Positions 1-64,000 of a stretch of DNA of 64,000 nucleotides are shown piece after piece (the stretch's first letter is position 1; the number at the start of each line of letters is the position of its first letter). The translations under genes and the position numbers were made by a program. This DNA comes from Candidatus Kapaibacterium sp. (GTDB taxonomy: Bacteria > Bacteroidota > Ignavibacteria > Kapaibacteriales > UBA2268): the NCBI GenBank assembly GCA_026390695.1, contig JAPLFL010000103.1, positions 8,963 through 72,962 of the forward strand. Reading direction: 5' to 3'. The notes under the pieces are model-generated. The model did no database searches and was not told where the DNA came from. It saw nothing but the letters and a program-made list of their open reading frames with translations.

Positions 1-858
1 TTTGAAGCACTACAAAAGATAACAAAGAAGGATTTTAAAATTACTTATCACAGTATAGATTTATCGTTCTTTCAGAAACTTCAAAATTTCTATATTGACG
101 TGAAAAAGCACAATAATAATAACATTCGTAAAAATCTACAATTTATCAGAGTGTTTCTTCAATGGTCTGAGGATAATGGCATCCAAATAAACCAGTCTTA
201 TCATAAATTCAAACTTAACCGTGAAGAAGAACGGGACATTATTTTCATCACTGAAGAAGAACTACTCAGTATATTCAATTATGATTTTTCTGATAATGAG
301 AGATATGATCATGCAAGGGATTTATTTATTTTGCAGTGTGCTACAGGTCTAAGAATTTCAGATTTGAAACGGATAACAAAGGATAATATCAAAAATGGAT
401 TTATTGAAATCAGACAGCAAAAAACCTCAAATTTTGTTACAATTCCACTGACTCCCTATTCTGAAATTATCCTGAATAAATATGACGTACTCCCTTCAAT
501 CTCTGAAGTAGAGCTCAATAGAACTATTAAGCAAGTCTGCAAAGATTGTGGATTGAATGAGATTATTACGATTAGCAGCAAGTCAGGGAACAAACTGAAT
601 GAAGAAAAATTTGAGAAATGGCAGAAAATAAGTTCCAAAATAGGGCGCTCCACCTTTGCCTCACTCAATTTAGCTAAGGGAGTACCGGAACATATTGTCA
701 AATCTATGACAGGTCATAAGGATTCGAGAGCCTTTGCAAAATATGTAGGAGTCTCAAAACAAATCCAAAAAGAAGCCACTGAAAAAGCGTGGAGAGCTCC
801 CACAGACGATGGAACTATAATTAAGATAATCAAACATCAACATAAAAAAGTTGGTTAA
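1..858 (+). CDS. Tyrosine recombinase/phage integrase, Bacteroidota-type with SAM-like domain; 5' end lies before the window
   Basis: Frame +1 is open from base 1 (FEALQKITKKDFKITY...). Catalytic motifs: GLRISDL (R), RQQKT (K), SSKIGR (HxxR position), MTGHKD (H), FAKYV (Y). Confidence 0.92.
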   Translation, partial: FEALQKITKKDFKITYHSIDLSFFQKLQNFYIDVKKHNNNNIRKNLQFIRVFLQWSEDNGIQINQSYHKFKLNREEERDIIFITEEELLSIFNYDFSDNERYDHARDLFILQCATGLRISDLKRITKDNIKNGFIEIRQQKTSNFVTIPLTPYSEIILNKYDVLPSISEVELNRTIKQVCKDCGLNEIITISSKSGNKLNEEKFEKWQKISSKIGRSTFASLNLAKGVPEHIVKSMTGHKDSRAFAKYVGVSKQIQKEATEKAWRAPTDDGTIIKIIKHQHKKVG

Positions 859-909
859 GTTTTCCAACTTCAATTTTTATATTTATTCATTTTATCAAAG
901 GGATAAACA

Positions 910-1218
910 ATGGAATTTAATCCGAACATTTACAGTATTAGTCGAGAGGAATATTATGAATGCCACCCGACCGCCGCTTCACTGGACATTATTTACCTTG
1001 CCTTAGATTCAATCATTAATCGAATGAGAAAAGAAAATGGTACAATTGGCACAGACGAATTGAAAGTGATGTATATGAGACCTTTACAAGCTATAAAAGA
1101 AACTATTAACAGATTAAGCCATGATATTGAGATAGAAGAACTTAATAATGAGAAACGTTCTTTCTTAGATAGAGGATACACAGATATGAAAGAAAATACT
1201 ATGTTTGAATATAATTAA
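910..1218 (+). CDS. Hypothetical protein (102 aa) downstream of the integrase
   Basis: ATG ORF preceded by AAAGGGA and followed by a terminator; no recognisable motif. Confidence 0.65.
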   Translation: MEFNPNIYSISREEYYECHPTAASLDIIYLALDSIINRMRKENGTIGTDELKVMYMRPLQAIKETINRLSHDIEIEELNNEKRSFLDRGYTDMKENTMFEYN

Positions 1219-1227
1219 TTTATCCAT

Positions 1228-1257
1228 CCGCCTTCAGCAGCACTGAGGGCGGTTTTT
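1228..1257 (+). terminator. Rho-independent terminator
   Basis: CCGCCTTCAG-cagca-CTGAGGGCGG stem (one G-U pair) followed by TTTTT. Confidence 0.8.
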
Positions 1258-1477
1258 AATATCCTACAATGAAATAATAGAATTAGTATTTTAATTACAT
1301 TTTATGAAACTGCTAATATCTCTATTAATATACAAAAATTTATTTGATAAATAAAAAAGTAATTAGTGCAGTAAATAACGGCAGCGTTTACTTTTTTGAA
1401 TGGCGGAAATAGGAATATAAGTTTGCTTATGTTTTTATATTGAAAATATATTTTTGTTTTATTCATTGAGGTTTTAT

Positions 1478-1678
1478 ATGACAAACACGCTCCACACAGA
1501 AAAGGAAATGTTATCCTTCAAAGAATTCCTGACATACACAGGATATTCCAAACACCAAGCCTACAAATTAACATCTACCGGACGGATTAAACATTTTAAG
1601 CCAACTGGAAAAGTTATTTTCTTCAAAAAATCCGATGTTGATGAGTTTTTACAAACTAATCCAAAGGGAGTAAAATAA
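1478..1678 (+). CDS. Excisionase/AlpA-like HTH_17 DNA-binding protein
   Basis: MLSFKEFLTYTGYSKHQAYKLTSTGRIKHFKPTGKVIFFKKSDVDEFL matches the Bacteroidota excisionase pattern. The ATG at 1478 follows GAGG. Confidence 0.8.
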   Translation: MTNTLHTEKEMLSFKEFLTYTGYSKHQAYKLTSTGRIKHFKPTGKVIFFKKSDVDEFLQTNPKGVK

Positions 1679-1977
1679 TGGAAAATAGACAAGTATTTGT
1701 AGGCATATCTATTGATGAACTTAGTAACGTAATCCGTAATGAAGTTCAATCAGTAATGAATGAATTAATTCCAAAATCACAATCTAAAGTTATTAATCCA
1801 CCTGAAGCCGATTTGATCAATGCTAAAGAAGCTCAAAAGATTCTTAATTGTTCTTTTGGTACTTTGGTTAATTATCGGAAATCCGGTAAACTACAAGCTC
1901 GGAGATTTGGACGGAAATTATTTTTCTCGAAATCGGAAATCCTCAAAAGTTTGGAAAATAAGTTTGGAGTGATTTAG
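1678..1977 (+). CDS. HTH_17 (MerR-like) DNA-binding protein
   Basis: LINAKEAQKILNCSFGTLVNYRKSGKLQARRFGRKLFFSKSEI, preceded by the N-terminal 'IDELSNVIRNEV' helix typical of this family in integrative elements. Confidence 0.8.
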   Translation: MENRQVFVGISIDELSNVIRNEVQSVMNELIPKSQSKVINPPEADLINAKEAQKILNCSFGTLVNYRKSGKLQARRFGRKLFFSKSEILKSLENKFGVI

Positions 1978-2162
1978 TGGAGACAGACAATAGTAAATCG
2001 AACAAGCGTAATAAGCTGCTAAATGGCAAATATCCTCAGATCATAGAACATGGCAAGAAATATGCCTGTTATCCTGAAAGAACGTCCATTAATGGCAGAT
2101 TTAGCAGCTTAAAGAACTACGGCAGACGTAAACCCGTAACAGTCAGGAAAAGGCGGTTATGA
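1977..2162 (+). CDS. Small basic hypothetical protein
   Basis: GTG ORF overlapping both neighbours, consistent with translational coupling; no motif. Confidence 0.4.
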   Translation: METDNSKSNKRNKLLNGKYPQIIEHGKKYACYPERTSINGRFSSLKNYGRRKPVTVRKRRL

Positions 2163-2989
2163 TGGAAAAAGAAGAAGTTAAGTATTTTAATTTTCCTATT
2201 CAGTTACTCAGTGGATTTTTAGAGGATAGTAAAACAGCATTATATAATATTTTAACCTATGGAATTTATTCCTTTGCAGTTGATTATAATGAGGCAGAAA
2301 CCATTGAGAAAAAAATTAAGGCAAGTACAGATTATCATAATGTAAAACTTGGCAATATTCCGAACACAATAAAGCTCGGAAAAGATCTGTACGACAAATT
2401 TCATAAGGGGAGTCCAATGAGTGGAATAGAGTTGAAAGTATTCTGGACTTATTATGACGAGTATAAAGATGAGACTTTGCCTAAGAAGTCCGATTTTGAA
2501 AAGGTCTGTCTATTAGGATTCTTAGCTTTAAAATCAATACTTGGTGAAAAACCTTATTGCCATGTTTTTAATGATTATTGGCTTGCACGTATGGACGGAA
2601 AAGTAAAAAGAATATACGATGTTAATGAACTATCAGAAAAAATCAGACCTTATCACTCTGAAAGAAATCCAAGAAAAATAAAAACGGAACTGGCAGCAAA
2701 ATGGAATTTGAAACACTATTCCAAAAAAGGAATGAGAGGATTCTATGTAAGTTTAGAGCCCAAAATGACCACTAAAGATTTAATTAAGCAAGTAATGATT
2801 AGGAAAAATAAATCTATACTTGAAAAAAAGATGGGTAACAATCAGATCAAAAAGTATGAAGAAGAAATTTTGCAAGAATTAAATTTCATGCCAACGATCA
2901 AACAATCATCATCAAACAAAAACCAGTCAGTAGCTCCACCGGAAATTAATGATATTTCTTTTCCTGACTGGAATGATCCTTTTGCATAA
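2159..2989 (+). CDS. Hypothetical protein, candidate replication initiator of the element
   Basis: 276-aa ORF (KYFNFPIQLL...ALKSILG.KPYC...WNLKHYS...RGFYVS) located just upstream of the iteron cluster. The function is inferred from position only. Confidence 0.6.
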   Translation: MMEKEEVKYFNFPIQLLSGFLEDSKTALYNILTYGIYSFAVDYNEAETIEKKIKASTDYHNVKLGNIPNTIKLGKDLYDKFHKGSPMSGIELKVFWTYYDEYKDETLPKKSDFEKVCLLGFLALKSILGEKPYCHVFNDYWLARMDGKVKRIYDVNELSEKIRPYHSERNPRKIKTELAAKWNLKHYSKKGMRGFYVSLEPKMTTKDLIKQVMIRKNKSILEKKMGNNQIKKYEEEILQELNFMPTIKQSSSNKNQSVAPPEINDISFPDWNDPFA

Positions 2990-3038
2990 TCAAAAAAATC
3001 AAATCAAATTATTTATTCAAATTTAAGAAAGTTTTAAA

Positions 3039-3287
3039 ATGGAATTAAGTGAACAAGCCAAAGCAGCAAAAAGGCAATATGCCAAAGAATGGAGACGAAA
3101 CAATCCTGAAAAAGTGAAAGAATATTCCAATAGATTTTGGGAACGTCGAGCCGAAAATTTTTCCATTGAGCAAAAAGCAAGGAATTTAAAAGCCGATGGA
3201 ATGACTCAAAGAGAAATTTCTAAGGCTCTAAATATTTCACTTGGACTTGTAAATAAGTACGTGAACAAGCGTGAACATGAATATTGA
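3039..3287 (+). CDS. Small protein with C-terminal helix-turn-helix
   Basis: GMTQREISKALNISLGLVNKY HTH, with a basic N-terminus (RQYAKEWRRNNPEKVKEY). Confidence 0.75.
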   Translation: MELSEQAKAAKRQYAKEWRRNNPEKVKEYSNRFWERRAENFSIEQKARNLKADGMTQREISKALNISLGLVNKYVNKREHEY

Positions 3288-3462
3288 TTTGTCGAACAAG
3301 CGTCGAACAAGTTGTCGAACTATATAAAGCGTCGAACAAGTTGTCGTTAGTAGTGTCGTTAGTAGTGTCGTTAGTAGTGTCGAACTATATAAATCTTATT
3401 CTTATAAATATTATCTTATAAATATTATCTTATACACTTGTTCAATTTTAAAAAAATTGAAC
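3261..3462. repeat. Iteron-like direct repeats, AT-rich repeats and a hairpin: putative replication origin
   Basis: GTCG cores at 3291, 3302, 3314, 3331, 3343, 3355, 3367 and 3379. GTCGTTAGTAGT x3, CTTATAAATATTAT x2, and the hairpin GTTCAATTTT-aaa-AAAATTGAAC (3440-3462). Confidence 0.7.
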
Positions 3463-3520
3463 GTGTGAGTTTTTTTAGAAATGAATTTGAAATCTATTTT
3501 GCAATTAATCAGAGGATAAA

Positions 3521-3943
3521 ATGAAATACTCAAAAGCAATCACTGAATCAATAGTGATGGAACTGAGACAAGGAAATGGCAGAGTAAGAACCTGTAAAGC
3601 AGTTGGAATTACTCACGAAACTTTTATGAATTGGATTACAAAATATTCCGAGTTTTCCGACACTATAAAAAAAGCAGAGAAAGCCGGTATTATGTTAAAG
3701 AAAGAAGAAGCCGAACAATGTATCCGAGAGGCACAAAAAAAGCAATGGCAAGCCGCCGCTTGGTTTTTAGAGCGTAAATTTCCAAAAGAGTACGGACGTA
3801 AAGAAAATATTGAGATGCACGGAAATATGAAGAACGATATAAAAATGAATATGCCAATATTATCACCTGTACCACAAACTGAAGAAGAAATGGAACTGAA
3901 AGATAGATTACTGGTATTGATGGAAAAAAATAGAAATAACTAA
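3521..3943 (+). CDS. Terminase small subunit-like protein
   Basis: N-terminal HTH (CKAVGITHETFMNW), then SEFSDTIKKAE, WQAAAWFLERKFPKEYGRK and the C-terminal strand IEMHG. This is the pattern of phage DNA-packaging small subunits. Confidence 0.65.
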   Translation: MKYSKAITESIVMELRQGNGRVRTCKAVGITHETFMNWITKYSEFSDTIKKAEKAGIMLKKEEAEQCIREAQKKQWQAAAWFLERKFPKEYGRKENIEMHGNMKNDIKMNMPILSPVPQTEEEMELKDRLLVLMEKNRNN

Positions 3944-3952
3944 TTTAAGGAA

Positions 3953-4339
3953 ATGATCATGCAAAAAGAATCACAAAACACACAGATAATCACAAATAGA
4001 AAAATATTCATTGACAATGCTGAATTAATCAATAGTACAGTATTGCAAATTATTTCAGAACATGATGGAAATAGAATGCCAAGTCTGAAGGAAATTTCCG
4101 AACGAACGGGACTTCATATAAACACAGTATCTAAGCACTACAAGAAATTAAAATTTGAGCCGAAAATAAGTCCGGTACGTTCATTATCTCCAATAGTGAT
4201 TTACAATATTTTCAACCTCACGAAAACAAGCGTCTCTGCCTGTGCTCTGTGGTTTAAAATCATAGAAGGGTGGGTGGAACGTGCTGAAGTTGAACATTCA
4301 GGAACTATTGTTGTACAATTGCCAAAAGAATTAGAATAG
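3953..4339 (+). CDS. HTH protein with TerS-like C-terminus
   Basis: PSLKEISERTGLHINTVSKHY HTH; ends WVERAEVEHSGTIVVQLP, where EVEHSG is typical of TerS oligomerisation strands. Confidence 0.55.
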   Translation: MIMQKESQNTQIITNRKIFIDNAELINSTVLQIISEHDGNRMPSLKEISERTGLHINTVSKHYKKLKFEPKISPVRSLSPIVIYNIFNLTKTSVSACALWFKIIEGWVERAEVEHSGTIVVQLPKELE

Positions 4340-4350
4340 GGAGCTATTTT

Positions 4351-4710
4351 CTATGAGTTCACTATTTTTATTAATTTTTTTTGTTCTTCAGACAAAGAAC
4401 TATACAGTTCCTCAGCTGAGTATTTTTTACCATCAGAATCAACACCACTTTGCATTTTTTTTGCAAAGCTGTAATCAGATTGGTTAATAATTTCAAAATA
4501 CTCTTTTAAGGATATACCTAATGTTTTTGGGTCAGTAATCGGAATTGAACTTTGCATTTTGTCTGCAAAACTGTAATCTGATTTGATCATCATTTCTTGC
4601 ATGGTTAATAATTTACCTTCAGGTTCTTTCATTCCACCTTGCATTTTATCGGCAAAACTATAATTCTTTTCGCTTGCCTGTATTCTTTTTCTCTGTTCTT
4701 CAGTTAGCAT
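4351..4710 (-). CDS. Hypothetical protein with three (S)DYSFA(D/K)KMQ repeats
   Basis: NYSFADKMQ, SDYSFADKMQ and SDYSFAKKMQ within 119 aa; convergent with the TerS-like genes. Confidence 0.7.
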   Translation of the reverse strand: MLTEEQRKRIQASEKNYSFADKMQGGMKEPEGKLLTMQEMMIKSDYSFADKMQSSIPITDPKTLGISLKEYFEIINQSDYSFAKKMQSGVDSDGKKYSAEELYSSLSEEQKKLIKIVNS

Positions 4711-5027
4711 AATTTTTCTTTCAGTTATTCAGTACCTCTTAACAACTGGACTGTCATTATTTGACGGTCTTATAGTTTTTTTATTTGAAATCCTTCAAAC
4801 ATGGCTCCCTATGCTGCTAATGAGTGCCTTACACAAATACGTTTTAACGTACTTTTATGCTGCAAGGCATAATTAGCACCCTTAACCATATATTAAATAT
4901 GAATTTAGCAGCTTAAAACCCTTCACTAAGAAGTGAAATTAAGATGAGAAATTCAATCATTAATTTTCATCAATTAGGTTTGACAACTGATCATAAATCA
5001 GACCTAAAAAATATCTAAAATAGTTCA

Positions 5028-5048
5028 TTCCGTTCTATTTCCGTTCTA
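5028..5048. promoter_or_regulatory. Putative integrase arm-type binding sites
   Basis: TTCCGTTCTA at 5028 and 5039 (11-bp period), about 60 bp from the tmRNA 3' end. Confidence 0.45.
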
Positions 5049-5105
5049 ATCTGTTTTTACGTACCTGAAAAAGCAGAGCCAGTGCAGGAAATAATTTTTG
5101 TCAAG

Positions 5106-5467
5106 TGGAGATGGCGGGAGTCGAACCCGCGTCCAAAGTGCCTCTTTCGTAGCTTCTACATGTTTATTTGATCTATAATTTCCCGCCTTCGATTCTGCCG
5201 ATCAACAGGCACTCGAACGCTAACAAGTGTGATTTCTCAAAGCAAGTCCACCCGTGAAACTTACTCCCAGCCTATCTTAAAGCGACACCTCAGTCAAAAC
5301 CGATAGGTAAACCCTGCCTGAGATGTGGCCGGTAAACTTAATTAAGCAGCCATTGCATAGTTATAGTTGTCATTTTTTGTATCAGCAGTTGAATTTACGT
5401 GCGCCACCGCTTAAGCACGACATGCCACTTACGACCTCGTCCACCCTGTCGAAGCCATTTCATCCCC
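5106..5467 (-). ncRNA. ssrA: tmRNA (SsrA)
   Basis: The minus strand starts GGGGATGAAATGGCTTCGAC and ends GGACGCGGGTTCGACTCCCGCCATCTCCA. The internal tag ORF ends in YAMAA-TAA. Confidence 0.97.
5342..5386 (-). other. tmRNA tag reading frame, (A)ADTKNDNYNYAMAA*
   Basis: GCT GAT ACA AAA AAT GAC AAC TAT AAC TAT GCA ATG GCT GCT TAA. The resume codon is inferred from the upstream TCAACT. Confidence 0.75.
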
Positions 5468-5713
5468 GAATGAGTTGAAAGTTTATAAAGTTCATAAAGT
5501 TTATGGTTGATTTTTATTAATTTATGAGTTTATTTATTTCAATTCAAAATGGATATTTTATTCCTTGTTTGAAACTTAAAAACATGATGAGAGACAATTA
5601 GTAGGCCTACTGTAGCTCAGGCATACTTGTCAATATAATTTCTCAATTTCAAAAGGATTTAATATATTAATTTTAACAACTTTCAAAGAACTAATATCTA
5701 TAAACGAATCTTA

Positions 5714-6499
5714 TTAAAATTTATTTTTAATATGCCACATTATTTTTTCAATTCTTTTTATCATTGAGCGTTTTATTCGGCTGTTCGATTTCCTTGTACT
5801 TTCTAAAATCATGGGATAATCCGAATCAGGATATAAATTTTCCAATCCTTTACCAAATTGTGAAGGATCTCGAAATGCTTTTAAGCCGTATTTTTTTGTT
5901 AATAAACTAAATATTGATAAATCATGTCGATGCTCAATAAATTCCGGATATTCTTCAAGTCCACAAGAATTTAATTTATCGGTAATTATCCTTTCATCAC
6001 ATGCAAAATTCAGGAATTCATTTATGAATCTTGTCGAGAAATCAGTTTTTTTTATCAAATTATATCCGGCTAATCTTTGAAAAGATTCTGTATATTTTGG
6101 TTCATCGCAATCCATCAGTACAAGGGCATCTCGTTTTGTATATTGCTTTTCCATAAATCTGAGTTCGAAAGGAATAATATCCTGTTTTTCTCTTTTCTGC
6201 AATTCTATCAGTGGATCAATCGAATTTACAAAAATCGATCCTGAATCTGCATAAAACAAATAATCAGCTTCACCGATTAAATCCAATGCTTTTCTGATAA
6301 TGTATGGCTTCCACAGCCAATAACCTCCACCACGTGAATAACCTAAAATCTTTTTATTCTTTTCTTTAAATTCGGAATCAATATCATCAGGTGAATATTC
6401 AATAACTTTATCAAATCCAGCGATCTCATATCCGGTTGTAGTATTTAATTGCTGAGCTTTAGTAAAATTTTTATCAGAATAATTTATCAGTAATTTCAT
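5714..6499 (-). CDS. Glycosyltransferase-like protein
   Basis: RGGGYWLWKPYII, FYADSG (DxD-like) and EHRHDLSIFSLL motifs. Confidence 0.6.
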   Translation of the reverse strand: MKLLINYSDKNFTKAQQLNTTTGYEIAGFDKVIEYSPDDIDSEFKEKNKKILGYSRGGGYWLWKPYIIRKALDLIGEADYLFYADSGSIFVNSIDPLIELQKREKQDIIPFELRFMEKQYTKRDALVLMDCDEPKYTESFQRLAGYNLIKKTDFSTRFINEFLNFACDERIITDKLNSCGLEEYPEFIEHRHDLSIFSLLTKKYGLKAFRDPSQFGKGLENLYPDSDYPMILESTRKSNSRIKRSMIKRIEKIMWHIKNKF

Positions 6500-6644
6500 A
6501 ATTATTAATTAGTATTAGATTTATACGACAACTTACAAGCTTCTGTTCGGAACTGTATTGAGTATGCTTCTAACTTGCTAAAGTTTAGTACAAAAATATT
6601 TTTCCATTATTTATCATTAACCTTTAACCATGCATAATTGACAA

Positions 6645-8021
6645 TCATTTCTTAAGTATAATAAATTCCGTTCTCCGGTTTTGAGCTCTTCCTTCATCAA
6701 GTTTGTTATCAGCTATCGGTTGCTTTTCACCAAAGCCTTTTGAACTTATTCTTGCAGCGGAAATACCTTTATTAACAAGATATTTTTTAACAGCATCGGC
6801 TCTTCGCTGTGAAAGTCTCATATTATATTCTTCATCAGGAGAATTATTTACATTATCAGTATGACCACGAAGCTCGACTTCCATATTAGGATATGATTTC
6901 ATTAGGACAAAGAAATTATCTAATATCGGATTGCTCTCTTTGCTAAGATTTGCCTTATCAAATTCAAATACAACCGGTAATAAACAAACAGTTCCGATAT
7001 CCGGTAAATTATTATAATTTGCGATGGCAATTATTGTTGTATCGGGATAGCAGAATTTCAATGTCAGAGTATGAATCCCAAACTCCTCCGGGCGATATTC
7101 TATCTGGTAATAAGTTCTTAATCGAAAGTAAATATCATCAAACATCTTTGGAAATTCTTCTGTTCTGTAAATATGACGATAAACCCCGCCGCTTGCCAAT
7201 GCAAATTGATTCATATAACCATAATTGATTCCATCACAGAAATCAACTGCATTTATTGATACATTCTTTATAATAGCAAGTTTAATAACAGAATCCTTTT
7301 GAACCGTGGAACTGTTATCAAAGCCATCAGTAAATACAACAACTGCTTTTGTGATTCCTGCAGGCACAGCATCTAACGAATTAATTCCTTCAATTATTCC
7401 ATTTGATATTGCGGTCATTCCACCATAATTTTCCAGACCATTTTTTTGAAATCCGGTTTTAAGTTCATTCTGATTCTGAGTTGCTTTCAACTCAGTTACG
7501 ATATGGTTATCATATTTGATAATTGAATAATAGTCTCTCGGATATTTTTTTTCGATCAATGCTCCAATGGCTTTCTGAACCTCATTAGCACGCCATTGAC
7601 CCATCGACCCGCTATGATCCAAAACGAAGGCAACAGCAATTGTCTGCTCTTCTGCATCAGATTCGCGTAAAATATAATTATTGATTTCCTTTGATTTGCC
7701 ATTAAATTCATCAAAAAATCCGCACCAATTTTTTTTAAAACCTTTACCAGCTGCATCGCTCAGATAGTATTTATTGGAATCCGTCAGATGAACTCTCACC
7801 TTTATCTTCATTGGCTCATGGCTGATAATCTGACTAAGCTCAATCCCCGGTGCTTTCTCTTTACCACTGAATGGAATACTTGTATAAATAAAAGTTGGAT
7901 TATAATCTTTAGGTGGAACTGCATCATTGGTGATTTCGGTCTCACTCTTCTCTTGTAAAAAGCTGCATGAATTTATTAAAAAGGTAGCGCATAAAAGCAG
8001 GATAGTCTTAGTTTTTAACAT
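6645..8021 (-). CDS. VWA-domain plus OmpA-family peptidoglycan-binding lipoprotein
   Basis: Lipobox (INSC), MIDAS DHSGSM, VFTDG, and C-terminal OmpA motifs FEFDKA..GHTD..YNMRLSQRRADAV..GRAQNRRTEF. Confidence 0.88.
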   Translation of the reverse strand: MLKTKTILLLCATFLINSCSFLQEKSETEITNDAVPPKDYNPTFIYTSIPFSGKEKAPGIELSQIISHEPMKIKVRVHLTDSNKYYLSDAAGKGFKKNWCGFFDEFNGKSKEINNYILRESDAEEQTIAVAFVLDHSGSMGQWRANEVQKAIGALIEKKYPRDYYSIIKYDNHIVTELKATQNQNELKTGFQKNGLENYGGMTAISNGIIEGINSLDAVPAGITKAVVVFTDGFDNSSTVQKDSVIKLAIIKNVSINAVDFCDGINYGYMNQFALASGGVYRHIYRTEEFPKMFDDIYFRLRTYYQIEYRPEEFGIHTLTLKFCYPDTTIIAIANYNNLPDIGTVCLLPVVFEFDKANLSKESNPILDNFFVLMKSYPNMEVELRGHTDNVNNSPDEEYNMRLSQRRADAVKKYLVNKGISAARISSKGFGEKQPIADNKLDEGRAQNRRTEFIILKK

Positions 8022-8205
8022 ATATTTTCCAAAAATATTTCATAAGTTCAAAGATTATTAATAATTATTAAATAAACAATCATAAAACGATTATTACATC
8101 TAATTATTTTCTTCTTATGATGTGTTCTAATAAAAAATCAACAATAATAAGAATAATAATCTGTTTTTTTCGTCTAACTAATAAATTAATCAAAATTGAG
8201 GATAT

Positions 8206-8883
8206 ATGAAAAATACATTTTATTATATTTTGATAGCATCTTGCTTTTTAAATATCCATGCAATTGCATGGAATGATCAGACCCATATTTCCGTTGGTAA
8301 AGCTGCCGGATTTAAATTAGCTTATAATCTTGCCGCTCCAGATGTAGCCAAACTCAAAGCTAAAAATATTGAAGCCTTTAATCATTATGTCGATGTTCCT
8401 AAATTTGCAATAATCACAGCAGATATTGTCCGAAAGCAAATTGAAAATTACAATTCTCCTACCGATAGCACCGGTCATCTTTATGGAGCCATTGTTGTTG
8501 CTGTCCGGGACTATATCCGCGAATCAAAACAGGGAAAAAGCGGGCGTTACAATCTTTGTTATGCCGGACATTATATCGGGGATTTGTCAATGCCATTGCA
8601 TAATATGGATTATAATGAGTTCAATAAAAAAAATCATTTCAGCAATGACGATATTATTGAAAGCGAAATTAGTGATAACCTTGATAAAATAATAATAACT
8701 GAAATCAAAATTGAAAACGAGGATGATTTGATAAATGCGATTGTAGAAATTGCCAATGAATCAAGAAATTTGGCGTACAAGCTGGAAGGCGAGCAAAGAA
8801 ATATGACTAAAGAAGAAGCGTACTGGCGGATTTCAAGATCATCAAGCCTGTTCAAAGCTGTATTAAAATTTGTTGGTTTTTAA
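8206..8883 (+). CDS. Secreted zinc-dependent S1/P1 nuclease or phospholipase C-family protein
   Basis: Signal peptide, then mature W-N-D-Q-T-H, APD, NHY and GHYIGDLSMPLH zinc ligands. Confidence 0.75.
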   Translation: MKNTFYYILIASCFLNIHAIAWNDQTHISVGKAAGFKLAYNLAAPDVAKLKAKNIEAFNHYVDVPKFAIITADIVRKQIENYNSPTDSTGHLYGAIVVAVRDYIRESKQGKSGRYNLCYAGHYIGDLSMPLHNMDYNEFNKKNHFSNDDIIESEISDNLDKIIITEIKIENEDDLINAIVEIANESRNLAYKLEGEQRNMTKEEAYWRISRSSSLFKAVLKFVGF

Positions 8884-9034
8884 ATTTTGAATATATTAAA
8901 AATTAATAAAATCAATTACTGAAACTATTACATTGGCTCTATAATAAGTCCAAATTACAGCCATTCCAAAACTGATGAAAAATCCAGAAGAGGCTGCTGT
9001 ACTGGATTCTATTTCTTTTCTTTTGAGAAGGTAT

Positions 9035-9201
9035 AAGATCGTTTCCTACTTGAAAGCTGTCATTTGTGCGTATGCAGGAATCCTCTTCCATGGCGCAATT
9101 GGGGATTCCTGCATTCGCAGGAATGACAAGAAAAGGTAGTTTTCACACTGTCTCATGCGCGGGAATGACAATAATTCCTAATTCATTAAGGAAATGATAT
9201 A
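9035..9201. repeat. Composite MITE/REP locus: outer TA-ended MITE, REP doublet and a GAG-type right end
   Basis: Ends ATCGTTTCCTACTTGAA and TTCATTAAGGAAATGATATA. GGATTCCTGCATTCGCAGGAATGAC inside; CACACTGTCTC|ATGC junction at 9154. Confidence 0.85.
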
Positions 9202-9324
9202 ATCAAGCAAGGGTGAAATAATAAAAGTTTTGATTATATTGCGAAAAATTATTAACTTTGTAACTTAATATTAAATACTGGGAAAAAAGAAAAAAATATT
9301 TCCGATAAATAAAAGGATCATTTT

Positions 9325-10872
9325 ATGAAGTTATTTTTTATTTTAATTATTGTTTCTTCCTTTTTGATTAGTTCTTGTGTTGGAATATTTGCAACTCATG
9401 ATCAGAAGCTCGTGATTACAACTAATAATCCTTCTGCAGCTGTTTATGTGGACAGCACAAATGTTGGTAATGGAGACAAAGTCGAAGCTATCGTTGAGAG
9501 GGACAGACATGAAAAACAATTTATGATGGTATCCGACAGCACGAAACCATTATACCAAGTTGCCATACCTACAAAAACTCATTGGCTTTATTATTTGGAT
9601 TTTCCCTGGATTGTTACAATAATTGGGATTTATGTTCCAATGTTTGACGGCATGATTTCTAAATGCAATGTCTTTAAAGAAAATTGGAGTTTAGACATAC
9701 CGTATATGTATCGTTTTTGGGATTCATCAACGAAAAAAGTGTACATAGATAATGTTTGCCTCGACATTAAAAAAGGTAAAAGTAAGTTAAAATCATTCAC
9801 TTATAATGATTATCTAAAAAATGATGATCCAATCGAGACAAAAGACCTTGATAGTTTGGTAATTAAACACTCGAATTTAGATGAACATCTGGAAGAGATA
9901 ATGAAAAAAACTTATTTTCAGGATTCTGTTCCGAGCGTTTTTATTGATAATATTAACACCTATTACTTTAAAGCTGTTGTGAAAAATGTAAATATAAATG
10001 ATGTCGCTGATAATTACATGGTTATTAAGGGGTATCGTGCTGGTGCTGAGTTTATGTATATGGATATGGAATGTAAGTGGATAGTTGAAGATACTTATGG
10101 AGATACAGTTTATGTTGATTCAATAGCTTCAAAATCTGGTCAAATTGGCACTCATCTTAATAAATGGTCAGCCGCTGTAAAACTGGCTATGGAAGATGCT
10201 CTCGAAACATCTTTGATAAAATTTATGGAAACTACGGCTGTTAAAGAGTTACTTAAAAAAGATACTTTGAGACATTTGATCTTTGATAAATTAACTATTC
10301 CTAAACCAAGTAAAACACCATCCAATATTGACGATGCAATGAAAGCCACTGTGACAATTAAAATCGGGAAAAATAAAGGGCACGGATCAGGATTTTTCAT
10401 TTCAAATGACGGTTATATAATTACAAATCATCATGTGGCAAATAAAAAATTGAAATTAACTGTAATCACTTCTGAAGGAACAGAATATGAAGCCAAGCTT
10501 ATTCGTTCAAATAAAGTCATTGATCTGGCCATACTAAAAATTGAAGGAAAATCTGAATTCGCATATAATATTCCGGCAGAAAAGAATTTCAAAACCGGAC
10601 AGGAAATATTTGCTATTGGTACTCCCAAATCTATCGAATTGGGGCAATCAATTTCAAAAGGAATTATCTCAAGTTTAAGAAAAAATAAAGATTTGAATTT
10701 CCTGCAAATTGATGCAAGCATCAATCGCGGCAATAGTGGCGGTCCGATAACCAATACTAATGGAGATTTATTAGGTGTTGTAGAATCAAAATTATTTGGA
10801 GTTGGGACGGAAGGAATTTCATTTTCAATCCCTGCTTTTGATATAATGAATTCATTATCAATTTCTTATTAG
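9325..10872 (+). CDS. Lipoprotein with C-terminal trypsin-like (S1C) serine protease domain
   Basis: Lipobox ISSC; GSGFFIS, TNHHV (H), DLAILKI (D) and INRGNSGGP (S); no PDZ domain. Confidence 0.88.
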   Translation: MKLFFILIIVSSFLISSCVGIFATHDQKLVITTNNPSAAVYVDSTNVGNGDKVEAIVERDRHEKQFMMVSDSTKPLYQVAIPTKTHWLYYLDFPWIVTIIGIYVPMFDGMISKCNVFKENWSLDIPYMYRFWDSSTKKVYIDNVCLDIKKGKSKLKSFTYNDYLKNDDPIETKDLDSLVIKHSNLDEHLEEIMKKTYFQDSVPSVFIDNINTYYFKAVVKNVNINDVADNYMVIKGYRAGAEFMYMDMECKWIVEDTYGDTVYVDSIASKSGQIGTHLNKWSAAVKLAMEDALETSLIKFMETTAVKELLKKDTLRHLIFDKLTIPKPSKTPSNIDDAMKATVTIKIGKNKGHGSGFFISNDGYIITNHHVANKKLKLTVITSEGTEYEAKLIRSNKVIDLAILKIEGKSEFAYNIPAEKNFKTGQEIFAIGTPKSIELGQSISKGIISSLRKNKDLNFLQIDASINRGNSGGPITNTNGDLLGVVESKLFGVGTEGISFSIPAFDIMNSLSISY

Positions 10873-10908
10873 TTATATGAAGAAAACTAACTTAAAAGTT
10901 TTGTTTCT

Positions 10909-11165
10909 GAGGCAGTCTCATAACCCACAAATATACGAAAGCTGTCATTCCCGCATGCGAGCATGTGTAAAAACTCCTTATTGCTGTCATTCCTGCGAAT
11001 GCAGAAATCTCCTAAGGTGCCATAGATGGGGATTCCTGCGTACGCAGGAATGACATTTTTGTTAAATATGTGGCTTTTGAGACGGCATCAATTGATGATT
11101 TTCGGAAACATGAAAAGTTATTTAAATTTGTAGGTTTTTACACAGTCTCATTCGCAGGAACTGTC
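10909..11165. repeat. Composite MITE/REP locus
   Basis: Imperfect inverted ends GAGGCAGTCTCATAACCCACA (10909) and TGTGGCTTTTGAGACGGCATC (to 11089). REP doublet inside; GAG junction at 10959 and CTC junction at 11149. Confidence 0.85.
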
Positions 11166-11201
11166 ATGATTATAGAAAGCACAAATTAGTATGAAAATAT
11201 T

Positions 11202-11234
11202 ATTCATCTGATGACTGCCAGTCATCGGATGAAT
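11202..11234. repeat. Isolated palindrome ATTCATCTGATGACT-gcc-AGTCATCGGATGAAT
   Basis: 15-bp stem with one mismatch, about 90 bp upstream of the next CDS. Confidence 0.65.
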
Positions 11235-11322
11235 GATTATAAAGCCTTCAATCCTAAGCATCAGATAATTAATTATTCGCTATATTTGTACTATTAGTTT
11301 ATTTTAAAATAACTATTCCAAA

Positions 11323-13344
11323 ATGCAATTATTTATCTATTATTCTATATTTGTGATATTTTCAACTTCTGCTCTGAGTCAGTCGCTTTCTGTATTTAGT
11401 ATAGATACTTCCGCATTCCCTGTAATTAAAGCCAAGTTTTATGCTTTTGATGCAGTAGGAAATCAGATACGTAGCTTATCAGCGTCAGATTTCTTTGTTA
11501 CTGAAAACGGGCAGCCACGAACTGTTTTGGCTGTATCTTGTCCGGCTCCGAAACCACCCGTTGCTTTGTCATCTGTGCTGGTGATGGATCAGTCTGGTTC
11601 TATGTTTGAAGGAACAAAATTAGATGCAATTCATCAGGCTGCTGCAGCTTGGATCAATGCGCTTCCCGGGAAATCGGAATGTGCAATTACATCTTTTGAT
11701 AATTCCAATTATATTATTCAGGATTTTACCACAAGTAAAAGTTTACTTATCCAAAAAGCCGCTACCATCACAGCGAACGGAGGGACTGATTACGATATGG
11801 CGCTGGATATTCCTATGGCTGGTGGTATATGGATGGCAAAAGCAGGGAAATATAAGCGAATCATCGTTATGATGAGCGACGGAGAGCCTAATTTCACACC
11901 TAATACTCAGCAAATCATTAATGATGCACTTTCAAATTCAGTTATAATATATTTTGTGTCACTTGGCTATCCCAGCCTCCAGTGCATGAAAGATATTACA
12001 ACAAAAACCGGGGGACAGTATTTTGAAAAAATTAGTACTGTCGAAGAAGCAAAGCAAGTTTATATGAAAATCATGCAATCTGCAACTGGCAGCGATCCTT
12101 GCGAAATTAGCTGGGTTAGCCAAGTGAATTGTAAGCCAAGTACGATGAATGTAGATGTTAAGGTAAATTCTCTTAATCTGGCTGCTAATGCTGTATATCA
12201 GGCTTCAATCAGTTCTGCTACTCAACTTGAATTTGCACCTTCAACTATTGTCTATAAAAATGTTTTGCCCGGAACAAAGAAGGATACTATTGTCAGGATA
12301 ACGGCGCGTAATGCGGATTTCACGGTTTCGGATATTAAACTTTCCAATTCTTCTGTATTTTCTATTGATAAAAAGAATTTTATTCTGAAGAAAGATTCAA
12401 GCATTGATTTGACTATTAGTTTTGCTCCCACTGACAGCGGCTATTGTATATGTAAGTTCATTTTTGTAAATGATGTGTGTCCTGCAAATTACTATGCCCG
12501 AGGTGGCTTTCCAGGCAAATTTCCAATTATTCATTCGATAAATCTTGTCCAACCAAATGGCGGACAAGTCTTTTTAGCTGGCTCTGATACTGAGATTACT
12601 TGGGATGGCGTGACGCCGCAAGAAAACGTGAAGCTGGAATATAGCATAGACAGTGGTAAAACATGGATATTTATTTCGGACACTGCTTCAGGACTAAGTT
12701 ATATGTGGCATGTTCCGAATACTCCGAGTAATATCTGCTTGGCGCGAGTGACTGCCAAAGCTAATTATGATGATTGTCAAGTTCGGATTGGTAATCAGAT
12801 TTGGATGTGTAAAAATCTTGATGTGGATCATTACCGTAATGGTGATTCAATTCCGCAAGTAACGGACTATAAAGTTTGGGGAACTCTTACAACTGGTGCA
12901 TGGTGCTATTATAATAATTCCGATTCATTAGGAGAAATTTATGGAAAACTTTATAATTGGTATGCTGTTACTGATAAGCGTGGATTAGCTCCTGTTGGAT
13001 GGCATATTTCAAGTGATGCAGACTGGTCAGTATTGCAGAATTATCTTGGTGGTTTGGCAATAGCCGGAGGCAAATTAAAGGAGCAAGGAATAGCCCACTG
13101 GACAGATCCTAATGTTGGTGCGACGGATGACTTTAAATTTACCGCCTTACCCGGTGGTTACAGAAGTAATTATACTGGTAATTTAAATTTTGATAATTTG
13201 ATGCTGAATGCTTACTGGTGGACTTCAACTGGATCAAGTTTTACAAGAGCATGGTCAAGATATTTATCCAATACTTCTTATGAATTGTTTTTTTCTGAAA
13301 TTCTTTATAATTATGGTCTATCAGTTCGTTGCGTTAAAGATTAA
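11323..13344 (+). CDS. Secreted VWA plus Ig-like plus Fib_succ_major (FISUMP) domain protein
   Basis: Signal peptide, MIDAS DQSGSM, MMSDGEP, and the FISUMP motifs IGNQIWMCKNL..YGKLYNWYAV..LAPVGWHI..ALPGGYR..YWWTS..GLSVRCVKD. Confidence 0.88.
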   Translation: MQLFIYYSIFVIFSTSALSQSLSVFSIDTSAFPVIKAKFYAFDAVGNQIRSLSASDFFVTENGQPRTVLAVSCPAPKPPVALSSVLVMDQSGSMFEGTKLDAIHQAAAAWINALPGKSECAITSFDNSNYIIQDFTTSKSLLIQKAATITANGGTDYDMALDIPMAGGIWMAKAGKYKRIIVMMSDGEPNFTPNTQQIINDALSNSVIIYFVSLGYPSLQCMKDITTKTGGQYFEKISTVEEAKQVYMKIMQSATGSDPCEISWVSQVNCKPSTMNVDVKVNSLNLAANAVYQASISSATQLEFAPSTIVYKNVLPGTKKDTIVRITARNADFTVSDIKLSNSSVFSIDKKNFILKKDSSIDLTISFAPTDSGYCICKFIFVNDVCPANYYARGGFPGKFPIIHSINLVQPNGGQVFLAGSDTEITWDGVTPQENVKLEYSIDSGKTWIFISDTASGLSYMWHVPNTPSNICLARVTAKANYDDCQVRIGNQIWMCKNLDVDHYRNGDSIPQVTDYKVWGTLTTGAWCYYNNSDSLGEIYGKLYNWYAVTDKRGLAPVGWHISSDADWSVLQNYLGGLAIAGGKLKEQGIAHWTDPNVGATDDFKFTALPGGYRSNYTGNLNFDNLMLNAYWWTSTGSSFTRAWSRYLSNTSYELFFSEILYNYGLSVRCVKD

Positions 13345-13371
13345 CATAACAAAAAAGAATTATATTTTATT

Positions 13372-13632
13372 TTGAAATGTATTGTAGGTATTTTGATTAT
13401 GTTTATTAATTCTTTGAATTAGTTTATGTATGTTTTGAAATATCTTATTGATAATTTGCAATAGATTATTTATATTTCATATATGATTAAAGATGATTTG
13501 AATTGTCTTATAAGTATTTTGAATGCTCTTAAAGATGATTTGAATTGTCTTATAAGTATTTTGAATGCTCTTAAAGATGATTTGAATTGTCTTATAAGTA
13601 TTTTGAATGCTCTTAAAGATGATTTGAACTAA
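13372..13632 (+). repeat. 21-bp-period tandem array, left arm of a foldback
   Basis: Three exact 42-bp units AAAGATGATTTGAATTGTCTTATAAGTATTTTGAATGCTCTT (13489-13614), plus degenerate 21-bp units upstream. Confidence 0.85.
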
Positions 13633-13642
13633 TTCAAAAGGT

Positions 13643-13890
13643 TAATAAGAGCATTCATAGAGCTAATAAGAGCATTCATAGAGTTAATAAGAGCATTCAT
13701 AGAGTTAATAAGAGCATTCATAGAGTTAATAAGAGCATTCATAGAGTTAATAAGAGCTTTCAAAAGTATAATAGGAGCATTCAAAATATCTATAAGAGTA
13801 TTCATAGTGTCAATAAAAGTATTCATAGAGCTAATAAGAGCATTCATTAGGTTCATAATGATTTTCAAATGTATGATAAGATATTTCTCA
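13643..13890 (-). repeat. 21-bp tandem array, right arm of the foldback, inverted relative to the left arm
   Basis: TAATAAGAGCATTCATAGAG(T/C) x5 from 13643, then about 7 progressively diverged units. The reverse complement shares TGAATGCTCTTA with the left array. Confidence 0.88.
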
Positions 13891-13891
13891 T

Positions 13892-14090
13892 GTCATTCCC
13901 GCGAATGAGACTGTATAAAAACTCTTTATTTCTGTCATTCCTGCGAATGAGATCGTGTAAAAACTCTTTATTTCTGTCATTCCTGCGAATGTAGGAATCC
14001 CCTTCCATTGGCGCATTTGGAGATTGTAGCATTCTCAGCAATGTCAGAAGAAGAATAAATGGAGATTGCAGCCTTCGCAGGAATGTCAGG
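13892..14090. repeat. Composite REP locus with serially nested GAG-type ends
   Basis: TGTCATTCCYGCGAAT|GAGA..GTRTAAAAACTCTTTATTTC repeated at a 41-42 bp period (GAG at 13908 and 13949), followed by a degenerate REP doublet. Confidence 0.85.
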
Positions 14091-14146
14091 ATTATAATTT
14101 TTAGATTTCCAAACTGATTCTACTTTTAGGTAATTTTATTATTATG

Positions 14147-14177
14147 AAAAAAAAAGGGATGCAATTTCTTACATCCC
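14147..14177 (-). terminator. Rho-independent terminator of the lipoprotein genes
   Basis: Minus strand GGGATGTAAGAAATTGCATCCC followed by a run of T. Confidence 0.75.
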
Positions 14178-14201
14178 ATTCTTTCAAATATCAAATATCA
14201 A

Positions 14202-15023
14202 TTATTTTACTGCTTTGTATCTCAGAAGTACAATATCCGAACCGGTAAAATTAAACTTGGTTAAAGTCTGTCCGAGAACAGTTATCGGAATTGAGATTGA
14301 TGGGGTGTGAACACGGACCATTCCTATTTCCGAATTCATGTAATGATGAACTTGTATTGTAAAGACTAATGGAACGGGGAATGTCAATCCTAAATAAACA
14401 ACGGTTGCTGTACCGCTAAAAATAAATTGAGTTGTGAAATCTTCGCACAGTGCGGATTTTGCTTCGTTTTCTCCGTAATTCACAGTCACAGACGGGCTTT
14501 TGAACATTCTCATTGTATATTTACCATCTACAGTTGCAGTGGAACCGTTGAATGGGATTTGCAAGCCTTTGATGGTCGTATCAATTAATTTCCATGCTGT
14601 ATCCATTGGATTTGTTGACGCCAATTTGGAGAAACCACCTGCTACAGGGAGTGGAATAGGAAATCCCATTATATTGGTTGTGCCGGGGTATAAATATTCA
14701 TTATTGCAGAAGAGTGAGTCTTTTGCCATGGTATAAAATGCTGAAGAATCGGATATACCGGTCATTCCTGAGGTTTGCATTCTTGATATGATCCGCGTTC
14801 CAACTGTATCCCGTCTGATAACAACAAGAGAATCCTGAGCAAAGCTATCAGTTCTCTTGTTTAAAGTATCAAGATTATAATGTAAATAAGTCCAGTATGA
14901 TCCTTTGTTAATTGGGATATAAGTTTTAGGAGCATCGACAGGTGGATTTGTCGTCCCGTTATCGGAGCAATATGTCAGAAAGCCAGCAAGTAGAATGGCC
15001 GCAATTAATTGGAATTTTTTCAT
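14202..15023 (-). CDS. Hypothetical lipoprotein, paralogue of 15107-15916
   Basis: Lipobox LTYC, YIPINKGSYWTY motif, C-terminus LLRYKAVK. Confidence 0.8.
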   Translation of the reverse strand: MKKFQLIAAILLAGFLTYCSDNGTTNPPVDAPKTYIPINKGSYWTYLHYNLDTLNKRTDSFAQDSLVVIRRDTVGTRIISRMQTSGMTGISDSSAFYTMAKDSLFCNNEYLYPGTTNIMGFPIPLPVAGGFSKLASTNPMDTAWKLIDTTIKGLQIPFNGSTATVDGKYTMRMFKSPSVTVNYGENEAKSALCEDFTTQFIFSGTATVVYLGLTFPVPLVFTIQVHHYMNSEIGMVRVHTPSISIPITVLGQTLTKFNFTGSDIVLLRYKAVK

Positions 15024-15106
15024 AGAATATTTCGTTTATAAGTTAACAAATATGTTTTCGAATTAATTTCATTAGTAAGACTAATTTTTGTAAAAAAAGT
15101 TTCAGT

Positions 15107-15916
15107 CTATTTTAAATGATATCTTAAAAGTGTTCTGTTGTATCCACCGGTTTTTTGGGACATTATTGTCATGTTAAAGGTGGAAGGATCGGTCACATCG
15201 GACACAAAACCAATATTATTGCCGACATAATAATGATAAGTCATATTGCTTTTTGTGTTTATCGGAACGGGTAAACCGGGTATAGTAATGGTTACATCTA
15301 TTTTTAATGTTAAAAGGAATGCTTTAGTAATAACGTTTGAGCTGCCAATCTGGAAACTTTTGTCTGCCGATGGCTCTCCCTGCATCTCTACTGAACCATT
15401 TATCGGTATCGGAAGCGGAAGTTTGAAGGTGGTGGAGTCAATAGGCATTTTGAAGACTCGCCATAATGAAGCAGTAAAATCAAGCATTGTACTCCAGTAT
15501 TTCGGAATACTGCTGATTGAGGAATCCATGCCTAATCCTGAAACATTAAGTCCTGACACATCCGAGTAACGATAGATTTTCTCGTTAGTAAAACGATAAT
15601 AAACGTGAACAGATGTGTCTGTAATCCTTTTAAATGTTGAATCAAAAGTAAAAGTTTTATAATCAAAGCCGGCAGTGTCGTTCAATGTGATTGGTCCGAC
15701 TAAGACCACGGAATCGTAAGTGGCAGACAAAGGATGAGCCACACCATTTGTATCTATCGGGATGTTCTTATAAATCCAGTAAGAGCCAATTGTGGTTGGG
15801 AAATATGACCCGAATTTGGAACTTGGTGGATTACTGGAATTTGAATTCCCATCAGAACAGGAATAAATACCAAGAACAAGAACTATTGCAAAGATTAGAG
15901 TAATTATATTTTTCAT
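15107..15916 (-). CDS. Hypothetical lipoprotein
   Basis: Lipobox IYSC, YFPTTIGSYWIY motif, C-terminus LLRYHLK. Confidence 0.8.
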   Translation of the reverse strand: MKNIITLIFAIVLVLGIYSCSDGNSNSSNPPSSKFGSYFPTTIGSYWIYKNIPIDTNGVAHPLSATYDSVVLVGPITLNDTAGFDYKTFTFDSTFKRITDTSVHVYYRFTNEKIYRYSDVSGLNVSGLGMDSSISSIPKYWSTMLDFTASLWRVFKMPIDSTTFKLPLPIPINGSVEMQGEPSADKSFQIGSSNVITKAFLLTLKIDVTITIPGLPVPINTKSNMTYHYYVGNNIGFVSDVTDPSTFNMTIMSQKTGGYNRTLLRYHLK

Positions 15917-16105
15917 TTTTGACTCATTATATTTAAAAAATATGACACGAACAAAGATTTATAATATTTTAAATCATTAAATAATTTGAATACTAATAAT
16001 CATATTTATAATTACACTTGAATAAATAAAAGGTTTCAAAAACTTTTTAGATAAAAGTAAGAAATATAATTATACCGACTAAAAAAACATCATAATTTGT
16101 AATTA

Positions 16106-17629
16106 TCAATCCAATCTTCCGGTTTCTTCTTCCACAGCCTTCAGTATGTCACAAGATTTAACAAGATCCTTCATTTTATTATGATCAGGATAAAGTGGTC
16201 TGTCAATATCAAGGAAATCTATATGCTTGCGTATTGTTTCATAAGCTTTTCTGACTCCTTTACCATTAGTAAAAGCACGAATATCAAGAGCCTGAGCCGC
16301 TGCCATAAATTCTATACCTAACACTCCATAAGCATTATCTAAAATCTGACAGTTCTTTAGTGCAGTATTCATTCCCATAGATACAAAATCTTCCTGATCG
16401 GCTGCAGCCGGAATCGACTGAACTGATGCAGGTGTACATAGAATTTTTTGTTCAACTATAAGCATATCTGCTGTATATTGCGAAAGCATCAGACCGGAAT
16501 AAAATCCTGGATTTGTTGTTAAAAATGAGGGTAAACCCACACTGAGAGCTGGATTTAACATTCTATTCAGCCTTCTTTCCGAAAGGATACAAACCATAGT
16601 AATTGCGTTACCAGCTAATTCCATTGGCAGTGATACCGGCGATCCCTGAAAGTTAGCACCAGTCAATGTTAAATTTTGTTCCGGTATAAAAATCGGATTA
16701 TCACCAACTCCGTTGAGTTCGATTTCTACCTGAGAACGTGCATAAGCAATTGCATCGTGAGCAGCTCCGACAACTTGCGGTGTAGAACGCATTGAATAAG
16801 CGTCCTGAACTTTGGTTTTAACTTTTCCAGTCAATAAATCACTTCCTTCGACGCATTTGAGTATTGCCTTAGAACTACGAACAGCACCAGCAAATCCACG
16901 GAGTTGGTGCAGTTGTATGTTATATGGCTTCATATTTGCAAGGAGGGCTTCCAGTGACATCGAAGCAGCAATTTCGGCTTGTTTAAGAAAATTATTAAAA
17001 TCATAAAGATTCAGTGCACTTATTGAGGTTAATAAATTTGAGCCATTGATTATAGCAAGCCCATCACGAGCTTGCAGCCCCGGTACGGCAATTCCGGCTT
17101 TCTCAAAAGCATCGGCACCTTTGAATCTCTCTCCATTAAAGAATGCTTCCCCTTCACCCATCATTAATAGCGCTATCTGTGACATAGGAGCTAAATCTCC
17201 ACATGCACCTACCGAGCCTTTAGTACAAACAACCGGTGTTACACGTTTGTTCAGCATTTCTACTAATGTTTGAGTGATCTCAGGGCGGCATCCGCTGTTA
17301 CCATGAGCATGGACATTTATTCGAGCGGCTATTGCAGCACGGACATGTTCAAGTGGAGCTGGCTCGCCAATTCCGGCACTATGATTATATACTAAATATT
17401 TTTGGAATTGGCTTACTTGTTCATCGCTGAGTACAATTTCAGAAAACTCACCAATTCCGGTATTAATCCCATACATGATTTCACGAGCTGCTATTTTTTC
17501 CTCAAGCATTGCCCGGCATACAGTTATTCGTTCAAGAGAATCCTTCGATAACTCAACAGATTCAAAATCACGAGCTATTGATTTTAACTTTTCAATTGTT
17601 AATCCACTTCCATTTAAAATTATTGACAT
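16106..17629 (-). CDS. Histidine/aromatic amino acid ammonia-lyase family (MIO enzyme) with Ala-Cys-Gly tripeptide
   Basis: YGINTGIG, YNHSAG, GSVGACGDLAP, GLAIING, QDAYSMR, DNPIF, GANFQG and QEDFVSMG. The ATG at 17629 is preferred over the GTG at 17659. Confidence 0.88.
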   Translation of the reverse strand: MSIILNGSGLTIEKLKSIARDFESVELSKDSLERITVCRAMLEEKIAAREIMYGINTGIGEFSEIVLSDEQVSQFQKYLVYNHSAGIGEPAPLEHVRAAIAARINVHAHGNSGCRPEITQTLVEMLNKRVTPVVCTKGSVGACGDLAPMSQIALLMMGEGEAFFNGERFKGADAFEKAGIAVPGLQARDGLAIINGSNLLTSISALNLYDFNNFLKQAEIAASMSLEALLANMKPYNIQLHQLRGFAGAVRSSKAILKCVEGSDLLTGKVKTKVQDAYSMRSTPQVVGAAHDAIAYARSQVEIELNGVGDNPIFIPEQNLTLTGANFQGSPVSLPMELAGNAITMVCILSERRLNRMLNPALSVGLPSFLTTNPGFYSGLMLSQYTADMLIVEQKILCTPASVQSIPAAADQEDFVSMGMNTALKNCQILDNAYGVLGIEFMAAAQALDIRAFTNGKGVRKAYETIRKHIDFLDIDRPLYPDHNKMKDLVKSCDILKAVEEETGRLD

Positions 17630-17770
17630 ATAAACTCTGAAATATTTTATAAAAAACACTTTACAAAATTAACTTTTATCGCATTGATAATAACTATAAT
17701 TATTTGTTATATGAAACATTTTAAAAAATTATTCGTAAATTACAGAAGTTTAAGTACATGGAGTTGAAAA

Positions 17771-18214
17771 ATGGAACGAAGATTATACAGGAATATTTAC
17801 AATAAAATTATCGCGGGCGTATGTTCGGGACTTGCAGATTATTTTAATATCGATCCGGTATTAATCAGGGTCATATTTGTAATTTCAGCAATAATTTCAG
17901 GTGGATTAGCAATTTTCGGATATATAGTATTTTGGATTATAGTTCCTGTTAATCTGGTAGAACCGGTTATGGATAAATCTCAACCAGCGGATGTTTCTCC
18001 AAGTTTTACAAATATAAATGTGAATAATAAAATTCAGAAAAAGAAAAATGGAAGAGTGATTTTTGGGATTATGCTGATTATCATGGGTGTATTTTTTCTG
18101 TTAAATAGGATATTCCCGGCTCTTGAGCTGCATTTCTGGCCTATTTTATTAATTATTCTTGGAGTTTTGATTTTATTAAAAGGTTATATGAAGTCATCGC
18201 AGGAGCAACAATGA
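17771..18214 (+). CDS. PspC-domain membrane protein
   Basis: RLYRN..KIIAGVCSGLADYFNIDPVLIRVIF PspC motif plus LiaF-like C-terminal helices. Confidence 0.9.
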   Translation: MERRLYRNIYNKIIAGVCSGLADYFNIDPVLIRVIFVISAIISGGLAIFGYIVFWIIVPVNLVEPVMDKSQPADVSPSFTNINVNNKIQKKKNGRVIFGIMLIIMGVFFLLNRIFPALELHFWPILLIILGVLILLKGYMKSSQEQQ

Positions 18215-19155
18215 GACCAAAGTCATATTTCTGGGGAATTTTCTTTATCTCTCTTGGTCTATTGCTTTTATTGCAAGATTTAAAAGTTTTATATATAAGT
18301 TTTGCAGATAATTTGCAGTTGTGGCCAATTGTAATAATTATTTTCGGTATTTGCTTTTTAAAAATACCAAGATTCATTAAATCCATATTATCTGGCATAG
18401 CCGGCTTGATTATGGCAGGATTTATTGTCGGAATTATTTCCAGCCATGGATTAATCCCTGGGAATTTTTCAGTAAATTTTCCTGATAATATTAATTTTGA
18501 TGATAAAACATATAGCGATAGCTTGAACGAATCTGTGTCGCTGCCTCAACCAGTCGGGATTATACTCGCAAAATTGAATTTCTCCGGTGGAGCAGGGAAA
18601 TATATTTTTTCTGATTCAGCGTCCGATAAGTTAATTGATATAAGATCACATGAAAAACGTGATAATATCGAAATTAGTTCGGAAGTGAAAGACTCAGTTG
18701 CTGAAATTCACTATGAATCTAATTTCAACAACATTATGATGAAAAAGAATGTTCGACATGGATCGAGAATATTATTGAGTGGCAAGATCCCATGGGAATT
18801 AAAGATGGATGCGGGTGCTTCAAAGTTGTTATGCGATTTTACTAAAAATATTATAAGGAAAATCGATTTTGATGGCGGAGCTTGCAGTATAAACTTTAAA
18901 ATTGGTGACCGCTCTGATACTACTCTTATGACCTTCGACATCGGCGCAAGCGCATTAAAAATTCAAATTCCCGAAACTTCTGCTTGCGAAATAGAGTGTG
19001 AAACAGGACTTTCGAGCAGAAGCTTCCCTAACTTTCATTTAGTTTCTGAAAATGTCTGGCAAACAGAAAATTTTAATACATCAGTTAAAAAGGTGTTTAT
19101 AAAAATTTCCGGTGGTGTTTCATCATTTAAAGTAGAACGATATAAGATTAATTAA
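18211..19155 (+). CDS. LiaF/LiaI-like membrane protein with periplasmic beta-rich domain
   Basis: YFWGIFFISLG..LWPIVIII transmembrane helices, followed by GAG/GAS beta-repeat segments; coupled to pspC. Confidence 0.7.
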   Translation: MRPKSYFWGIFFISLGLLLLLQDLKVLYISFADNLQLWPIVIIIFGICFLKIPRFIKSILSGIAGLIMAGFIVGIISSHGLIPGNFSVNFPDNINFDDKTYSDSLNESVSLPQPVGIILAKLNFSGGAGKYIFSDSASDKLIDIRSHEKRDNIEISSEVKDSVAEIHYESNFNNIMMKKNVRHGSRILLSGKIPWELKMDAGASKLLCDFTKNIIRKIDFDGGACSINFKIGDRSDTTLMTFDIGASALKIQIPETSACEIECETGLSSRSFPNFHLVSENVWQTENFNTSVKKVFIKISGGVSSFKVERYKIN

Positions 19156-19194
19156 TTTTTTAGTTAATTATTTATTTTATTCCTTATTGTGGTT

Positions 19195-19391
19195 GAGACT
19201 GTCTCAAAGGTAGAATATTTACCAAAAATGTCATTCTCGCGCATGAGACTGTGTGAAAACTACCTTTTCTTGTCATTCCTACGCATGCAGGAATTCCCAA
19301 TTGCGCCATGGAAGCGGATTTCTGCATGCGCGGGAATGACATTCCATTGGAATTTCCTCGCGTTCACACACTCTCATGCGCAGGAATGACA
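19195..19391. repeat. Composite MITE/REP locus
   Basis: GAGACTGTCTCAAA at 19195, GCAT|GAGACTGTGTGAAAACT at 19245, inner REP doublet, and CTCTC|ATGC at 19375. Confidence 0.85.
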
Positions 19392-19442
19392 GATGCGATG
19401 CTTTTAAAACTTCCGCTTAGGTGTGTTTGTCATTTTGAGAGT

Positions 19443-19495
19443 AACAAATAAGAATGTTTGTTCTACTAAGAGTAGGTCAGACATTCTTGTCTGAC
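19443..19495. repeat. GTAG-type REP doublet
   Basis: GTAG-GTCAGACA-ttct-TGTCTGAC (19472-19495), preceded by an inverted degenerate copy ending CTAC (19443-19466). Confidence 0.65.
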
Positions 19496-19706
19496 ATTGT
19501 TAGAATATCCATTAAACTCTATATAATAATCGAAATCACTTTATATATAAAGGCGTAAATTCAAATGGGAAATATCATTAAATAAATATTTATAATATTT
19601 TTTGTTCATAACTTTAACAATAAAAATTCACTGTTTCGTCAATACTAAAAATATAATTTGGCATGTTAAAAATATTTACTTTTTTTATCAATAAAATGGA
19701 GCTATA

Positions 19707-20888
19707 ATGGAAATGGATATTTGTTACGGTGGCATACCGAGCCGCATTCCAAACAATTCGATGGGAATTCGTGGTTATGATTTTGTTGAATTCTATGTTG
19801 GTTCTGCCAAACATGTAGCTTATTGGCATGCCAAGGCTTTAGGCCTTGATATAACGGCATATTGCGGTCCTGAGACGGGTGTTCGGGATAGAACCTCATA
19901 CCTTCTGACCAGTCCTTACGGAATGCGAATTGTTATAACATCTGCTCTGAAACCGGATACTTATGATATCAATTCATTTATTACTAAACATGGTGATGGC
20001 GTTAAACGCTGGGCTGTTGAAGTTGTCGATGTTACCGATGCATTTATGAAAGCTCTAAAGGGTGGTGCAGTGCCGCTTATCAAGCCTCACAAAATAGAAG
20101 ATAAAGAGGGTTATGTTGAAGAAGCCGCAATCAGACTGTATGATTCAACTGAAATAGTTTTTATAAATCATGATAATTATCGTGGAATCTTCAAACCTGG
20201 CTTTGGGAAACCTAATCAGAATATACCATTCAGCAGGCATGAGACAGGTTTAAAAGTTATTGACCATATTGTTGGGAATGTTCATATAAATGAAATGGAC
20301 TATTGGGCTGAATACATTAACAAAGCTCTTGATTTTGAAACATTCATTTATTACGGCCCCGGCGACATTTCAACGAAATACTCAGCTTTGCTTTCAAAAG
20401 TAGTTCGCTCAAAAGATGGGAAAATTAAAAATCCGATTAATGAACCTTATGAAGCCGAACGTCTTTCGCAAATTGATGAATATATCCAGCAGTACAATGG
20501 TACCGGAATCCAGCACATTGCATTAAGTACCCGAGATATTATAGCGACCGTCGGTGCACTTAGAGATAACGGAGTAGAATTTTTAGATGCACCGCCTCAT
20601 GCTTATTATGAAAATTTATCTAAAAGGGATTTTGGATTAACTCAAAATCTCAACGATTTGGAAAAATTAGGGATTTTATGCGATGTTGAAGGTACTGGCT
20701 ATCTATTACAAATTTTCACAAAGCCATTTAGTGATCGCCCAACATTCTTTTATGAAATTATTCAAAGATGTAATGGAGCTCAGGGTTTTGGACAAGGTAA
20801 TTTTCAGGCACTATTTGAATCAATCGAAAGAGATCAGGATAAAAGAGGGAATTTAACTATAATTGAAAATCCAATAAATGTTATGTAA
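19707..20888 (+). CDS. hppD: 4-hydroxyphenylpyruvate dioxygenase
   Basis: DFVEFYVG, HGDGVK, IDHIVGN, GIQHIAL, LLQIFT, FYEIIQR and GFGQGNFQALFESIE. The start codon is uncertain. Confidence 0.95.
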   Translation: MEMDICYGGIPSRIPNNSMGIRGYDFVEFYVGSAKHVAYWHAKALGLDITAYCGPETGVRDRTSYLLTSPYGMRIVITSALKPDTYDINSFITKHGDGVKRWAVEVVDVTDAFMKALKGGAVPLIKPHKIEDKEGYVEEAAIRLYDSTEIVFINHDNYRGIFKPGFGKPNQNIPFSRHETGLKVIDHIVGNVHINEMDYWAEYINKALDFETFIYYGPGDISTKYSALLSKVVRSKDGKIKNPINEPYEAERLSQIDEYIQQYNGTGIQHIALSTRDIIATVGALRDNGVEFLDAPPHAYYENLSKRDFGLTQNLNDLEKLGILCDVEGTGYLLQIFTKPFSDRPTFFYEIIQRCNGAQGFGQGNFQALFESIERDQDKRGNLTIIENPINVM

Positions 20889-20942
20889 ATTTCCGAATAT
20901 TCCGTAATTTTGGCAAATTTACAAAATTTTAAATGGGGAAAA

Positions 20943-22103
20943 ATGGCGTTTTATCATAAGCTGGGGGAGATACCTCAGAAAAAACATACAACTTTTTATA
21001 AAGCTGATGGCAAATCACTTTATCGGGAAGAGCTTGTAAGTTCTATTGGATTTTCAAGTATTTATTCAAACAAATACCACATCAATGCTCCTACTCAGAC
21101 TTTGGAAGTCAAGGAATTAGCAGTTATAACCGAAAATTTATGGGATGATGCTAAACTTATTCAGTATCATTTTTTGACAAATCGGTTACATACTGGAGGC
21201 AATTTTTTTTCGGCACGTGATCTATTTCTGACCAATCCTCATTGTAAGATCCATACAGCCAAACCTACACACAACCCCGATTATTTTTATAAGAATGCTT
21301 ATTTTCACGAATATATTTTTGTTCATCATGGAACCGGTAAATTTGTATCGGAGTATGGAGTTTTTGATTTTGAGCCAGGCGATCAGATTGTAGTATATAA
21401 AGGCATTATGTTCAGCATGCTTTTCGATGATTTTGAAAATAATAAAATCGTTGTTGTCGAATCGGATTCTCCTTTTGAAATACCAAAACATTTCAGAAAT
21501 GATTATGGGCAATTGACTGAGGATGCCCCATTTTGCGAAAGGGATATTAAAATACCAAATAGGCTCGAAATTCACGATGAAAAAGGCGAATATAAATTGC
21601 TGATCAAATACGGGAACAGACTTCATGAATTTATAGTTCCGAATCATCCATTGGATGTTGTAGCTTGGGATGGTTATCTTTATCCTTTTGCAATAAATAT
21701 CAAAGATTATGCACCTAAGGTAGGTAAATTGCATTTACCTCCACCGGTGCATCTATTGTTCTCTACTCAACATTTTGTGATTTGTAATTTCTGTCCGCGA
21801 CCTTATGATTTTCATCCTCAATCAATTCCAGCACCTTATTTTCACACGAATATTGATAGTGCAGAAGTCTTATATTATATTGAAGGTGAATTTATGTCGA
21901 GAAAGGGTATAGAGGAAGGCTCAATCACCTTGCATCCAATAGGAGTTCCTCATGGGCCTCAACCCGGGAAAACCGAGCAATCTATCGGTGCAGTAAAAAC
22001 TGATGAGTATGCCTTAATGGTGGATACTTTTGAGCCATTGGCTGTGACATTAAATGTTAAAAATACTTTGATTGAAGATTATTATAAATCATGGTTAGAC
22101 TGA
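20943..22103 (+). CDS. hmgA: Homogentisate 1,2-dioxygenase
   Basis: YHKLGEIPQKKHT, HPLDVVAWDG, HLPPPVH, PYFHTNIDSAEV and TLHPIGVPHGP; follows hppD. Confidence 0.93.
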   Translation: MAFYHKLGEIPQKKHTTFYKADGKSLYREELVSSIGFSSIYSNKYHINAPTQTLEVKELAVITENLWDDAKLIQYHFLTNRLHTGGNFFSARDLFLTNPHCKIHTAKPTHNPDYFYKNAYFHEYIFVHHGTGKFVSEYGVFDFEPGDQIVVYKGIMFSMLFDDFENNKIVVVESDSPFEIPKHFRNDYGQLTEDAPFCERDIKIPNRLEIHDEKGEYKLLIKYGNRLHEFIVPNHPLDVVAWDGYLYPFAINIKDYAPKVGKLHLPPPVHLLFSTQHFVICNFCPRPYDFHPQSIPAPYFHTNIDSAEVLYYIEGEFMSRKGIEEGSITLHPIGVPHGPQPGKTEQSIGAVKTDEYALMVDTFEPLAVTLNVKNTLIEDYYKSWLD

Positions 22104-22136
22104 GAAAAATTTTAATTAAAAATAAGGAGATATTTA

Positions 22137-22862
22137 ATGAATAGAAATGAATTTTTAAAAAACAGCCTCATAGTCGGCGCTGCTACTGTTCTATCGTCAA
22201 AATCAATGCTTGCCGAGACCATAAGTGCAAGCGAAATTGATTCATTAGTGGATTCAAAAGGTATATTCATCCAAAAGAAATTATCATATCCTGAAGACTT
22301 TTTAGAGCCATTTATGGATGCTGAAACATTACATCTGCATTATACTTTTCATCACTCAGCCGCCGTTAAAGGGGCGAATGATGATATGAAAAAGATTAAA
22401 GAAGCTTTGGAAGCCAATAATCTTGATACCGTTGACCATTGGACAAAAAAATTATCGTTTCATTTTTCTTCACATTTCTTGCATTCTGTTTTTTGGACAA
22501 ATTTAACTAATAAAAAGTCCGAACCAAAAGGTGAGCTGCTTAAAAGAATCGAGAATCAATTCGGATCTTTTGAAAAATTAAAATCTTACATTTCAACTAT
22601 TGCTAAAAATATTGATGGCAGTGGCTGGGGAATATTAGGATATCAGCCATTCTCAGATAGCCTGGCTGTCATGCAAATTGAAAATCATGAGAAATTATCA
22701 CATTGGGGAGTAGTTCCATTGCTTGTAATAGATGTTTGGGAACATGCTTATTATCTGAAATACCGCAACAAAAGAGCCGATTTTGTATCTGCTCTATTTA
22801 ATCTAATAAATTGGGATAATGTAGCCATGAGGCTTGATCATGCAATCAAGCAAAACAGATAG
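22137..22862 (+). CDS. Fe/Mn superoxide dismutase with Tat-like leader
   Basis: LHYTFHH, SHFLHSVFW, GSGWG and DVWEHAYY; leader MNRNEFLK..MLA. Confidence 0.92.
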   Translation: MNRNEFLKNSLIVGAATVLSSKSMLAETISASEIDSLVDSKGIFIQKKLSYPEDFLEPFMDAETLHLHYTFHHSAAVKGANDDMKKIKEALEANNLDTVDHWTKKLSFHFSSHFLHSVFWTNLTNKKSEPKGELLKRIENQFGSFEKLKSYISTIAKNIDGSGWGILGYQPFSDSLAVMQIENHEKLSHWGVVPLLVIDVWEHAYYLKYRNKRADFVSALFNLINWDNVAMRLDHAIKQNR

Positions 22863-23014
22863 ATGAATGTTAAAAAGAATAAACAAACTTTTTTTTTATA
22901 ACCGTTGCTTGCAAGTGAAAATGTCAATATTTACTCGTTGCAGAATATAACAGAAAGTTTTTTTTAGAGCATTTTTTAATTGTTTAATAGTCAATCAATT
23001 TCAGGAAAAATATA

Positions 23015-23374
23015 ATGAATAAAATAAAAAAATACGATGTGGAATTAGCAACCCGGATACGTATTTGCCTTTCGGGTCTGGAAGCGGTAAATGAAAAAGA
23101 AATGTTTGGGGGCTTGACATTTATGGTGAATGATAAAATGTGTGTGGGAGTCATCAAAGAAGAGATGATGTGCCGTATTGATCCCGATTTTCACGATACT
23201 GCAATTGAAATGACCGGATGCCGAACCATGGATTTCACAAAAAAACCAATGAAGGGATACATCTATATTGCTGATGAAGGAATGAAAACCAATGAAGATT
23301 TTGATTATTGGATCAATCTTGCATTAGAATTTAATAAAAAAGCAAAATCATCAAAAAAAGCTAATAAAAAATAA
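23015..23374 (+). CDS. TfoX N-terminal domain protein
   Basis: EKEMFGGLTFMVNDKMCVGV..MCRIDP..MDFTKKPMKGYIYI. Confidence 0.85.
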   Translation: MNKIKKYDVELATRIRICLSGLEAVNEKEMFGGLTFMVNDKMCVGVIKEEMMCRIDPDFHDTAIEMTGCRTMDFTKKPMKGYIYIADEGMKTNEDFDYWINLALEFNKKAKSSKKANKK

Positions 23375-23458
23375 TCAACCAACTTTATGAACTGACAAAC
23401 TCATTCATCGGGGTAGCCGAAAACCGTGCAGAGTAGGCATAATTTATTAGGAGATTTT

Positions 23459-23887
23459 ATGGAATTCAAAATTAACATGGCTGCTGTACTTGTTTCAGTA
23501 GTTGCGAATTATATAATCGGAGCAATATGGTATATGCCCCTCTTTGGAAAAATTTGGGGTAGAGAAATGGGTTACGATCCCAATATGAAACCCGATAAAA
23601 AACTGATGTATAAAGGGATGATTTATATGATAATCGGGAATTTCCTTTTTGCATGGGTTTTTGCTCATAATACCGAAGCCTGGCGTTTTGTACCTGGAAT
23701 GAATGAAATGAGCACTTTTTCAAAAGCATTTTCTTCAGCTTTTTTCACATGGCTCGGTTTTTATTTACCTGGGTTTCTTTCATCAACAGTCTGGGAGAGA
23801 AAATCATGGACACTTTTCTTCATCAATAGCAGTTATCAATTCATTGCTTTAATTGTAGTATCAATGATCCTGACTTATTGGAGATAA
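23459..23887 (+). CDS. DUF1761-like membrane protein
   Basis: INMAAVLVS..IGAIWYMPLFGKIW with four transmembrane helices. The ATG at 23459 follows AGGAG. Confidence 0.8.
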   Translation: MEFKINMAAVLVSVVANYIIGAIWYMPLFGKIWGREMGYDPNMKPDKKLMYKGMIYMIIGNFLFAWVFAHNTEAWRFVPGMNEMSTFSKAFSSAFFTWLGFYLPGFLSSTVWERKSWTLFFINSSYQFIALIVVSMILTYWR

Positions 23888-23921
23888 ATTTACTGTTTTT
23901 TATAATTTAAATTTGTACTCA

Positions 23922-24293
23922 ATGAAAAACGCAATAAATTGGTTTGAAATTCCAGTCAAAAATTTCAATAATGCAAAACTCTTCTATGAAACTATTCTTG
24001 GCACTGAGATGCAGGTTATGGAAGCAATGGGGATGATTTCAGCATTCTTTCCGGCTGAAATGGAAACAGGTGGTATTGGAGGATGTATAATAGCAGGTCA
24101 AGGGTATGAACCGTCTGCTAATGGAACAATTATATATCTTAATGGAGGAGATGATTTGAATATTCCTCTTTCAAAGGTTGAGCAAGCCGGTGGTAAAGTT
24201 CTTTTACCCAAAACAGCCATTGGTCATAATGGATTCTTAGCTTTCTTTTCCGATACTGAGGGAAATAAAATAGGATTTCATTCGAGGGATTAA
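23922..24293 (+). CDS. VOC/glyoxalase family protein
   Basis: AINWFEIPV..AKLFYETIL..GGKVLLPKTAIG..FSDTEGNKIGFH. Confidence 0.9.
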   Translation: MKNAINWFEIPVKNFNNAKLFYETILGTEMQVMEAMGMISAFFPAEMETGGIGGCIIAGQGYEPSANGTIIYLNGGDDLNIPLSKVEQAGGKVLLPKTAIGHNGFLAFFSDTEGNKIGFHSRD

Positions 24294-24302
24294 ATACAAA
24301 AT

Positions 24303-24450
24303 CGGGAATCCACTTCCAGTGCCAAATAATGGGATTGCTGCAACTGAGCCTGTGGTAAAACTGAGGAATTTATATTATTTCATCCTGGACAAAGCGAAGG
24401 ATCACTCCAAATATGGCTGTAAGAGATATTCTTCGCTTTGCACTGGATGA
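24303..24450. repeat. Degenerate REP/GAG-end remnant plus a second palindrome type
   Basis: CGGGAATCC..CCAGTGCCAA..GGGATTGCTGCAACT|GAGCCTGTGGTAAAACT, then CATCC..AAAGCGAAGGATC...TTCTTCGCTTTG..GGATGA (24380-24450). Confidence 0.65.
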
Positions 24451-24559
24451 TAATCCAGTGTAATTTTAAGGTTTGGTACAGTCACATACACTGGAATGAT
24501 ATTGAAAAGATTTCTTTAGTTTTTAGATAATTTATCTTTGAATGTTTTAATATTTTTGT

Positions 24560-24585
24560 TAATTTCGCTATTAGACGAAATGACA
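24560..24585. promoter_or_regulatory. Putative ArsR operator 1
   Basis: TTTCG-ctattaga-CGAAA inverted repeat just upstream of arsR1; a near-identical site lies upstream of arsR2. Confidence 0.6.
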
Positions 24586-24605
24586 AATTGAAATATATTT
24601 AAATT

Positions 24606-24950
24606 ATGAAAAAATTACTTAAAATATTTAAAGCCTTATCTGATAAAAACAGAGTCAGAATTTTATTAATGCTAACCAAGAAAAAGCTCTGTGTCTGCGA
24701 GATTCAGGACATTCTCGGTATTACAGTTTCAACTGTCTCCAAACATCTATCTATTTTGAGAGATGTTGAATTCATAAATGATGAAAAAGATGGCAAATGG
24801 GTGAATTACAGCCTCAATACTGCCTCGAAGGATATTGTATTAAACCAGATAATGCTTATTTTACCCTTTTATCTTAATGATGATGAATTAATAAAATCCG
24901 ATTTCGAAAAAGTTAATACTGTTTGTAGAAAAAATTTATGCAACATTTAG
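24606..24950 (+). CDS. arsR: ArsR/SmtB metalloregulator, copy 1
   Basis: FKALSDKNRVRIL, LCVCEI (CVC site), VSKHLSIL and GKWVNYSL. Confidence 0.92.
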   Translation: MKKLLKIFKALSDKNRVRILLMLTKKKLCVCEIQDILGITVSTVSKHLSILRDVEFINDEKDGKWVNYSLNTASKDIVLNQIMLILPFYLNDDELIKSDFEKVNTVCRKNLCNI

Positions 24951-25008
24951 TTTTATATAAATTATTTCGTTGTTTGTCCAAATATGATAAACTTATTAAA
25001 GGCTAATT

Positions 25009-25512
25009 ATGAAATTTCAAAATCTATTCTTTTTAATTGCTCTTGTTTTGGTAATTCTCTTCACTTATACTTTATCACAAAATAGAGTATTCCCATCTAT
25101 TAGAATTAAGAAGTTGACGGGAGAAATAGTCGATACAAGAAACTTCGGAAATAATGGGAACCCGTTTCTAATAGTTTTTTTTGGTACTTGTTGCAACCCG
25201 AGTTTAAAGGCAATGAGTGAAATAAGTGAAAATTACAAGATATGGCAAAATAAATATAAACTTAAAATAATAGCAATTTGTATTGATGATTCCAGAAACA
25301 GTAAAAAAGTAGCTCCATTGGCAAAAAGTAATGGCTGGATGTTTGACATTTTTCTTGACGAGAACAGTGATTTCAAAAGAGAAATGAATGTAAGCGACAA
25401 ACCTCATTTTACTCTTTTTGACGGGAAAGGGAAAATATTATATCAAAAAGCAGGATATATGCCTGGGTTAGGTAATGAGATAAAAAAAGTATTGGAGGAA
25501 ATTCCACAATGA
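25009..25512 (+). CDS. Exported TlpA/AhpC-like redoxin with atypical active site
   Basis: Signal peptide and thioredoxin fold; GTCCNPS replaces the usual WCxxC. Confidence 0.75.
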   Translation: MKFQNLFFLIALVLVILFTYTLSQNRVFPSIRIKKLTGEIVDTRNFGNNGNPFLIVFFGTCCNPSLKAMSEISENYKIWQNKYKLKIIAICIDDSRNSKKVAPLAKSNGWMFDIFLDENSDFKREMNVSDKPHFTLFDGKGKILYQKAGYMPGLGNEIKKVLEEIPQ

Positions 25513-26441
25513 AACAATACCAAACTATAACTGTTACAATCTTGGCTTGCTTGTTCTGTGCATTTAAAGTCCACACTCAATGTCCTTGCATGGGGGGTGC
25601 CTCAGTAGGAGGACTCACACCAATTGCTGGTACTTCTAATATAGGCATATTAAAAGAAGGAAATCTTAGAGCAATGTCTTTTTATTCTTACTCAAATGGG
25701 AATAGATACTACAGCGGAGATATTCTGGCAGAAGAGGGATTGGTTAAAAGTTTCAATTCTTCATATTTAGGACTTTTAATAGGTTATGGTATTCTTGAAG
25801 ACCTGACAATAGATACAGAAATAGGTTATTACTTAAATAAGGCACAAGATTTTGGTGGATATACATTGTCCGGTTCAGGTTTTTCACATGCTACCCTTTA
25901 TGGGAAATACAATGCTTTTAATAGTAGAGCTAAAGAATTTGAGTGGACTATTGGACTTGGTGCTAAAATACCTTTGAATTTCATTGAACAGAACCTGCCT
26001 CAGAATATTCAATCTTCTACTGGTGCTTTTGGTGCTGTTTTAATTTCTTATTTTCACAAGGGCTATAAGTCCGAAGGACTGCATTTTATTCTTGTAAACC
26101 GTGCAGAGTTCAATGCTGAAAATAAAAATACCTATAAATATGGTAGTAGTTTAATTAATTCCTTATTTGTTACCAAAAGTATTTTCGATAAACTTACAGG
26201 TATGCTGGAATTCAGAAGTGATTTAAAGCTTAAAGATACAAAATATGGTGTAAAGAATGAAGATTCAGGCTGGAACATATTCGTCTTATCTCCACAATTA
26301 AGTTATTCATTATCGGATTTCAATATTTCTGCATACTTTGATATTCCCTTATACAAGTATTATAATGGTAAGCAATTGACAAATAAAAATTCACTTGGTT
26401 TAACATTCACTTGGCAAAACAATTTATTAAAAGGAATTTAA
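25509..26441 (+). CDS. Putative outer-membrane beta-barrel/transporter with N-terminal CPC motif
   Basis: Signal peptide, mature QCPCMGG, and alternating aromatic/Gly beta strands ending LGLTFTWQ. Confidence 0.6.
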   Translation: MKQYQTITVTILACLFCAFKVHTQCPCMGGASVGGLTPIAGTSNIGILKEGNLRAMSFYSYSNGNRYYSGDILAEEGLVKSFNSSYLGLLIGYGILEDLTIDTEIGYYLNKAQDFGGYTLSGSGFSHATLYGKYNAFNSRAKEFEWTIGLGAKIPLNFIEQNLPQNIQSSTGAFGAVLISYFHKGYKSEGLHFILVNRAEFNAENKNTYKYGSSLINSLFVTKSIFDKLTGMLEFRSDLKLKDTKYGVKNEDSGWNIFVLSPQLSYSLSDFNISAYFDIPLYKYYNGKQLTNKNSLGLTFTWQNNLLKGI

Positions 26442-26443
26442 AA

Positions 26444-26851
26444 ATGGATTCAGTTGAAATAATGAGAAATACAAAATCTTTTGCAATTATCGGAGCTTCA
26501 GCAAAGGAAGAAAGCTATGGTTTTAAATTAGTCAAAAATCTAATTGATGCTGGTTACGTTGTTTATCCGATGAATCCGAAATATCCAAAAATATATGGGA
26601 TAAATACCTTCCAGTTTTTTAGTGATTTACCTGATTCACCTAATAACATTGTTCTTGCAATGTCTCTAGCAAACAATTTAATAGCTCTGGAACAAATCGA
26701 AGCAAATTGTAATTCATATATCTGGTTTCCTCCAGAATGTTGGAACGATGAAATAATTGCAAAAGCAAAAGATAAGAATTTAAAATTTCTGAAAGATGTA
26801 TGTCCAATTGGTACATATCTGTTATTAAATTTTTCGAGTGAGATAAAATAA
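26444..26851 (+). CDS. CoA-binding domain protein
   Basis: FAIIGAS..YGFKLVKNL..VYPMNPK..IWFPP..DVCP; the ATG at 26444 is preferred. Confidence 0.8.
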   Translation: MDSVEIMRNTKSFAIIGASAKEESYGFKLVKNLIDAGYVVYPMNPKYPKIYGINTFQFFSDLPDSPNNIVLAMSLANNLIALEQIEANCNSYIWFPPECWNDEIIAKAKDKNLKFLKDVCPIGTYLLLNFSSEIK

Positions 26852-26852
26852 T

Positions 26853-27746
26853 ATGTCCTATAATCACACTCATACCAAGACCAGTAGTAAATCAGAAAAG
26901 AACCTGATTATTACAATATTTTTAAATTTTATTATTAGCTTTATTGAAATCATTGGAGGGCTTCTTTCAGGAAGTTTATCACTAATATCAGATGCTCTTC
27001 ATAATTTCAGTGATGGTATAGCGATTATCATTACATATATTGCCATGAAGTTGAGCAAGAAACCCAAAACTTTTAAATACACCTTTGGATTTAAGAGAGC
27101 TGAAATTATTGCAGCAATCATAAATTCTTCAACATTGATAATAATTTCATTTTTTTTAATCAAAGAAGCTGTTGAACGGATTAATCATCCCAGTCCGATA
27201 ACTGGCTCTATAATGCTTATTGTAGCCACAATTGGTTTAATTGCAAATATTGTCGGTACTTTGTTGCTCAAAAAGGGGTCTAAGAATAGTTTGAATATGC
27301 GAGCTGCATACTTCCATTTACTTAGTGATGCTATTTCAAGCCTTGCTGTGGTTATTGGAGCTGTTTTTATTATTTTCTTTAATATTTATTGGCTTGACCC
27401 TCTTATGACGATTGTCATCTCTATATACATTTTAAAAGAAGCATACATCATTGCTAAAGAAGCTGTTGAGGTTTTAATGATGTCCGTTCCAGATGGAATT
27501 GATATTCAAGAAATGAAACAGGAAATTGAATCTAAGGCAGGTGTTATCAACTTACATCACCTCCACTTATGGAAATTAAATGATAAAGATATTCATTTTG
27601 AAGCTCATATTGAAGTAAATGATTCCCTAATAAGTTCCTTAATGCCATTAAAAATTGGAATTGAAGAAATTCTTAAATCTAAGTTTGATGTAAACCATAC
27701 AACCATTCAATTTGAGGTTTCACAATGCGAAAACATACTTGTTTAA
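26853..27746 (+). CDS. czcD: Cation diffusion facilitator (CzcD-like)
   Basis: GSLSLISDALHNFSD, TFGFKRAEI, AAYFHLLSD, HHLHLWKL and HTTIQFE. Confidence 0.9.
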   Translation: MSYNHTHTKTSSKSEKNLIITIFLNFIISFIEIIGGLLSGSLSLISDALHNFSDGIAIIITYIAMKLSKKPKTFKYTFGFKRAEIIAAIINSSTLIIISFFLIKEAVERINHPSPITGSIMLIVATIGLIANIVGTLLLKKGSKNSLNMRAAYFHLLSDAISSLAVVIGAVFIIFFNIYWLDPLMTIVISIYILKEAYIIAKEAVEVLMMSVPDGIDIQEMKQEIESKAGVINLHHLHLWKLNDKDIHFEAHIEVNDSLISSLMPLKIGIEEILKSKFDVNHTTIQFEVSQCENILV

Positions 27747-27795
27747 ATAATAAAAAAATAAATTTCTAAATACAAATTAAAAAGGAAATACGCTC

Positions 27796-28122
27796 ATGGA
27801 ATCAAATTCTAAAACACCTATGGAATTATTAAAAGAATTCGCTCCCGAATTCTCTAAAAATCAAATGGACGAAAAAGCATTGCTTTTTGAAAATCCAAAT
27901 TATCAGGTTGTACCTAATAAATATAAAATTCTTATTGGGATTGGAGTTGCCTCTGCACTTGGTTCTGATACATGCACACAGATGTGGACTAAAATGGCAA
28001 AACAAAGTGGTTTAACCAATCAAGAGATTACTGAAGCTATTATGGTAGCCCGTTATATGAAGCAAGCAACAGTAAATGATACTGTTGCAAATTCTTTTAA
28101 ATTTCTTATTGAAAATAGCTGA
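27796..28122 (+). CDS. Carboxymuconolactone decarboxylase/AhpD-like protein
   Basis: KYKILIGIGVASALGSDTC..AKQSGLTNQEITEAI. Confidence 0.75.
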   Translation: MESNSKTPMELLKEFAPEFSKNQMDEKALLFENPNYQVVPNKYKILIGIGVASALGSDTCTQMWTKMAKQSGLTNQEITEAIMVARYMKQATVNDTVANSFKFLIENS

Positions 28123-28129
28123 GGTTATT

Positions 28130-28525
28130 ATGAAAAAGATAATTTCATCAACATTGTTCTCTTGTGTTTTTTTATTGTTTATTAGTTGTTCCAATAATTC
28201 AACAAATACAATTAAGCCAGCTCCGATTGATACGTCATTGAAAATGATTTTTATTGAACTTGGTTCTGATAACTGTATCCCTTGCAAAGAAATGAGACCT
28301 GTAATGGACTCTATTCAAAAAAAATATGGAAGCCAAATCATTGTAAAGTTTATTGATGTGATTCGTAATAGTAAAGCTGCTGAACAATATAAAGTAATTG
28401 CAATGCCCACTCAGGTATTTCTTGATACAAATAATATTGAACTTCACAGACATATAGGTTTCTATACAGAAGACAGCATTCACTTGTTTATTCAGTCCAA
28501 AGGACTGAAAATAATTATTAATTAA
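28130..28525 (+). CDS. Thioredoxin-family lipoprotein
   Basis: Lipobox FISC, ELGSDNCIPCKEM, MPTQVF and RHIGF; ATG at 28130. Confidence 0.85.
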   Translation: MKKIISSTLFSCVFLLFISCSNNSTNTIKPAPIDTSLKMIFIELGSDNCIPCKEMRPVMDSIQKKYGSQIIVKFIDVIRNSKAAEQYKVIAMPTQVFLDTNNIELHRHIGFYTEDSIHLFIQSKGLKIIIN

Positions 28526-28537
28526 AGGTATTTTGAA

Positions 28538-29587
28538 ATGTTTAGTAAGTTTATCAAAAAAGACTCAATTTTTATAAAAAATAAAATTCTGATTCCAATA
28601 ATTTTATTACCAGTTTGGCTTATTCTCTATATTTATCTTGAACCTATAGTCAATGGAATGGTTTACAATACATTTGGAATGAACAAAATATCTCAAATAA
28701 CCGAAACAATAAGATTCTTCATTTATGAAGTTCCCAAAGTTCTGATGCTGCTTACTTTAATTGTATTTGTTGTGGGTATCATCCGTAGTTATTTTTCACC
28801 CGAAAAGACAAGAAAGGCACTTGAAGGAAAACCACTATTTGTTGGAAATATAATGGCAAGTTCACTTGGAATAGTTACTCCTTTCTGCTCATGTTCGGCA
28901 ATACCTCTGTTTCTTGGTTTTGTAGAGGCTGGAATACCGCTTGGAGTAACATTCTCTTTTTTAATTGCTGCACCAATGATAAATGAAGTGGCAATAGTTT
29001 TATTGTTTGGCTTATTTGGGTGGAAGACAGCATTAATTTACGTTTCAACGGGTTTATTCATCGCCATTTTTTCAGGATGGGTAATCGGAAAATTGAAATT
29101 AGAGAAATGGGTGGAACCTTGGGTTTATGAAATAAAAGCCGGAAATCTTACAATGGAAGAAGAGAAGTTGAATTTAAACCACAGAATTGATGCAGGTTTT
29201 ACGGCTGTTCGGGAAATCGTATCAAAAGTATGGATTTATATAATAATTGGTATTGCAATTGGGGCTGGAGCTCATGGATATGTACCAGCCGAATTCATGG
29301 CATCTTTTATGGGCAAAGATGTTTGGTATTCTGTTCCGCTGGCAGTTCTATTGGGTGTTCCAATGTATTCAAATGCAGCGGGAATAATTCCTATTGTTCA
29401 GGTGCTGCTCGAAAAAGGTGCTTCTTTGGGTACTTCTCTTGCCTTTATGATGGCTGTTATTGGCTTATCACTGCCCGAAACAATAATTTTGAAAAAAGTG
29501 TTGAAATATCCCTTAATCTTTACATTTGTGGGAATCGTTGCCACAGGTATAATGATTGTTGGATTCTTATTTAATTTGATTTTTTAA
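28538..29587 (+). CDS. ArsP/DUF318-family permease
   Basis: GIVTPFCSCSAIP, SFLIAAPMINE and VPMYSNAAG. Confidence 0.9.
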   Translation: MFSKFIKKDSIFIKNKILIPIILLPVWLILYIYLEPIVNGMVYNTFGMNKISQITETIRFFIYEVPKVLMLLTLIVFVVGIIRSYFSPEKTRKALEGKPLFVGNIMASSLGIVTPFCSCSAIPLFLGFVEAGIPLGVTFSFLIAAPMINEVAIVLLFGLFGWKTALIYVSTGLFIAIFSGWVIGKLKLEKWVEPWVYEIKAGNLTMEEEKLNLNHRIDAGFTAVREIVSKVWIYIIIGIAIGAGAHGYVPAEFMASFMGKDVWYSVPLAVLLGVPMYSNAAGIIPIVQVLLEKGASLGTSLAFMMAVIGLSLPETIILKKVLKYPLIFTFVGIVATGIMIVGFLFNLIF

Positions 29588-29616
29588 TATGTTAAACAAA
29601 AATTTGTGGTGAAAAA

Positions 29617-29859
29617 ATGGATATTCTTATTTTAGGCCCCGGTTGCATGAATTGCGTTACTCTCGAAAAAAGAGCCCGCACGGCCGTTCGAGAATTAAAT
29701 ATTAATGCTGAAATATTTAAAATTTCTGATTATGCAAAAATTGCTGAATATGGAGTGATGAAAACTCCGGCTATGGTTATTGATGAAAAAGTAATTTTTT
29801 ATGGCAAAGTACCATCTGTCGATGAATTGAAAGAATATATCACGAAAGGAGTGAACTGA
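29617..29859 (+). CDS. Small redox-active disulfide protein (MTH895/Thioredoxin_3 type)
   Basis: ILGPGCMNC..YGVMKTPAMVIDEKV..GKVPS. Confidence 0.9.
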   Translation: MDILILGPGCMNCVTLEKRARTAVRELNINAEIFKISDYAKIAEYGVMKTPAMVIDEKVIFYGKVPSVDELKEYITKGVN

Positions 29860-30275
29860 TGAGAAAATTCATTTTTAGTATCTCAATCTTTTTTCTGTTA
29901 TTTGCTTTCTCTTCTTCAATTAATGCACAAGAGAAAAAAGTTCGTATTGATGTTTTGTATTTCCATGCAACAACTCGTTGCCATGGCTGTCTCACGATAG
30001 AAGAATATATCAAGAACAGTATGAATGCTGTTTTTAGTATTGAAATGAAAGACAGCCTTATTGTTTCTTCCTCAATTGATTTTCAACAAACAGAAAATGA
30101 GCATTTTCAGGATGATTATAAATTTGAATCTCAAACATTAATTTTAAGCAAAAAAGTGAATGGAAAAGAAGTGAAATGGAAGAATCTTGATAAAATCTGG
30201 GATTATTCCTCAGATTATCAAAAATTTCAAAAGTATATCGAAGATGAAATTAATAAATTTATCAAAGAATCATAA
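29859..30275 (+). CDS. Exported ArsF-like thioredoxin-fold protein
   Basis: Signal peptide, then YFHATTRCHGCLTIE..KWKNLDKIW. Confidence 0.75.
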   Translation: MRKFIFSISIFFLLFAFSSSINAQEKKVRIDVLYFHATTRCHGCLTIEEYIKNSMNAVFSIEMKDSLIVSSSIDFQQTENEHFQDDYKFESQTLILSKKVNGKEVKWKNLDKIWDYSSDYQKFQKYIEDEINKFIKES

Positions 30276-30290
30276 AAAGGAGAAGTTATT

Positions 30291-30530
30291 ATGAACATCA
30301 AAATTCTTGGAACTGGATGTTCCAAATGTATCAATCTTGAAACGAAAGTAAAAGAAATTGTAAAACAAAATTCAATTGATGCCGAAATTCAAAAGGTATC
30401 TGAATTGCAAGACATTATGAAATATGGAATAATGTCCACTCCGGGATTAGTCATTAATGAGAAAGTAGTTAGTTTCGGTTCAGTTCCTAAAGATGCTCAA
30501 ATTCTGCAATGGATTAAGGAGGCAATGTAA
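30291..30530 (+). CDS. Small redox-active disulfide protein (MTH895 type), copy 2
   Basis: IKILGTGCSKC..YGIMSTPGLVINEKV. Confidence 0.9.
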   Translation: MNIKILGTGCSKCINLETKVKEIVKQNSIDAEIQKVSELQDIMKYGIMSTPGLVINEKVVSFGSVPKDAQILQWIKEAM

Positions 30531-30902
30531 ATGAAAAAGCTAATTATTACAAGTCTTATCTTTGTGCTAATAAGTGCATTGACAATGAATATTGAAGCAC
30601 AAACAAAGAAAGCAAAGATTACTTTTATTGAACTTGGTTCGGTTAATTGTATCCCTTGCAAAAAGATGCAACCAATTATGAAATCACTTGAAAAAAAATA
30701 TGGTGAGCAACTCAAAGTTATCTTCTATGATGTTTGGAAAAAGGAATATAAAGATAAAAGTAAAGAATACGGCGTTAAATTAATTCCAACACAAATATTT
30801 CAAGATGAAAATGGAAAAGAAATTCTTCGTCACGAAGGTTATTATCCTGAAGCTGATATTGATAAATTTTTGCAATCGAAAGGATTGAAGGTTTTGAAGT
30901 AG
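30531..30902 (+). CDS. Exported thioredoxin-family protein
   Basis: ELGSVNCIPCKKM, IPTQIF and RHEGY; paralogue of 28130-28525. Confidence 0.88.
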   Translation: MKKLIITSLIFVLISALTMNIEAQTKKAKITFIELGSVNCIPCKKMQPIMKSLEKKYGEQLKVIFYDVWKKEYKDKSKEYGVKLIPTQIFQDENGKEILRHEGYYPEADIDKFLQSKGLKVLK

Positions 30903-30945
30903 GGACGATGGACTTTTAATTGAAAGAAAATGACAAAAGCCGAAA

Positions 30946-31029
30946 AACCCCTCCCTAACCCTCCCCGAAGGGGAGGGAACAAAGCCACAATCCAATTCCC
31001 TCCCCTTCGGGGAGGGTTAGGGAGGGGTT
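30946..31029. repeat. Hairpin A: perfect 34-bp inverted repeat with 16-bp spacer
   Basis: AACCCCTCCCTAACCCTCCCCGAAGGGGAGGGAA (30946-30979) and its exact reverse complement (30996-31029). Confidence 0.95.
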
Positions 31030-31096
31030 CTTCGCTGATTATGAAGCTGTTCATCAATTTTAACAGCAACTATGTTAACTAATCCATTCACTTTTT

Positions 31097-31465
31097 ATGC
31101 GCTATATTCTAACAGACACATATACTTGGGACAAATTAAAAGGTTTTGTTCAGGAAAATCGCAAAGACCCAACTTATGCTGAACAAATCATTTGGACGAA
31201 TCTGAGAAGAAAGCAATTAGGATATCGCTTCAGAAGACAACATGCAATTTATAGATATATCGTTGATTTTGTATGTATTGAAAAGAAATTAATAATAGAA
31301 ATAGATGGAGATTCGCACGATGATAAACAAGAATATGATGCAGAAAGAGAAAAAGAATTAAGAGGAATGGGCTTTGATGTTCTTAGATTTACAAACGAAG
31401 AAGTGTTCCAAAATGGGAATAAAGTAATTGCAATAATTAAAGATAAATTAAATGAAAAAGAGTAA
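31097..31465 (+). CDS. DUF559 (Vsr-like/PD-(D/E)XK) endonuclease
   Basis: PTYAEQIIWTNLR, FRRQHAI..YIVDF, LIIEIDGDSH, DAERE and VLRFTNEEV. Confidence 0.92.
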   Translation: MRYILTDTYTWDKLKGFVQENRKDPTYAEQIIWTNLRRKQLGYRFRRQHAIYRYIVDFVCIEKKLIIEIDGDSHDDKQEYDAEREKELRGMGFDVLRFTNEEVFQNGNKVIAIIKDKLNEKE

Positions 31466-31512
31466 GAACAAGTTATTTGCTCAAATAGTGAGATTTGCGC
31501 TGAAACAAGCCC

Positions 31513-31602
31513 AAGAACCCCTCCCTAACCCTCCCCGAAGGGGAGGGAACAAAGCCACGATACAATTCCATCCCCTTCGGGGAGGGTTAGGGAGGGGTTC
31601 TT
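31513..31602. repeat. Hairpin B: direct copy of hairpin A
   Basis: Same 34-bp arms (one mismatch) and a similar spacer, 570 bp downstream of hairpin A. Confidence 0.95.
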
Positions 31603-31652
31603 CTGTGTGCTACGGAGATATCTTATAATAAAAACATTATGAAAGAACACTT

Positions 31653-32354
31653 ATGATTGAAACAATCTTCAACTCTCTCTCCGAACTGCTTTACGGCAAC
31701 TTCTGGCTCGCAACATTTTCAGCATTTGCTTGGGGAATATTAAGCATATTACTAAGTCCTTGCCATTTATCAAGTATTCCATTAATCGTCGGCTTTCTTA
31801 GTTCTCAAGGTGAAATAAGTTTAAAACGCACCTTCAACTTATCACTCGTATTTGCAATAGGAATACTAATCACAATTGCAATAATTGGAGCTATTACTCT
31901 CGCAATGGGACGTTTAATGGGTGATGTCGGCAAAATCGGGACATATCTTGTTGCTGTCATTTTCTTCGTAGTCGGATTATATTTATTGGATGTAATCCGA
32001 TTACCCTGGGACGGTGCAAAAATGAGCGGAACGAAATACAAAGGATTATTAGCAGCGCTCGTACTTGGACTAATATTCGGCATTGGACTCGGTCCCTGTG
32101 CCTTTGCATTCATGGCACCAGTTCTTGGAGTCGTGTTCCAAGTATCATCCACCGACATGATATTAGCAATAAGCCTCCTCGTTGCTTTTTCCATCGGACA
32201 TGCTTTTGTCATAGTTCTTGCCGGAACATTAACCAAGAAAGTTCAAAAATATTTAAACTGGACAGAAAATTCAAAAGTCAGTCGATATATAAAAAAGACT
32301 TGTGGAGTGCTGGTAATTATTGCAGGAATATATTTAATATATAATACTTTTTAA
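31653..32354 (+). CDS. ccdA: CcdA/DsbD-family disulfide transporter
   Basis: GILSILLSPCHLSSIPL and GIGLGPCAFAF, with six transmembrane segments. Confidence 0.9.
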   Translation: MIETIFNSLSELLYGNFWLATFSAFAWGILSILLSPCHLSSIPLIVGFLSSQGEISLKRTFNLSLVFAIGILITIAIIGAITLAMGRLMGDVGKIGTYLVAVIFFVVGLYLLDVIRLPWDGAKMSGTKYKGLLAALVLGLIFGIGLGPCAFAFMAPVLGVVFQVSSTDMILAISLLVAFSIGHAFVIVLAGTLTKKVQKYLNWTENSKVSRYIKKTCGVLVIIAGIYLIYNTF

Positions 32355-32396
32355 TAGGAATATGATTTCTCTTGCTTATTATGTAAAAAATATTTC

Positions 32397-32422
32397 GTAA
32401 TTTCGCTATTGAACGAATTGAC
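32397..32422. promoter_or_regulatory. Putative ArsR operator 2
   Basis: TAATTTCGCTATTGAACGAATTGACA, near-identical to the site upstream of arsR1. Confidence 0.6.
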
Positions 32423-32443
32423 AATTTAGAATATATTGAAATT

Positions 32444-32803
32444 ATGGAAAAATTACTTAAAATATTTAAAGCTCTATCTGATAAAAACCGTGTTAGAATT
32501 CTTTTGCTACTGACAAAGAAGAAGCTCTGTGTGTGCGAGATTCAAGACATTCTTGGTGTAACTGTTTCTACAGTTTCAAAACATTTATCAATATTGCGTG
32601 ATTGTGATTTTATTATTGATGAAAAAGATGGTAAATGGGTGAACTACAGCCTCAATACTGCTTCTAAAGATATTGTTTTAAATCAAATTCTATTAATTCT
32701 GCCTTTTTATCTAAATAATGATGAATTAATTCAATCCGATTTCGAAAAAGTAAATTCCGTTTGCAGAAAAAATTTATGCAACATTTTATTGAATATTTCG
32801 TAA
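32444..32803 (+). CDS. arsR: ArsR/SmtB metalloregulator, copy 2
   Basis: About 90% identical by eye to 24606-24950; LCVCEI motif. Confidence 0.92.
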   Translation: MEKLLKIFKALSDKNRVRILLLLTKKKLCVCEIQDILGVTVSTVSKHLSILRDCDFIIDEKDGKWVNYSLNTASKDIVLNQILLILPFYLNNDELIQSDFEKVNSVCRKNLCNILLNIS

Positions 32804-32838
32804 TACATTTCGTTGACTAAATAAATGAAAGCCAAAAA

Positions 32839-33258
32839 ATGAAAATTTTAATACTTTGCACAGGTAATTCATGTCGAAGCCAAATGGCTGAAGCTTTTTT
32901 GAAATCTTTTGATTCATCGCTTGAAGTGTATTCAGCCGGAACAAAACCAACAGAAGCTGTTCATCCATTGGCAATTAAAGTTATGAAAGAAAAAAGTATT
33001 GATTTAAGTAAAAATATTCCCAAATCCGTAGATAATTATCTAAATGAAAACTTTGATTTCGTAATTACGGTCTGTGGTGGAGCAAAAGAATCATGTCCTG
33101 CCTTTTTGGGAAATGTTAAGGAGAGGATTCATATTGGTTTTGACGACCCAGCAGAAGCAACAGGAACCGAGGAACAGATTTTAGGTGAATTTAGAAGAGT
33201 AAGAGATGAAATCCAGTATGAATTTACTCAATTTTACAAAATAATTATTAACAAATAA
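32839..33258 (+). CDS. arsC: Arsenate reductase, thioredoxin-dependent LMWP type
   Basis: ILCTGNSCRSQMAEA, VITVCGGAKESCP and GFDDPA. Confidence 0.93.
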   Translation: MKILILCTGNSCRSQMAEAFLKSFDSSLEVYSAGTKPTEAVHPLAIKVMKEKSIDLSKNIPKSVDNYLNENFDFVITVCGGAKESCPAFLGNVKERIHIGFDDPAEATGTEEQILGEFRRVRDEIQYEFTQFYKIIINK

Positions 33259-33270
33259 AAGGATTATATC

Positions 33271-34092
33271 ATGGATACAATGATTGACATTAAAGATGTC
33301 GTTAAAAAGAAATATGCCGAAATTGCAGTTTCAAATCAAGACTGCGGTTGTTCTTGCTGCGGGACAGATTCTGGAGCAACCTTTGATTATACCATAATGA
33401 GTGATGACTATTCAAAAATTGAAGGTTATTACTCCGAAGCCGATTTGGGCTTAGGATGTGGATTACCCACTGAATTTGCGGGAATTAAAGAATGTAATGT
33501 GGTTCTTGACTTAGGTTCAGGTGCAGGTAATGATGTATTTATTGCAAGAAGAATAGTTGGAGATTCTGGGAAAGTCATTGGTTTAGATTTTACTGATGAA
33601 ATGATTGACAAGGCAAGATTAAATTGTGATAAACTTGGCTACAATAATGTAGAGTTCCGTAAAGGGGATATTGAACAAATGCCAATTGGTGCTTGTACTA
33701 TTGATGTTGTAATAAGTAACTGTGTTTTAAATTTAGTGCCTGATAAGCAAAAAGCTTTTTCGGAAATTTATCGTGTTCTAAAACCGGGCGGACATTTCTG
33801 TGTATCGGATATTATAATAAAAGGAGAATTGCCAGAGAATCTATTGTCTGCTGCTGCTATGTACACAGGTTGTGTTGCTGGAGCATTGCAAAAAGACGAG
33901 TATTTGAAGATAATTTCAGATTCAGGTTTCACTGATATTGAAATTCCAAAAGAGAAAAGGATAAATATACCAGATGAAATTTTATTAGGTTTTATTAGTA
34001 ATGACGAACTGAATGCCTTTAAAACTTCAGGCGTTGAAATATTAAGTGCAACTGTTGTTGCAACAAAGCCAATAACTACTAATTGTTGTTAA
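33271..34092 (+). CDS. arsM: Arsenite S-adenosylmethionine methyltransferase
   Basis: LGLGCGLP, VLDLGSGAGND, DVVISNCVLNL and TGCVAGAL. Confidence 0.93.
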   Translation: MDTMIDIKDVVKKKYAEIAVSNQDCGCSCCGTDSGATFDYTIMSDDYSKIEGYYSEADLGLGCGLPTEFAGIKECNVVLDLGSGAGNDVFIARRIVGDSGKVIGLDFTDEMIDKARLNCDKLGYNNVEFRKGDIEQMPIGACTIDVVISNCVLNLVPDKQKAFSEIYRVLKPGGHFCVSDIIIKGELPENLLSAAAMYTGCVAGALQKDEYLKIISDSGFTDIEIPKEKRINIPDEILLGFISNDELNAFKTSGVEILSATVVATKPITTNCC

Positions 34093-34248
34093 TAATCATA
34101 GGAAAGAAATAAATAGATTATTTGTTTTTAAGAAAAGAAGGATTATGCAATGAAGCAATTTAAAAGAATGTTAATTGATATGCAAAATACTGCATACTTT
34201 CAAAATTATAAGTTTTCAATATTATTTAATTAATTTAAGGAGAATCAC

Positions 34249-34989
34249 ATGTTTAAGTTCAGAATCATCGTAGTTATTGCAGCTTTATTTGTTGCAAATT
34301 CATTTCTCACTCTTGCAAATTCGAAGCAAGACATCGACAAAGCCAACAAGAAAGGAAATTGTGTATTTCTTGTAGTTACTGAAAAAGGAATTAGTCAAAT
34401 TCAGGAGGCATTAAAACTTGCAAATGAAGCACAAAAATTGTATGCGAAGTCAGAAGTTTTAGAATTAGACCGAGCGAATTCAGAAAATGCAGAATTAGTT
34501 AAAAAATATCGTTTGGCAGGTGCACCTTTACCGCTAATTATTGTCATTGCTACAAACGGGTTTGTTGCTGGAGGTGCTCCGTTACAAGGATTAACTGCTG
34601 ATGCACTTGTCAATATGGTTCCAAGTGCAAAAGAAGAAAAAATAATCAAAGCTATGAATAATGGACATTCTGCTTTCGTTGTTTTCTCTAAAAAATCGGA
34701 TACAAAAAATAAAAAACAGATTGATGCTTGCCAAAAAGCGTGTACTAACATGGGAGACAAAGCAGTAACTGTGAATGTGGATATAGATGATGCAAACGAA
34801 AAGTCATTAATAGCCAAATTCAAAGTTGATAAAAATGCTTCTTTTCCTGTTACCTACGTTTTAAATGCTCAAGGACAGATAGCCTCCACTTTTAATGGAA
34901 TTACCGAAGCAACAAGTTTAGTTACTGCTGCCAATAAAAAAGTAAGTAGCGGTTGTTGCCCTCCGGGTGGTGGCAAGACTTGCAAATAG
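34249..34989 (+). CDS. Exported two-domain thioredoxin-like protein with Cys-rich tail
   Basis: Signal peptide, two similar halves, C-terminus SGCCPPGGGKTCK. Confidence 0.6.
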   Translation: MFKFRIIVVIAALFVANSFLTLANSKQDIDKANKKGNCVFLVVTEKGISQIQEALKLANEAQKLYAKSEVLELDRANSENAELVKKYRLAGAPLPLIIVIATNGFVAGGAPLQGLTADALVNMVPSAKEEKIIKAMNNGHSAFVVFSKKSDTKNKKQIDACQKACTNMGDKAVTVNVDIDDANEKSLIAKFKVDKNASFPVTYVLNAQGQIASTFNGITEATSLVTAANKKVSSGCCPPGGGKTCK

Positions 34990-35020
34990 ACTGTTTTTTC
35001 ATTAATAAAAGAATCAAAGT

Positions 35021-36238
35021 ATGAAAATATACAAATTAGTATTAATTGAACTTTGGCATAGAAAGTCTCAATTGATAACTGCGCTATTAGCTATAACACT
35101 TGGAATAGGTGTTATTGTTGGAATTCGTTCTGTCGCTGTTGTATCAGAAAAAGCTGTTGCTATTAATCTTGATAATTTGGGTGCAAATATCCTGGTTCTT
35201 CCTCAAGGAACAACTATAGATAATTACTATTCTGCCGATATTGACGCTCCTACATTTCCTGAAGAATTTGTCGAAAAAATAAGAACATCAACTTTATCGG
35301 GTGTAGATAACATTTCACCGAAGCTTACAAGAAGAATAAAACTTAACAATCAAAGTGTTGTTCTTACCGGAATTTTGCCTTCAAATGAAATAGCTGCAAA
35401 ACCTACCTGGCAGACATCAGGTCTGACTGGTCAAGCATTAAAAGCAACTTGTGATACAAGTGCAGCCAATAAATCACATGGTTTTGAAGATACAAAACTT
35501 CAGAGAAAACCAATCGAATCCTTGCAACAAAATGAATGCATCGTTGGTGCGAACATTGCAAAATTATTGAAGTTAAAACAAGGAGACCGAATTGATATTC
35601 TTGAAAATGACTTCACTGTATTCAATGTTTTAGAAGAAACAGGCACTATTGACGATGACCGTATCTTTGCACACTTACATACAGTTCAAAAAATCACCGG
35701 AATAGAAAACCAAGTTAGTGTTATTGAGATTATGGGATGCTGCAATGCCATAAGTGAAGGTTTGCTCGGTAAACTCAGGAATATCTTACCAGACACTAAA
35801 ATTACTACAATTAATCAAATTGTTTCAACTCAGATAAAAACAAACCAATTGATGAACAAGATTTCTATTATTTTCCTAATAATTATTTTATTCGTAGGTG
35901 GAATTTCAATTGGTAATTCAATTTGGGCTAATGTTAATGAAAGAAAAAAAGAATTAGGTACATTGAGAATGATAGGGTTTACGAAAAGTAAAATTTATCA
36001 AATATTATTAATGAAAGCTGGCATTCTTGGTGTCATTGGTGGTATCTTAGGTTATCTTGTGGGTACACTTTCTGGTGTTGTTCTTGGCCCTCAATTAGCT
36101 GGTTTGAACATTCAGCCGATACCAATTTATCTACTTTGGTCTGTTTTACTTTCAATTTTAATTTCTCTTTTGGGCTCAATAATTCCTGCATATTTGGCAG
36201 GGAAAATTGAACCATACAAAATTATGCAGGAGGCTTGA
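35021..36238 (+). CDS. MacB/FtsX-family ABC permease
   Basis: DNLGANILVLP, NVNERKKELGTLRMIGF and SIIPAYLA; periplasmic MGCCN. Confidence 0.88.
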   Translation: MKIYKLVLIELWHRKSQLITALLAITLGIGVIVGIRSVAVVSEKAVAINLDNLGANILVLPQGTTIDNYYSADIDAPTFPEEFVEKIRTSTLSGVDNISPKLTRRIKLNNQSVVLTGILPSNEIAAKPTWQTSGLTGQALKATCDTSAANKSHGFEDTKLQRKPIESLQQNECIVGANIAKLLKLKQGDRIDILENDFTVFNVLEETGTIDDDRIFAHLHTVQKITGIENQVSVIEIMGCCNAISEGLLGKLRNILPDTKITTINQIVSTQIKTNQLMNKISIIFLIIILFVGGISIGNSIWANVNERKKELGTLRMIGFTKSKIYQILLMKAGILGVIGGILGYLVGTLSGVVLGPQLAGLNIQPIPIYLLWSVLLSILISLLGSIIPAYLAGKIEPYKIMQEA

Positions 36239-36239
36239 C

Positions 36240-36911
36240 ATGTTAATAGAAACAAAAGGATTATCAAAGTTCTATCAACATAAAGACGGTTTGATAGAAG
36301 CAGTAAAAGAGATTGATTTAGGATTCAAACAAGGTGATTTTGTAACCATAACAGGCCCCTCTGGTTCAGGTAAAACAACTTTGTTGCTTTTACTTGCTGG
36401 TTTGATAAGACCAACATCAGGAACTATACAATTTCAGAATTATAAATTACATTCGGCAAGTGATAATCAATTAGCAGGAATAAGAAGTAAGCATATAGGC
36501 TTTATAATGCAGAATTTCAGTTTAATACCATATTTAACTGTTTTGAATAATGTTCTTATACCCTTATCTTTAAACCAAAATGGTGAAAGTTCAAATTACG
36601 ATTATGCAATTAATCTTCTCGAAAAAGTTGGTTTGAAGGATAGGATGAATCATTTACCTAAAGAACTATCGGCTGGTCAACAACAAAGAGTTGCTATTGC
36701 AAGAGCATTAGTTAACAAACCTAATTTAATTTTGGCAGATGAACCTACTGGAAATCTTGACCCTGCATTAGCCATTGAAATATTAGAGGTGCTTAAACAA
36801 ATTAACATAGAGAATCAGATTACTATTGCTATGGTTACACATAGCCCTACAGCTTCTGAATATGGAAACATCAGAGTTCATATTAATAATGGTTGTATCC
36901 AAGAGTTTTAA
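36240..36911 (+). CDS. ABC transporter ATPase (MacB/LolD type)
   Basis: GPSGSGKTT, LSAGQQQRVAIARAL, ILADEPTGNLD and VTH. The ATG at 36240 follows AGGAGG. Confidence 0.92.
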   Translation: MLIETKGLSKFYQHKDGLIEAVKEIDLGFKQGDFVTITGPSGSGKTTLLLLLAGLIRPTSGTIQFQNYKLHSASDNQLAGIRSKHIGFIMQNFSLIPYLTVLNNVLIPLSLNQNGESSNYDYAINLLEKVGLKDRMNHLPKELSAGQQQRVAIARALVNKPNLILADEPTGNLDPALAIEILEVLKQINIENQITIAMVTHSPTASEYGNIRVHINNGCIQEF

Positions 36912-36975
36912 TACAAATTAATATTATTAAGGAAATCACTTTTATATAATTCATTACTTTATTAAAAGGCAAATA

Positions 36976-38058
36976 ATGTCAAACATAACAAAAAAACTTA
37001 GCTTCCTCGACAGATACCTTACCTTATGGATTTTCCTTGCAATGTTTCTTGGTGTGATGTCAGGTTATCTTTTCCCTTCAATTGTGGGTTTCTGGAATCA
37101 ATTTCAAACAGGAACAACAAATATTCCAATTGCAATCGGATTAATACTAATGATGTATCCTCCGCTTGCCAAAGTTAAATATGAAGAATTGGGTGACGTA
37201 TTTAAAAATGTCAAAATATTAGCTCTTTCATTAGTTCAAAATTGGATTATCGGCCCGGTCTTGATGTTTATTCTTGCAATTCTATTATTGCCCGACCACC
37301 CCGATTATATGGCAGGACTTATTATGATTGGACTTGCCCGATGTATTGCAATGGTAATCGTTTGGAATGAACTTGCAAAAGGTGATACTGAATATGCAGC
37401 AGGTTTAGTTGCATTTAATTCTATCTTTCAAGTTCTATTCTTTTCAGTATATGCTTATGTATTTCTAACTGTTTTACCAAATTGGCTTGGCATTCAGGCA
37501 TTCAAAGTAAATATAACTATCGGACAAATTGCTCAGAGCGTGTTTATTTATCTCGGTATTCCATTTATTGCCGGAATGCTCACAAGATTCATTCTCATTA
37601 AACTAAAAAATAAGGAATGGTATCATAAAAAATTTATTCCGAAAATCAGTCCGATTACTCTAATTGCCTTACTTTTTACAATTTTTGTGATGTTCTCACT
37701 CAAAGGTGAGTATATTATCAAAATTCCACTTGATGTTGTCAGAATAGCAATTCCGCTACTTATCTACTTTATCGTCATGTTTCTTGTTTCATTTTATATG
37801 GGTCATAAACTTGGTGCAGATTATTCCAAAACAGCAACACTATCATTCACAGCTGCGAGTAATAATTTTGAATTAGCGATTGCAGTTGCTGTGGCAGTAT
37901 TCGGAATTAACTCAGGCGAAGCATTTGCAGCAGTAATCGGCCCACTTGTTGAAGTTCCGGCACTTATAGGCTTAGTCAATGTAGCATTGTGGTTTCAAAA
38001 GAAATATTTTAAAGAAGTAGAAAGAGGAACCATAGAAGCTCCTGACATCTGTTTATAA
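36976..38058 (+). CDS. acr3: Acr3-family arsenite efflux permease
   Basis: [40 protein letters not shown] and GPLVEVP. Confidence 0.95.
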
Positions 38059-38094
38059 ATTTTACAACTAATTAACAATAAAAATGGGGACAAA

Positions 38095-38544
38095 ATGAAA
38101 AAATTACAATTTAAAATAATAATCAATGCCAATGTTGAAAAAGTCTGGCATACAATTTTTGATGCTGACAGTTACCGGAAATGGACTGAGGTTTTTCAAA
38201 AAGGTTCATGTTTCGAAGGTTCATGGGATAAGGGTTCTGAAATTCGCTTCCTTGCTCCTGACGAAAATGGGAAAATGATGGGAATGTATAGTTTTATAAA
38301 TGAAAATATAAAGTATAAATTTGTTTCAATTCACCATAAAGGTTTAATCATTAGTGGCGTAGTTGATACTTCAAATGAAGATTTTCATAAATGGTCGGAT
38401 TCTTATGAAAATTACACTTTGAATGAGTTGGACAGTGACACTGAATTAATAACAGATATGTGTATTCCCGAAGAATACATGAAAATGATGGAAGAAACCT
38501 GGCCATTGGCACAGCAAGCATTAAAATCATTATGCGAATTATAA
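38095..38544 (+). CDS. SRPBCC/AHSA1-like domain protein
   Basis: IIINANVEKVW..YRKWT..GSWDKGS..ENYTL..WPLAQQALKSLCE. Confidence 0.8.
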   Translation: MKKLQFKIIINANVEKVWHTIFDADSYRKWTEVFQKGSCFEGSWDKGSEIRFLAPDENGKMMGMYSFINENIKYKFVSIHHKGLIISGVVDTSNEDFHKWSDSYENYTLNELDSDTELITDMCIPEEYMKMMEETWPLAQQALKSLCEL

Positions 38545-38559
38545 TAAAAAAGGAGTAAA

Positions 38560-38943
38560 ATGAACACAATCGGATATTTTGAAATCCAATCTTCAAACCC
38601 AGCAAGAGAAATAGAATTTTATAAAAATGTCTTCGGGTGGAATTTTATAAGAGAAAAATTTGTTCCAATCGAATATTATAGAATAGAAACAGATGGAATT
38701 AGCGGTGGCTTACTGATAAGACCAGTTGCTGTACCTCCGATGCAATACGGAACAAATGCGTTTGTTTGCTCAATTGAGGTTGAAAATTTTGATAAAACAT
38801 CGGAATTAATCCTGAGAAACGGCGGAATAATAGCTTTGCCCAAGTTTGCTATTCAGGGTAGATGCTGGCAGGGCTATTTCTTGGATTTGGACAATAATAC
38901 TTTTGGCATATTTGAAGTTAATGAAAAGGCAGGAACTGAATGA
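38560..38943 (+). CDS. VOC/glyoxalase family protein
   Basis: IGYFEIQ..FYKNVFGW..GGIIALPKFAI..DLDNNTFGI. Confidence 0.88.
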   Translation: MNTIGYFEIQSSNPAREIEFYKNVFGWNFIREKFVPIEYYRIETDGISGGLLIRPVAVPPMQYGTNAFVCSIEVENFDKTSELILRNGGIIALPKFAIQGRCWQGYFLDLDNNTFGIFEVNEKAGTE

Positions 38944-38968
38944 TTATATTATAATTAATTTCATAAAT

Positions 38969-39228
38969 AATATCATTTCCTAAATGAATTAGGAATTACT
39001 GCCATTCCCGCGCATGAGCTTGTGTAAAAACTCACAACTTCTATTGAATTGTCATTCCCGCGCATGCGGGAATCCCCATCCAGTACCAATCAGGAGATTC
39101 CTGCATGCGCAGGAATGACAGAAAAAGATAGTTTTTACACAGGCTCGCATGCGGGAATCCCCATCCAGTACCAATCAGGAGATTCCTGCATACACACAAA
39201 TGACAGCCTTCAAGTAGGAAACAATATA
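38969..39228. mobile_element. Complete three-layer nested element: TA-ended MITE > REP doublet > 131-bp GAG...CTC MITE (39016-39146) with a GCAT duplication
   Basis: Inner ends GAGCTTGTGTAAAAACT and AGTTTTTACACAGGCTC (1 mismatch), flanked by GCAT at 39012-15 and 39147-50. Outer ends TATCATTTCCT and AGGAAACAATATA. Confidence 0.88.
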
Positions 39229-39323
39229 AGATGAAGTATTTATTAAGAAAAAGCAATTTATCATAACTCAAAAAAAATCAACCCAGAACTTTAAATTTTA
39301 TAAACTTTCAACTTAGAAATTAT

Positions 39324-40031
39324 ATGACAACTACAGAAATACTTAGCATGCTTCAAGACTTCGGTGACGAAGCTACTAAAAAGACTTTAATGCGGCATGG
39401 AGCCAAAGAGCCCATCTTTGGTGTTAAAGTAGCAGATTTAAAGAAAATTCTCAAAAAAACAAAGAAGAATCACGAGCTTTCTTTGGAATTATATGATACC
39501 GGCAATTCCGATGCCATGTACTTAGCAGGGTTAATGGCTGATGAAACCAAAATTACTGAAAAACAACTTAACCAGTGGGTTGAAAAAGCATACTGGTATT
39601 ATTTATGCGAATATACAGTTCCATGGGTTGCAGCCGAGACGACCTTTGGTTTTGAGCTTGGTTTGAAGTGGATTAAATCCGACAATGAACAAATTGCTTC
39701 TGCCGGTTGGGCAACTCTCCGCGACTATGCCAGTTTATGTGATGATCAAGATTTGGATATTAACATTTATAGTGATCTACTGGATAAGATTGCCAAAGAT
39801 ATTCATCATTCTCAAAACAGAGTTCGTCACACAATGAACGGATTTATTATTGCTATCGGATCCTTTGTTGTCGAATTAACTGATAAAGCCATTAAAGTTG
39901 CCGAGCAAGTCGGAATAGTTACGGTAGATATGGGAGGAACAGCTTGCAAGGAGCCTTTTGCTAAAGAATACATTCAAAAAGTGATTGACCGAGGTTCTCA
40001 TGGCAAGAAAAGAAAATCAGCAAGATGTTAA
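39324..40031 (+). CDS. DNA alkylation repair (AlkD-like HEAT) protein
   Basis: FGVKVADLK, LYDTGNSDAMYLAGL, SAGW, RVRHTMN and VDMGGTACK. Confidence 0.85.
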   Translation: MTTTEILSMLQDFGDEATKKTLMRHGAKEPIFGVKVADLKKILKKTKKNHELSLELYDTGNSDAMYLAGLMADETKITEKQLNQWVEKAYWYYLCEYTVPWVAAETTFGFELGLKWIKSDNEQIASAGWATLRDYASLCDDQDLDINIYSDLLDKIAKDIHHSQNRVRHTMNGFIIAIGSFVVELTDKAIKVAEQVGIVTVDMGGTACKEPFAKEYIQKVIDRGSHGKKRKSARC

Positions 40032-40149
40032 ATAATAAGTAAAAAAATATTGAAAATTAAACAATTGGATTATAAATAAAATTAAAATTTATAAATACAA
40101 TAAATTGATAAAATGAACGTTTTAAAGAAAAATTACAAATAGGTACAAA

Positions 40150-41065
40150 ATGAAATTAATAACTTATCTAAATCTTGAAAATCAGGAAAGATTAGGACTT
40201 TATATAAATGGAAAAGTTGCGGATATGCAACTTTCTGCACTTGAAAAATTACGGTGATTTTTTAACAAGCTTTAAACTCATTGCTCCTGTTCCACATCCT
40301 CCTTCATGTAGAGATGGATATGCTTTCAGACAGCACGTTGCTGCCGCCAGAAGGAATCGCGGAGTGGAAATGATCCAAGAATTTGATCAATATCCGATTT
40401 TCTATTTCACTAACCATAATAGTATAATTGGTGGTGGAGATTTAAATGTAGAACTTGATCATTTGATGAAGTTGGACTTTGAACTCGAACTTGCTGCTGT
40501 AATTGGAAAGAAAGGTAAGAATATTCCATCTAATGAAGCAGATGATTATATTGCCGGTTTTACAATTATGAATGATTTCTCAGCTCGTGTCCTTCAAATG
40601 GAAGAAATGTTGCTCAATTTAGGACCCGCAAAAGGGAAAGACTTTGCTACTGCAATCGGCCCTTGGCTTGTAACTCCAGATGAACTTGAAAATTATAGAA
40701 TTTCTACCGAATTTGGAAATGTTTATGATTTATCAATGAAAGCATATCACAGAAGTTTACTTGTTTCATCGGGTAATGCTAAAGATATGAACTGGACTTT
40801 TGCTGAAATTATCGAAAGGGCTTCCTATGGCACTGAGATTTATCCGGGAGATGTTATCGGTTCCGGAACTGTTGGAACTGGCTGCTATCTTGAGATAAAC
40901 GGAACTCGTGCACGCGAAGCCAAAGAAAAAGGCAAAGAGTACAATCCTGTTTGGCTTCAAAATGGGGATATTATTTCATTGGAAATTACCGGCTTGGGGC
41001 GCCTGACCAATAAAGTAGTACTAAGTGATAATAATGTTTCGATATTAAATAAAAAAAAATCCTGA
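40150..41065 (+). pseudogene. fahA: Fumarylacetoacetate hydrolase, split by a frameshift near 40250
   Basis: Frame 1 from ATG 40150 reads MKLITYLNLENQERLGLYINGKVADM and stops at 40255-57. Frame 2 continues LIAPVPHPPSCRDGYAFRQH..LDFELE..NDFSAR..GSGTVGTGC. Confidence 0.75.
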
Positions 41066-41095
41066 TATAGATTAAAAATAAATTATAGGTATAAT

Positions 41096-42097
41096 ATGTT
41101 TGAATTTGAAGTTAAAGATTTAAGTATAAATAAAATATCGGCTTTATTGACTTACGGAGTTTCTCCGCGTCCTATTGCCTTGGTTTCAACAATTTCACAA
41201 GATGGCGTAAATAATCTCTCACCATTTTCATTCTTTAATGCATTTGGTTCCAATCCGCCGGTTGTGGCTTTTTCACCTTCCCGAAGAGTGCGTGACGGTT
41301 CACTGAAGGATACTTATCATAATCTGATCGAATCAAAAGAATGTGTGATCCATGCTGTTAGTTATGCAATGGTTGAACAGGTCAATCTTGCATCTTGTGA
41401 TTATCCTCCTGAAGTGGATGAATTTATCAAAAGTGGTTTTACTCCTATTGAATCTGACTTAGTTAAGCCCAGAAGAGTGATGGAATCTCCTTTTCAGATG
41501 GAATGCAAGCTGATTCAAATGGTTAATTGTGGAGATGAGTTCGGTGCTGGCAATATTGCGATTTGCGAAGTTTTAAAGTTCCATATTTCCGAAAAAGTTT
41601 ATCGGGATGGGAAAATTGATCCTGCATTATTAGATTTAGTAGGCAGAAACGGAGCGGAATATTATACTCATGCAAATAAATCTTCACTGTTTACTGTTAT
41701 GAAACCGGGCACAAAAAAAGGGATGGGTTTTGATAATCTACCGGATTTCATTAAAGATTCATCAATATATACAGCAAACAATTTAGGGAAAATGGCTTTG
41801 CTCGAAAAGTTGCCGACTCAGGAAGAATTAGATGATTTTATAAAAACAATTGAATCCTTAAATGAACTGGAATTTGTTGAAGCAACCGAAGCAAATTTTG
41901 TACGTTTTTCAGATACAAGGGATTATAGGCAAATGTTCGCAATCGCTTATGTTCTTCATTTAAAGAATAATCCTAAGGTAGGGAAATACATTGAACTTGC
42001 AGCTAAGGCAGCCATTGATGTTAATGATTTTGATTTCGGTATAAAAGCAGCAGTATGGAGAGGAAAGTTCATTGAAAGTAGAAGGATAGGAAATTAG
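41096..42097 (+). CDS. Flavin reductase (DIM6/NTAB) family protein with C-terminal extension
   Basis: VSPRPIALVST..NLSPFSFFN..DTYHN..ESPFQMEC..GRNG..YTHA. Confidence 0.9.
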   Translation: MFEFEVKDLSINKISALLTYGVSPRPIALVSTISQDGVNNLSPFSFFNAFGSNPPVVAFSPSRRVRDGSLKDTYHNLIESKECVIHAVSYAMVEQVNLASCDYPPEVDEFIKSGFTPIESDLVKPRRVMESPFQMECKLIQMVNCGDEFGAGNIAICEVLKFHISEKVYRDGKIDPALLDLVGRNGAEYYTHANKSSLFTVMKPGTKKGMGFDNLPDFIKDSSIYTANNLGKMALLEKLPTQEELDDFIKTIESLNELEFVEATEANFVRFSDTRDYRQMFAIAYVLHLKNNPKVGKYIELAAKAAIDVNDFDFGIKAAVWRGKFIESRRIGN

Positions 42098-42337
42098 AAA
42101 GCAGAAAAAGAGTTTTTAATTTTTTTAACGTTCCTGTTACCTCCTACTTTTCTACTTTCAATTCTGCTACCTTCTATAACCGGGGCAGGGGAGATTTAAG
42201 TAAGTTCTTTCTTTGAATTTAATATTTTAATAGAATTCAATTATTTTAAATATACAATTTCATATTAATTATATCCAAAGAAAATATAATCCTAATTTTA
42301 TCGTTTTTATCCACTTTAGAAATATTTTGAGGCAACA

Positions 42338-42544
42338 ATGAATACTTTTTATGAAATAATCGAAGAAACAAATAAGTTTTCTATTGATGAACAGGAAACA
42401 TTTGTTGAAATTTTACAAAAAAGAATTTCTGCTGAAAAGAGAATAAGAATAATTGATGAAGCAAGAGAATCTCGTTTAGAATTTGAGTCGGGTGATAAGC
42501 AAACAACAAGTATTGATGATATAATGAAAGAAATTCTCACTTGA
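42338..42544 (+). CDS. Putative type II antitoxin
   Basis: Acidic 68-aa ORF overlapping the toxin start (TTGA). Confidence 0.7.
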   Translation: MNTFYEIIEETNKFSIDEQETFVEILQKRISAEKRIRIIDEARESRLEFESGDKQTTSIDDIMKEILT

Positions 42545-42840
42545 GCTATTACCTTGTCAAATCATCAAATTTTATTCGATCAGCAAAGAAACTTGCCAGA
42601 AAATATCCGAATTTTCTGATAGAATTGAATGAAACTTTGAAAATATTAACTTCTAATCTTTATGATAGCAGATTAAAAACACACAAACTTAATGGTGAAA
42701 TGAAGGAATTTTGGGCTTGTAGTATAAATTACGAACTTAGAATTATTTTTCAATTGGTTAATGCAATTGATGAAGAATCTGGCAATACTGTAGAAGCAAT
42801 TCTATTAAACAATATAGGGACTCATGATGAAGTGTATTAG
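42541..42840 (+). CDS. RelE/YafQ-like mRNA interferase toxin
   Basis: FIRSAKKL, LKTHKLNG..WACSINYELRIIF and NIGTHDEVY. Confidence 0.85.
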   Translation: MSYYLVKSSNFIRSAKKLARKYPNFLIELNETLKILTSNLYDSRLKTHKLNGEMKEFWACSINYELRIIFQLVNAIDEESGNTVEAILLNNIGTHDEVY

Positions 42841-42930
42841 TTGAAAATGTAAAACAATCCATTTCAAAGCTTAAACCCCTCCGAAAGTATTTTTCTATTC
42901 TGATGTTTTAAAATGATTTAAAAAATATAT

Positions 42931-45129
42931 ATGCAATCTGCTCAACCACTTTGGTACCCATCACCTGATCAAATTAAAAACTCAAACATGACAAAATTCA
43001 TGAATTTTGTCAATGTGAAATTTGATCTGAATTTTTTAGATTATTATAATCTTTACGATTGGTCAATTGATAGAATTGAAGATTTTTGGGTAGCGATTTG
43101 GGAATTTTCTGAAATCATTTATTCGAAATCATATAAAACAGTTTTGGATGATCGGAAAATGCCCGGCTCTAAATGGTTTCAAGGTGCTGAACTAAATTTT
43201 GCTGAGAATCTTTTAAAATATCGAGATGATAGAATTGCTCTTATTTATAATAATGAAAAAAATGAGAGAATTAGCCTTTCATATCGTGAACTTTACGCAC
43301 AGGTTGCCGAATGCGCTGCGGGACTAAAAAAGCTTGGAGTTAGAAAATGTGATAGAGTTGCAGCATTAATTTCTAATATCCCTGAGGCGATTATTGCAAT
43401 GCTTGCCACGACCTCGATTGGTGCAGTTTGGTCATCAACATCGCCGGATTTCGGATTAAGCGGGATTCTTGACCGCTTTGAACAAATCAATCCAAAGGTT
43501 CTGTTTGCAGTGAATGGATATACCTATAACGGAACAGATTTTGATTGCTCAGAAAAAATCGAAGGAATTTGTTCGCAAATTATTAGTTTAGAGAAAATTG
43601 TCATCATTCCGAAAATTCAATCGACAATTGAAAATTTAATTCCTGTTAATTCTGAGAATGCAGGAATCATCAATTGCGAATCTTCTGTCATTCCTGCCAA
43701 TTCAGGAATCTCCTTCCATTCCACCATAGGAGATTCCTGCATTCGAGAGTGTGTGAAAACTCGAAATAATAACGTATCTGTCATTCCCGCGCATGCGGGA
43801 ATTCCCTTCCAGTACCAATCAGGGGATTCCTGCATTCGCAGGAATGACAACGGAGAAGTTACAAATGACACTGAAGATATGGACAGCAAAAGTAAATTTA
43901 TCTTCTGGAATGATTTTATTGATAAAAATGCAGTAGAAATTGAATTTGAACAATTGCCATTTGATCATCCTGTTTATATTATGTATTCATCGGGTACTAC
44001 AGGTGTACCGAAATGTATCGTTCATGGCGCTGGTGGAACTCTGCTTCAGCATTTCAAAGAGCTCAGCCTCCATACTAATCTAACACGGGATGATGTGATT
44101 ACTTATTTTACGACTTGTGGCTGGATGATGTGGAACTGGCTTGTGAGTTCACTAAACAGCGGCGCAACAATTTTTCTATTCGATGGCTCACCTTCATATC
44201 CGAATATAAACATTCTTTGGAAAACAATTGAAGTTGAAAAAATAACAATTTTCGGTACAAGCCCGAAATTCCTGAGTACATGCCAAAAATCAGGTATTAA
44301 GCCTGGAAGAGAATTTGATCTTTCATCATTAAAAACTATCTTATCAACCGGCTCTCCTCTTTCGTCAGATGAATTTCAATGGGTATATTCCGATGTTAAA
44401 ACTGATATTCGCTTATCTTCAATTTCTGGCGGCACGGATATTATCTCGTGCTTTATGTTAGGAAATCCTAATCTTCCGGTTTATTCGGGTGAGATTCAGT
44501 GCCGTGGATTAGGAATGAAAGTCGAATCTTATGACGAAAATGCAGATGGAATTATAGATGTAAAAGGGGAATTAGTTTGCACTGCACCTTTTATTTCGAT
44601 GCCTGTATATTTTTGGAATGACCCTGAAAATAAATTATATTTTAATAGTTACTTCAATGTTTTTACCGATGTTTGGTGCCATGGTGATTTTATTAAAATA
44701 ACTGATAGAGGTGGTGTGATTGTTTATGGTCGTTCTGACGCAACTCTTAACCCTGGTGGCGTGCGTATCGGATCTGCAGAAATTTATAGAGTTATAGAAT
44801 CAATTGAGGAAATAAACGATAGTATAGTCGTGGGAGTCAATCATGATAATGATATTCGGATTGTACTTTTTGTTGTTACCAAATTAGATATTAATTTAAC
44901 TAATGAATTAATTGTTAAAATAAAATCCAAGATAAGGGTAATGCTCACTCCTCGGCATGTTCCTTATATTATAAAGGCAATAAACCAAGTACCAGTGACA
45001 TTCAATGGTAAGAAAGTAGAATTAGCAGTTACAAAAATACTTAATGGTGAACAAGTCAAAAATTTAAGTGCAATTGCTAACCCGGAGTCACTGGCACAGT
45101 TTGTTGATATTATATCGTTTCCTACTTGA
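42931..45129 (+). CDS. Acetoacetyl-CoA synthetase with an in-frame REP-derived insertion
   Basis: WFQGAELNFAENLL, FDHPVYIMYSSGTTGVPKCIVH, TTCGWMMWNW, ISGGTD and GRSDATLNPGGVRIG; about 70 aa of repeat-derived insert. Confidence 0.92.
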   Translation: MQSAQPLWYPSPDQIKNSNMTKFMNFVNVKFDLNFLDYYNLYDWSIDRIEDFWVAIWEFSEIIYSKSYKTVLDDRKMPGSKWFQGAELNFAENLLKYRDDRIALIYNNEKNERISLSYRELYAQVAECAAGLKKLGVRKCDRVAALISNIPEAIIAMLATTSIGAVWSSTSPDFGLSGILDRFEQINPKVLFAVNGYTYNGTDFDCSEKIEGICSQIISLEKIVIIPKIQSTIENLIPVNSENAGIINCESSVIPANSGISFHSTIGDSCIRECVKTRNNNVSVIPAHAGIPFQYQSGDSCIRRNDNGEVTNDTEDMDSKSKFIFWNDFIDKNAVEIEFEQLPFDHPVYIMYSSGTTGVPKCIVHGAGGTLLQHFKELSLHTNLTRDDVITYFTTCGWMMWNWLVSSLNSGATIFLFDGSPSYPNINILWKTIEVEKITIFGTSPKFLSTCQKSGIKPGREFDLSSLKTILSTGSPLSSDEFQWVYSDVKTDIRLSSISGGTDIISCFMLGNPNLPVYSGEIQCRGLGMKVESYDENADGIIDVKGELVCTAPFISMPVYFWNDPENKLYFNSYFNVFTDVWCHGDFIKITDRGGVIVYGRSDATLNPGGVRIGSAEIYRVIESIEEINDSIVVGVNHDNDIRIVLFVVTKLDINLTNELIVKIKSKIRVMLTPRHVPYIIKAINQVPVTFNGKKVELAVTKILNGEQVKNLSAIANPESLAQFVDIISFPT
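43640..43849. repeat. Composite REP/GAG-end locus inside the acetoacetyl-CoA synthetase CDS
   Basis: TGTCATTCCTGCCAATTCAGGAATC, ATTC|GAGAGTGTGTGAAAACT (43745), and a full doublet at 43779-43849. Confidence 0.9.
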
Positions 45130-45279
45130 AGGCTGTCATTCCCGCGCATGAGACTGTGTGAAAACTTCAATTTCTTGTCATTCCTGCGCATGCAGGAATC
45201 CCCAAAATGTGCTACAGGAAGGGGATTCCCGCATGCGCGGGAATGACAATAATTCCTAATTCATTAAGGAAATGATATA
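45111..45279. mobile_element. TA-ended MITE carrying a REP doublet and a GAG end; supplies the stop codon of the synthetase
   Basis: TATATCGTTTCCTACTTGAA ... TTCATTAAGGAAATGATATA; the TGA at 45127-29 lies inside the left end. Confidence 0.85.
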
Positions 45280-45322
45280 AATGACATTTTGCGTTTTCTA
45301 TTCAGTGGTAGGTATAAATTAA

Positions 45323-45353
45323 AAACCCTTGCATTTAATATTTGCAAGGGTTT
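45323..45353 (-). terminator. Terminator downstream of tRNA-Phe
   Basis: AAACCCTTGCA-N9-TGCAAGGGTTT stem. Confidence 0.75.
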
Positions 45354-45367
45354 GTATTTTATTGCCG

Positions 45368-45440
45368 TGCTCAGGGCCGGAGTTGAACCAGCGACACATG
45401 GATTTTCAGTCCATTGCTCTACCAACTGAGCTACCTGAGC
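45368..45440 (-). tRNA. tRNA-Phe (GAA), CCA not encoded
   Basis: GCTCAGG/CCTGAGC acceptor stem, TAGCTCAGTTGGTAGAGC D-arm, CTGAAAA anticodon loop and GGTTCAACTCC T-arm. Confidence 0.96.
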
Positions 45441-45530
45441 CGATCTGCATTAAAGCAGAAAACAAAATTACGACTTATTTTTGAATTATCCAAAAAAAAT
45501 ATTAATTATTTCTATTAAATCATATTTTTT

Positions 45531-46922
45531 TTAAAAATCAGTATTCATTGCCAGTGTTGTGCTGATGTCCTGCTGCGCATTATGCTTTTTATCAAGTTGT
45601 TTTACCTCAATATAGAGTAAAATCCCTGTTAAGACCGATGAACAAAAATCAGCTATAGGAGCAGAATACCAGATTCCATCTGTATGGAAAAATTGTGGTA
45701 ATATCAGCATCAGTGGCAGAACAAAAATGATTTGCCTCGTTAAAGTCAATATTAATGTCTGGGTTGGCTTTCCGACTGCCTGAAAATATACAGAACTTAC
45801 AACTTGAAATCCAATTACTGGTAACATAATAAGATAGATTCTAATAGCGTGGGTGCCCATTTCGATAAGAGCATGGTCATTATCACAAAATTTAGAAATC
45901 ATTTCTCGTCCGAATATATCAACTACTAATAAACCAATAATTCCGATTGAAACCGCTGCAAATATTGATAACCTCAATGTTGATTTAACACGGTCGAATT
46001 GCTTTGCACCGTAATTGAAGCCGATTATCGGCTGCATTCCCTGATTGATTCCAAAGATGGGCATCATAATAAACATAGCAATTGGACTGATTATTCCCAG
46101 AACTGCTATAGCTGTGTCGCCACCATACATAGTTAATGCCTTATTAGCAACGGAAATCGTGATTGCTCCTGCTATGTGCATCACAAAGAAAGGGAAACCG
46201 ATTTTCATTATCTGCGCTACAATTTCATATTTTAGCTTGAAATTCGAATAATGAAAATGCAAATGGCTTCTCTTTTGAAGGAAATAAGCAAAAATCCAGA
46301 TAAGTGAAACTAATTGTGCGATAACCGTAGCCAGAGCCGATCCAGCCATACCAAGTTTGAAAATAACGATAAATAACGGATTAAGAACAATATTGATTAA
46401 TGCACTAATAATCATGGTTATCATAGCGGTTTTGGGATTTCCTTCAGCACGTATCACATTATTCAGGGACCATGCTATTGATTGAAAAACTCCACCAACT
46501 AACGATATTTTCAAAAAAGTACGTGCATATTCCAGAACCGTTCCTTGAGCACCAAATGAAATTAATAAGGGGTCTAAGAAAATATACAAAATTCCGGTAA
46601 CAATAGTTGATAATATTAAAGACAGTGAGAACACATTACCTAAAATAAGTTCAGCTTCCTTTTTTTTCCCTTCTCCTAATTTCAGTGAAACGGCTGAGGA
46701 AGCGCCGAATCCGAGTAGCATACCAAATGCAAAAAATACCATGATTATAGGCATTGATATGTGAATCGCCGATATTCCTAAGGTGCCAACAACATTGCCG
46801 ATAAAATATCTGTCAATTAGTGAATAAGAAGCCATCACACCCATTCCGATCATACCGGGAAGAGAAAAGCTAAAGAGCAGTTTCCCTATTTTTTCGTTTC
46901 TTAATTTTTCTGTTCTATCCAT
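45531..46922 (-). CDS. MATE family efflux transporter
   Basis: SLPGMIGM..SLIDRYFIG, RAEGNPKTAM, GSALATVIAQ, QPIIGFNYGAK and FQAVGK. Confidence 0.93.
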   Translation of the reverse strand: MDRTEKLRNEKIGKLLFSFSLPGMIGMGVMASYSLIDRYFIGNVVGTLGISAIHISMPIIMVFFAFGMLLGFGASSAVSLKLGEGKKKEAELILGNVFSLSLILSTIVTGILYIFLDPLLISFGAQGTVLEYARTFLKISLVGGVFQSIAWSLNNVIRAEGNPKTAMITMIISALINIVLNPLFIVIFKLGMAGSALATVIAQLVSLIWIFAYFLQKRSHLHFHYSNFKLKYEIVAQIMKIGFPFFVMHIAGAITISVANKALTMYGGDTAIAVLGIISPIAMFIMMPIFGINQGMQPIIGFNYGAKQFDRVKSTLRLSIFAAVSIGIIGLLVVDIFGREMISKFCDNDHALIEMGTHAIRIYLIMLPVIGFQVVSSVYFQAVGKPTQTLILTLTRQIIFVLPLMLILPQFFHTDGIWYSAPIADFCSSVLTGILLYIEVKQLDKKHNAQQDISTTLAMNTDF

Positions 46923-47148
46923 AAAAATTTATTTCATTTATTTTAATTACGTATTGACGATTCAATTTTCAATTTCATGTATTAAAAATTGAGCATTAAA
47001 TAAATTCATTTTGAGACGAGGCTAAAAAGCTTAATGTAATAAAATTTCTAATTGGTTATTGAGTTTAAAATTAACTTTAAATGCACAATTAGATTATAGT
47101 TAACCTGAGGTTTTAGGCATTTAAGTGTAATTATAGAAACTCAAAATT

Positions 47149-47300
47149 TGTCATTCTTGCGAAAATCATCAATCGAGGCCGTCTCAAAAGCCACATATTT
47201 AACAAAAATGTCATTCCTGCGTATGCAGGAATCTCCTTCCAGTGCCAATTTAGGGGATTCCTGCATTCGAGACTGTGTAAAAACTATGAAATTCCAATGG
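47149..47300. repeat. Composite MITE/REP locus
   Basis: GAAAATCATCAATCGAGGCCGTCTCAAAAGCCACATATTTAACAAAAATGTC is a near-exact reverse complement of 11051-11103. ATTC|GAGACTGTGTAAAAACT at 47269. Confidence 0.85.
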
Positions 47301-47415
47301 AATGACTATTTTTAGAAGCACCCTTTAGTGAGGGGGAATAGTGATTCTTCAGAACGTTCCAAAATGACGGTTTTGAGATTTTTAGCTATTTAAAGAGGAC
47401 AAGAACTTTACAAAC

Positions 47416-48195
47416 TCAGTGCGAGAGGGCATAGACCATGATATTGACTCCTATCTTGAAAGATAGTTCGCGTTTTTCAGGAGGATCGTTGTGGGCATCG
47501 GCATCAGCCCAGCCATCGCTGGGATTTGTTTCATAAGTATAATAAACGCAGAGCCTGCCACCCGCAAATAACCCAAAGCCCTGAGGTGTTTTATTATCGT
47601 GCTCGTGGATTTTTGGCAAACCGTTTGGAAATTTGAAATGGCAGGTATATATTTCGTGATTAAAAGGCAACTCGACAAGTTTTTGTTCGGGGAAAACTTT
47701 TTTCATTTCTTTATGTACAGATTCATCTAATCCGTAATCATCATCTATATATAAAAACCCTCCGTTTTCGAGATATGCCCGCAGGTGCTTGATTTCAGTC
47801 TCACTAAAGTTTAAATTACCATGTCCGGTAATGAAAATTACTGGATACAGAAAAAGATTATCCGAAGCCAATTCAACATATTCGTAAAAAGGAGCAACTT
47901 TAATATTTGTATTAGCCGCTAAATATTTCAGCAAATTTGGTTCTGACGAAGGATCATTATACCAATCTCCTCCACCTGAATATTTCACTCTCGCTATTTT
48001 AAAGGCACTGGTAGTCTGCTGACTCAGAGCGCTTTCAGTGATAATCAAAAGCATAATTATGATTATGGAACTCAAACAAGAATGGGCTATGATCCCAGAT
48101 TTCCCATTAAAAAAATTATGTTTGGATTCTCCTTGTATCTTATAAAATAATTTATTTAAAATATTTGGGTTATCGCTTATAGCATGGTTCTTCAT
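47416..48195 (-). CDS. DUF4159 domain protein
   Basis: IARVKYSGGGDWY, YLENGGFL..DD, PKIHEHD and DGWAD. The true start may be downstream of 48195. Confidence 0.85.
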   Translation of the reverse strand: MKNHAISDNPNILNKLFYKIQGESKHNFFNGKSGIIAHSCLSSIIIIMLLIITESALSQQTTSAFKIARVKYSGGGDWYNDPSSEPNLLKYLAANTNIKVAPFYEYVELASDNLFLYPVIFITGHGNLNFSETEIKHLRAYLENGGFLYIDDDYGLDESVHKEMKKVFPEQKLVELPFNHEIYTCHFKFPNGLPKIHEHDNKTPQGFGLFAGGRLCVYYTYETNPSDGWADADAHNDPPEKRELSFKIGVNIMVYALSH

Positions 48196-48853
48196 ATTTA
48201 AATTCGCAGATTAATAATTTTTTATCATCTTTTTCAAAAAAGTCACAATCTATTAACGAAATAGGATGAACTTTAATCTTTAATTTCGGAAAAGAATTTT
48301 TTGCAAGTTTGATTTCTTCATCAATATTACCGCCTTTGTATAAAATTATTTTAGAATGTGGCTTCAGCAGATATTGAATCCACTCCAATATCTGATTTAC
48401 CGGTGCAACTGCACGTGAAATGAATATATCGAACTGTTCCCTGTATTTTCTGTTAAAATGAAGCTCTTCCACTCTTGTTCGAACAGCTCTGAGTTTTTTG
48501 TTAGCGGTATGATCAGCCATTGATTCGGTAATTTTTATTTTTTTCTCAATAGAATCAACTAAAAGCATAGACAAATCAGGACGGACAATTGAAATTGGGA
48601 TGCCAGGTATGCCGCCTCCTGAGCCAATATCAAGGCAGTTTGAATTCTTTTTTATTTCAAAATATTTAATAATTGTCAATGCGTGTAAGATATGTCTTTC
48701 CCATAAATTTGTAATATCTTTACGTGAAATTAAATTTACTTTATCATTCCAGTAAATTAAATCATTGTGGTATTGTTGCAGCTTTTCAAAGGCTATTTCA
48801 GTTAGATGTATATTGTTCTTGAAACATATAATCTTAAATTCTTCACTCGTCAT
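48170..48853 (-). CDS. rsmG: 16S rRNA m7G527 methyltransferase
   Basis: WNDKVNLIS, RHILHAL, LDIGSGGGIPGIP, LVDSIEKK, SRAVA and YKG. Confidence 0.93.
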   Translation of the reverse strand: MTSEEFKIICFKNNIHLTEIAFEKLQQYHNDLIYWNDKVNLISRKDITNLWERHILHALTIIKYFEIKKNSNCLDIGSGGGIPGIPISIVRPDLSMLLVDSIEKKIKITESMADHTANKKLRAVRTRVEELHFNRKYREQFDIFISRAVAPVNQILEWIQYLLKPHSKIILYKGGNIDEEIKLAKNSFPKLKIKVHPISLIDCDFFEKDDKKLLICEFKYEEPCYKR

Positions 48854-50312
48854 TGATATTGTTCTTTACTTTACTATGAATAAAAAAACCGATATTTTCA
48901 GCTAAAAGAATTTTTAGAGGTTTGCTCACTAATCTAAATTCATATTGTTTCTTTATCAGTCCATGGCAATCATATTTGACTAATATTGCATTTAAAATAG
49001 AAACGCTTAATCCAAAGAAAAAATAAAGTGATTGGCTAATCACTTGATTTCCGGCAATGTTCTGTATAAGGAAAGTGTTGCAACCAATAAAAAAAGCAAT
49101 TCCAAGCAATGATGAGTTTTCTGGAGTAATGAAATTTAATTTTCTATTGGAATTTAGTAAGCGGTTAATATAATAAAGGGGAGTAATGAACATGGAAATA
49201 AATATAATTAGCCCAATCAATCCAAGTTCGGACAAAACCTGAAGAAAAGATGAATCATAGAACATTACTTTACCTTTTGTGAAAATAAAGGTTAAGCCAA
49301 GCCCATGGCCCAAAAGAGGATTATTCAAAAAACATTCCCAAGCAATTTTTATTCCTGATGCCCTTAACCAAAAGGATTCTCCTGCCATCTGCCTGCTTGC
49401 ATGTCCACCGGAAGAAATACCATAAATTCTATCGGTAAATAACGAGATGACACTTATATTCAGATAATTTTCAACTAAAATATCTGCAAAAATTATTATC
49501 AGTACTGAAATTATTATTACCGGTATCATTTTCTTTGTTTTTGAAAATCTTTCAAAAATAAAAAGAAAAGAAATGAATATTCCTAATCCGGTAAATCCTG
49601 TCATTGAAAAGGTAAGAAAAAGGCTGATAAGGCTGATAATAAAGATTAGAACTGCTAATCCTTGGTTTTTTAATATAAATTTCCCTGAATAAATCAATGG
49701 AGTAATTAAAAAAATTAAAATCACATTATTGAAATTTGCGAGAGCCGATGGTTCTGAAAAGACAGATGTATTGCGAAAAAAAGAAGCAAATTGTAAACTT
49801 ATTTGACTTATTTCATTGTCAACTCCATAAGATCTGGTGGCCATATTTCTGGAATTTGAACTTAACCAAGCTAATGGTAAACCAAAAGCACGGGCGAAAA
49901 TCTGATAAACCCCAAAAATGTTTATTATAATGGAAATAATTAACAGAGCTTTGATTAACTTAGCCCAATCTTCTAATTTTATTGGAAATATTATAAAAAT
50001 AATTAATGGGATTATTACATAAACAAAATGTAAAAAAGTTTTTATAAATTGTATGGTTATATCAGAGTTATGCTCAAATACAACAAAAACTCCTGATAAA
50101 ACAGAAATAAAAAGCATTGCTATTACTATTAGTAGGGTATCAGGATTTGTAATTTTAACTTTTTGTCCTTCCCAAATCATTTTTTTAATCACATAAAAAA
50201 TTAGAAGAAGTTCACCGGCATCAGAAACGCCGACCCCATATGTGCTTATTCCAAAAAATTCAAACAAAATGAAAAAACCACTACAATAAATTATAAGTAA
50301 AATCAGAAACAT
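48843..50312 (-). CDS. O-antigen ligase/polymerase-like membrane protein
   Basis: Multiple transmembrane helices; RNTSVFSEPS, LTFSMTG, NPLLGHGLG and LSELGLIG. Confidence 0.8.
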   Translation of the reverse strand: MFLILLIIYCSGFFILFEFFGISTYGVGVSDAGELLLIFYVIKKMIWEGQKVKITNPDTLLIVIAMLFISVLSGVFVVFEHNSDITIQFIKTFLHFVYVIIPLIIFIIFPIKLEDWAKLIKALLIISIIINIFGVYQIFARAFGLPLAWLSSNSRNMATRSYGVDNEISQISLQFASFFRNTSVFSEPSALANFNNVILIFLITPLIYSGKFILKNQGLAVLIFIISLISLFLTFSMTGFTGLGIFISFLFIFERFSKTKKMIPVIIISVLIIIFADILVENYLNISVISLFTDRIYGISSGGHASRQMAGESFWLRASGIKIAWECFLNNPLLGHGLGLTFIFTKGKVMFYDSSFLQVLSELGLIGLIIFISMFITPLYYINRLLNSNRKLNFITPENSSLLGIAFFIGCNTFLIQNIAGNQVISQSLYFFFGLSVSILNAILVKYDCHGLIKKQYEFRLVSKPLKILLAENIGFFIHSKVKNNINDE

Positions 50313-50394
50313 GTTAAATATTTTTTATAATAATAATTACAAAATTACTATTTTAAAATGCAATTAAACAAGTATTTTAATTTATAAAAATGAA

Positions 50395-50841
50395 ATGGAA
50401 AAAATTGATCATTTATCATTAGATAAATCACAAACCGAACTTATCGAAGCTGCAATATCTTTACGCAAAATGGCATATTGTCCTTACTCGAATTTTAAAG
50501 TAGGAGCTGCTCTCAGAGATGATGCCGGTGATATTCACAACGGCTGTAACATAGAATCATCTGATTATACACTCACCACCCATGCTGAGATGTTGGCAAT
50601 TGATTCAATGGTTAAATCAAGAGTAGGTGCAAAAATTCAAAGTCTGGCTGTTGCCTTATCATCAAAGTCAGGGTATCCGCTGCCATGTGGACTTTGCAGG
50701 CAGAAGATAGCTGAATTCTCTGATGGAGATGTTATCGTATATGGTGTAAATCTGGATGAATTAGGGCTGGTTTCCGATATTTTTAAAACATCTTTGAATG
50801 AACTATATCCTTTTTCATTCAATGCGATAAATTTGGAGTAA
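50395..50841 (+). CDS. cdd: Cytidine deaminase
   Basis: AYCPYSNFKVGAAL, GCNIE, HAE and PCGLCRQ. Confidence 0.88.
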   Translation: MEKIDHLSLDKSQTELIEAAISLRKMAYCPYSNFKVGAALRDDAGDIHNGCNIESSDYTLTTHAEMLAIDSMVKSRVGAKIQSLAVALSSKSGYPLPCGLCRQKIAEFSDGDVIVYGVNLDELGLVSDIFKTSLNELYPFSFNAINLE

Positions 50842-50940
50842 GATGCCGAAATTTGTTAGTTAAAAACAAAATAAATGCTAAATAAAGCGTCTATACTTAA
50901 TTATTTAGATTCTTTACAAATATTTTTTATTAGGGTGCCG

Positions 50941-52836
50941 ATGAGAAAATGGAAAATTGAGGATTCAATTGAATTATATAATGTTAATGGCTGGGGAGTC
51001 GATTATTTTTCTATAAATGAAAATGGCAACATCAGCGTTAGTCCTAAGAAGGATAAGGTCAGTATTGACCTGAAAGATTTAATTGACGAATTGGTTCTTC
51101 GCGACGTTTCTACTCCAGTTCTACTGCGTTTTCCTGATATCCTTGATAATAGAATAGAAACAATTGCAAATTGTTTTGCACAGGCATCTAAGGAATATGG
51201 CTTCAATGGCGATTTTTTCAGTATTTATCCAATCAAGGTGAATCAGGCCAGACCAGTTGTAGAGGAAGTATTAAAACATGGCAGCAAATTCAATTTTGGA
51301 CTCGAAGCTGGCTCTAAGCCTGAGCTTCATGCTGTTTTAGCCGTTACAACAAACCCAGAATCATTGATCATTTGTAATGGTTATAAGGATAAAGATTTTA
51401 TCGAATTAGCCCTTTTAGCTCAAAAAATGGGTAAAAAGATATTTTTAGTCGTCGAGAAACTAAATGAACTACGCCTTATTATTCAAATCTCAAAAAGGCT
51501 CGGTGTAAAGCCAAATGTAGGAATTCGTATTAAACTTGCCAGCTCCGGAAGCGGCAAATGGGAAGATTCAGGCGGTGATCAAAGTAAATTCGGACTCAAT
51601 GCCAGCGAGTTGGTTGAAGCAATTGAAATAGCTGTCCAATACAATTTCCTCGAACAAATTAAATTGATCCATTTTCATCTTGGTAGCCAGATCACCAAAA
51701 TTCGAAAAATTAAAACTGCCCTACGTGAAGCGGCACAGTTTTATGTTCAACTTATGAAACTCGGCTGTAATATCAATTTTGTTGACATTGGAGGTGGACT
51801 TGGTGTAGATTATGACGGTACTCGCTCAACAAATTCAAGTAGCATCGATTATTCAATCCAAGAATATGTCAACGACGCAATTGCTACTCTGGTTGAAGCC
51901 TGCGAAAAAAATAATCTAAAGCATCCTAATTTGATAACTGAGTCTGGTAGATCTCTAACAGCCCATCATTCAGTACTTATTTTTGATGTTTTGGAAAAAA
52001 CGACGCAGCCTGTGTGGGAAGAAAATGAAAAACTTGGCGATAATGAACATGATTTAGTTAGAGAATTATATAGAATTTATGAGGATTTAAGCCCATCCCG
52101 AATGCTCGAAGCCTGGCACGATGCCCAGCAGATACGTGAAGAGGCATTGGATCTATTTAGTCTTGGTATGCTTGATCTGCATACCCGTGCAATGATCGAA
52201 AGGCTCTTCTGGTCAACTGCAAGAGATGTTTATGATATTAGTGTCGAAATGAAACATCCACCCGAAGAGTTGAAAATTCTTTCAAAGATGTTGAGCGATA
52301 AATATTTTTGTAATTTCTCATTATTCCAGTCTTTACCTGATTCATGGGCTATAGATCAGGTGTTTCCGATAATACCTATTCATAGGCATACGGAAAAACC
52401 TTCAAGATTTGCTACTATTCAGGATATTACCTGTGATTCGGATGGTAAAATCGAACACTTTATCGGATCACGCAATTTATCTCACAATCTGCCACTGCAC
52501 GAATTCAAGAAAGACCAGCCCTATTATTTAGGTGTTTTTCTTATAGGGGCTTATCAGGAAATATTAGGTGATTTACATAATTTGTTTGGTGACACAAATG
52601 CAGTGCATGTGGTTGTGAAAGACGGTGTGTATGAAATCAAACAAATTATAGACGGAGAGTCAGTTGCCGAAGTTTTGGATTATGTTCAGTATAGCTCAAA
52701 AAAATTAGTAAGAACGATGGAAACTTATGTCTCGACATGCGTTAAAGAAGGTAAAATATCACTTGAAGAAGGAAAAGAATTTCTTTCGAATTATCGTTCT
52801 GGCTTGTATGGATATACATATCTGGAAAAAGAGTGA
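50941..52836 (+). CDS. speA: Biosynthetic arginine decarboxylase
   Basis: MRKWKIEDS..YNV.GWG, YPIKVNQ, GLEAGSKPEL, HFHLGSQ, ESGR and DITCDSDG; the ATG at 50941 is preferred. Confidence 0.95.
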   Translation: MRKWKIEDSIELYNVNGWGVDYFSINENGNISVSPKKDKVSIDLKDLIDELVLRDVSTPVLLRFPDILDNRIETIANCFAQASKEYGFNGDFFSIYPIKVNQARPVVEEVLKHGSKFNFGLEAGSKPELHAVLAVTTNPESLIICNGYKDKDFIELALLAQKMGKKIFLVVEKLNELRLIIQISKRLGVKPNVGIRIKLASSGSGKWEDSGGDQSKFGLNASELVEAIEIAVQYNFLEQIKLIHFHLGSQITKIRKIKTALREAAQFYVQLMKLGCNINFVDIGGGLGVDYDGTRSTNSSSIDYSIQEYVNDAIATLVEACEKNNLKHPNLITESGRSLTAHHSVLIFDVLEKTTQPVWEENEKLGDNEHDLVRELYRIYEDLSPSRMLEAWHDAQQIREEALDLFSLGMLDLHTRAMIERLFWSTARDVYDISVEMKHPPEELKILSKMLSDKYFCNFSLFQSLPDSWAIDQVFPIIPIHRHTEKPSRFATIQDITCDSDGKIEHFIGSRNLSHNLPLHEFKKDQPYYLGVFLIGAYQEILGDLHNLFGDTNAVHVVVKDGVYEIKQIIDGESVAEVLDYVQYSSKKLVRTMETYVSTCVKEGKISLEEGKEFLSNYRSGLYGYTYLEKE

Positions 52837-53822
52837 AGTGTTGTTTATTAGTTCCCGGTTTTAATAATTTGATTCTGTCATTGCCTAAAATACAGAGAAT
52901 AGCTCCAAAAGCTCTAATTGAGAAATACATTTACTTGTTCAGCTCAAATATAAGGAAATTATTATTTATCATTTTATTTTTGATAATTAGCACTGACTCT
53001 AAAGCTTCAAACGATACTACATTAATTCTATCAGTAAAAAAATATTTAAATAAAATCATTTCCAAACCAAACTATATTATTAATCAACCTACAGTAGGTT
53101 TGACTTATGGGTTAGCTCCGATAAGTTCTCAGTCGCTGAAGAATCCCCTTGCTTCTTGCTTTAATACTGAAATTATATACGGATTCAATCAAATTGACAG
53201 CAATTACGATTATCCTTTGGTTTATAAATCCAACACTCAATATACTTTCCTATCAAATATCTCATCACATTTTGGCCCTGGTACTATTCAAAACAGAGGA
53301 CTCACAACCGATTCTTGGCGTTTCGGCTTTGGTCACACAAGCGGTTGGGGATGGGATAGTCATCGTTCAGACCTGCTCCTATGGCATAGTGGTGCATTTG
53401 TTTTTACTCATATTGATTTCGAGCAATATCCAAATGATCAAAATGATCTTAACATTTATAATCATTTTGATTTGGTATTTAAATTCGGTACATCAACTTC
53501 GACCGGACTGAATGCTAAGATATATGAGATTTTATATGCAGATCTTTCTTATGAACATTCAATAGTATTCCCTCGTTTTATGCCATTTAAATGGATGGGG
53601 TCTTACTTTACGGAATTATTACTTGAAAAAACAATCGATGTTTTTGATGAGAAGCTGCTTGACCGTTACGAAGAATTTTATCCTTTGGTGTATTTTCTTA
53701 TGAAGAATGCGGTTTCATTTTCTCTGTATGAACTGCGAAGACATCAAATGAACTGGCCTTTTTCGGATGCATCTCCAATGAATTATGATATGATAAAATT
53801 TGGAATAGCACTTAAATTCTAA
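52833..53822 (+). CDS. Hypothetical exported/outer-membrane protein
   Basis: Beta-rich sequence ending in F (KFGIALKF); start uncertain. Confidence 0.6.
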   Translation: MKCCLLVPGFNNLILSLPKIQRIAPKALIEKYIYLFSSNIRKLLFIILFLIISTDSKASNDTTLILSVKKYLNKIISKPNYIINQPTVGLTYGLAPISSQSLKNPLASCFNTEIIYGFNQIDSNYDYPLVYKSNTQYTFLSNISSHFGPGTIQNRGLTTDSWRFGFGHTSGWGWDSHRSDLLLWHSGAFVFTHIDFEQYPNDQNDLNIYNHFDLVFKFGTSTSTGLNAKIYEILYADLSYEHSIVFPRFMPFKWMGSYFTELLLEKTIDVFDEKLLDRYEEFYPLVYFLMKNAVSFSLYELRRHQMNWPFSDASPMNYDMIKFGIALKF

Positions 53823-53901
53823 ACTTTTCCTAATATTTATATTTAAAATAAACTATCACTAAAAATTAAACATCTTACACTTTTCGATAATAAGAATTAA
53901 A

Positions 53902-55029
53902 ATGAAGAAAAAAATTGCAATTATTCTTATAACAATTTTCGTGGTAAGCGCACTGTTTTTCGCTGTCCAGAAAATAATAAAATCCAGCGCTGAAGGCGTA
54001 AAACGAATGCCTTTAATTGTAAATGTCAATATTGGAAAACTCAAGAAAGGAGATATATCCAATACTGAAAGTTTAACCGGAACAATTTATTCCGATCAAC
54101 AGGCAAATATTTATTCTAAAGTCAGTGGAAATATAGAAAAAGTTTTTGTTAATATTGGAGATTTTGTCAAACAAGGACAACTCTTAGCTTTGATAGATAC
54201 AAGTATATATTCACAAAATCTTAAACTTGCAAGTGCAAATTATAATCAGGCTACTGCCACTGCTGCTAACAGTAAATTACTCTTTGACAGAAACAGTAAA
54301 TTATTGGAGCAGAATCTTATCTCCAAACAAGAAGTGGATAACTCAAAAACTGCTTATGAAGTAACTTTAGCTCAAAAAGATGCTGCTTTTGCAAATTATT
54401 CGAATGCAATAACACAACTTAGTTATTGCAGAATCACAGCACCATTTACCGGATACATTACTAAAAGAATGCTGGATGCTGGTGTTTATGTAACAGCATC
54501 TGCAGCGTCTCAAAGCTCAAATTTATTCATTCTTTCGGATTTAACTAAGTTAAAAATAATTACAAATATTCCTGAAAAAGATATTAGTATCCTTGATAGG
54601 ATAACTGATATTGAAGTTATCCCTGATGCACTACCAGAGCAATTATTCAAGGGCAAATTAAATAGAATCTCCGGTTCGATTGATCTATCGACACGCACAA
54701 TGGAAGTTCAGATTGATATTAATGATAATAAAAAAGTATTAAAACCCGGAATGTTTACAAAAATTAGTTTAATAACCGAGAAAAAGTCAAATATAAATTA
54801 TTTACCAAATGAGGTGATTCAGAGCGATCCAAATGGTGATTATGTTTTTGTTGTTAATGGTAATCCGCAGCCAAACTCAACATGTACTGTATCAAAAAAA
54901 TATGTGAAACTCGGATTGAAGCAAGAAACAAAATGTGAAATAGTATCCGGTATTGATGAAAATGATAATCTCGTCGTTGTTGGTCAGAATTTAATCAAAG
55001 ATGGTTCCACAGTCAAGATTGCGAAATAA
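53902..55029 (+). CDS. RND efflux periplasmic adaptor (MFP)
   Basis: SKVSGNIEKVFV..GDFVKQGQLL, ITAPFTGYI and LKPGMF. Confidence 0.92.
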   Translation: MKKKIAIILITIFVVSALFFAVQKIIKSSAEGVKRMPLIVNVNIGKLKKGDISNTESLTGTIYSDQQANIYSKVSGNIEKVFVNIGDFVKQGQLLALIDTSIYSQNLKLASANYNQATATAANSKLLFDRNSKLLEQNLISKQEVDNSKTAYEVTLAQKDAAFANYSNAITQLSYCRITAPFTGYITKRMLDAGVYVTASAASQSSNLFILSDLTKLKIITNIPEKDISILDRITDIEVIPDALPEQLFKGKLNRISGSIDLSTRTMEVQIDINDNKKVLKPGMFTKISLITEKKSNINYLPNEVIQSDPNGDYVFVVNGNPQPNSTCTVSKKYVKLGLKQETKCEIVSGIDENDNLVVVGQNLIKDGSTVKIAK

Positions 55030-55031
55030 TT

Positions 55032-58000
55032 ATGTGGTTAACCAGATTAGCATTAAAATACCCGATAACAACATTGATGGCTGCAATGGCAGTGTTTGTC
55101 TTAGGTTTCGTATCGTTTTATCAACTGCCAATTGATATGCTGCCCAATCTTCAAATTCCAGTTGTGACGGTCATCACATTCAACAATGGCGCAGGTCCTA
55201 TTGATATGGAACAAACTGTCACCGTTCCCATAGAAAGGGCGGTCAGCTCTACAAATGATGTAGATTATGTACAATCAGCCACACGTGAAGGGCTGTCCCA
55301 AGTCAGAGTATTTTTTAATTGGGATGCCAATACAAGCACAGGTCTTATTGACGTTATTCAAAAAGTTAATCGTGTATTTAATTTATTACCACCGACTGCA
55401 TCGCAGCCATTGGTGCTCCGTTTCGATATAACTAACATGCCGGTCGGAATTGTTGCTCTTAGCGGAGATTTAGACGAAAAAGCGCTTTATGATTTAGCTT
55501 ACAATGTTATTGAACCGCAATTGGAGCATGTTCCCGGAGTTGCATTTGCACAGGTTGTTGGTGGAAAAATCAGGGAAATACAGGTACGAGTTGATAGAAA
55601 TAGAATTGATGCAACCGGACTGACGCTCTCACAGGTGATGAATGCAGTGAGCTCATCAAATTTGATAGTACCCTCAGGAGACATAAAATCAGGTGTAATG
55701 GATTATTCTCTTCGCACTGAAAGCCGTTTTAATATGGTTGAACCCTTAGGTGATGTTGTAATAAAAACTATTAATAATATTCCGATCCGTATTCGTGATG
55801 TAGCCCGTGTTGAAGATTCATTTCAGGAGCAATCGGAAATTATCAGGCATAATGGAAAACCCGGAGTCATTCTGCGTGTTCAGAAAACATCGGGAGCAAA
55901 TACCGTGAGTGTGGTTAATGCGGTCGTAAAAGCATTAACAAATTTAAAAGATGTTCCTCCTTCTATTAAAGCATCATTAGGCTCTGACCAAAGTCTTTAT
56001 ATAAAGCAGTCCATCAGCGGACTTCAGCAGGAGGCAATGTTAGGTGCTTTTCTTGCGATGATAATTATCATATTATTTCTCAGGAATACTCGAAGTGCAA
56101 TAATTATTTTTGTTGCAATACCACTTTCGATATTAGCTACTTTTATATTTTTCAGATTTTCCGGCACATCCCTCAATATAATGACATTCGGTGGCTTGGC
56201 GCTTGGAATCGGGCGTTTGGTTGATGATTCGATCGTTGAACTTGAAGCAATTCTTCGTCATTATAATACAATGGGAAGAGATCGAATATCTAAGATGCAA
56301 GCCACATTGGATGCTGCAAGAGAGGTTGCTTCACCAATATTTATTTCTACATTGACCACTGTTATAGTTTTTCTTCCGGTCGTATTTTTAACAGGAATTG
56401 CTCAGTTGTTGTTTGTACCACTTGTAACAACGATTTCGGTTGCACTGTTCGGCTCATTCTTTGTTTCGAGAACTGTAACGCCGCTTATGTGCTATAAATA
56501 TCTTAATCCTGAACGTGAAATAGAAGCTAATTCAGATAAATTTTCTCACAGAATTCAATATCGTGCAAAACTGATGCTTGATTGGATTGATAATAATTAT
56601 GAATCCGTATTAAAATCAGCTCTCAGACACAGAAAACTTGTAATTTTCAGTATTCTAATATTTTCCTTTTTATCATTCGGTTTGTTTAAGTTTATTGGCA
56701 GTGAATTCTTTCCTGATACCGATGAGAGCCAGTTTACAGTAATAATAAAAAAGCCGGTCGGCACCAGAATTGAAGAAACAATAAAATTTGTAGAAAAAGT
56801 AGAAGCAATAATAAAGCAAGAAGTACCTGAATTAGTAACCATGGTTTCCGATGTAGGCGTACCCAATGCCAAAAGCGGAAATCTGTTCGGACAAAATTCC
56901 GGAAGTCATGCTTCAAATATTGCTGTTTCTGTTGTTCCACCGGATGAAAGAAGCAGAACAATTTTTGAAATAATAAAAAAGTTAAGACCAAAGCTTATTA
57001 GTCTGCCCGGAGCGCAGGTTTTCGTTAATACCGGAGGATTTTTAAAATTCTTGTTAAATTTCGGATCATCCGCTCCTATTGATATTGTAGTAAGTGGTCA
57101 CGATTTCGTAAAGTCTGATCCATTAATCAGGCAGATTGCTGATTCTGTAAAAACCGTCAACGGAGCAACAGATGTGCAAATAACAAGAGAACTTAATTTA
57201 CCCGAACTGTTAGTTTCAATTGACAGAGTGAAGGCTGGGGCTGCCGGAGTAAGTATCCAGCAGATCTCAAATACAATTGCAACCGCGATCAGTGGCTCGG
57301 TCGTGTCGTATTTCATTGATCCTAATACTGGCAATCAATATAATATGCTCGTAAGAATGCAAGAAGATTATCGTAATAAAACCGATGATATTAAAAACCT
57401 GAGTGTGGCTAATTCTGCGGGACAGCTTATCAAACTCAGAGACCTCATTAATTTGAAATTTTCAAAATCTCCTATTCAGATTGATAGAAAATATCAAATG
57501 CGAATAGCTGAGGTAACTGGAAATGTGACCGGACGTGATTTAGGCTCCGTTGTTAATGATATTAAAACAAAAGTAGCTGGAATTAGCGTCCCAAGCGGAT
57601 TTCAGGTTAGTATTAGTGGAAATATCGAGCAACAACAAAAAACATTCAGTGGATTATTTCTCGCCCTGTTACTCGCCATAGTGCTGGTTTATATGGTCAT
57701 GGCATCACAATTCCAATCGTTACTTGATCCGTTTATCATCATGTTCACAGTTCTATTAGGCGTTGTTGGGGTGCTGTGGGCGCTGTTTATTACAGATACA
57801 ACATTATCCGTAACTTCATTTGAGGGTGTTATTGTAATGATAGGTATTGTTGTTTCAAATGGAATTTTAATGGTTGACTATACAAATCGTTTGAGAAAAA
57901 CAACTGGACTTGAACTGAATGAAGCAGTTATAAAAGCCTCAAAAACACGGCTTAAACCGATTTTAATGACTAGTTTGGCTACTGTATTAGGCTTGATCCC

Positions 58001-58175
58001 CATTGCTTTGTCTATTGGGGGAGAAACGTCTCAGGCTCCACTTGCAATTGCTGTGATCGGTGGACTTACAGCATCAACTTTTTTAACTTTGCTGTTTGTT
58101 CCTTGTTTATACACTGTGTTTGAAACAAAATTTAACAAAAAAATAAAAGAAGATGATAAAATCGATGAACTATAA
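55032..58175 (+). CDS. RND efflux permease (AcrB/CusA superfamily)
   Basis: LPIDMLP, GRLVDDSIVELE, FFPDTDE, VVSNGILMVD and RLKPILMT. Confidence 0.95.
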   Translation: MWLTRLALKYPITTLMAAMAVFVLGFVSFYQLPIDMLPNLQIPVVTVITFNNGAGPIDMEQTVTVPIERAVSSTNDVDYVQSATREGLSQVRVFFNWDANTSTGLIDVIQKVNRVFNLLPPTASQPLVLRFDITNMPVGIVALSGDLDEKALYDLAYNVIEPQLEHVPGVAFAQVVGGKIREIQVRVDRNRIDATGLTLSQVMNAVSSSNLIVPSGDIKSGVMDYSLRTESRFNMVEPLGDVVIKTINNIPIRIRDVARVEDSFQEQSEIIRHNGKPGVILRVQKTSGANTVSVVNAVVKALTNLKDVPPSIKASLGSDQSLYIKQSISGLQQEAMLGAFLAMIIIILFLRNTRSAIIIFVAIPLSILATFIFFRFSGTSLNIMTFGGLALGIGRLVDDSIVELEAILRHYNTMGRDRISKMQATLDAAREVASPIFISTLTTVIVFLPVVFLTGIAQLLFVPLVTTISVALFGSFFVSRTVTPLMCYKYLNPEREIEANSDKFSHRIQYRAKLMLDWIDNNYESVLKSALRHRKLVIFSILIFSFLSFGLFKFIGSEFFPDTDESQFTVIIKKPVGTRIEETIKFVEKVEAIIKQEVPELVTMVSDVGVPNAKSGNLFGQNSGSHASNIAVSVVPPDERSRTIFEIIKKLRPKLISLPGAQVFVNTGGFLKFLLNFGSSAPIDIVVSGHDFVKSDPLIRQIADSVKTVNGATDVQITRELNLPELLVSIDRVKAGAAGVSIQQISNTIATAISGSVVSYFIDPNTGNQYNMLVRMQEDYRNKTDDIKNLSVANSAGQLIKLRDLINLKFSKSPIQIDRKYQMRIAEVTGNVTGRDLGSVVNDIKTKVAGISVPSGFQVSISGNIEQQQKTFSGLFLALLLAIVLVYMVMASQFQSLLDPFIIMFTVLLGVVGVLWALFITDTTLSVTSFEGVIVMIGIVVSNGILMVDYTNRLRKTTGLELNEAVIKASKTRLKPILMTSLATVLGLIPIALSIGGETSQAPLAIAVIGGLTASTFLTLLFVPCLYTVFETKFNKKIKEDDKIDEL

Positions 58176-59439
58176 AATCATAATTGCTGCGTTATTTATT
58201 TTTACTTTATTTCAATTTATCAAAGCAGAGAATTCTGATACATTAACAGTAGAGAACTGTCTGCAGATCGCACTTTTAAAAAATCCATCAATGAAAATAT
58301 CTGAAGGTATTTATAATTTAACTGAAGCATCATATAAATTGACAAAATCAGGACTATTGCCACAGATCTCATTTCAGAGCAGTTGGACAGATAATTATAA
58401 TATGATTTTCGGAAAATCTAAGATTCCGGGAAGTCTTGAAAATTATACTTTCGGCTTTCAGGCGACACAATCTATTTTTGATTATAGTAAATATCAAAAA
58501 TTATCTTCCGGAAAAGATTTGTTATCAGCAGCCGATCAAGACAGACTGACTGCGACTCAGAATCTTATTATGTCTGTTTATATTGCTTATTATAATTATT
58601 TGCAGTCAAAACGTCAGATTGATGTTGCTAATGAAGTCAATCAACAGGCTCAGGAGCATCTGAGGCAGGCACAAGGGCTATTTACCGTTGGAAAAACATC
58701 GAAATATGATTTGTTAAAAGCTCAGACTGATTTATCGAACACAGAATTAAATAAAATAACGGCTCTGAATTCTCTATCAATAGCAAAAGTACAATTGGAA
58801 AATGTTTTAAATGATAAATTATCTGAGGGATTTAATCTAAAGGATAATCTCGAAAGTATCGAAGATAATATGACATTGGCTTCTGCACTCGATGTTGCAA
58901 GAAAATCACGACCTGAAATAATTTCAAGTAATTTCATTGTTGATGCAAATAGAACAAATCTTAATGCAGCTTGGTCAGCTAATTTACCTGCTTTGAATGC
59001 CAGTGGTGGCTATAACTGGAAGAGTCTTACATTTTCAGGGCCATTCCCAAATACTTGGAATATTGGTCTGACTCTGTCCCTGCCGCTTTTCCAAGGATTT
59101 GGAATAGAGTCCATGGTAGATCAGGCTTCAGCAAATTTGAAAATTGCAGAAGCTACAAACAATGCTTTGGTTAACTCAATCTATCTTGAAGTGCAGCAGC
59201 AGTATTTTATATTAAATCAAAACAGACAAAAAATCATTGCAACCAAAAATTTGCTAACCCAAGCCGAAGAAACTATGAAAATTGCTGAAGGTAGATTCAG
59301 TGAGGGTATTGGAAGTCCTCTTGAGATTACCGATGCGCGTGTTTTACTATTTTCTGCAAAAACTTCTTTTATTCAAACTCTTTATGATTATCAAATATCA
59401 AAAATCCGTTTAAAACGATCTGTCGGTGCGCTAAAATAA
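58153..59439 (+). CDS. TolC-family outer membrane efflux protein
   Basis: LTVENCLQIALLKNP and repeated TolC helical segments; last gene of the RND operon. Confidence 0.9.
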   Translation: MIKSMNYKIIIAALFIFTLFQFIKAENSDTLTVENCLQIALLKNPSMKISEGIYNLTEASYKLTKSGLLPQISFQSSWTDNYNMIFGKSKIPGSLENYTFGFQATQSIFDYSKYQKLSSGKDLLSAADQDRLTATQNLIMSVYIAYYNYLQSKRQIDVANEVNQQAQEHLRQAQGLFTVGKTSKYDLLKAQTDLSNTELNKITALNSLSIAKVQLENVLNDKLSEGFNLKDNLESIEDNMTLASALDVARKSRPEIISSNFIVDANRTNLNAAWSANLPALNASGGYNWKSLTFSGPFPNTWNIGLTLSLPLFQGFGIESMVDQASANLKIAEATNNALVNSIYLEVQQQYFILNQNRQKIIATKNLLTQAEETMKIAEGRFSEGIGSPLEITDARVLLFSAKTSFIQTLYDYQISKIRLKRSVGALK

Positions 59440-59592
59440 TTTTTTAACTTTTACAATAAATAAAAATCAATCTCGTTTTCCTAAAAAGTTAATAAATCAA
59501 ATTGCTTATATATCTTTCTACATTGTTTCATTAATAGAGTCATTTTACGGAAATATCTACTTTTTTGTAGTTCTAATTTTTGGGATTTTCGT

Positions 59593-62500
59593 ATGATTAA
59601 GAGCATTTCAATAGCCAAAAAGTTAATGGCATTAGTATTTATTTGTTTAAATTTAATGCTGATTTCTTCGTATTCTTTTGCAAAAAATGATATAATATCT
59701 GTTATTAGCAGCAATAGTAGCGAACTTATTATAAAATATAAAATTGAAAATTATAGCTTTGACCCAGTCACTCTTAGTGATGGATCCATTGCATACCGAC
59801 CAAGAATCGAAGGAACCGTTTTTTCTGGTAAGGATAAAGGAAGTCCTGATTTCTGTTCGATTATTAATAGCATCGTAGTTCCCACAGAAAGCGGATTTTC
59901 AATTTCCGAAATTAAAATTATTTCGCAAGATCGTAAAGAAATGATGATTGCACCCGTTCCACAGATTTCGGTCAGAAATAGTAATGTTGATCCAATTTTT
60001 ACAATTGATAGAATTAAATATCAAAATTCCAAGCTACCCGAATTTGTTCAATTAAATTATGCAGGATTAGCCGGATCCAATCATATTGCTCGACTTGTCA
60101 TTAATAGTGCTGCTTATGATTACTCAACAAATTCAATAATTATTCCAACCGAAATATTAATCAAAATAAAATTTAAAATTCCTTTCGGAACCAAGACTAA
60201 TGCTAATATACAGCCGTCAATGCTTGATAACGCTGTTTTAAATACATCACAAATATCTAATTGGGCTGTGAATTTGCAGCCTGATAAAAGGAATACCGGA
60301 ACACCCAAAACCCAGAATAATCTTCAAAGTACAGATAAAAACTGTGTTAAAATGGCTGTAGCTAACGAAGGTATTTACAAAGTGACTTCTGATCAGCTTG
60401 CATCTTTAGGAGTTAAAATATCTCAATCTGATATTGCTAAAATAAAAGTTTATGGAAGATATGGAAATAACCTCAGTGAGTCTGTAATTGAAGGTAATAA
60501 AAGCATTTTAAACGAACAAGATATTATTGTAAAAACTAAGCCTAACGGCGATCTTGATGAAATCATTTTCTACGGAGCTCCTGCTTACGGATTCATTATG
60601 AGCAAGGATGGGCCAAGGCACTATCTGAGCGATTATTCATGGAAAAATTATTATATATTAAACTGGAGCGGTGATATTGGGAAGAGGGCTGTAGCTATTG
60701 ATCCACCAACGGAACCTGTTATTGCAAGACCTAATTCCTATATTGCAAATATTTTTTATCAGGAGCAATTTTACAATGCTTTCACTTACCCCGCCTCAGG
60801 AAGATTTTGGTTTGGCAGAGAGAGTTTCCCTGCTGTGATAGATACTCTGCTGCCAAATATTGACCGTTCAAATAAAATTAAATTCAAATTCTCCTTAGCA
60901 CATCGTTCAAATAATAGCGGAAATTTCTCTGTAAATATTAATACGATCAATATTGGTAATTTTCCAATAAGTGGCACCAGTTCTGATGCGTTTTGTATTG
61001 AACAAGAAGCTGCATCACTTGGAACAAGCATTACTCCTGACGAGCATTGCACAATAAATATTAATTACTCAAATTTAAATAAAAGTTCTATTCCATATTT
61101 TAATTGGTATGAAATCCAGTATAGACGTAGCTTTGTGCCTATTTCAGATGAATTGGAGTTCTTTGCTGAAAAAGCAAATCAGGGAATTAATGAATTTACA
61201 ATTACACCTTTTAAAAATAGTGAAATTTATGGATATGATGTTAGCGATCCTTCAAATCCAAAACTCTTAAAAAATGCTGCCAGTACAGGTGGAATGTACA
61301 TTTTAAAATCAAAAATTGATTCTAATGTAAATTCAAGATTTTTCATAGGCGCAAAATTCCATCAACCGACACTTGCAAAAATTGAATTTGCCGGATTGAG
61401 AAGTATCACTGATGGTGCAGACCTGATCGTAATAGCAGCTCCTGAATTTATTGAATCAGTAAAAAAATATGCCGCATATCGTAGTCAAAAATCTGGAATC
61501 AAAGTCATAGTTGTTACAACAGAACAAATTTATAATGAATTTTCATATACAATCGCAGATCCTACGGCATATCGTGATTTTATAGCATTTGCATATAGAA
61601 ACTGGGCACTAAAGCCACGATATGTGCTTTTGTGGGGTGATGGCCATTATGATTATAAAAATATAACAACAACAGCTACCCGGAATTATGTTCTTCCTTA
61701 CGAAACAAAATCTGAGGTTGATTCATTCGACCAGATTGATTCATACACTACTGATGACTATTTCGGAAGAATTGTCGGAGAGGATCTAATCCCTGATTTA
61801 GCTATCGGCAGAATCACTGCGGATTCTCCAGAAATCAGCGATTGGATGGCTGAAAAAATTAAGAATTATGAAACTAACTCATCACGTGATATCTGGCGCT
61901 GTAGGGCTACCTTATTAGCTGATGATAGCCAGGCAGGAAATAATGGCAATGGGATTGATCACGATGGTGCTGCTCACACTAATGGCTCGGAATATATCTC
62001 TCTGAATTGCATTCCTGATTTTATCCTCCAAAAGAAAATTTATCTTGTTGAATATCCAACTGAAAATGTTCCCGGTGGACGCCGCAAACCACGTGTTAAT
62101 CAGGAAATGATTTCGACAATCAACAATGAAGGAACATTGTTATTAAGCTGGTTTGGTCACGGTAATCCACGAGTTTGGGCACATGAGGAGATTTTAGAGC
62201 GTGGTAATGATATTCCACAAATGGTAAATTCAGATAAATATTATTTTTGTACTGCCGCTACTTGTGATTATGCTCGTTTTGATTATCCCGATGGCCTCAG
62301 AAGCGGAGCTGAAGAAATGCTACTTTCAAAAAGAGGTGGTGCCATCGGTTTACTTTCAACAACCCGATCTGTGTATATTCAAGGAAATGAAGCTATAACA
62401 GCGTCATTTTATTCTAACCTATTTCAACAGAATAGCCTCAGTGGCGATTATTCGGCATTGGGTGATGTCTTGTTCAAGGTGAAGTTGAATAATACTTCCG

Positions 62501-63639
62501 ACAATGATCAAAAATACTATCTGCTCGGAGATCCGACGATGTATCTTAATTACCCTAAGCAAAATATTGTGATTGATAAAATAAATTCGATTGATTTGGC
62601 AAATTATAAAGACACTCTGCATTTGAAAGCTATGCAGGAAATCAGCCTTGAAGGTCGAGTTCTGATGAATAAATCAATTGATACGAGTTTTAATGGAAAT
62701 GCAGTTATTACAATGCTTGATGGAGATGATTTTGTTGTTGCCATTGATGTTGATGGTTCAGAACATAATATCGATCATTTTGGCGGAATACTGAACAGGA
62801 GCAACTGTACGGTTGTTAATGGCAATTTTAAAACAAAATTTATTATTCCAAAGGATATTAGTTTTTCTCATAATTTAGGAAGATTATACGTCTATTCTAA
62901 TTCAAACGATAATCGATACGCCAAAAGTTCACTTAGAAAGTTTATCATTGATAGTGCATTAATCCTAACAGGAATTGGTGATATTGAAGGACCGGAAATT
63001 AAGTTATATCTTGATTCAAGAGAATTTCAACAGGGAAATGTTGTTCGGGCAGTTCCTTTGCTAATTGCGGATATAACCGACAAGTCAGGGATCAATACTA
63101 CCGGAAGCGGCATAGGACATAATATTGAAGCTTGGGTCGATGATGAAATTAATTCGATTGATTTAACCAACAGCTTTGAAACTTCATCAAATATTTTTGG
63201 TGGTGGAACCGCTCAGGGACTTTTGTATAAGCTGACACCCGGCATACATAAGGTTAAAGTTAGAGCATGGGATGTGTTTAACAATTTTTCAACGGCATCT
63301 ACATATTTTCAAATTTTACCTTCGGATAATGGAATATATATTTACAATTTGTTAAATTATCCAAATCCTATATTGAACGGTTCGAGCACAAGCATCAAAT
63401 TTTATCATAATGTTTCACCTCCTGTGGATTTGACACTCAAGATTTATAGCACGGATGGTAATTTAGTAAGATCGATTGATGAAAAAATAAATTCTCCTTT
63501 TGTGGGTGAAATTGTCTTTGATGGCTATGATAATGGATTTAATATTATTTCTGACGGTAATTATCTTTATGAAGTTATATTGACCGATATAAAGGGGAAC
63601 AGAGCTGTTAAGGGTGGAATCATGACTTATTTGAAATAG
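59593..63639 (+). CDS. porU: Type IX secretion sortase PorU (C25 peptidase)
   Basis: GIYKVT, IYNEFS, PRYVLLWGDG, DLAIGR, FGHG (His), TCDYARFD (Cys), LLGDP and a C-terminal NYPNP domain; followed by porV. Confidence 0.9.
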   Translation: MIKSISIAKKLMALVFICLNLMLISSYSFAKNDIISVISSNSSELIIKYKIENYSFDPVTLSDGSIAYRPRIEGTVFSGKDKGSPDFCSIINSIVVPTESGFSISEIKIISQDRKEMMIAPVPQISVRNSNVDPIFTIDRIKYQNSKLPEFVQLNYAGLAGSNHIARLVINSAAYDYSTNSIIIPTEILIKIKFKIPFGTKTNANIQPSMLDNAVLNTSQISNWAVNLQPDKRNTGTPKTQNNLQSTDKNCVKMAVANEGIYKVTSDQLASLGVKISQSDIAKIKVYGRYGNNLSESVIEGNKSILNEQDIIVKTKPNGDLDEIIFYGAPAYGFIMSKDGPRHYLSDYSWKNYYILNWSGDIGKRAVAIDPPTEPVIARPNSYIANIFYQEQFYNAFTYPASGRFWFGRESFPAVIDTLLPNIDRSNKIKFKFSLAHRSNNSGNFSVNINTINIGNFPISGTSSDAFCIEQEAASLGTSITPDEHCTININYSNLNKSSIPYFNWYEIQYRRSFVPISDELEFFAEKANQGINEFTITPFKNSEIYGYDVSDPSNPKLLKNAASTGGMYILKSKIDSNVNSRFFIGAKFHQPTLAKIEFAGLRSITDGADLIVIAAPEFIESVKKYAAYRSQKSGIKVIVVTTEQIYNEFSYTIADPTAYRDFIAFAYRNWALKPRYVLLWGDGHYDYKNITTTATRNYVLPYETKSEVDSFDQIDSYTTDDYFGRIVGEDLIPDLAIGRITADSPEISDWMAEKIKNYETNSSRDIWRCRATLLADDSQAGNNGNGIDHDGAAHTNGSEYISLNCIPDFILQKKIYLVEYPTENVPGGRRKPRVNQEMISTINNEGTLLLSWFGHGNPRVWAHEEILERGNDIPQMVNSDKYYFCTAATCDYARFDYPDGLRSGAEEMLLSKRGGAIGLLSTTRSVYIQGNEAITASFYSNLFQQNSLSGDYSALGDVLFKVKLNNTSDNDQKYYLLGDPTMYLNYPKQNIVIDKINSIDLANYKDTLHLKAMQEISLEGRVLMNKSIDTSFNGNAVITMLDGDDFVVAIDVDGSEHNIDHFGGILNRSNCTVVNGNFKTKFIIPKDISFSHNLGRLYVYSNSNDNRYAKSSLRKFIIDSALILTGIGDIEGPEIKLYLDSREFQQGNVVRAVPLLIADITDKSGINTTGSGIGHNIEAWVDDEINSIDLTNSFETSSNIFGGGTAQGLLYKLTPGIHKVKVRAWDVFNNFSTASTYFQILPSDNGIYIYNLLNYPNPILNGSSTSIKFYHNVSPPVDLTLKIYSTDGNLVRSIDEKINSPFVGEIVFDGYDNGFNIISDGNYLYEVILTDIKGNRAVKGGIMTYLK

Positions 63640-63884
63640 AATAATAATGTAAACGTTTATCATTAATTATAGGATGAAAATTCAACATTATAATTTATAT
63701 TTTTGAATACAAGTCATTTTGTTTATATTTGTAATTTTCGAATAATTAGTGATGCTCGAAGATATTAGGAAATTCAAACAATTTTAATGAAATAAAATAC
63801 AGTAAGACAGAATTTTTATTAAAGGAAAGGCAGATACGGAGAATTATTACTCTGTTTCGATTTGTTTAAAAAAAGGGTTAAAAA

Positions 63885-64000
63885 ATGAATAAACTAACAA
63901 GAATCAGTTCCGTTGCGATACTGCTTATTTTATTAACAATTACTCTAAATGCCCAAGGTGGCGGAGCTGGAGTACCTTTCCTTAGGATTTCTCCTGATGC
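63885..64000 (+). CDS. porV: PorV-family T9SS outer membrane protein, truncated by the window end
   Basis: Signal peptide, then AGVPFLRISPDA, matching the PorV N-terminal motif; directly after porU. Confidence 0.8.
   Translation, partial: MNKLTRISSVAILLILLTITLNAQGGGAGVPFLRISPD

Follow-up and report, generated by a model that had tools for sequence, protein, structure and literature searches.

The gene that hosts the insert described here encodes an acetoacetate-CoA ligase (acetoacetyl-CoA synthetase) and, according to the list of open reading frames (ORFs), occupies 42931..45129 on the + strand of the 64-kb window, the whole stretch of DNA that was analysed. Its predicted product is 732 amino acids long. 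Upstream lies a gene of the FAA-hydrolase family (40208..41065, + strand; Pfam PF01557, E 1.3e-50). The fumarylacetoacetate hydrolase class gives acetoacetate as a product, which provides a functional context for the ligase.

The ligase was recognised by two NCBIfam profiles, NF002937 (909.8 bits, cutoff 639) and TIGR01217 (842.8 bits, cutoff 520.9), in each case as two stretches split by the insert, and its product matched the AACS structure 4wd1 in the PDB with E 1.5e-169. The 119 closest homologues are 634–664 amino acids long, against 732 here, and the best of them is ~70% identical to the window protein. In the alignment with these homologues the ANL motifs are intact, with YSSGTTGVPK at residues 352–361 and GKKVE at residues 693–697 falling in invariant or near-invariant columns. 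When invariant positions were defined from the other 119 sequences (leave-one-out), the ligase kept 133 of 134, the sole change being a conservative T to S. At columns conserved to at least 95% it deviates at 9 of 228, ranking fifth of the 120 sequences (mean of the others, 2.3), which is compatible with an outlying phylogenetic position and also with some relaxed constraint. Taken together, the profile matches and motifs support a full-length gene that looks functional. None of the RNA-seq runs searched contained the gene.

Anatomy of the insert

The REP-derived insert, delimited by alignments and by mapping of the repeat units, spans 43640..43849 on the + strand (210 nt, 70 codons, residues 237–307) and is stop-free and in frame. 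The first-pass annotation had reported a 732-aa frame that stays open through palindromic repeats, and the peptide it quoted, the KIVIIP and FIFWNDF flanks and the downstream SSGTTG motif were all correct. It had also described two doublets with a GAG end; the repeats are indeed present, but the anatomy is less simple, consisting of a truncated degenerate unit, a doublet in which a box is fused to the cut right arm, and a complete 69-nt doublet. Overall, four REP units and one truncated inverted arm are recognisable.

Unit 1 (43645..43680, + strand) is a truncated doublet, a degenerate REP followed by the first half of the AATTGCG-type loop. Its REP core at 43645–43668 has the tag TGTT and 6 of 8 stem pairs, and its hairpin is not better than that of shuffled sequence (z −1.3). 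Unit 2 (43687..43744, + strand) pairs a REP with a truncated inverted arm, GATTCCTGCATTC, across a 21-nt loop; the core at 43687–43710 retains 7 of 8 stem pairs, the truncated arm lies at 43732–43744, and the architecture matches the intergenic copy at 47210–47284. Fused to this arm are a 17-nt box, GAGAGTGTGTGAAAACT, and an 18-nt spacer (43745..43779, + strand), translated as ECVKTRNNNVS. Unit 3 (43780..43848, + strand; 23 codons, VIPAHAGIPFQYQSGDSCIRRND) is a complete 69-nt inverted REP doublet with cores at 43780–43803 and, inverted, at 43825–43848. It forms an intact hairpin of ~27 bp (−41.1 kcal/mol), and differs from the intergenic doublet at 39051–39119 at 4 of 69 positions, the loop counted.

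The whole 231-nt insert region folds far better than its shuffles (z −7.3). No intrinsic-terminator-like site was found at the insert, and flanking direct repeats of 1–9 nt were absent both from the whole insert and from the six doublets in the window. The insert-coded residues read VNSENAGI..VIPANSGI..GDSCIRECVKT..VIPAHAGIPFQYQSGDSCIRRND and contribute four cysteines. A unique right-flank peptide, NDNGEVTNDTEDMDSK, would mark the junction after the REP-coded sequence, and NNNVSVIPAHAGIPFQYQSGDSCIR is an example of a predicted tryptic peptide of the 732-aa protein.

The REP family in the window

A 26-mer, GGGATTCCTGCATTCGCAGGAATGAC, gave 12 matches in the window at up to 3 mismatches, against none in 100 shuffles, and 19 REP units were counted at up to 5 mismatches. 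They form eight clusters, of which seven are intergenic and only the one in the ligase is intragenic. The 15 intergenic matches represent 14 real units, since one of them, at 11029 with GGGG in place of the tag, is the same palindrome read from the opposite strand. A typical unit consists of a TGTC tag (present in 13 of the 15 intergenic matches and in 3 of the 4 intragenic units), an 8-bp stem starting with AT (ATTCCYGC / GCRGGAAT), a 4-nt loop (GCAT, GAAT, GTAT or GTAC) and a 3-nt C-rich tail, which is CCC in 6 of 15 matches and CTC in 5 of 15. Most copies pair at 8 of 8 stem positions, with T:A to C:G covariation keeping the stem paired.

Six complete inverted doublets were found, five intergenic and one intragenic, 69–71 nt in length (69 nt in 5 of 6 copies; 71 nt at 45177). 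With a gap of 21–23 nt between the arms, each doublet folds as a single hairpin of −37 to −52 kcal/mol. The 17-nt box, also given as GAGACTGTGTGAAAACT, regularly accompanies the REPs in intergenic arrays, fused to a half-REP, and occurs on either strand at 9143, 10959, 11139, 13913, 13949, 19245, 39022, 39130, 45156 and 47260. One such array (45135..45247, no strand assigned), composed of a half-REP, the box and a full doublet, begins 5 nt past the ligase stop codon and illustrates the usual location of the family. No family matching the repeat was found in Rfam.

Comparison with known palindromic repeats

By its published definition, rather than by alignment to dRS3 or RPE-6, the window repeat fits the CGTC-1 REP type as set out by Di Nocera et al. 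(2013; PMC3733652). There the type is equated with RPE-6 of R. conorii and dRS3 of Neisseria, the tag is CGTC with TGTC or CCTC as accepted variants, and A and T are the first two stem positions. The same text describes CGTC REPs as having no dedicated transposase and the CGTC-1 family as occurring mainly in Alphaproteobacteria, with five phyla overall; intragenic REP dimers and clusters encode 20–82 amino acids, the clusters 43–82. The window units share the TGTC tag, the 8-bp stem beginning with AT and the 4-nt loop, with compensatory T:A to C:G changes that preserve stem pairing as a further point of agreement; their tail is likewise short, unpaired and C-rich but departs from the consensus in sequence. 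Inverted dimers predominate here too: a conserved spacer separates the two arms, and the whole dimer is able to fold as a single long hairpin. Most of the copies lie just downstream of ORFs and a few in frame inside them. They differ in their host, a low-GC Ignavibacteria/Kapabacteria-like freshwater MAG, in a tail of CCC/CTC against the published consensus CCA, and in the regular presence of the extra 17-nt box, no counterpart of which appears in the available part of PMC3733652.

Rickettsia RPEs, which lie in frame within protein genes (Ogata et al., 2000, 2002, as summarised in PMC2229807 and PMC3733652), had been named in the first-pass annotation as the precedent. Since the unit fits the CGTC-1 type, in which PMC3733652 includes RPE-6, the relation appears closer than an analogy. 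In both cases a palindromic repeat is found between genes as well as in frame within conserved enzyme genes, tens of residues are added with the ORF unbroken, and a neutral or slightly detrimental loop has been proposed. However, RPE-1 is a single element of 105–146 bp and of unrelated sequence, whereas the ligase insert is pieced together from short REP units, and dozens of Rickettsia genes carry such inserts, compared with one of eight REP clusters in the 64-kb window. Translation and activity are reported for a Rickettsia guanylate kinase that carries an RPE (PMC2229807); the ligase is a predicted protein.

The BIMEs and RAYT-associated GTAG REPs of Enterobacteria and Pseudomonas resemble the window arrays in their clustered short hairpins of alternating orientation, conserved linker modules, location after stop codons and strong RNA/DNA hairpins; their tag, however, is GTAG and not TGTC. 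Assignment to RAYT-mobilised GTAG REPs or a REPtron was rejected on the tag and on the failure to find a usable REP-flanked small ORF. A search for such ORFs, as possible RAYTs, in the window and in 67 further loci carrying the repeat core (see below) gave no usable candidate; REP-flanked ORFs of 100–260 aa amounted to two overlapping frames in one high-GC locus. No transposase for the REPs was identified. Bacterial MITEs (Correia, ERIC, Nezha and others) are documented as in-frame ORF fusions (PMC3184786), and the 69-nt doublet, a long stem-loop with inverted arms of ~27 bp, is similar in form. It is much shorter, lacks TA ends and shows no target-site duplication at any of the six doublets; identification as a MITE was therefore rejected, the inverted arms being present and the duplication absent.

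Site in the protein and predicted structure

The insert occupies the linker that varies most in length across the enzyme family. The strand KIVIIP precedes this linker and the helix FIFWNDFI follows it, with the ATP-binding SSGTTG motif a short way downstream. In the alignment this linker measures 95 residues here and 11–21 in the 119 homologues, much as the first-pass annotation had supposed for enzymes of about 650 residues with a short variable linker at this point. The orthologue alignment which it had suggested defines the insert clearly, as a gap in all 119 best homologues.

An AF2 model was computed from a 120-sequence alignment, as a run with 14 sequences was too poor (pLDDT 60). The model has a mean pLDDT of 79.5, with most core blocks above 90, and its top Foldseek match is 4wd1 (E 6e-71, TM 0.85), consistent with a two-domain ANL fold. 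Residues 231–319 are modelled at pLDDT 21–39 with no secondary structure, whereas the flanking strand (222–226) and helix (326–329) belong to blocks above 90. The insert is accordingly predicted as a disordered loop between well-folded flanks, the outcome of the second check that had been suggested. The variable length of the linker and the low-confidence coil in the model suggest that the loop would be exposed.

Relatives and distribution of the repeat

In the closest relative (orthologue P0002, ~70% identity) the linker is uninterrupted and reads KIQSNVTLSSK. The loci of this relative carry the REP family between genes, without an insert in the ligase, and an FAA_hydrolase gene lies directly upstream of the orthologue (loci L080–L082), as in the window. 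The repeat is thus found both between genes and in frame within one, and orthologues, the nearest ~70% identical, have an empty site, as is characteristic of in-frame palindromic inserts. A search with the insert peptide brought up no second protein that carries the insert; its sole hits were two small ORFs, both hypothetical, from a ‘Candidatus Kapabacteria bacterium’ MAG.

A scan of a genome collection with a 27-nt REP core returned 67 loci spread over a wide range of phyla. The labels of the genomes include Ignavibacteria, KSB1, Cytophagia, Calditrichia, Spirochaetia, Dehalococcoidia and Rickettsiales, among others, and exact copies of the core are present in a Rickettsiales MAG as well as in many further phyla. 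None of the 67 loci was related to the window beyond the repeat. Because the core occurs across so many phyla, an origin of the family within the ligase gene was rejected. Two metagenome scans with a composite of REP plus box gave 0 and 12 loci, with no intragenic copy. In a Spirochaetia MAG the 27-nt core forms an in-frame part of the gene for a phage tail-type protein, close to the C-terminus. Long open frames across the REPs in the 67 loci were mostly trivial (a high-GC frame at L060, an N-terminal region at L047); those outside this group were at L044 and L023.

Origin of the open frame and fate of the gene

The most probable explanation, and the one that we favour, is that a functional-looking ligase has tolerated an in-frame REP insertion of roughly neutral effect, which would form an unstructured loop of ~70 residues. 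This agrees with the ‘repeat-derived loop’ of the first-pass annotation, in that the ~70 extra residues come from a REP array of the kind also found between genes and lie in a variable linker. An array of CGTC-1-type REPs would have been copied into, or built up within, the codons of the ligase, possibly in in-frame steps, the proposed layers being 141 nt of older, degraded units and one fresh 69-nt doublet. If translated, the ORF would add ~70 residues as an unstructured loop, and we propose that its landing in a permissive loop allowed the insert to persist. It would most likely be neutral or mildly deleterious selfish DNA, not an adaptation. The ~27-bp duplex that it would form in the mRNA could plausibly serve as a substrate for RNase III and an obstacle to translation.

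The open frame itself can be traced to the repeat. In most REP doublets frames 0 and 1 are open. The units of the insert naturally carry no stop in the frame that is read, and their combined length is divisible by three, so the ORF continues through them. Two of six frames are open across 43640–43849, and 48% of 69-nt windows from intergenic arrays are stop-free. It is conceivable that the insertion killed or crippled the enzyme and that the frame is open merely through stop-free repeats and the recency of the event, at least of the last doublet, which would make this a young pseudogene or a strongly down-regulated gene. Stretches of 69–141 nt of REP array are stop-free by chance in 14–48% of cases, and the 3′ doublet is as pristine as the intergenic copies (−41 kcal/mol), so it could be too recent for an inactivated gene to show decay; the nine deviant conserved columns and the absence of the gene from the RNA runs searched point the same way. 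Against this, only 2.4% of composition-matched shuffles of the 210-nt insert are open in frame, and the site is the one length-variable linker of the family. Furthermore, units 1 and 2 have decayed, with 6–7 of 8 pairs, a mutated tag and truncation, yet the 732-codon frame is intact and all but one of the invariant positions are kept, which speaks for continued selection on the gene once the earlier insertion(s) had occurred. We regard an inactivated gene as unlikely.

Support for the assembly

An artefact of assembly, in which both halves of the gene would be genuine but the path through the high-copy repeat misresolved, with the wrong number or variant of REP units and a true locus that would be out of frame, longer or shorter, is very unlikely. 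Independent support was sought in Logan contigs of two freshwater metagenome runs (X1 and X2), that is, in contigs and not in raw reads, which itself leaves some room for such an error. These contigs reproduced 43300–43774 and 43823–44300 without a difference in both samples and at matching single-copy depth. Within the first, the N-terminal part of the ligase already continues in frame into 135 nt of the insert, and the second joins the last arm to the C-terminal part. Misassembly had been named in the first-pass annotation as the outcome that would overturn its reading; both gene–repeat junctions are borne out, but this support does not extend to the interior of the last 69-nt doublet. Most of 43775–43822 is tiled by exact short unitigs at 4 to 400 times single-copy depth, and no unitig of X2 has exact 31-mers spanning 43802–43804. 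However, the length of the missing piece is the 69 nt that is canonical for the doublets, so that base-level errors there would not shift the frame, and no skip joint matching an empty site was seen in the Logan contigs.

Possible functions and wider meaning

Co-option of the array, either as an mRNA hairpin that tunes expression (through RNase III or ribosome pausing) or as a cysteine-containing regulatory or interaction loop, could be suggested from the strong folding of the 231-nt region, the fully preserved doublet hairpin within the gene, the four cysteines and the literature, where a positive effect of such inserts is left open (PMC2229807), but is highly improbable: the intergenic copies all form equally strong hairpins, so that this feature does not single out the ligase gene, the older units have lost pairing, the insert occurs in no homologue and hence no conservation points to a function, and AF2 shows no structure in it.

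A broader version, that CGTC-type REPs are a cross-phylum source of new protein loops and not one peculiar to Rickettsia, and that the ligase array was retained for a reason, is hinted at by the 27-nt core across phyla together with the in-frame Spirochaetia copy. We consider it quite unlikely; were it true, the candidate reasons would be an mRNA hairpin that sets the expression level, as a target of RNase III or by pausing ribosomes, or a four-cysteine regulatory loop.

Under the favoured reading of a tolerated insertion, the ligase offers an example of non-coding selfish DNA turned into protein sequence in a well understood enzyme with a homologous structure (4wd1), and outside the obligate intracellular bacteria in which such inserts became famous. 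In-frame REP clusters are already published, and clusters of similar size are catalogued in PMC3733652, so that current understanding is unchanged; what is new here is the lineage and the host gene. The locus may be useful for testing how far a loop of an ANL enzyme tolerates unstructured sequence and how an intragenic hairpin affects expression. For annotators, REP-coded peptides such as VIPAxAGI and GDSCIRRND within real genes are to be read as insertions and not as domains.

The host gene and its insert

The window is AT-rich (G+C 33.8%) and encodes an acetoacetate–CoA ligase of 732 aa at 42931..45129 on the plus strand. The protein scored 909.8 bits against NCBIfam model NF002937 (cutoff 639) and 842.8 bits against TIGR01217 (cutoff 520.9), contains the Pfam domains ACAS_N and AMP-binding, and has as its closest solved structure the Streptomyces lividans acetoacetyl-CoA synthetase (4wd1, E 1.5e-169). 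All of these matches are broken into two stretches: the first stretch of the 4wd1 match stops at query residue 229 and the second begins at residue 335, the second stretch of the NCBIfam match beginning at residue 313. As the first-pass annotation had observed, the ORF stays open through an array of short palindromic repeats (REPs) at 43640-43849.

The best 119 database homologues, from Ignavibacteria-type MAGs and up to ~70% identical, are 634–664 aa long. In the 120-sequence alignment, the family's most length-variable part is the segment between the conserved KIVIIP strand and the conserved FIFWNDF helix, which comprises 95 aa in the window's protein and 11–21 aa in 119 of 119 homologues. 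The alignment thus defines the insert, and bears out the earlier expectation of a ∼650-aa enzyme with a short variable linker. At the insert site the orthologue of the closest relative (P0002) reads KIQS-NVTL-SSK; in this relative, too, the REP family occurs between genes, with no copy within the ligase. Taken with the short linkers of the homologues, this places the insertion in the window's lineage alone, within a genome lineage already hosting the REP family.

A fumarylacetoacetate-hydrolase family (FAA-hydrolase) gene lies immediately upstream of the ligase orthologue in the relative's loci (L080-L082) and has its window counterpart at 40208-41065. This common neighbour is an argument for orthology and places the ligase in a plausible pathway, because a fumarylacetoacetase-type enzyme releases acetoacetate. 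The two genes are adjacent in the closest relative, unlike in the window, where a small-ORF pair beside a flavin-reductase-like gene lies between them (42338-42840, plus strand): a 68-aa ORF with no Pfam match and, overlapping it, a 99-aa YafQ-type toxin (PF15738, 30 bits, at cutoff). The relative's own FAA-hydrolase/ligase spacer (L080:3963-4268) holds two REP-like half sites flanking about five ∼45-nt tandem copies (TTTACTCCCCTCTCTATAAATTGAGAAGGAA…), an arrangement resembling a REP doublet interrupted by a second repeat family.

Architecture of the repeats and the open frame

The palindromic unit within 43640-43849 can be written TGTC-ATTCCYGC-NNNN-GCRGGAAT-CCC. At ≤3 mismatches the window has 12 occurrences of the 26-mer GGGATTCCTGCATTCGCAGGAATGAC (0 in 100 shuffles), and 19 REP units were found at ≤5 mismatches. 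Outside the ligase gene there are seven clusters, every one between ORFs, at about 9059-9160, 10943-11160, 13897-14087, 19229-19392 and 39000-39204, at 45135-45247 (its first nucleotide 5 nt past the ligase stop codon) and at 47210-47284. The family is built of two modules: an inverted doublet of 69–71 nt (REP, ∼21-nt gap, inverted REP), folding as one hairpin of −37 to −52 kcal/mol (z −7 to −10), and a half-REP joined to the 17-nt box GAGACTGTGTGAAAACT and followed by ∼14 nt. A half-REP and box module (GTCATTCCCGCGAATGAGACTGTATAAAAACTCTTTATTTCT) lies in tandem at 13881-13991 (2.7 copies, 42-nt period), showing that local duplication can expand REP arrays. An 857-nt intergenic region beside a REP cluster holds two neighbouring tandem arrays (13413-13628 and 13641-13847), one of a 42-nt unit (3.4 copies, 100% matches) and one of a 21-nt unit (9.9 copies, 86%), with mutually reverse-complementary cores (TGAATGCTCTTA and TAAGAGCATTCA).

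Within the ligase gene both modules are combined. Unit 1 (43645-43680) is a degenerate REP with tag TGTT and 6/8 stem pairs, truncated within an AATTGCG-type loop. Unit 2 (43687-43744) consists of a REP with 7/8 pairs, a loop and an inverted arm that is truncated; the box GAGAGTGTGTGAAAACT (43745-43761) comes next, then an 18-nt spacer to 43779. The architecture of unit 2 plus box (43687-43761) is exactly that seen in the intergenic copy 47210-47284. Unit 3 (43780-43848) is a complete 69-nt doublet differing from the intergenic doublet 39051-39119 at 4 of 69 positions, loop counted. The earlier reading of a tolerated, repeat-derived loop is supported in part, by sequence, alignment and model; its anatomy of two doublets gives way to a mosaic of three units and a box.

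The three same-sense units are spaced by 42 and 93 nt and so share a single frame, read as VNSENAGI, VIPANSGI and VIPAHAGI. This openness is only moderately remarkable. Complete doublets in the window measure 69 nt (23 codons) in five of six cases, and, whichever way they are read, most doublets have two of the three frames free of stops. Over all placements in intergenic arrays, the stop-free share is 48% for 69-nt, 35% for 93-nt and 14% for 141-nt windows; composition-matched shuffles of the 210-nt insert are open in frame in 2.4%. Two of the insert's six frames are open, the second yielding a 90-aa minus-strand ORF (43617-43889, …RMQESPDWYWKGIPACAGM…) that is wholly contained in the insert plus flanking sequence and is almost certainly not a real gene. 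Two small REP-coded ORFs of a 'Candidatus Kapabacteria bacterium' MAG, annotated as hypothetical proteins (MCX6155906.1 and MCX6154321.1), resemble it. Since the 141 nt left after subtraction of the 69-nt doublet are likewise in frame, the insert could have been built stepwise from these two parts. The K-I-V-I-I-P codons (AAA ATT GTC ATC ATT CCG; 43598-43613), 30 nt 5′ of the insert, are like the REP head GTCATTCC and show 75% pairing with the last REP arm; the likeness may be chance, or microhomology favouring repeat capture.

Condition of the gene and support for the assembly

We consider it probable, on sequence and model together, that this is a genuine, tolerated and probably neutral in-frame REP array within a permissive loop. 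That the gene is instead a young pseudogene, or encodes a crippled ligase, seems unlikely. The protein departs from 9 of 228 columns conserved at ≥95% (rank 5 of 120; others mean 2.3, maximum 12), which appears high yet in range for the set's most divergent member. It keeps 133 of 134 invariant columns (leave-one-out against the other 119 sequences), the sole departure being a conservative T to S exchange, and neither the ATP-binding motif YSSGTTGVPK nor the C-terminal GKKVE is disrupted. Moreover, pairing is partly gone in units 1 and 2 while the surrounding ORF is unbroken, suggesting that the ligase gene stayed under selection after the older part of the array came in. Unit 3 is as fresh as the intergenic copies and is therefore uninformative on selection, either way.

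The assembly was checked against Logan contigs; three freshwater-metagenome runs from one study contain the sequence. In two of them (X1 and X2), one contig equals 43300-43774 with zero differences, covering the N-terminal coding part and 135 nt of the array, and another matches 43823-44300, joining the last REP arm to the C-terminal coding part. Their depths (11.9 and 15.6 in X1; 47.2 and 43 in X2) are at single-copy level. Exact short unitigs of repeat-level depth tile between them, none of them spanning 43802-43804; contigs of this type drop minor variants in repeats, so this gap is not evidence against the window sequence. Misassembly, which the first-pass annotation had raised, is thus answered at both gene–repeat junctions, which are confirmed exactly, and not across 43802-43804; the interior of unit 3 and the doublet number rest on the window assembly. 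A mis-resolved repeat path, which would accommodate that gap and the repeat-depth bridging, is improbable against two exact single-copy junctions in both runs and a canonical doublet of 69 nt. For the same reasons, the in-frame reading of the whole array is likely.

Predicted structure of the insert

The AlphaFold2 model of the ligase (120-sequence alignment) has a mean pLDDT of 79.5, with most core blocks >90, and its top structural match is 4wd1 (E 6e-71, TM 0.85 normalised to target). Residues 231-319 have pLDDT 21–39 without secondary structure, between a strand (222-226) and a helix (326-329) in blocks ≥90. This agrees with the proposed loop, and the model is best read as a normal ANL fold that carries the insert as a long, disordered loop. 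In a REP-rich genome, an array that is in frame and free of stops would occasionally land within a gene, to persist only at permissive sites. The open frame needs no selection beyond this filter, and co-option of the array for an RNA or protein function is very improbable.

Repeat class, distribution and precedents

The repeat fits the CGTC-1 family definition of PMC3733652, where the terminal tag CGTC is often altered to TGTC. TGTC was found in 13 of 15 intergenic matches, one of the 15 being the same palindrome on the other strand. The unit has an 8-bp stem starting AT and a 4-nt loop, occurs mostly as inverted dimers, and shows a compensatory T:A to C:G exchange in its stems; its short unpaired tail is CCC or CTC, in contrast to the published CGTC-1 consensus CCA (PMC3733652). 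That paper identifies CGTC-1 as the type to which both Neisseria dRS3 and R. conorii RPE-6 correspond, in keeping with the Rickettsia precedent invoked earlier, and describes CGTC REPs as having no dedicated transposase (PMC3733652). In agreement with this, the tag of the window's REPs is not GTAG, and neither a usable REP-flanked small ORF nor target-site duplications were found.

A scan for the exact 27-nt core GTCATTCCYGCGNATGCRGGAATYCCC, with one genome per species, returned at least 67 loci. Labels among the listed matches include Ignavibacteria, KSB1, Cytophagia, Calditrichia, Spirochaetia, Dehalococcoidia, Rickettsiales, Patescibacteria, Devosia and 'archaeon', among others, so that, by genome labels, the family appears to be spread more widely than in the 2013 list of five phyla for CGTC REPs (PMC3733652). 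In a Spirochaetia MAG, a 748-codon open frame with a phage minor-tail (PhageMin_Tail) domain (L044:2728-4971, minus strand) carries a single REP unit (2830-2852, GGGGATTCCCGCATCCGCGGGAATGAC) in frame as GDSRIRGND, ∼40 aa from the frame end, which puts this REP type inside a gene in another phylum as well. In an Ignavibacteria MAG, a 4Fe-4S-domain frame (L023:6925-7998, plus strand) is open through a REP at 7801-7823 (…NVIPANAGIP…) near its C-terminus, probably read as a repeat-supplied C-terminal extension; the locus ends before a stop.

The first description of in-frame palindromic inserts concerned Rickettsia RPE-1, in 19 ORFs; a guanylate kinase that carries an RPE is translated and is an active enzyme, its substrate affinity being altered (PMC2229807). 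Small repeats that fuse to ORFs have been reviewed in general terms (PMC3184786). Intragenic GTAG and CGTC REPs are listed in several species in PMC3733652, more than half as dimers or groups coding for 20–30 aa, with clusters in Thauera and R. conorii coding for 43–82 aa; its authors see such inserts as possibly neutral, given their location in flexible linkers or loops. Compared with those cases, the ligase insert is alike in mechanism class and REP type and inside the published size range (PMC3733652). New here are the lineage and the gene that host the insert, the latter an ANL-family ligase of which a homologue has been solved, and the tie to the box module.

Three RNA features were also annotated in the window: a tmRNA with tag peptide ADTKNDNYNYAMAA (5103-5467, minus strand), a tRNA-Phe (GAA) (45367-45440, minus strand) and a DUF805b RNA motif match (23407-23439, plus strand) barely over its cutoff (35.8 vs 35.6 bits).
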